This document shows positions 1 through 4,124 of a stretch of 4,124 nucleotides of DNA, one piece after another. The notes below the pieces were generated by a model. It searched no databases. It was not told the origin of the DNA and saw nothing but the letters and a program-made list of their open reading frames with translations. Location of the stretch: NCBI RefSeq assembly GCF_003334785.1, contig NZ_QOWV01000049.1. One strand, written 5' to 3'. The translations under genes were made by a program, and so were the position numbers. Positions within the stretch are counted from its first letter, which is position 1. Every line of letters starts with the position of its first letter. This DNA comes from Escherichia coli. Its GTDB lineage: Bacteria; Pseudomonadota; Gammaproteobacteria; Enterobacterales; Enterobacteriaceae.

Positions 1-61
1 AGAAAATATCCGGCGGGTTCCGGAGCGCCAGTCTGTAGGTTTATCCATCAATAGAACTCCG

Positions 62-100
62 TCTAATTTAGAAGGAGCTCTAATTTAGTCTGCAAGGAGC
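62..100. repeat. Short interleaved direct repeats: TCTAATTTAG (62-71, 79-88) and AAGGAGC (72-78, 94-100)
   Basis: Read directly from the sequence: gTCTAATTTAG-AAGGAGC-TCTAATTTAG-tctgc-AAGGAGC-agg. The two TAATTTAG copies place TAA/TAG stops in all three + frames (64, 69, 81, 86). AAGGAG is a perfect Shine-Dalgarno core, but no start codon follows at a usable distance. Confidence 0.6.
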
Positions 101-475
101 AGGTGTTACAGACGGCATTGGCTTTACGCTTACAATGGCTTTAAAGAAACCTTCAAAGTTCGTCCGCAGGCAACCGCCGGTGTATCCTGGCACAATGACC
201 TGTTTACCACTGCTCTTGACATTGATCTGACTCCTGCCAGTGGCTTCACTTCTGACAGCAAACGTCAGTTTGCAAGTGTTGGTGCTGAATTTAACGCATG
301 GAAATGGGCGCAATTGCGTGCCGGTTATCGTCAGAACATGGCATCAAACTCCGGAAGCGCCTTCACCGCTGGCGTTGGTATCTCTCCATTTGACGTCGTA
401 CATATCGATGTTTCCGGCCTGGTAGGAACTGACCACGATTACGGTGCAATGGCACAACTTCAGTTCACTTTCTGA
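89..475 (+). pseudogene. 3' fragment of an outer-membrane beta-barrel protein gene, with no start codon or signal peptide. Possibly the TraF_2-like putative OMP family, but this is unverified.
   Basis: Frame 2 is open for 128 codons from 89 to TGA 473-475. It has no ATG/GTG/TTG before TTG 314, which explains its absence from the ORF track. The translation ends ...LRAGYRQNMASNSGSAFTAGVGISPFDVVHIDVSGLVGTDHDYGAMAQLQFTF*. That tail has alternating hydrophobic residues and a terminal Phe, which is the classic BAM beta-signal. A strong terminator follows. Upstream of 89 all three frames are closed by stops, and beta-strand-like sequence (GAGVTDGIGFTL) sits in frame 3 at about 95-130, suggesting a frameshift. 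The family name is from memory only. Confidence 0.5.
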
Positions 476-487
476 TTACTGTCCCCG

Positions 488-515
488 CCCCCGGCACTAA
501 ACCCGGGGGTATTTT
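488..515 (+). terminator. Rho-independent terminator downstream of the beta-barrel remnant
   Basis: A 7-bp all-GC stem, CCCCCGG (488-494) paired with CCGGGGG (503-509), has an 8-nt loop and is followed by TATTTT (510-515). It lies 13 nt after the TGA stop. Confidence 0.7.
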
Positions 516-534
516 CATATTCAGTTTAAATAAC

Positions 535-1119
535 ATGATGAAACCACGTTCTTCTTATTCAAAAACAGCATTCATTCTTTTATTTTCTGTTTTCCTAGTA
601 GCGGCAGTGACAAAAGCAAAAAGCTCGCTTCCCGATATCACCCTGGAACAGGCAAAAGAAATTAATGCTGATAACACCGTTATTTTCCTTTTCCGCCATG
701 GAGAACGTTGCGACCGTTCAGATATGCCCTGCTATTCGGATAAGAGCGGAATCACTATTACCGGTACAGAGAAAGCACAGCAGGAAGGTATTAAGTTCGC
801 AACAATCTTCAGTGAATATGATATTTACTCCAGCAATGCAGTAAGAACCATACAAACTGCAAAATTCTTCTCCGGTAAAGAACCCGTCGTTATGGACAGT
901 TTATCAGACTGCAATAATGATCTTTATAAGACGCTTGAATCAATCGCAAGAGAATCTCATAAAAGGAACATAGTAATAATGACACATAATCATTGTTTAT
1001 CATTTCTGGCCAGAGATAGGCTCGGCAAGAAATTCAAACCGGCGTACCTTGATGCCCTGATCATGCATTACGATGGCACCCGGCTCATACTTGACGGAAA
1101 ATACAACAAAGAGGCATAG
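535..1119 (+). CDS. ais: Secreted histidine-phosphatase-superfamily protein, a paralog of Ais/PmrG (lipopolysaccharide core heptose(II)-phosphate phosphatase)
   Basis: The 194-aa ORF has an N-terminal signal-like segment (MMKPRSSYSKTAFILLFSVFLVAAVTKA). It carries the catalytic RHG motif in FLFRHGERCDRS. Long blocks match my recollection of E. coli Ais: DKSGITITGT, YSSNAVRTIQ, NIVIMTHNHCL, FKPAYLDALIMH, LDG. I estimate about 45-50% identity by eye, so this is a divergent paralog rather than the chromosomal ais allele. The SD is poor and ATG 538 is an alternative start. Confidence 0.85.
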   Translation: MMKPRSSYSKTAFILLFSVFLVAAVTKAKSSLPDITLEQAKEINADNTVIFLFRHGERCDRSDMPCYSDKSGITITGTEKAQQEGIKFATIFSEYDIYSSNAVRTIQTAKFFSGKEPVVMDSLSDCNNDLYKTLESIARESHKRNIVIMTHNHCLSFLARDRLGKKFKPAYLDALIMHYDGTRLILDGKYNKEA

Positions 1120-1513
1120 AGGATATTTGAATTTACATAAATTCTGATATACTCAGTAAGATACAAGAGTGTACGGGCACATGTGCCTGTCTGAATTGCA
1201 GGTTATCCGGACGAGGGCCGGGAACTGTTTCAGGGACAAGCGCCGGTACGTTTGATTCATAAATCGTCGAGTCATCCATCATGGATCGATTCGGCGCGGA
1301 GCGTTAAAGATTACGCTCATATTCGTTTTATGTCTGACGACACATCAACCAGCCAGTATCAGGAATAATCACCTTCAGTAAACTATGAGGCTATTTACCT
1401 GGCCACACTGGCATTTATTTCCGGTAACGCAAGTATAGCCGGAAACAAACATCATCCTGTCTGTACCGGAGCACCGGTATATCCCATTCTGATTTAACTG
1501 CTCAGGAATTATT

Positions 1514-1669
1514 ATGAACCGTATTATACCTGCGGGGTGTCTTGCCGCCCTTTTTCTGGCTGGCTGCAACTCCCCTTCTCAGAATACTCCTGTTCCGCGT
1601 AACTACGGTGCTGCCTCTGATGTGGCGGTTAACGCTTGTCGCGTGGTATCAGACCTTTGCCACTGCTAA
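1514..1669 (+). CDS. Short lipoprotein-leader ORF (51 aa), probably the 5' fragment of a lipoprotein gene
   Basis: ATG 1514 is preceded by AGGA (1504-1507) at 6-nt spacing. The translation is MNRIIPAGCLAALFLAGCNSPSQNTPVPRNYGAASDVAVNACRVVSDLCHC*. It has a positively charged n-region, a hydrophobic core and lipobox L-A-G-C (Cys18). It falls below the ORF-track length cut-off and overlaps the 5' end of the 409-codon ORF in another frame. Confidence 0.45.
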   Translation: MNRIIPAGCLAALFLAGCNSPSQNTPVPRNYGAASDVAVNACRVVSDLCHC

Positions 1670-2771
1670 CCAGCGTCTGGCAGAGCTGGCTGACAGAGCT
1701 CCAGCTGTAACTTCAATGTCATCACTTGGGGAAGTTGGCGATACTGATTTATTTAGTGCTGTTATGGGGGCATACAAGACTCAATTGCAGAATTCAACTT
1801 ATACCCCACCTTTAGGTACTATAACTTCAGCAGACGAACAACTACTTTCAAAAACAAGCACGCCACAAGATGCTTTAATCAAGCCCACAGAGAAGTTTGG
1901 GCAATGGCTTACGAACAATATTGCCACCGAGTGGACTGATTCGGGTACAAGTAGCAATCAAGTTAATCCACTGATAAAAATGAAAAATATTGGTGATAAA
2001 ACTATGGTCGCTGCAGAGGGTATTTGGATTACTTATACATCTGCTAGAGTTATTACTTCAGGAACTGGGAGTTCTATATTTGGTAAATTCATAGATTTGA
2101 CGACAAGTGCTATTTCAACACTAAATGCCTTACTTGAGGCCTTAGCGCCCCCCGTATACTTTCTGTTACTACTGCTGTTTTGTGCAGGATTCTCTTTATC
2201 TATTTATTTACCATTTATTCCGTTTATTTTCTGGATGACTGGGATTGGTAACTGGGTCATTAGTGTATTAATCGGATGTACAGCTGGACCTCTGTGGGGG
2301 GCAACTCATCTAGGCACATCACAGGACAGAGGGAGTCGTGCTGCCTACGGTTATATATATTTAATAGACAGCATGATAAGACCACCTATCATGGTTTTCG
2401 GATTCTTTTTTGCCTCTGTAGCCATTATAGCAATAGGTACTATATTAAACTTTTTATTCGGTGCTGCACTGACCAATGTACAAATAAGTTCATTTACAGG
2501 TATATTTAGCCTCGCAGGTTTCTTACTTCTTTATGCTAGAAGTTGCACAACAATTGTAGCCGCAGCATTTGCCTTACAAGCATACCTCCCAGACCATGTA
2601 ATTAATTTCCTAGGAGGACGTGATGGTGTAAACACGCTTGGGAATATGGCTGGTTCAATAAAAGAGATTTTTGCTGGCAGCAATAGAAACATAAGACACG
2701 CACCTAATATAAGAGAGGAGCAAATTAAAAGGATGAATAACGACAACAATAAGGATGGAATAAAGGGATAA
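1542..2771 (+). CDS. traY: DotA/TraY-family (IncI / type IVB conjugation) integral membrane protein, N-terminally truncated. Only the C-terminal roughly half of a full-length protein is present, and the 5' about 150 nt are probably not native coding sequence.
   Basis: The 409-codon open frame begins at a TTG with no SD. The first ATG (1620) also lacks an SD. From about residue 45 onward the sequence looks protein-like, with a Ser/Thr-rich soluble region. At least 4-5 hydrophobic spans follow: VYFLLLLLFCAGFSLSIYLPFIPFIFW, NWVISVLIGCTAGPLWGA, PPIMVFGFFFASVAIIAIGTILNFLFGAAL and FTGIFSLAGFLLLYARSCTTIVAAAFAL. The ORF ends in a charged tail. The architecture and the PLWGATHL...RGS..AYGY..L......RPPIMVFG region resemble my memory of the DotA/TraY family (TIGR04346). 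The position just upstream of an ExcA-like gene fits IncI synteny. Full-length TraY proteins are much longer, about 700+ aa. Confidence 0.55.
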   Translation: MPPFFWLAATPLLRILLFRVTTVLPLMWRLTLVAWYQTFATANQRLAELADRAPAVTSMSSLGEVGDTDLFSAVMGAYKTQLQNSTYTPPLGTITSADEQLLSKTSTPQDALIKPTEKFGQWLTNNIATEWTDSGTSSNQVNPLIKMKNIGDKTMVAAEGIWITYTSARVITSGTGSSIFGKFIDLTTSAISTLNALLEALAPPVYFLLLLLFCAGFSLSIYLPFIPFIFWMTGIGNWVISVLIGCTAGPLWGATHLGTSQDRGSRAAYGYIYLIDSMIRPPIMVFGFFFASVAIIAIGTILNFLFGAALTNVQISSFTGIFSLAGFLLLYARSCTTIVAAAFALQAYLPDHVINFLGGRDGVNTLGNMAGSIKEIFAGSNRNIRHAPNIREEQIKRMNNDNNKDGIKG

Positions 2772-2787
2772 TAACTTAATATATGAC

Positions 2788-2816
2788 TTGCCATATACAC
2801 TTGGAGAGATTAAAAT
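2788..2816 (+). promoter_or_regulatory. Sigma70-type promoter candidate for the 204-aa ORF
   Basis: TTGCCA (2788-2793), then exactly 17 nt, then TAAAAT (2811-2816). Each hexamer matches the consensus at 5 of 6 positions. The candidate lies in the 75-nt gap after the traY-like stop, about 20 nt upstream of GGAGG (2833-2837) and ATG 2847. Confidence 0.5.
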
Positions 2817-2846
2817 ATCAAAAAGTGTTTATGGAGGTCATATATA

Positions 2847-3461
2847 ATGATTGGAGCATATGCAAACCGTGGCGGCACCCATTCTAAAAAAGAAACATGC
2901 GTGATCGCATTCGCGCTTTTCTACATTATTTTCGCCGTCCCATTACTAATCATTTGGAATACACCTACCAGTTGGGGACTAGCAGTAATCCCAACTGGAT
3001 TCCTACTATACTCCGGATATAAAAATGGAAGAAAGAAAAGAGCAATCGTAAATAATATCCTAGAACAGATAAAGACTGAATATCATGATGCATTCGATCC
3101 AGACCCATCTTACGAACACAAATCAATATCATCATTATATTTCGGAATTGATATCAAAAAAGGTACTGCGTTATATATTCGGCTTTACCCCAATAAAACA
3201 TTAGATGTCATTGGCATTGATATTGATAATTTTACACGGACAGTAGTAAGAGAAAACTGTATGGAAATACACACAAAGTATGTCAATATGCCAATGTTAG
3301 AATTGCCTATTGGTGTTAACTCTGCTCGTTCTATTGCAAACACATTGCACGCAATGGCAAGTCGAGGATATGATTACCCTGTCGACTTTCCTCGCCTGAT
3401 TCAGGAAAAGCGTAAGGAGTGGGAGCAGATTGCAGGTATGCCTGTAGCTGAAGTATTTTAA
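2847..3461 (+). CDS. Two-TM inner-membrane protein with a cytoplasmic C-terminal domain. It is a candidate ExcA-like entry-exclusion protein, assigned by position only.
   Basis: The 204-aa ORF has a strong SD (GGAGG, 9 nt before the ATG), its own promoter candidate and its own terminator. Two hydrophobic helices are present, CVIAFALFYIIFAVPLLIIW and WGLAVIPTGFLLYSGY. Basic residues flank them (HSKKE before, KNGRKKR after), so both termini are predicted to be cytoplasmic. A soluble domain of about 140 aa follows. In IncI1 plasmids the gene immediately 3' of traY is excA. I cannot confirm sequence similarity to ExcA. Confidence 0.8.
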   Translation: MIGAYANRGGTHSKKETCVIAFALFYIIFAVPLLIIWNTPTSWGLAVIPTGFLLYSGYKNGRKKRAIVNNILEQIKTEYHDAFDPDPSYEHKSISSLYFGIDIKKGTALYIRLYPNKTLDVIGIDIDNFTRTVVRENCMEIHTKYVNMPMLELPIGVNSARSIANTLHAMASRGYDYPVDFPRLIQEKRKEWEQIAGMPVAEVF

Positions 3462-3481
3462 GATAAGCAGCCTCCATAACT

Positions 3482-3510
3482 GCCGGTTCAGATGAGCCGG
3501 CTTTTGTTTG
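3482..3510 (+). terminator. Rho-independent terminator after the 204-aa ORF
   Basis: Stem GCCGGUU (3482-3488) pairs with AGCCGGC (3495-3501). It is 7 bp including one G-U pair, with a 6-nt loop, and is followed by TTTTGTTTG (3502-3510). It begins 21 nt after the TAA stop. Confidence 0.75.
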
Positions 3511-3558
3511 CAACAACACATAGCTTATGCCGTATTAAATAAACCCAAGGACCTATTT

Positions 3559-3753
3559 ATGGCAAAAACAAAACAGGAATGGTTATATCAGTTACGTCGC
3601 TGTTCCAGCTTAAAGACACTTGAGAAAATTATTGCTAAAAACCAGGGCACTTTGGCCTCAGATAAAATAGAAGCATTCAACTCTGCAGTTGATCATCGCC
3701 TTGCGGAACTGACAATGAACAAATTGTACGACAAAGTACCAGCTTCTGTCTAG
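3559..3753 (+). CDS. hha: Hha/YmoA-family haemolysin-expression-modulating protein (H-NS co-regulator), with the C-terminus shortened by TAG at the conserved Trp position
   Basis: The translation [64 protein letters not shown] matches Hha/YmoA (...RLRRC.TIDTLERVIEKNKYELSD.E...[22 protein letters not shown]..VW....) across its full length. An AAGGA SD (3546-3550) lies 8 nt before ATG 3559. The track's TTG 3508 start lies inside the upstream terminator and is rejected. Confidence 0.9.
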   Translation: [64 protein letters not shown]

Positions 3754-3772
3754 AAGTACGTAAAATAACGCC

Positions 3773-3805
3773 AACAAAAAGAGCAGGAAATCCCACACCT
3801 GCTCT
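3773..3805 (-). terminator. Rho-independent terminator oriented for minus-strand transcription
   Basis: An 8-bp stem pairs AGAGCAGG (3780-3787) with CCTGCTCT (3798-3805) around a 10-nt loop. The U-run lies on the minus strand only: the complement of CAAAA (3775-3779) plus flanking bases reads TTTTGTTGG. On the + strand the hairpin is followed by CATTCC, which is not U-rich. Confidence 0.5.
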
Positions 3806-3976
3806 CATTCCTGAATAAACATATCCAATATATTCCAATGCGAAGAAATAATCTCCGTAGAAACACCCATGAGAAAAATATCATATGGGAGAAAATCGCA
3901 ATTATCACAGCCAGTGCATTCATTATTTTCGCTGTGCTCTGGCATTAATTATTTTCAACATAAAAAGGAAAAAATA

Positions 3977-4047
3977 ATGAATCTGGTAGACGCCTTTGTC
4001 AAAAAAGTAATATCCGGGCCATATAAAGAATATGGAAAATGGTGGAT
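3977..4047 (+). pseudogene. 5' stub of a small hypothetical gene interrupted by the IS insertion
   Basis: ATG 3977 is preceded by AAGGA (3965-3969) and encodes MNLVDAFVKKVISGPYKEYGKWWI. The reading frame then runs straight into the IS terminal inverted repeat at 4048. The remaining residues of the track ORF (…EPPRVSWRVFYL*) are IS sequence. The part of the track ORF upstream of 3977 has no SD and looks non-coding. Confidence 0.35.
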
Positions 4048-4124
4048 TGAACCGCCCCGGGTTTCCTGGAGAGTGTTTTATCTGTGAACTCAGGCTGCCA
4101 GATCATCGTTTCCGATGGAAGCAT
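4048..4124 (-). mobile_element. IS3-family insertion sequence, IS629/IS1203/IS3411-like. The right (IRR) end is present and the element continues beyond the window.
   Basis: Positions 4048-4124, TGAACCGCCCCGGGTTTCCTGGAGAGTGTTTTATCTGTGAACTCAGGCTGCCAGATCATCGTTTCCGATGGAAGCAT, are the reverse complement of the IS629 right end as I remember it (...TATGCTTCCATCGGAAACGATGATCTGGCAGCCTGAGTTCACAGATAAAACACTCTCCAGGAAACCCGGGGCGGTTCA). The terminal TGAACCGCCCCGGG is the characteristic IS3-group inverted repeat, with a 5'-TG terminus. Confidence 0.85.
4090..4124 (-). CDS. IS3-family transposase OrfB, extreme C-terminus (partial, continues off the window)
   Basis: The minus strand reads (t)at gct tcc atc gga aac gat gat ctg gca gcc tga, giving ...YASIGNDDLAA*. 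The stop is the complement of 4090-4092. This matches the remembered C-terminal end of the IS629 OrfB. Confidence 0.75.
   Translation of the reverse strand, partial: ASIGNDDLAA

Follow-up and report, generated by a model that had tools for sequence, protein, structure and literature searches.

A 4,124-nucleotide stretch of Escherichia coli DNA (assembly GCF_003334785.1, contig NZ_QOWV01000049.1; the whole stretch is called the window here) carries a well-signalled lipoprotein leader that runs out of frame into a long traY-like reading frame. This raises the question of whether the locus is a damaged fusion gene or the scar of a rearrangement. The features that a sequence-only reading had listed at this locus are all present. 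An AGGA at 1504-1507 is followed by a 6-nt spacer and the ATG at 1514. The 51-codon ORF that starts there begins with MNRIIPAGCLAALFLAGC/NSPSQ, has an L-A-G-C lipobox, and stops at TAA 1667-1669. Frame 3 is open from 1518, after a TGA at 1515-1517, and its ORF is listed as 1542-2771 (409 amino acids, TTG start). The two ORFs overlap by about 150 nt. The GC content is 0.52 to 0.56 over 1501-1740 and 0.37 to 0.44 beyond.

In a three-way base-by-base comparison, the sequence switched from traH to traY at TA 1630-1631, a dinucleotide common to both parents, so that traY resumes from nt 1030 directly after nt 118 of traH. The join is out of frame because the traH part ends on the first base of codon 40, and the last missing base of traY, nt 1029, closes codon 343. 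On the intact plasmid pSal8934a (L010), the left arm stops at 13696 and the right arm restarts at 33427. Both arms are collinear with that plasmid, and traI to traX sit between them. The deleted stretch (pSal8934a 13697-33426; 19,730 bp) held the 3′ 341 nt of traH, traI through traX in their entirety, and the first 1,029 nt of traY. Microhomology at the join is limited to the 2-nt TA, and no IS sequence lies there. We conclude, with a probability of roughly 95%, that 1514-1740 is the scar of one intramolecular 19,730-bp deletion in the transfer region of an IncI1-type plasmid. The earlier idea of a deletion scar at which a lipoprotein gene's 5′ end meets the 3′ half of traY in the wrong frame was correct, and the breakpoint fell inside the bracket of 1600-1700 that had been set for it. 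The segment 1514-2771 is not collinear with one known gene. In itself, the scar is ordinary gene decay. Since the type IVB secretion system is gone, this segment would be unable to support conjugation.

The window as a whole consists of what remains of an IncI1 transfer region, with an IS on either side, in the order traF′, phosphatase gene, traH′::′traY, excA, and hha′, with all of these genes on the plus strand. Intact plasmids match the left arm (133-1631; traF, the phosphatase gene, and traH) at 99.3 to 99.6% identity, and more than 1,000 IncI1 plasmids match the right arm (1627/1630-4050; traY, excA, and hha) at 99.3 to 99.5%. Among the references compared, no intact parental plasmid had exactly the allele combination of the window, and none matched the six private SNPs of the left arm or a further one at 1639.

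On the left, 1-132 (minus strand) is the terminal segment of an IS66-family, ISEc23-like element that truncates traF. Hundreds of IS copies in E. coli match positions 1-135 at 100% identity, and in pWP5-S18-ESBL-08_1 the matching stretch forms the end of an IS66 element of the ISEc23 family. The traF 3′ fragment (133-475; 99.3 to 99.6% identity to pTD225C4_108 and pSal8934a) lacks the first ~860 nt of the gene and gave a weak TraF_2 Pfam match. The histidine-phosphatase gene of the IncI1 tra operon (535-1119; His_Phos_1 and NF011945 matches) is intact, and its protein is identical to the pSal8934a counterpart. Of traH, the opening 118 nt remain at 1514-1631, which amounts to 39 codons and one further base; they are native as far as 1631 save for one private SNP at 1583. 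The parent gene is annotated as the IncI1-type conjugal transfer lipoprotein TraH, of the DotD/TraH family. From 1632 to 2771 runs the 3′ part of traY, nt 1030-2169, that is, codons 344-722 including the stop (99.3 to 99.5% identity to IncI1 traY). It scored 281.9 bits against TIGR04346 DotA_TraY (cutoff, 100) but the match covered only positions 322-656 of the 656-position profile. The deletion took native codons 1-343, and with them the N-terminal signal/TM segment and the periplasmic domain.

Farther right, a promoter scan marked a promoter-like site (TTGCCA-17-TAAAAT; 2788-2816, plus strand) just upstream of excA by its fit to the consensus; sites of this kind were no more frequent in the region than expected by chance, so that it is only a hint. 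The IncI1 surface/entry exclusion gene excA (2847-3461) is intact. Its product has the reference length of 204 amino acids (NF033891, 234 bits; cutoff, 100) and differs from that of pSal8934a by the single substitution V82A. Judged from its sequence, excA may still provide exclusion of incoming IncI1 plasmids. The hha homologue (3559-3753) is 5 codons shorter owing to a G-to-A change at 3752 that turns W65 into a stop, and it carries two other substitutions. The 5′ part of a small IncI1 hypothetical gene (3869-4050, plus strand; a 285-nt CDS in pACN001-F) is cut by an IS3-family element. IncI1 homology stops at 4047-4050, and 4048-4124 is an IS3-family insertion sequence end; two contigs with the same junction (L006 and L007) run on into IS3-type transposase ORFs. 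The remnant was trimmed further by the IS66-family element on the left and the IS3-family element on the right.

The change in base composition has a separate origin. It lies at ~1740, 110 nt downstream of the true junction. Native traY has a GC content of 0.49 over nt 1-1140 and 0.39 beyond, and excA has one of 0.38. Identity to IncI-gamma/K-type traY is 93 to 98% before ~1750, after which it falls to 80% and below. Because the GC break is present in intact traY and coincides with the point at which the traY lineages diverge, it is native to traY, a boundary between conserved and variable parts, and is unconnected with the scar. The proposal that a GC-rich gene had been joined to an AT-rich one at the composition break therefore does not stand, as both halves come from the same plasmid backbone. 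The break forms the left edge of a low-GC, lineage-variable traY-3′/excA exclusion cassette (1740-3461, plus strand). Variability of excA and traY has been documented (PMC8004404).

The deletion also accounts for the two overlapping ORFs. Past the join, the traH frame reads traY DNA in the +1 frame and meets a stop 12 codons later, which gives the 51-amino-acid ORF (1514-1669, plus strand): TraH residues 1-39 and a 12-residue tail read out of frame from traY DNA. Its start, MNRIIPAGCLAALFLAGC, is native TraH residues 1-18 unchanged, and the lipoprotein signal peptide with its lipobox cysteine is present. The 51-residue product had no Pfam or NCBIfam match, whereas full-length TraH relatives (~152 amino acids) carry PF16816 DotD. 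In the other direction, the traY frame stays open backwards across the join through out-of-frame traH DNA, and this produces the nonsense-like N terminus of the long ORF. That N terminus had been described as off-frame for about 45 residues; this holds for the first 29 (1542-1628), but from 1632 the ORF is genuine TraY, where LTLVAWYQTFATANQ matches the native VTLGAWYQTFATANQ. A shorter version of 383 amino acids (1620-2771, plus strand) takes its ATG from the traH side of the join, out of register with the traH codons, and then continues in the traY frame. No convincing Shine-Dalgarno sequence precedes this ORF, which gene callers picked on contigs L006 to L008. We infer from the sequence that both putative ORFs are by-products of the deletion and not a designed fusion gene. 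Annotating a "lipoprotein" or "TraY" here would be an error to avoid, since gene decay explains both spurious ORFs.

The left breakpoint turned out to be shared with other rearrangements. Ten junction types met at one TA in traH, representing at least 10 independent rearrangements, and same-nucleotide junctions were found in 21 finished plasmids and 291 contigs. The clustering of breakpoints at this TA was significant (P < 3e-7). The traH end is fixed; distances to the other end range from 2.2 kb to above 30 kb, with events on both sides of the TA. A TA was present at 9/9 deletion partner sites (P about 1e-12), a G stood two bases upstream of it (GNTA) in seven of the nine, and microhomology at the junctions was 2 to 4 nt. 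The partner sites had no recognizable common motif beyond TA and no consistent or significant predicted hairpin, and no junction contained an insertion sequence. Among the products was an in-frame TraF-TraH fusion. A search with the full-length TraH protein, which provides family context and is not an unbiased breakpoint census, added one leftward junction.

In traH itself, the TA sits on the dyad of a 29-bp imperfect palindrome, CTGATGTGgCGG-TTAC-CCGgCACAcTCAG, with the break within the TTAC loop. The left arm and half of the loop survive in the window at 1617-1631. The predicted DNA fold of native traH has an interrupted 11-bp stem (dG, −10.8 kcal/mol; z, −2.39), and 3 of 200 shuffled sequences folded equally well or better, so that the prediction is of moderate significance. 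In the literature, we found neither the hot spot nor traH-traY deletions described; the in-frame loss of 135 bp from a traH of another lineage (PMC3817090) is unrelated.

Taken together, we believe it somewhat more probable than the contrary that the traH break is an undescribed, nucleotide-precise hot spot of the IncI complex, at which a 3′ end is made repeatedly at the dyad TA and primes on a distant TA in either direction. In this proposal, the break would occur at the center of the imperfect palindrome, and the end made there would prime on a distant TA-containing microhomology by template switching or microhomology-mediated repair. A templated insertion of 10 nt, with its source 2.66 kb away, is present in the L020 allele and is a sign of template switching. 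For the break itself, hairpin cleavage, replication stalling, or a TA-acting enzyme are candidates, judging from junction anatomy alone. Next to an ordinary scar, the hot spot is of moderate interest.

Some known kinds of site were considered and set aside. No sfx-like sequence recognizable as a site for the Rci shufflon recombinase occurred within 3 mismatches; by eye, the native traH site has only the GTGCC of sfx. For a relaxase nic site, the integron GTTRRRY, and the IS608 TTAC target, either the cut position or the flanking motif did not fit. The idea of an IS30 hot spot was dropped as well. All junctions are free of IS sequence.

The strongest competing explanation is that the breaks are made by a sequence-specific enzyme. 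This could be a nuclease of the serine-recombinase-like or HUH type that cuts at the central TA, or a restriction enzyme like BstEII, since the site reads GGTTACC (GGTNACC). The crossover always falls at the TA on the dyad axis, the TA and GNTA frequencies at the partner sites suit such an enzyme, and an Rpn-family nuclease gene is found on the IncI1 backbone. Furthermore, the L017 event joined TA to TA and passed over an adjacent 7-nt homology, TACCCGG. However, the partner sites share nothing recognizable apart from TA, and the 37.5-kb reference stretch has seven other GGTNACC sites, on none of which any of the nine partners falls. GGTTACC is still present at the L016 junction, the Rci sfx-like site is absent, and the templated insertion in L020 indicates polymerase priming as opposed to ligation or strand exchange. 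We consider such an enzyme possible but unlikely.

A nested origin of the window's own deletion is more doubtful still. Here, the common traH118::traY418 junction of the pS045-CMY-42 type would have come first, followed by loss of 612 bp between TAA repeats and later a swap of the traY-3′/excA cassette by homologous recombination. The two left breakpoints agree to the nucleotide, and in the L003-type junction (GGTTAA...GGGTAA/CGC) the TAA microhomology would yield the exact window sequence. Against this, the left arm of the window sorts with the pTD225C4 lineage and not with L003 at three informative SNPs, and the two traY-3′/excA cassettes are only ~73% identical. In addition, eight further independent junctions at the same TA mark it as a hot spot, so shared ancestry is not needed to explain a shared breakpoint.

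That the junction might be an assembly or library chimera with no real molecule behind it is very improbable. The window and all copies of the junction are on short metagenome contigs bounded by IS copies, and palindromes can provoke template switching in vitro. Yet the junction recurs, 100% identical, in four metagenome contigs (L005 to L008) from at least two projects, with three ENA samples and one separate WGS record as sources, and it is therefore a real molecule. A k-mer mis-join is impossible from a 2-nt overlap, and the analogous junctions in finished plasmids and contigs use the same nucleotide. The junction was not found in PLSDB, 5,426 complete E. coli genomes, or GTDB representative genomes. 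By BLAST with 1560-1700, no record among the complete E. coli genomes spanned the join, and neither the junction 26-mer nor a degenerate 20-mer (non-native base after GGTTA) matched the GTDB representatives. In a metagenome scan, the degenerate 20-mer returned only L005 and L004, a native-traH SNP variant. The exact 51-residue product occurred in only three further contigs, all metagenomic and each with the same scar, so it is not a conserved stand-alone lipoprotein gene.

The least tenable explanation, also raised from the sequence alone, is a single-base frameshift (a sequencing error or recent mutation) in a genuine lipoprotein-anchored TraY-core fusion gene: the frames do differ by one base, so that gain or loss of a single nucleotide anywhere from 1632 to 1666 would, in formal terms, fuse them, but the halves are separate genes 19.7 kb apart in intact plasmids, none of five independent junction copies is in frame, no in-frame version was found in PLSDB, complete E. 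coli genomes, or GTDB representatives, and the other rightward deletions from the traH TA are out of frame too.

The break in the window coincides with a hot spot at which IncI-complex resistance plasmids lose type IVB transfer genes time and again, and this bears on how conjugative plasmids become non-transmissible or only mobilizable. Its products would include transfer-region deletions such as that of the widespread CMY-42 IncI-gamma plasmids. If this is true, one short structure-forming sequence would be a major route to lost self-transmissibility in IncI plasmids. The traH site is also a natural substrate for the study of long-range template switching in bacteria. A non-conjugative element with intact excA, in turn, may still exclude IncI1 plasmids.

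Compared with the traE-traY and excA transfer region of IncI1 plasmids (R64/ColIb-P9 type), the remnant shares the gene order, with 99.3 to 99.6% identity on both sides of the scar. It keeps the native traH Shine-Dalgarno sequence, start codon, and lipobox, the native traY 3′ end, and intact excA. It lacks the 19,730 bp from the traH 3′ part through the traY 5′ part, and IS elements have truncated both traF and the small distal ORF. A second comparison is with DotD and DotA of Dot/Icm, the type IVB secretion system of Legionella, as TraH is a DotD/TraH-family protein and TraY a DotA/TraY-family one. In the window, the DotD homologue is down to 39 residues and the DotA homologue to its C-terminal half, and no secretion system is encoded.

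A close relative of the scar is the traH118::traY418 deletion of IncI-gamma/K CMY-42-type plasmids (pS045-CMY-42; NZ_CP076315.1). It has the same left breakpoint, directly after GGCGGTTA, and its right breakpoint is also at a TA in traY, in the same codon phase and out of frame, with the same flanking genes. In contrast, that right breakpoint lies 612 bp farther upstream than in the window, and the traY-3′/excA cassette is of another exclusion type (~73% identity). The traH118::traY418 deletion is known from finished plasmids, whereas the window is an IS-bounded remnant.

In E. coli, deletion associated with palindromes or hairpins and template switching at microhomology involve SbcCD hairpin cleavage, replication slippage, and alternative end joining. 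The traH events resemble such deletions in having an endpoint at the center of an imperfect palindrome, 2 to 4 nt of microhomology, and a templated insertion. Classical palindrome deletions, however, span tens to hundreds of base pairs, whereas the traH events keep one end fixed to the nucleotide, reach from 2.2 kb to beyond 30 kb, and occur to either side of the palindrome.

We searched the entire window by megablast against PLSDB and 5,426 complete E. coli genomes and found no end-to-end match in either. Positions 1627/1630-4050 matched more than 1,000 IncI1-type plasmids at ~99.5% and corresponded to their traY, excA, hha, and a small ORF. Positions 133-1631 matched at 99.3 to 99.6% elsewhere in the same kind of plasmid, in an interval running from the end of traF through a histidine-phosphatase gene into the start of traH, which is annotated there as “IncI1-type conjugal transfer lipoprotein TraH.” The native 5' end of traH is therefore the source of the lipoprotein leader. 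TraH is a DotD-family lipoprotein with PF16816 in full-length relatives, and the long ORF is the 3' part of native traY, its DotA/TraY profile match being limited to positions 322-656 of 656. With the defining domain missing in one and full coverage in the other, the locus does not qualify as a functional member of either the TraH or the TraY family.

The junction was compared base by base with native traH (pTD225C4_108) and native traY (pACN001-F and pSal8934a). The window is traH through 1631 (...GATGTGGCGGTTA) and traY from 1630 (TAACGCTTG...), and the TA at 1630-1631 is all that the two parents have in common at the join. pSal8934a, which carries a complete traE-traY region, served as the reference. 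In its intact locus (L010), the left arm stops at 13696 and the right arm picks up at 33427, giving a deletion of 19,730 bp. Lost with it were the remainder of traH, every gene from traI to traX, and traY nt 1-1029. This was an intramolecular deletion, with a microhomology of 2 nt at the join. The last traH base, nt 118, opens codon 40, and the last traY base lost, nt 1029, closes codon 343, so the reading frame is not kept across the join.

Every feature that the sequence-only reading had listed for 1514-1740 was found. AGGA at 1504-1507 is followed by a 6-base spacer and ATG 1514, which opens a 51-codon ORF starting MNRIIPAGCLAALFLAGC and then NSPSQ, with its TAA at 1667-1669. The frame-3 ORF is open from 1518 (1542-2771 in the ORF listing) and overlaps it. 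The out-of-frame TA join explains both the early stop of the short ORF and the odd N terminus of the long one: 12 out-of-frame traY codons (NACRVVSDLCHC) are read in the traH frame before the stop, and upstream of the join the traY frame is open through 29 wrong-frame traH codons. ATG 1620, which gene callers picked as the start of a 383-aa product, is an accidental ATG in traH DNA, out of frame and without a convincing SD sequence. Both ORFs (51 and 383 aa) are most likely nonfunctional by-products. The codons of the hydrophobic leader probably account by chance for a terminator-like hairpin with a following T-run at 1532-1551 (GGGGTGTCTTGCCGCCCT TTTTCT), in the part of traH that encodes the signal peptide.

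Of the interpretations first offered, a deletion scar held up, and a junction at the composition break did not. We rejected a lipoprotein-TraY fusion gene broken by a frameshift, as no in-frame version was found in PLSDB, complete E. coli genomes, GTDB representatives, or metagenome contigs. What we see is a deletion-derived pseudogene junction in a conjugative module undergoing decay, and junctions of that kind are very familiar.

GC content falls from 0.52 to 0.56 over 1501-1740 to 0.37 to 0.44 beyond. This had been taken for a GC-rich gene fused to an AT-rich one, which is wrong in detail because the drop is native to traY and lies 110 nt into the traY part of the window (~1740). Intact traY has a GC content of 0.49 over nt 1-1140 and 0.39 beyond, with excA at 0.38 and traE-traX at 0.51. 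The drop falls where IncI1-type and IncI-gamma/K-type traY cease to be nearly identical (93 to 98% up to ~1750, then 80% and falling). The left boundary of the variable traY/excA exclusion module (window 1740-3461) coincides with the drop; this module is known, and six excA and nine traY variants of it have been described among IncI1 plasmids (PMC8004404). The traY-3'/excA cassette appears to be swapped among IncI-complex plasmids as a low-GC module.

The window is what remains, between insertion sequences (IS), of a conjugation module that has lost its secretion system. On the left, traF is interrupted by the end of an IS66-family element (ISEc23-like, 1-132), and on the right the small distal ORF is interrupted by that of an IS3-family element (4048-4124). 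Between them, the intact phosphatase gene encodes the same protein as the reference. Compared with IncI1 references, the hha homologue (3559-3753) differs by two Thr-to-Ala substitutions, and a nonsense change (TGG to TAG at 3751-3753) shortens it by 5 codons at the 3' end. excA (2847-3461 within 2788-3461) is intact, encoding 204 aa with one substitution. A promoter-like TTGCCA-17-TAAAAT lies just 5' of it at 2788-2816, in a sequence where such matches are no more numerous than expected by chance. Of the genes here, excA alone could plausibly still be active, and the remnant may still exclude IncI1 plasmids despite its inability to transfer.

The window's junction was not found in PLSDB, complete E. 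coli genomes, or GTDB representatives. Three ENA metagenome scaffolds encode the 51-aa product, and one separate WGS contig also carries the junction 20-mer. All four contigs with the scar are 100% identical to the window across their shared length, and their ends are IS copies. An assembly mis-join is very unlikely, as a 2-nt overlap cannot cause one. QZMB01001618.1 (L005) has the scar at 100% identity and a different left boundary (L005 1-297 versus window 1-327). At window position 328 it runs into a GC-rich stretch that looks, on visual reading, like the interior of an IS66-family transposase gene; the boundary reflects either a second rearrangement or a chimeric assembly.

The same traH breakpoint, to the nucleotide, was found in 21 finished plasmids of the pS045-CMY-42 type with a different traH-traY deletion, the traY breakpoint of which lies 612 bp further upstream than that of the window. 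This out-of-frame allele, traH118::traY418 (L003 4382-6330; NZ_CP076315.1 and 20 other PLSDB plasmids), is a 19,118-bp deletion, and the IncI-gamma/K CMY-42-type plasmids that carry it are widespread. Its 53-aa stub (P0001), called “lipoprotein” or “hypothetical protein” in the sources, is on 291 contigs.

Querying 5.8 billion proteins with the stub returned 17 short TraH N-terminal fragments. We left out two contig-end/adapter artifacts and one duplicate junction; the 14 informative fragments and the window's own stub made 15 truncation types, 11 of which leave the TraH sequence at codons 39 to 41. Their contigs carry independent deletions from ...GGCGGTTA to various partner sites: traO nt 592 (9,654 bp), traU nt 1077 (14,240 bp), nt 2221 (15,384 bp), and nt 2229 (15,392 bp), traW nt 768 (17,556 bp), traY nt 418 (19,118 bp) and nt 1030 (the window, 19,730 bp), and trbC (>30 kb). 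Leftward of the same TA, a 2,244-bp deletion has produced an in-frame fusion of TraF codon 38 with TraH codon 40. Ten junction types in all start at this one TA, namely, eight rightward (9.6 kb to >30 kb), one leftward of 2.2 kb, and one 10-nt insertion; an 8-bp and a 1-bp deletion are separate small lesions there. Since the first query was an N-terminal stub, rightward, out-of-frame events are over-sampled in this catalogue. The hot spot is not used by every tra deletion: that of pACN001-F (L009 31384-31390) begins upstream of traH, running at a 7-nt microhomology from the phosphatase-traH intergenic region to inside traU (L010 13314 to 28665).

All nine partner sites have TA immediately 5' of the join, with microhomologies of 2 to 4 nt that always include it. 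With TA at a frequency of 0.048 in the reference, the probability of TA at all nine is ~1e-12, and that of the breakpoint clustering is <3e-7 under conservative assumptions. The hot-spot TA lies on the dyad of an imperfect palindrome, CTGATGTGgCGG-TTAC-CCGgCACAcTCAG (window 1617-1632; native L010 13682-13710), with a predicted hairpin of −10.8 kcal/mol (z, −2.4). The left end of the window scar is a recurrent breakpoint at a palindrome center. One partner site is the center of a perfect palindrome, CCGGGTATACCCGG, and structure prediction found no consistent structure across the partner sites. The native heptamer GGTTACC (window 1627-1631; L010 13692-13698) is a GGTNACC restriction site (BstEII/Eco91I-type), one of eight in 37.5 kb. 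It is lost in most rearranged alleles and in a single-nucleotide variant of native traH (GGTTATC) and kept in the traO junction.

The 10-nt insertion (L020 1013-1027, GGTTA-CTGTTCACGA-CCCGG) is a copy of GTTACTGTTCACGAC from a phospholipase D gene 2.66 kb downstream (L010 16356-16371), with microhomologies of GTTAC at entry and AC at return. This is the signature of a template switch, in which the hot-spot 3' end primes on a distant template and then returns, and at least one event at the hot spot involved templated synthesis. We propose that a DNA 3' end would be made exactly at the palindrome center, for example by run-off synthesis on a template whose hairpin or cruciform loop has been cleaved. 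The terminal TA of such an end, often together with a G two bases upstream, could then pair with single-stranded DNA at another place in the plasmid, and extension from there would delete the DNA between. A TA-specific cutting enzyme may instead make the breaks, as suggested by one join (contig L017) that bypassed an adjacent 7-nt homology, but the partner sites share no motif besides TA, and the templated insertion also argues against cutting of this kind. A candidate contributor to RecA-independent rearrangements is the Rpn-family “recombination-promoting nuclease” of the IncI1 backbone (L022 10884-11810; pSal8934a 57883-58809).

In the literature that could be searched, we found no account of the traH hot spot. 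Among palindrome-associated rearrangements, the known class to which it belongs, its combination of one nucleotide-precise end with a kilobase-scale reach at the other is unusual.

Follow-up and report, generated by a model that had tools for sequence, protein, structure and literature searches.

The open reading frame of about 1.1 kb that ends at position 2771 of the window (the whole stretch of 4,124 nt of Escherichia coli DNA analysed here, from contig NZ_QOWV01000049.1) is, with high confidence, the 3' remnant of an R621a-type traY gene left behind by one deletion, i.e., an ordinary pseudogene. Through a simple deletion at a microhomology, about 19.7 kb holding nearly the whole type IVB mating apparatus has been lost from the window's locus. 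The remnant, although real, is ordinary and does not represent a new kind of gene or system. The features identified within the window are listed in Table 1.

Table 1. Features of the window, with coordinates in nt from its first base.
Feature	Position	Strand	Remarks
IS66-family element end (ISEc23-like)	1..132	-	terminal repeat GTAAGCG... ending at 132; start of the first transposase-operon gene
IncI1 traF, 3' end	133..475	+	cut by the IS; 99.4-99.5% to traF of L001, L002 and R64
Histidine phosphatase gene, Ais/PmrG-like	535..1119	+	194 aa; NF011945, 295 bits, E 2.2e-88
Native non-coding spacer, phosphatase gene to traH	1120..1513	.	394 nt; collinear with intact IncI plasmids
traH start, lipoprotein signal LFLAGC	1514..1631	+	first 118 nt, 39 codons; by alignment to intact traH
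Gene-caller frame	1620..2771	+	383 aa; its ATG lies within traH DNA; 409 aa from TTG 1542
Deletion joint	1630..1631	.	TA common to both parents; traH nt 117-118 joined to traY nt 1028-1029
traY 3' remnant, R621a type	1632..2771	+	codons 344-722 and native stop; TIGR04346
Promoter-like site TTGCCA-17-TAAAAT	2788..2816	+	between the traY stop and excA; consensus match only
excA, intact, R621a (IncI-gamma) exclusion type	2847..3461	+	204 aa; NF033891, 234 bits, cut-off 100
hha-family gene	3559..3753	+	64 codons; NF008191, 93 bits
Conserved IncI hypothetical gene, 5' part	3869..4047	+	285-nt CDS in pACN001-F; truncated by the right-hand IS; last base with IncI homology 4047
IS3-family element end (IS1203/IS629-like)	4048..4124	-	starts TGAACCGCCCC; matches in 4068 E. 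coli genomes

The six-frame list of open reading frames gave a stop-free frame that runs to the stop at 2771 from either TTG 1542 (409 codons) or ATG 1620 (383 codons). The first-pass annotation, made from the DNA letters, had taken this uninterrupted frame for the C-terminal half of a DotA/TraY protein, and a search with the NCBIfam profile that it had named, TIGR04346 (DotA_TraY), agreed: the match scored 281.6 bits (cut-off 100; E 1.4e-83) and covered only profile positions 322-656 of 656, the C-terminal half. The full architecture of DotA/TraY proteins comprises an N-terminal signal and membrane spans, a large hydrophilic domain and a C-terminal polytopic region. When aligned with R621a TraY (WP_000698360.1), the window retained residues 344-722 of 722, identical at 378 of the 379 aa, and residues 1-343 were absent, in full agreement with the annotated loss of the native N-terminus and with the estimate that full-length TraY is about twice the size of the fragment (722 aa vs 379 retained). 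Identity to R64 TraY was 286/376. Two particulars of the annotation had to be corrected. TraY sequence had been set to start at 1700; traY-derived DNA begins at 1632, and the part of the frame before it, 1542-1631, consists of traH sequence in another reading frame. The fragment had also been described as only the polytopic core of the protein; its first ~165 residues are hydrophilic and form part of the large loop, variable internal segment included, and its hydrophobic segments come after this hydrophilic head, at about nt 2118-2576.

IncI homology begins at position 133, and by megablast against PLSDB and complete E. coli genomes positions 133-1631 were collinear with the IncI traF, histidine phosphatase and traH stretch at 99.4-99.5%. 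The view that no other IncI tra gene lies upstream of the frame was thus mistaken, as the 3' end of traF and 39 codons of traH are there at that identity; between the two IS ends, these two pieces are all that was found of a type IVB gene set upstream. NCBI's PGAP had labelled the same traH piece in another locus (L001) as traH "missing C-terminus". The Ais-like gene and the non-coding DNA noted upstream were both present, but as native IncI neighbours of traF and traH rather than as unrelated surroundings. The phosphatase gene is a native IncI gene, not a foreign one; its product, WP_000977522.1, is encoded between traF and traH in R64, R621a, pACN001-F and p2-Ec-BERN-042. All differences of this gene from other alleles are at third codon positions and therefore look like allelic variation among working plasmids, not like decay following the deletion.

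The deletion joint was placed by a three-way alignment of the window, intact traH and intact traY. Identity to traH ran to 1631, corresponding to traH nt 118 in codon 39, and unambiguous identity to traY began at 1632, corresponding to traY nt 1030, the first base of codon 344 of 722. The two parents share TA at the joint and agree at 4 of the 5 positions of GGnTA. The stretch missing between these points is 19,728 bp long in R64; in R621a, where an extra IS2 is present, its length is 21,064 bp. The genes lost with it were traI, traJ, traK and those that follow as far as traX, together with the 3' part of traH and codons 1-343 of traY. A single illegitimate-recombination deletion of about 19.7 kb best accounts for this arrangement: traH nt 118 was joined to traY nt 1030 at the TA microhomology, with removal of the 3' part of traH, traI-traX and the start of traY, essentially the whole mating apparatus, and the traY piece was left between the joint and excA.

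The same traH nt 118 breakpoint, with the TA microhomology and with loss of traI-traX, is present in p2-Ec-BERN-042 (NZ_CP042936.2) and in about 20 related small IncI plasmids of PLSDB. The right breakpoint in these plasmids is at traY nt 418, vs 1030 in the window, and their traY and excA are of the R64 type, vs R621a. Both joints read GGCGGTTA followed by A (GGTTA/A), with the TA microhomology (window 1620-1640; L001 7490-7510). At the breakpoint intact traH reads GGTTACC, a GGTNACC palindrome, which was noticed post hoc. Judged by eye, the breakpoint bore no convincing resemblance to the sfx site of the shufflon or to the nick region of oriT, which had been considered as other causes of the shared breakpoint. 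Among PLSDB records with this traH stretch, only 29 of 1377 were incomplete there. The shared breakpoint could reflect a breakage hot spot, a history in two steps, or coincidence.

A two-step origin of the window's joint would require a deletion of the p2-Ec-BERN-042 type (traH118::traY418) followed by a TAA slip to traY nt 1028-1030, with loss of a further 612 bp. It has in its favour that the left breakpoint is identical in the two alleles, that both joints share the reading GGTTA/A, and that a TAA/TAA slip in the p2-Ec-BERN-042-type allele would yield exactly the joint in the window. We nevertheless consider it improbable, as the p2-Ec-BERN-042-type allele lies in an R64-type traY/excA background whereas the window is of R621a type, single-nucleotide differences in the left flank provide no link between the two alleles, and a second deletion would need to have begun at precisely the position of the first joint. 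Nor did a synthetic query representing the intermediate, i.e., the traH118::traY418 joint with R621a-type sequence downstream, find such a plasmid in PLSDB. One deletion, as set out above, is the reading retained here.

Positions 1627-4047 matched the IncI traY-excA-hha block at 99.5% (megablast, PLSDB and complete E. coli genomes). The ExcA protein encoded within this block is identical to R621a ExcA, which is of equal length, at 202 of 204 residues, and to R64 ExcA at 89 of 157; the exact protein occurred on 105 contigs. Because TraY matched R621a at 378/379 and ExcA at 202/204, the locus is an R621a (IncI-gamma) TraY/ExcA pair, and the suggestion that the neighbouring ExcA is cognate to the TraY piece was correct. 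Several traY/excA variant pairs have been described among IncI plasmids (PMC8004404). The part of TraY that ExcA is reported to recognise is the central region in R64 and the C-terminal one in R621a (Sakuma et al. 2013, as cited in PMC12365149 and PMC11493245), and both regions, which vary between the R64 and R621a types, are contained in the retained piece, as had been proposed. In the published model ExcA of the recipient targets TraY of the donor (PMC11493245); that model assigns no part to a TraY fragment residing in the same cell as ExcA and lacking a secretion system. The further suggestion that the piece serves as the target of the neighbouring ExcA found no support as a function; the co-location of the two is inherited synteny together with the endpoint of the deletion. 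The intact excA is the unit with a plausible continuing function, and its product could exclude incoming R621a-type plasmids. Promoter-like sites, including the one between traY and excA, were no more or less numerous in this region than expected from shuffled sequence. The hha-family gene downstream has a TGG to TAG change at 3750-3753, which gives 64 codons vs 69 in pACN001-F, and two more non-synonymous changes (Thr to Ala) at 3655 and 3673.

Over its 1140 nt the traY remnant showed three differences from the closest intact traY alleles of PLSDB (99.7% identity): one non-synonymous substitution, G to V at 1639, and synonymous ones at 2552 and 2642. Because of this near-identity to an intact functional gene, the open frame is what ancestry would lead one to expect and is no evidence of selection. 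It had been argued that a frame of this length would not stay open at random; its length is indeed far beyond chance, but it carries no independent information, having been inherited from the functional gene. Two explanations for the open frame had been offered, recent truncation and retention through expression. The three substitutions in 1140 nt support the first, which is more exactly put as little mutation since the truncation, and the second was not supported; dN/dS between the fragment and intact alleles is not meaningful with so few changes. The sole non-synonymous change (GGC to GTC, Gly to Val) lies 8 nt past the joint and may be a by-product of the joining; it counts among the points against the reading adopted here.

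The first-pass annotation had further proposed that the fragment might be translated from a lipoprotein leader upstream. This leader proved to be the start of traH, and an in-frame TraH::TraY lipoprotein fusion was ruled out: relative to the start at 1514 the traY frame is shifted by +1, and the truncated traH frame continues into traY DNA in the wrong register and meets a stop codon at 1667-1669 after 51 aa. Since the traH frame ends at 1669, the fragment could not be translated from the traH start without a frameshift. The same annotation had seen no credible Shine-Dalgarno sequence or start for the frame, and this was confirmed at all five in-frame starts, with no Shine-Dalgarno-like sequence in the 20 nt before TTG 1542, GTG 1608, ATG 1620, ATG 1716 or ATG 1764. 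A consensus scan of the + strand found no promoter-like site in 1050-1620, and the IS at 132 severs the upstream part of the operon (traE and the 5' end of traF). As a candidate functional gene, the frame has neither its native start nor a ribosome binding site, and its one non-synonymous and two synonymous changes are uninformative on selection. Lacking a native start, the signal and first membrane spans, and a ribosome binding site, and being out of frame with traH, the traY remnant is most likely untranslated and a pseudogene; leaderless or weakly initiated translation from ATG 1620 might conceivably occur at some level.

What the sequences show directly is the anatomy of the locus, its joint, the reading frames and the near-identity to intact alleles; from these features we infer non-expression, and likewise the reason why the block persists. 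A different reading would have the C-terminal TraY fragment translated, from ATG 1620 or by reinitiation after the stop of truncated traH, and kept by selection, e.g., through the co-resident cognate ExcA. The frame is open and has an ATG at 1620, it holds the variable segments, one internal and one C-terminal, to which ExcA recognition has been ascribed (PMC12365149), and its sequence is identical in many samples with differing flanks. This 100% conservation across samples, outlasting several flanking IS events, could hint at retention, but it is biased by the method of retrieval: contigs were retrieved by an exact match to the intact product, and disrupted copies would escape. We regard translation with selection as very unlikely, in that no start has a Shine-Dalgarno sequence and the frame is mismatched with traH; loss of the signal and first membrane spans would leave a 165-residue hydrophilic head with no route of export; selection would go undetected with as few as 3 substitutions in 1140 nt; and exclusion as published pits the ExcA of a recipient against the TraY of a donor and does not operate inside a single cell (PMC11493245). 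Still less credence can be given to the more specific notion that a headless TraY, started at ATG 1620 near the joint, would be retained through binding of its C-terminal, ExcA-recognised segment to the ExcA of the same cell, tuning or stabilising an orphan exclusion module left over after the loss of its conjugation system.

The joint is real and predates the flanking IS events. Positions 1..132 matched IS copies in 706 E. coli genomes at 100%, an annotated example of which carried IS66-family tnpA, tnpB and the ISEc23 transposase; at the other end, contigs L004-L007 run on into IS3-family transposase genes. Fifteen contigs were 99.8-100% identical to the window, and contigs with the joint showed four left flanks: the IS66 end at 133, unrelated DNA at 328, traF continuing upstream without interruption (L011), and IS100 at 875 (L014). 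The joint found no full-length match among 72,556 PLSDB plasmids or 5,426 complete E. coli genomes, where a match in one piece would have headed the megablast lists, and two exact-pattern scans for it in GTDB species representatives returned nothing; a scan of metagenomes yielded no more than a single copy of the joint and a single variant of intact traH. That the traH-traY joint is an assembly chimera, with no real molecule behind it, can be dismissed for practical purposes, for although repeated IS ends form both limits of the window and the locus is known from short contigs only, being absent from the plasmid and complete-genome collections just named, the joint occurs at 100% identity in independent samples from three assembly sources, lies in unique sequence outside the repeats and has an analogue in closed plasmids, and its identity on about 15 contigs (ENA, Logan and NCBI assemblies) with four left flanks shows it to be no assembly artefact.

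The 383-aa product was found in 30 blocks of the collection index and on 18 contigs of the cluster table, and the 409-aa product on 12 contigs that were read and 8 in the cluster table; neither product is recorded outside short contigs of this one locus, which derive from assemblies of ENA, Logan and NCBI. A stand-alone family of homologues of about 380-410 aa was ruled out, as the 90% cluster holds partial TraY fragments only. The carrier of the remnant is probably an IS-rich mosaic plasmid. In four contigs, the DNA before window position 328 (L006 1-297, L007 1-53, L012 1-28 and L018 1-28) matched no other fetched locus and represents a second left-flank rearrangement of the same remnant, joined at 328. 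In a 23.6-kb metagenome contig (L014, 1-9336), the remnant from window position 875 directly adjoins IS100 and what looks like a complete type VI secretion cluster of plasmid type. E. coli plasmids of 81-94 kb with IncI-type nikA/nikB (L019, NZ_CP069544.1) carry this cluster at 100% identity. The two closed plasmids that have the cluster at this identity are without the remnant at that spot.

Truncated tra genes are common in decaying IncI backbones. The finding matters little for biology, the NCBI pipeline already marking an analogous piece as incomplete (that of p2-Ec-BERN-042 is labelled "DotA/TraY family protein, incomplete, missing N-terminus"). The 383- and 409-aa hypothetical proteins called by gene callers nonetheless deserve a pseudogene flag. 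A transfer-dead remnant with an intact excA could bar the entry of R621a-type plasmids, which would be relevant to host range as inferred from genomes, and the fact that two unrelated deletion alleles break traH at the same nucleotide provides a small lead on how IncI transfer regions are lost.

Compared with R621a, whose traY encodes the full 722 aa, the window has the same traY stop and the same cognate excA type downstream but is without the first 343 codons, the native start and traX. The lost codons specify the signal and first membrane spans along with most of the large hydrophilic domain, and the rest of the secretion system is likewise absent at the window's locus. The p2-Ec-BERN-042 type of plasmid retains traF, the phosphatase gene and excA, as does the window, and differs in keeping traE, rci and its replicon and in being known from closed sequences. 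In pACN001-F (NC_023326.1) the transfer operon also has a large internal deletion, and its distal traY-excA-hha block is 99.5% identical to that of the window; its breakpoints differ, one falling in the spacer that follows the phosphatase gene and the other close to traV, and traV-traY are intact. This plasmid (L023 22260-23624), which served as an "intact traY" reference, is thus itself without traH to about traU, and large internal tra deletions in IncI backbones therefore seem to be recurrent, though MOB-suite types these backbones as conjugative.

Follow-up and report, generated by a model that had tools for sequence, protein, structure and literature searches.

The exclusion protein ExcA of IncI plasmids acts in the recipient, where it targets TraY of the donor (PMC11493245, PMC8923210). 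According to PMC12365149, which cites Sakuma et al. (2013) on the point, the region of TraY that is recognised lies centrally in R64 and C-terminally in R621a, and the exclusion system of R621a differs from that of R64 and ColIb-P9 (PMC8004404). Sakuma et al. (2013), cited for this in both PMC12365149 and PMC8004404, dissected ExcA of R621a and its TraY target segment by experiment, and the same study is the source given in PMC5330492 for an exclusion of about 700-fold by R64. Six ExcA and nine TraY variants have been catalogued for IncI1 plasmids (PMC8004404).

More distant relatives are found on IncL/M plasmids (pOXA-48, pCTX-M3), whose ExcA is named by the same NCBIfam profile, NF033891, is encoded beside traY of a type IVB (MPF_I) system, and has been shown genetically to be an exclusion factor with an index of about 490 (PMC12365149, PMC4416936). 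With excA deleted from IncL, the exclusion index is 2 instead of about 490, and supplying ExcA ectopically brings exclusion back in the deletion mutant (PMC12365149). TraS of F-like plasmids and Eex of SXT/R391 are functional analogues, being small inner-membrane proteins whose genes adjoin the target gene; they too work from the recipient side, recognising in the donor a variable stretch of an inner-membrane T4SS protein (PMC11493245). However, no sequence relationship between TraS or Eex and ExcA was found, and their target is the VirB6-like TraG, not the DotA-like TraY.

A sequence-only reading of the window, which is the whole stretch of 4,124 nucleotides of Escherichia coli DNA analysed herein, suggested that a 204-aa open reading frame with its own signals is an orphan entry-exclusion determinant. 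We find that the best explanation of the cassette at 2788-3510, with a probability of roughly 90%, is an excA gene of the IncI family carrying the R621a (IncI-gamma) exclusion-specificity allele, as judged from sequence comparisons.

Results

An IncI remnant between two insertion sequences

The window holds 3.9 kb of IncI DNA flanked by IS66-family and IS3-family ends, with the following features.

1-132, no strand assigned: end of an IS66-family element (ISEc47-like), truncating traF; IncI homology begins at 133
133-475, plus strand: 3' end of traF, its 5' part lost to the IS; matches pZ0117EC0062-1, where traF is annotated at 10113-11315
535-1119, plus strand: intact histidine-phosphatase family gene (PmrG-like, 194 aa), found between traF and traH in IncI plasmids
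1514-1669, plus strand: traH remnant with 118 nt of native sequence (38-39 codons, encoding a lipoprotein signal) and then out-of-frame traY DNA
1630-1631, no strand assigned: deletion junction, traH nt 118 joined to traY nt ~1025, with 19.7 kb missing and a 2-bp 'TA' microhomology
1632-2771, plus strand: 3' part of an R621a-type traY, codons 342-722, without the native start (by TIGR04346 and identity to WP_000698360.1)
2788-2816, plus strand: putative excA promoter, TTGCCA-N17-TAAAAT, with 10/12 matches in a scan
2833-2837, plus strand: Shine-Dalgarno sequence GGAGG, 9 nt before the ATG and invariant in four reference alleles
2847-3461, plus strand: excA, IncI entry/surface exclusion protein of the R621a (IncI-gamma) exclusion type, 204 aa, ATG start
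3482-3510, plus strand: intrinsic terminator after excA, an 8-bp stem (6 G-C pairs) at 3482-3501 and then TTTTGTTTG
3559-3753, plus strand: hha, of the Hha/YmoA family, ended early by a stop at codon 65 (W65*, TGG>TAG), giving 64 instead of 69 aa
3977-4047, plus strand: 5' part of a small hypothetical ORF conserved in IncI plasmids (58 aa in its intact form), interrupted by an IS
4048-4124, no strand assigned: end of an IS3-family element (IS1203/IS629-like); IncI homology ends at 4050

Positions 1-137 matched, at 100% identity, the outer end of IS66-family elements that occur in multiple copies in E. coli (at most 22 places per genome), an annotated example of which carries an ISEc47-family transposase with TnpB. 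Beyond 4050, the sequence matched plasmids annotated with 'IS3 family transposase', and IS1203 is annotated in the related plasmid pWP7-S17-ESBL-04_2. Between these ends, BLAST against the complete IncI1 plasmid pZ0117EC0062-1 placed 133-1631 at 10973-12471, with 99.4% identity, and 1627-4050 at 32195-34618. The 19.7 kb deletion takes out traI-traX and the 5' 1024 nt of traY, that is, the first 341 TraY codons; a complete traH-traY set, as in a functional IncI MPF_I (type IVB) region, is absent, everything from traH nt 119 to traY nt ~1024 having been deleted. Translation of the traH remnant gave about 39 residues that match TraH with one substitution, followed by divergence up to a stop at 1667-1669. 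The ORF at 1542-2771 scored 281.6 bits against the DotA/TraY profile TIGR04346, at profile positions 322-656 only, and 379 of the 381 TraY residues retained are identical to WP_000698360.1, a protein also annotated in R621a. The orphan context put forward for excA was thus borne out: the gene is orphaned in a remnant from which the transfer genes were deleted and which has ISs on both flanks.

The surrounding genes had also been called decayed, which holds for traF, traH, traY, hha and the small downstream ORF, but not for the histidine-phosphatase gene. The product of the latter matched Pfam His_Phos_1 (E = 1.4e-8) and NCBIfam NF011945 (295 bits), and a phosphatase gene is annotated at the equivalent position in R64, R621a and ColIb-P9. 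The product of hha matched Pfam HHA (E = 9e-25), with the 69-aa copy of pZ0117EC0062-1 as reference; the region is decaying, as this neighbour of excA carries a nonsense mutation. The same W65* defect is present in pUMNF18_IncI1, where it is annotated as 'internal stop'. The first 24 residues of the small ORF are identical to those of ORFs of the WP_001054904.1 type, after which IS sequence follows.

Identity of the 204-residue protein

The 204-aa ORF was confirmed as described and, on sequence criteria, is the already characterised excA of IncI plasmids, R621a/IncI-gamma type; it is a known gene and not a new determinant. A comparison with profiles of the ExcA families, one of the checks proposed beforehand, gave 234 bits (E = 1.2e-69) for NF033891 ('plasmid IncI1-type surface exclusion protein ExcA'), whose score cut-off is 100. 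The protein is identical at 202 of 204 residues to ExcA of R621a (WP_000578648.1), from which it differs by two substitutions (A82 for V and S95 for P), and at 203 of 204 to the common IncI1 allele WP_000578649.1, encoded for example by pESBL of E. coli O104:H4 and by pZ0117EC0062-1. These alleles likewise encode 204 aa. Identity to the 220-aa ExcA of R64 and ColIb-P9 was 54-55%, and to ExcA of IncL/M about 25-28% over part of the length only. All 35 database homologues are ExcA/PF27689 proteins. Precomputed Pfam annotation places the identical protein in PF27689 (Exclusion-determining_protein) and is the sole source in which this family was seen; the local Pfam-A scan of ExcA gave no match. 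A profile search of PDB sequences with ExcA returned only a chance match (E = 0.018), and the PADLOC defence models matched neither ExcA nor the histidine phosphatase nor Hha.

At the nucleotide level, hundreds of IncI1 plasmids with the annotation traY-excA-hha matched 1627-4050 at 99.4-99.5% identity; identity to R621a over 1627-3533 was 98.8%, and that to R64 about 73-78% (partial). The excA ATG at 2847 lies directly 3' of the stop of the 5'-truncated traY at 2771, on the same strand, and the interval of 75 nt is that found in R621a and in plasmids with WP_000578649.1. R64, R621a and ColIb-P9 all have the traY-excA order. Placing the ORF in the excA position, next to a TraY/DotA-like ORF, was therefore correct, with TIGR04346 matching upstream and NF033891 on the ORF itself. 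Whether homologues lie 3' of traY had also been proposed as a check: the exact A82/S95 protein, which occurs in 223 index blocks of public assemblies, has a full-length 722-aa traY directly upstream in all eight places listed. The hha gene downstream of excA is likewise shared with IncI1 plasmids carrying WP_000578649.1, whereas R621a has a different gene there. Unlike these relatives, the excA of the window is without a transfer system, traI-traX being gone and traY lacking 341 codons.

Membership of the R621a exclusion group is indicated by the allele-specific N-terminal half of ExcA and a variable segment of its C-domain, paired with the C-terminus of an R621a-type TraY. ExcA of R64, ColIb-P9 and R144 (220 aa, WP_000644796.1 / WP_000644794.1) also belongs to NF033891/PF27689 and also follows traY; its C-terminal ~40 residues are nearly invariant with those of the window, and the promoter and Shine-Dalgarno islands are conserved. 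However, its N-terminal membrane part is different and longer, a segment at residues ~134-165 differs, and it forms a different exclusion group that recognises a different TraY segment (PMC8004404, PMC12365149).

Expression signals

The near-consensus promoter reported upstream of excA is present, but the match in itself is not above chance: the window contains 9 promoter-type sites, as against 10.8 +/- 3.7 in shuffles. Comparison of alleles speaks for the site. Between the intergenic regions of the R621a type and the R64/ColIb type, the -35 TTGC, ATTAAAATA around the -10, the 17-nt spacing and GGAGG are conserved in an otherwise scrambled alignment. Islands kept between such diverged regions support a real promoter and ribosome-binding site for excA. 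The Shine-Dalgarno sequence and terminator were found as described; the terminator RNA folds at -18.7 kcal/mol (z = -3.28), and none of 200 shuffles folded as well. Both the upstream and the downstream signals are the native ones of R621a except for one spacer base. We infer that the cassette is probably transcribed from its own promoter in the remnant, so that it would still make the cell take up fewer IncI plasmids belonging to the R621a exclusion group. An Rfam scan of the whole window at gathering thresholds found nothing.

Topology and products of excA

The predicted N-in, two-helix hairpin could be checked in part. A strongly hydrophobic segment, presumably a helix, spans residues 18-37 (KD 2.9 over 19 aa), and the second segment, residues 44-58, is short and only moderately hydrophobic (mean KD about 1.2, summed by hand). 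Charged residues are clustered N-terminally (3+/1-) and in the 22 aa that follow residue 58 (6+/2-); as far as hydropathy and charge go, these K/R clusters fit an N-in/C-in arrangement. AlphaFold2, run on a 17-sequence ExcA alignment, gave an unreliable model (mean pLDDT 48.5, pTM 0.28) whose low-confidence order of secondary structure would be two long N-terminal helices, five strands and C-terminal helices.

In the R64-type allele an internal Met gives a 147-aa 'ExcB'. A two-product locus of this R64/R144 type (ExcA plus a ~147-aa ExcB) was considered for the window and rejected: no in-frame ATG occurs between codons 2 and 138, and the only internal start with a Shine-Dalgarno sequence in front is codon 198. 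The Met of the R64-type 'GIWMYS' is replaced, the window allele reading 'GFLLYS'. Since R621a has the same sequence there, the missing start is not a defect of the window copy.

Distribution of the remnant

The traH::traY fusion was found in 12 contigs, all 100% identical, and because of this identity the copies give no signal of purifying selection. A metagenome scan for the junction added one more identical copy and one SNP variant of native traH. No record among 5,426 complete E. coli genomes or PLSDB covered 80% or more of the window, the exact junction was not among the matches listed from either collection, and exact-junction scans of GTDB representative genomes matched neither junction. 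One of the 12 contigs adjoins a plasmid-type T6SS cluster. A chromosomal location, considered on account of this neighbour, was rejected, the cluster being plasmid-borne in all best E. coli matches. The related pWP7-S17-ESBL-04_2 is an IncFII/eatA/fimbrial mosaic plasmid with scattered IncI1 fragments from which the remnant segment is wholly missing; thus, retention of the segment is not obligatory. The remnant most likely resides on an IS-rich mosaic plasmid with decayed pieces of an IncI1 backbone, of the ETEC virulence-plasmid kind.

Of about 2,250 ExcA-encoding plasmids in PLSDB, 236 belong to the R621a exclusion group. Among the 236 finished plasmids with the window's excA allele, 233 are predicted to be conjugative and 3 non-conjugative, so the transfer-dead (orphan) state of the allele is rare.

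Discussion

The most likely function of the window's ExcA is the known one, namely, to bar entry from donors with an R621a-type TraY. By analogy with the described systems, ExcA would be made in the plasmid-carrying cell and seated in its inner membrane. When a donor whose type IVB apparatus contains a cognate TraY, a homologue of DotA, approaches that cell as a recipient, ExcA would recognise the donor's TraY by a variable segment, and entry of DNA would be blocked. The segment recognised in the R621a pair would be the C-terminal region of TraY, and donors with a TraY of the R64/ColIb type, which form the other exclusion group, would be let in.

The sequence-only reading had left room for an exclusion type of new specificity or for a two-TM membrane protein unrelated to ExcA. 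The local Pfam-A result and the A82 and S95 differences from R621a ExcA are what can be said for either, and we regard both as barely credible given the near-identity to ExcA of R621a, a plasmid that the same reading had named, together with the NF033891 score and the precomputed PF27689 assignment. A new specificity through V82A in particular was rejected, as the exact protein circulates beside intact traY. The A82/S95 form adjoins the 722-aa traY in complete IncI1 tra regions in all the places listed and is therefore a normal circulating allele; A82 is a minor variant relative to R621a and WP_000578649.1 that also occurs in complete plasmids. It is very improbable, too, that the retained unit is a pair of truncated traY and excA in which the TraY fragment modulates or titrates ExcA. 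The 409-aa ORF at 1542-2771 is open across the junction, is called by gene callers and holds the C-terminal 381 residues of TraY; the C-terminal region of TraY is the target of R621a ExcA, as PMC12365149 reports from Sakuma et al. (2013). However, translation from the native traH ATG at 1514 is in a different frame from traY and ends at the stop at 1669, and the sole in-frame start is a TTG inside traH. Nothing suggests that a fragment without its N-terminal 341 residues is correctly inserted into the membrane, and exclusion works between cells, not inside one.

An excA identified as the R621a allele may nonetheless be an inert relic, present by descent, not usefully expressed or of no benefit, and persisting as the deletion and IS insertions are recent. 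This is possible, though we do not think it probable. The 100% identity of the copies points to a recent origin, the adjacent hha has a nonsense codon, traF, traH, traY and the small ORF survive only in part, the segment is missing from a related mosaic plasmid, and orphan copies do not accumulate, because only three finished plasmids with the allele are non-conjugative. On the other side, the ORF, promoter, Shine-Dalgarno sequence and terminator are all intact, ectopic excA works in IncI-type plasmids (PMC12365149 for IncL; Sakuma et al. 2013, as cited), and excA also escaped a second, independent tra deletion carried by about 40 plasmids typed as IncI-gamma/K1. This second deletion is seen in IncI-gamma/K1 blaCMY-42 plasmids, which, like the IncR plasmid pST1023 (PMC9412624), are non-self-transmissible mosaics that kept excA after most of the tra region was lost; their excA alleles and host replicons differ from those of the window. 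The left breakpoint in traH of one of them, p2-Ec-BERN-042, is the same as in the window, while its excA is of the R64 type and its right breakpoint is at traY nt ~418. Two different tra deletions have a common traH breakpoint and excA was spared in both, and at least one plasmid carries four different alleles of excA, accompanied in some cases by 3' fragments of traY. The shared breakpoint and the stacked alleles would point to a gathering of excA cassettes as modular barriers against plasmids. That selection has kept the intact, self-expressed cassette in transfer-dead IncI remnants, as stand-alone immunity of the host or of its mosaic virulence plasmid against one IncI exclusion group, nevertheless seems unlikely to us. 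A standing barrier to IncI-like plasmids, with precedents such as pST1023, would be a plausible effect of the R621a-type cassette.

The significance of these findings beyond correct annotation is small, the gene, its family, the allele and the target TraY having been described already. Strains with the remnant are predicted to receive IncI plasmids poorly when these belong to the R621a exclusion group, including the pESBL type of O104:H4, and should stay permissive for IncI1 plasmids of the R64/ColIb type. The predicted exclusion could bias which resistance plasmids are acquired by lineages that carry the remnant. Barriers to AMR plasmids made from cloned exclusion genes are currently being attempted, and the predicted exclusion is in line with that work (bioRxiv 10.64898/2026.08.26.747417).

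Identity of the 204-residue protein

Judged by its profile score, its near-identity to the ExcA of R621a (the IncI-gamma reference plasmid) and its synteny, the 204-aa ORF, whose position the sequence-only reading had placed correctly, is excA of the R621a exclusion type. It lies in a remnant of IncI plasmid DNA with the following features.

Features of the remnant and its borders
1-132: end of a multi-copy IS66-family element (ISEc47-like)
535-1119: intact histidine-phosphatase gene, homologous to the PmrG-like LPS core heptose(II)-phosphate phosphatase (NF011945, 295 bits)
2788-2816, + strand: putative excA promoter, TTGCCA-N17-TAAAAT (consensus scan, 10/12 matches)
2833-2837, + strand: Shine-Dalgarno sequence GGAGG, 9 nt upstream of the ATG
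2847-3461, + strand: excA ORF, ATG start, 204 aa
3482-3510, + strand: intrinsic terminator, 8-bp stem (3482-3501) followed by TTTTGTTTG
3751-3753: premature stop in hha (TGG>TAG, W65*), removing the last five residues
~4048-4124: end of an IS3-family element (IS1203/IS629 kind), cutting a small conserved ORF

The protein scores 234 bits against NCBIfam NF033891, "plasmid IncI1-type surface exclusion protein ExcA" (cut-off 100). It differs from the 204-aa ExcA of R621a at two residues (A82 in the window for V, S95 for P) and from the common IncI1 allele WP_000578649.1 only at residue 82; the 220-aa ExcA proteins of R64 and ColIb-P9 share 54-55% identity with it. All homologues found in a collection of 5.8 billion proteins (35/35) are ExcA/PF27689. 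The exact protein occurs in 223 index blocks of public assemblies and, in the eight places displayed, always lies 3' of a 722-aa traY inside a complete tra region. At the nucleotide level, hundreds of IncI1 plasmids, found in Escherichia, Salmonella, Shigella and Klebsiella, match window 1627-4050 at 99.4-99.5% identity; their annotations across this stretch read traY, excA, hha and one small hypothetical ORF. Identity to R621a is 98.8% over 1627-3533. The protein thus belongs to both the ExcA family and the R621a specificity group.

A new specificity type or an unrelated membrane protein, the two outcomes envisaged from the sequence alone, are excluded by this identity, with 202 of 204 residues shared with R621a ExcA, from a plasmid that the earlier reading itself had named. 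That it did not recognize the protein has no bearing on novelty; the cassette is an already known gene. Six ExcA and nine TraY variants have been catalogued in IncI1 plasmids, and plasmids with an IncI1 replicon and the R621a-type pair are on record (PMC8004404). R64/R144-type loci have an internal start giving a 147-aa "ExcB", whereas the window allele, like that of R621a, lacks the corresponding Met. ExcA alleles are also mosaic: allele P0007 (216 aa) joins an N-terminal membrane part of the type found in allele P0025 to a window-type variable segment (VVRENCMEIHTKYVNMPMLEL.IGVNSARS), a pattern that points to recombination within excA, through which specificity modules could be exchanged.

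Loss of the surrounding transfer genes

The transfer machinery around excA has been lost, as had been proposed. Relative to a complete IncI1 plasmid (pZ0117EC0062-1), window 133-1631 corresponds to traF', the histidine-phosphatase gene and nt 1-118 of traH, and 1627-4050 resumes in traY at nt ~1025 (or ~1027); the intervening 19.7 kb, which runs from the remainder of traH across traI-traX to codon 341 of traY, is absent, and IS ends lie on both sides. Only a "TA" microhomology is present at the junction (1630-1631). The TraY/DotA-like ORF noted upstream of excA is there (1542-2771; TIGR04346, 281.6 bits), covering only profile positions 322-656, the C-terminal part. Within the remnant only two genes remain intact, excA and that for the phosphatase, and the orphan status of excA is real. 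That a mosaic plasmid unable to transfer itself keeps excA has a precedent in pST1023 (PMC9412624).

In every IncI reference plasmid the phosphatase gene occupies the traF-traH interval; here it has survived, but in L018, a scaffold that also carries the remnant, it is cut by an IS. The same hha gene is labelled "internal stop" in the annotation of pUMNF18_IncI1, and the pESBL Tn-seq study, in which few insertions fell in the hha/ymoA at this position, counted it with the ORFs essential for maintaining the plasmid.

Expression signals and topology

The near-consensus sigma70 promoter claimed for the cassette exists as a site, but the match by itself is no proof, since the window holds 9 promoter-like sites against 10.8 +/- 3.7 in shuffled sequence. 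Better support comes from an alignment that sets the traY-excA intergenic regions of R64 and ColIb-P9, plasmids in which the 5' half of excA has diverged beyond the reach of BLAST, against those of R621a and the window: the spacer bases are scrambled, and yet the -35 TTGC, the -10 ATTAAAATA, the 17-nt spacing and the predicted GGAGG are all kept. The terminator described earlier is likewise sound, folding at -18.7 kcal/mol (z = -3.3), a value equalled by 0 of 200 shuffles.

As to topology, residues 18-37 are strongly hydrophobic and residues 44-58 form a shorter, only moderately hydrophobic segment, with K/R clusters beside both on the presumed cytoplasmic side. This pattern agrees weakly with the proposed N-in hairpin and cytoplasmic C-domain; the AF2 model (pLDDT 48.5) is too low in confidence to settle the matter, and a profile search of PDB sequences found no solved structure related to ExcA. 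Should the C-domain indeed be cytoplasmic, donor TraY would be recognized in a way similar to that of the TraS/TraG and Eex/TraG systems, for which cytoplasmic regions of each partner have been implicated (PMC11493245).

Expected exclusion and alternative readings

ExcA works in the recipient, and its target is the TraY of the donor (PMC11493245, PMC8923210). Two papers citing Sakuma et al. 2013 (PMC12365149, PMC8004404) place R64 and R621a in different exclusion groups, the recognized part of TraY being its central region for R64 and its C-terminal region for R621a; R64 exclusion is put at ~700-fold in PMC5330492, citing the same study. In a distant IncL homologue, deletion of excA lowers the exclusion index from ~490 to 2; supplying ExcA ectopically restores exclusion in the deletion mutant (PMC12365149). 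Because the ORF and signals of the remnant are those of working plasmids, the signals being identical to R621a bar one spacer base, ExcA is probably still made. In that case the cell would take up fewer IncI plasmids bearing R621a-type TraY, and R64/ColIb-type plasmids would be unaffected. The R621a-type allele is carried by 236 of the ~2,250 PLSDB plasmids with any ExcA.

The main alternative is that the cassette persists as an inert relic. The remnant copies are identical, the neighbouring genes are decaying, the related plasmid pWP7-S17-ESBL-04_2 has lost the excA segment, and orphan copies of the allele are rare (3 of the 236 finished plasmids are not predicted to be conjugative), all of which would fit a relic. 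That count is probably an underestimate, since mobility predictions for deletion derivatives may be wrong. Against a relic stands a second tra deletion, in ~40 IncI-gamma/K1-typed plasmids (p2-Ec-BERN-042 and relatives), which leaves an R64-type excA intact. It is unlikely that a TraY C-terminal fragment is expressed and acts on ExcA, since the native start is missing and the traH ATG at 1514 runs out of frame into traY DNA, stopping at 1669.

p2-Ec-BERN-042 (NZ_CP042936.2; 45.7 kb, blaCMY-42) is typed "conjugative, MPF_I" by MOB-suite/PLSDB despite the loss of ~19 kb of tra DNA between traH nt 119 and traY nt ~417.

Distribution and related rearrangements

Neither PLSDB nor a set of 5,426 complete E. 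coli genomes contains a record covering at least 80% of the window, and the exact traH::traY junction was absent from the matches listed and from GTDB representative genomes. The fusion ORF occurs on 12 assembled contigs, most of them 100% identical to the window and 3-4 kb long, as expected of a fragment bounded by repeats; a metagenome scan gave one further copy of the remnant. In L018 (1-9336), an IS-shortened remnant is scaffolded beside a complete-looking type VI secretion cluster, which in E. coli lies on 80-190 kb plasmids. One of these, pWP7-S17-ESBL-04_2 (NZ_AP022179.1), combines this cluster with an IncFII replicon, eatA and CS-type fimbriae; it also has numerous copies of IS66/IS1203 and dispersed pieces of IncI1 backbone (nikAB, trbC', traE, and a traF' that an IS66-family element cuts). 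This make-up and the L018 link suggest, as the most likely source of the window, a related mosaic plasmid, rich in IS elements and of the ETEC virulence type.

The two tra deletions share a base-identical left breakpoint in traH, after ...GATGTGGCGGTTA, nt 118 (window 1630-1631; 7499-7500 of locus L002, from p2-Ec-BERN-042), and differ at their right ends, in R621a-type traY nt ~1025-1027 and R64-type traY nt ~418, respectively, both preceded by "TA". The shared breakpoint could be a hot spot or reflect nested deletions from a fixed end; the metagenome scan gave no further junctions at this base. On another IncI plasmid contig (AAZPJY010000010.1 of GCA_017565145.1; locus L012, 10001-15156), four different excA alleles, of 204 (identical to the window protein), 216, 220 and 220 aa, lie in tandem downstream of traY, together with a 206-aa ORF in which a TraY C-terminal fragment is fused to the small hypothetical ORF. 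Multi-copy records are rare (2,268 places in 2,252 PLSDB records), and this one is possibly a multi-specificity exclusion array that arose by recombination between IncI plasmids.

Follow-up and report, generated by a model that had tools for sequence, protein, structure and literature searches.

Background

The closest described counterparts of the gene analysed here are the Hha proteins of IncI1 plasmids (WP_001140544.1 and WP_001140545.1; pESBL and others), whose gene lies in the order traY, excA, hha and an ORF of 58 aa. Annotations of intact IncI plasmids give this gene 210 bp, 69 aa and the name 'hemolysin expression modulator Hha'. In a TnSeq study of the IncI1 plasmid pESBL, the Hha/YmoA ORF beside ExcA was classed as weakly essential for maintenance (0.59, versus 0.40 for non-essential; the value for transfer was 0.02). 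The same table (PMC4288162, Table 2) lists hp28, a small ORF next to it, as essential for maintenance too, and the authors explain neither result. These data suggest that hha has a fitness role on an intact IncI1 plasmid. The chromosomal Hha of E. coli and Salmonella and the YmoA of Yersinia belong to the same fold family, and E. coli always has chromosomal hha and ydgT (PMC4864382). A distant family member is Cnu/YdgT (2jqt), which keeps the C-terminal Trp and has insertions near helix 4. Accessory hha paralogues with inactivating lesions are known as well, for example the hha2 of E. coli ED1a, which has a 3-bp deletion (PMC4864382), and the hha of plasmid pEF-1, which has a W8* change, the core hha and ydgT remaining.

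The present study concerns a window of 4,124 nucleotides from E. coli (the whole stretch of DNA that was analysed, contig NZ_QOWV01000049.1), in which a plasmid-type hha gene is cut short by a TAG codon. The locus, the Shine-Dalgarno (SD) sequence and the flanks are those of the IncI1-plasmid gene, and the product matches WP_001140544.1 at all of its 64 positions; however, the window copy lacks the terminal WKYVK (W65*), has lost the tra genes and is bounded by an insertion sequence (IS), whereas the reference copies reside on intact conjugative plasmids. With chromosomal Hha and YmoA the alignment is ungapped over residues 4-69, the identity to Hha is about 54% in structure superposition, and C18, E25, D48 and W68 of Hha are conserved in the ancestral form. 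Unlike chromosomal hha, the window gene is plasmid-borne with excA upstream, and its product is 3 residues shorter at the N-terminus and misses the final 5 residues. Its lesion differs in position and type from those of pEF-1 and ED1a, since just the last five residues are lost. The locus does not correspond to the TomB-Hha toxin-antitoxin pair: the upstream gene is excA, and no YbaJ/TomB Pfam match was found among the window proteins.

Results

A premature amber codon at the conserved tryptophan

The gene starts with an ATG at 3559 and encodes a product of 64 aa. Its 3' end reads GAC AAA GTA CCA GCT TCT GTC TAG and continues with AAG TAC GTA AAA TAA (TAA at 3766-3768), exactly as given in a preliminary description of this DNA, where the TAG was said to occupy the place of a conserved Trp and to be followed in frame by four sense codons and a TAA. 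Judged by profile and structure-database matches, the product is an unambiguous member of the Hha/YmoA family. It scores 87.1 bits against the Pfam profile HHA (PF05321; cut-off 25) and the TGG-restored form scores 94.3 bits, the truncation costing the final two positions of the profile; against the PDB chains of Hha and YmoA (1jw2, 2mw2, 4icg and 2k5s) the E-value is about 1e-22, the match to the Cnu/YdgT chain 2jqt being much weaker (1e-7). The stop position equals W68 of Hha (1jw2, 2mw2, 4icg) and W63 of YmoA (2k5s) in ungapped alignment, and in Cnu/YdgT (2jqt) its counterpart, reached with short gaps, is the conserved Trp close to the C-terminal end.

The nearest full-length alleles are found on the IncFIB/IncI plasmids pMTY9754_IncFIB-I (L002) and p399-2 (L003). 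Over 210 bp they differ from the window at two positions only, 3741 (CCG>CCA, synonymous) and 3752 (TGG>TAG), and their protein is that of the window plus WKYVK (…ASVWKYVK, 69 aa), with W at codon 65 and the same TAA. Since the nearest full-length alleles share the protein, W65 and TAA, the match between Trp and stop is more than a chance resemblance. TGG stands at codon 65 in all four intact plasmids compared. Among homologues from a database of 5.8 billion clusters, Trp65 is invariant in 147 of 147, and none of the 147 ends before the normal C-terminus of the family (position 69), an end at position 64 being seen in this allele alone. By comparison with these relatives, the TAG of this hha is the derived state. 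The earlier proposal of an ancestral end ...ASVWKYVK, shortened by five residues through a single G-to-A change, is thereby confirmed, and homologues that end naturally at this place, which would have told against it, were absent from the 147. It was also right that the rest of the gene including its SD sequence is intact: the region upstream of the gene (3480-3558) is identical to that of a full-length relative.

Positions 3741 and 3752 are at the same time the sole positions in 3337-4047 where the window departs from three relatives alike (L001, L002 and L004). Both lineage-private changes are G>A and lie 11 bp apart; they might represent one mutational event (e.g. clustered cytosine deamination on the other strand) or a coincidence. 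The features of the window are collected in Table 1.

Table 1. Features of the window discussed in the text
Feature	Positions	Strand	Basis
Histidine-phosphatase family gene of the IncI1 backbone, intact, 194 aa, secreted, RHG motif	535..1119	+	Pfam His_Phos_1, 35 bits; annotation of relatives
Fusion of the traH 5' end (start 1514; lipoprotein signal MNRIIPAGCLAALFLAGC) to the 3' part (last third) of traY; junction at about 1627-1631	1514..2771	+	Split matches
excA, IncI1 surface-exclusion protein, intact, 204 aa, one substitution (A82 vs V) relative to L001	2847..3461	+	Annotation of relatives; comparison
Terminator-like hairpin with T-run between excA and hha	3482..3511	+	Sequence scan
SD sequence AAGGA, 7 nt before the ATG, unchanged	3547..3551	+	Read directly; identical in relative
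Truncated hha, Hha/YmoA-family gene of IncI1-plasmid type, 64 codons and premature TAG	3559..3753	+	ORF; translation; Pfam; PDB-chain matches
Second lineage-private G>A, CCG>CCA, synonymous at Pro61, 11 bp upstream of the nonsense change	3741	+	Comparison with relatives
Premature amber codon TAG; A at base 3752, where every full-length relative has G (TGG, Trp65)	3751..3753	+	Relatives; contigs
Orphaned ancestral tail, codons for KYVK and the original TAA	3754..3768	+	Same as the final 15 bases of the 210-bp hha CDS in L001-L003
Inverted repeat GAGCAGG...CCTGCTC just 3' of hha, T-run on the minus strand	3782..3805		Sequence; hairpin scan
5' part of the conserved 58-aa hypothetical gene found 3' of hha on IncI1 plasmids, cut by the IS	3977..4047	+	Feature 5351-5527 of L001 maps to 3977 onward
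End of an IS3-family insertion sequence (TGAACCGCCCCGGG...; TGAACCGCCCCGGGTTTCCTGGAGA), cutting the 58-aa ORF	4048..4124		L006 and L007 run on into rve/HTH_Tnp_1 transposase ORFs

Signals around the gene

No sigma-70-like site was found by the promoter scan on the plus strand between the terminator-like hairpin after excA and hha; functional relatives equally lack such a site there, so this has no bearing on the truncation. On the minus strand, a promoter-like sequence TAGACA-N18-TACAAT (3752-3723) reaches 10 of 12 matches, and the nonsense mutation supplies the first T of its -35 hexamer, the ancestral G giving CAGACA with one match fewer. Such promoter-like sites number 3, with 2.3 expected by chance. 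The inverted repeat just 3' of hha looks, by its sequence, like a terminator for transcription arriving from the right, where intact plasmids carry dqlB and hypothetical genes and the window has the IS. A scan of the whole window against Rfam gave no matches.

An IS-bounded remnant of the IncI1 transfer region

By megablast against PLSDB and all complete E. coli genomes, no record spans the whole window. The part at 1630-4050 is 99.5% identical to the segment traY(3')-excA-hha-hypothetical gene of many IncI1-type conjugative plasmids, and the part at 133-1631 is 99.5% identical to another part of the IncI1 backbone, which comprises the 3' end of traF, the histidine-phosphatase gene and the start of traH. 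The split of the matches at about 1630 thus indicates a deletion from traH to traY, which removed most of the tra cluster and left a fusion covered by the mechanical ORFs 1542-2771 and 1620-2771 (383/409 aa). This traH/traY junction occurs in no complete plasmid or E. coli genome of the collections searched. The order traY, excA, hha and 58-aa ORF is preserved at a DNA identity of at least 99% (99.5% over 1630-4050), and the backbone identity stops at 4047-4050. With the deletion at about 1630 and the IS at 4048, the hha of the window stands outside any intact transfer region (traH..trbC). This context, an IS-bounded remnant of IncI1 backbone with a large tra deletion, had been overlooked in the preliminary description, which had correctly pointed to AT-rich genes beside hha (GC 0.36-0.41). 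Because excA and the histidine-phosphatase gene are intact in the same remnant, its decay is not uniform. The phosphatase may resemble the Ais/PmrG-type phosphatases of the LPS core.

In one metagenome scaffold (L005) the remnant, cut on its left by IS100, adjoins this element and a type VI secretion cluster of a kind found on E. coli plasmids of 80-190 kb, and the histidine-phosphatase gene is also cut. The IS end at the right starts 2 bp earlier there (10487-10512 of the scaffold) and reads ...CCGGAAATCC..., which suggests another IS3-family copy or an exchange between IS elements at almost the same site. The cut phosphatase gene together with the altered right IS end indicates that erosion by IS elements is ongoing. 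Positions 1-7319 of this scaffold (tssB/C/F/G, vgrG) are 100% identical to the ~94 kb E. coli plasmid NZ_AP022179.1 and 99.9% identical to the ~81 kb NZ_CP069544.1; neither plasmid is among the matches to the probe for the TAG allele described below.

Distribution of the TAG allele

A probe of 49 nt across codon 65 was run against the PLSDB plasmids and the complete E. coli genomes. No 100% match to the TAG form was found among 181 matching PLSDB plasmids or 119 matching complete E. coli genomes; the nearest of them deviate by a single base, that of the TGG, so the complete plasmids and genomes, which the preliminary description had suggested comparing at this codon, all carry TGG. The TAG allele was not found in a scan of GTDB species representatives either.

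The exact 64-aa protein is, however, present on 24 contigs in a collection of 15 billion proteins, under E. coli accessions at NCBI (EEZ6075009.1, HAH2816709.1, HAH8835904.1 and HAM3705258.1), and in 57 indexed blocks of public assemblies from isolates and gut metagenomes; the remnant occurs in samples from at least 10 studies. In 45 of the 57 blocks the contigs measure 2-5 kb, the size to be anticipated when repeats flank a fragment on both sides. TAG is read in each of the 13 retrieved contigs that extend to codon 65 (from ENA, Logan, NCBI and JGI), and this agreement of independently assembled contigs amounts in substance to the confirmation of the base that had earlier been considered necessary. 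Of the ten TAG contigs retrieved first, nine match the window at 100% identity along 2.5-4.0 kb; the tenth, the scaffold L005, deviates only at the IS end. The arrangement of histidine phosphatase, traH-traY fusion, excA and hha is common to 9 of the 10 contigs shown, namely those long enough. A look-up of the exact 383-aa fusion ORF led to this same family of contigs: wherever one extended as far as hha, the 64-aa form was present, and the combination of the traH/traY deletion with TGG was not found among them. An intermediate with CCA at 3741 and TGG was not found in the JGI metagenomes, in which only the TAG contig QZMB01001618.1 matched. The nonsense mutation is thus a single event, fixed in one element that has spread recently. 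In combination, the TAG and the traH/traY junction offer a handy marker for following this plasmid fragment in gut metagenomes.

Consequences for the protein

P0017, a full-length allele of the IncI1 type that shares 96% identity with the restored protein, was modelled with AlphaFold; the model has a mean pLDDT of 72.5 and helices at 5-13, 18-29, 34-53 and 62-66 (helix 4), and it superposes on the Hha of the H-NS complex 4icg with a TM-score of 0.87-0.90 and an rmsd of 1.5 Å. The truncation removes W65-K69 (WKYVK), that is, the second half of the short helix 4, and in the model of the 64-aa form helices 1-3 are kept (pLDDT 76-86) and helix 4 is absent, which is no measure of stability. The 64-aa product hence departs from the four-helix architecture in which helix 4 carries the invariant Trp.

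The residues that contact H-NS are kept, C15, E22 and D45 corresponding to C18, E25 and D48 of Hha by ungapped alignment with an offset of +3. E25 and C18 of Hha have roles in H-NS binding. As for the third of them, D48 of Hha is essential for this binding (PMC4519777). With all H-NS-binding residues retained, partial activity of the 64-aa protein is possible.

Discussion

The reading that we favour, with a probability of roughly 0.7, is that a redundant plasmid hha in a decayed IncI1 remnant was hit by a nonsense mutation and is now a young pseudogene or a strong hypomorph, and that the truncation is neither programmed nor regulatory. The mutation, its derived state, its spread in a single lineage and the decayed context are all directly visible in the sequences compared. 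According to this reading, TGG>TAG at the family-invariant Trp65 would have arisen once, in the hha of the excA-hha unit between traY and trbA, in plasmids that keep only a ~4 kb IS-bounded piece of the IncI1 transfer region. Losing the invariant aromatic residue would destabilise or inactivate the protein, and the loss could be tolerated because chromosomal hha and ydgT would give the same activity and because the plasmid genes that this copy presumably silenced together with H-NS, likely tra, are gone. It is in this sense that we infer a loss of function and a relaxed selection. The preliminary description had offered recent inactivation among several readings, and the IS-bounded IncI1 remnant with its large tra deletion favours that choice.

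The role indicated for hha on pESBL may have lapsed here, the tra cluster being deleted; this would fit relaxed selection only if the deleted tra region is the reason why hha matters. The plasmid pEF-1 of E. fergusonii (L004, NZ_CP137856.1; 4060-4269) has acquired a nonsense codon of its own in the same IncI1 hha, W8* (TGG>TGA). It is a conjugative IncI plasmid with all tra genes annotated as intact, and its annotation passes over the locus tag of hha, in keeping with a call as a pseudogene, so the accessory hha can be lost on intact plasmids too.

What has to be weighed most carefully against a damaged gene is a functional short variant, in which the three-helix 64-aa protein would still bind the N-terminal domain of H-NS and act as a normal, attenuated or altered (e.g. 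dominant-negative) co-silencer. We regard this as unlikely, although a number of observations speak for it: D45, the counterpart of the D48 of Hha, is kept together with C15 and E22, the Pfam score is still 87 bits, the model of the truncated form preserves helices 1-3 (pLDDT 76-86), and isolates as well as gut metagenomes carry the allele widely. It has also been reported that an engineered Hha cut short at K62 keeps a biofilm phenotype on overexpression. Against these stands the strong constraint which can be argued from a Trp invariant in 147 of 147 homologues and from the lack of any natural member without the C-terminal helix among them, and the strongest case for functional damage is an evolutionary one. 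Moreover, the allele is confined to one clonal, decayed element, and no selection signature can be read from the sequence since all copies are identical. The wide occurrence of the remnant means that the allele is at least not harmful, and it could be neutral or useful. The further step, that the truncation is no neutral decay but gives a stable three-helix Hha which, lacking helix 4, docks on H-NS, alters its filaments or bridging as an attenuated or dominant-negative co-silencer and so helped the IS-bounded fragment to spread through the E. coli of many human-gut samples, appears quite improbable.

A different way to rescue the gene would be read-through of the TAG, by an amber-suppressor tRNA or by leaky termination, to give useful amounts of a 69-aa protein; suppression was already raised in the preliminary description. 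It is true that the frame runs on undamaged through four sense codons to the original TAA, but an intact tail is to be expected of a recent mutation, the remnant being 100% identical among contigs, and neither a tRNA or suppressor in the window nor an Rfam match lends the idea support. Amber suppressors are laboratory alleles, and the basal read-through of UAG in E. coli is about 1% or less; we consider this rescue very improbable. A programmed read-through or recoding site was rejected, the TAG being found in one clonal element only, with TGG in the relatives and no Rfam match. One could also suppose that the G>A change was selected at the DNA level, the better minus-strand promoter-like site at 3752-3723 driving antisense transcription, with a predicted start near 3715, into hha and excA. 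Its 10 of 12 matches, one more than with the ancestral G, agree with such a selection, whereas the 18-nt spacer is suboptimal and sites of this kind (3 against 2.3) are about as frequent as chance predicts; for the latter reason the improved match is better treated as a probable coincidence, and selection for it is hardly credible. Finally, the absence of TAG from complete plasmid records might point to a sequencing or assembly artefact with G as the true base, but the occurrence of TAG in 13 independently assembled contigs (ENA, Logan, NCBI and JGI) and of the 64-aa protein under at least four NCBI accessions leaves next to no room for an error, and we take the artefact as refuted by the independent assemblies.

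With the young pseudogene or hypomorph as the preferred reading, the finding has little importance beyond annotation: public databases already contain the family, the locus and even this precise 64-aa protein, and the lesion is an ordinary nonsense mutation. Database entries present the 64-aa ORF as an ordinary 'hemolysin expression modulator Hha'; it would better be flagged as a truncated and probably non-functional allele within a decayed IncI1 remnant. It also provides a natural experiment, in which the 64-aa form set against the TGG-restored 69-aa form asks if the stability of Hha or its binding to H-NS depends on helix 4 and the invariant Trp. The W8* allele of pEF-1, which came to notice by chance, is the only other nonsense allele that we noticed in this gene.
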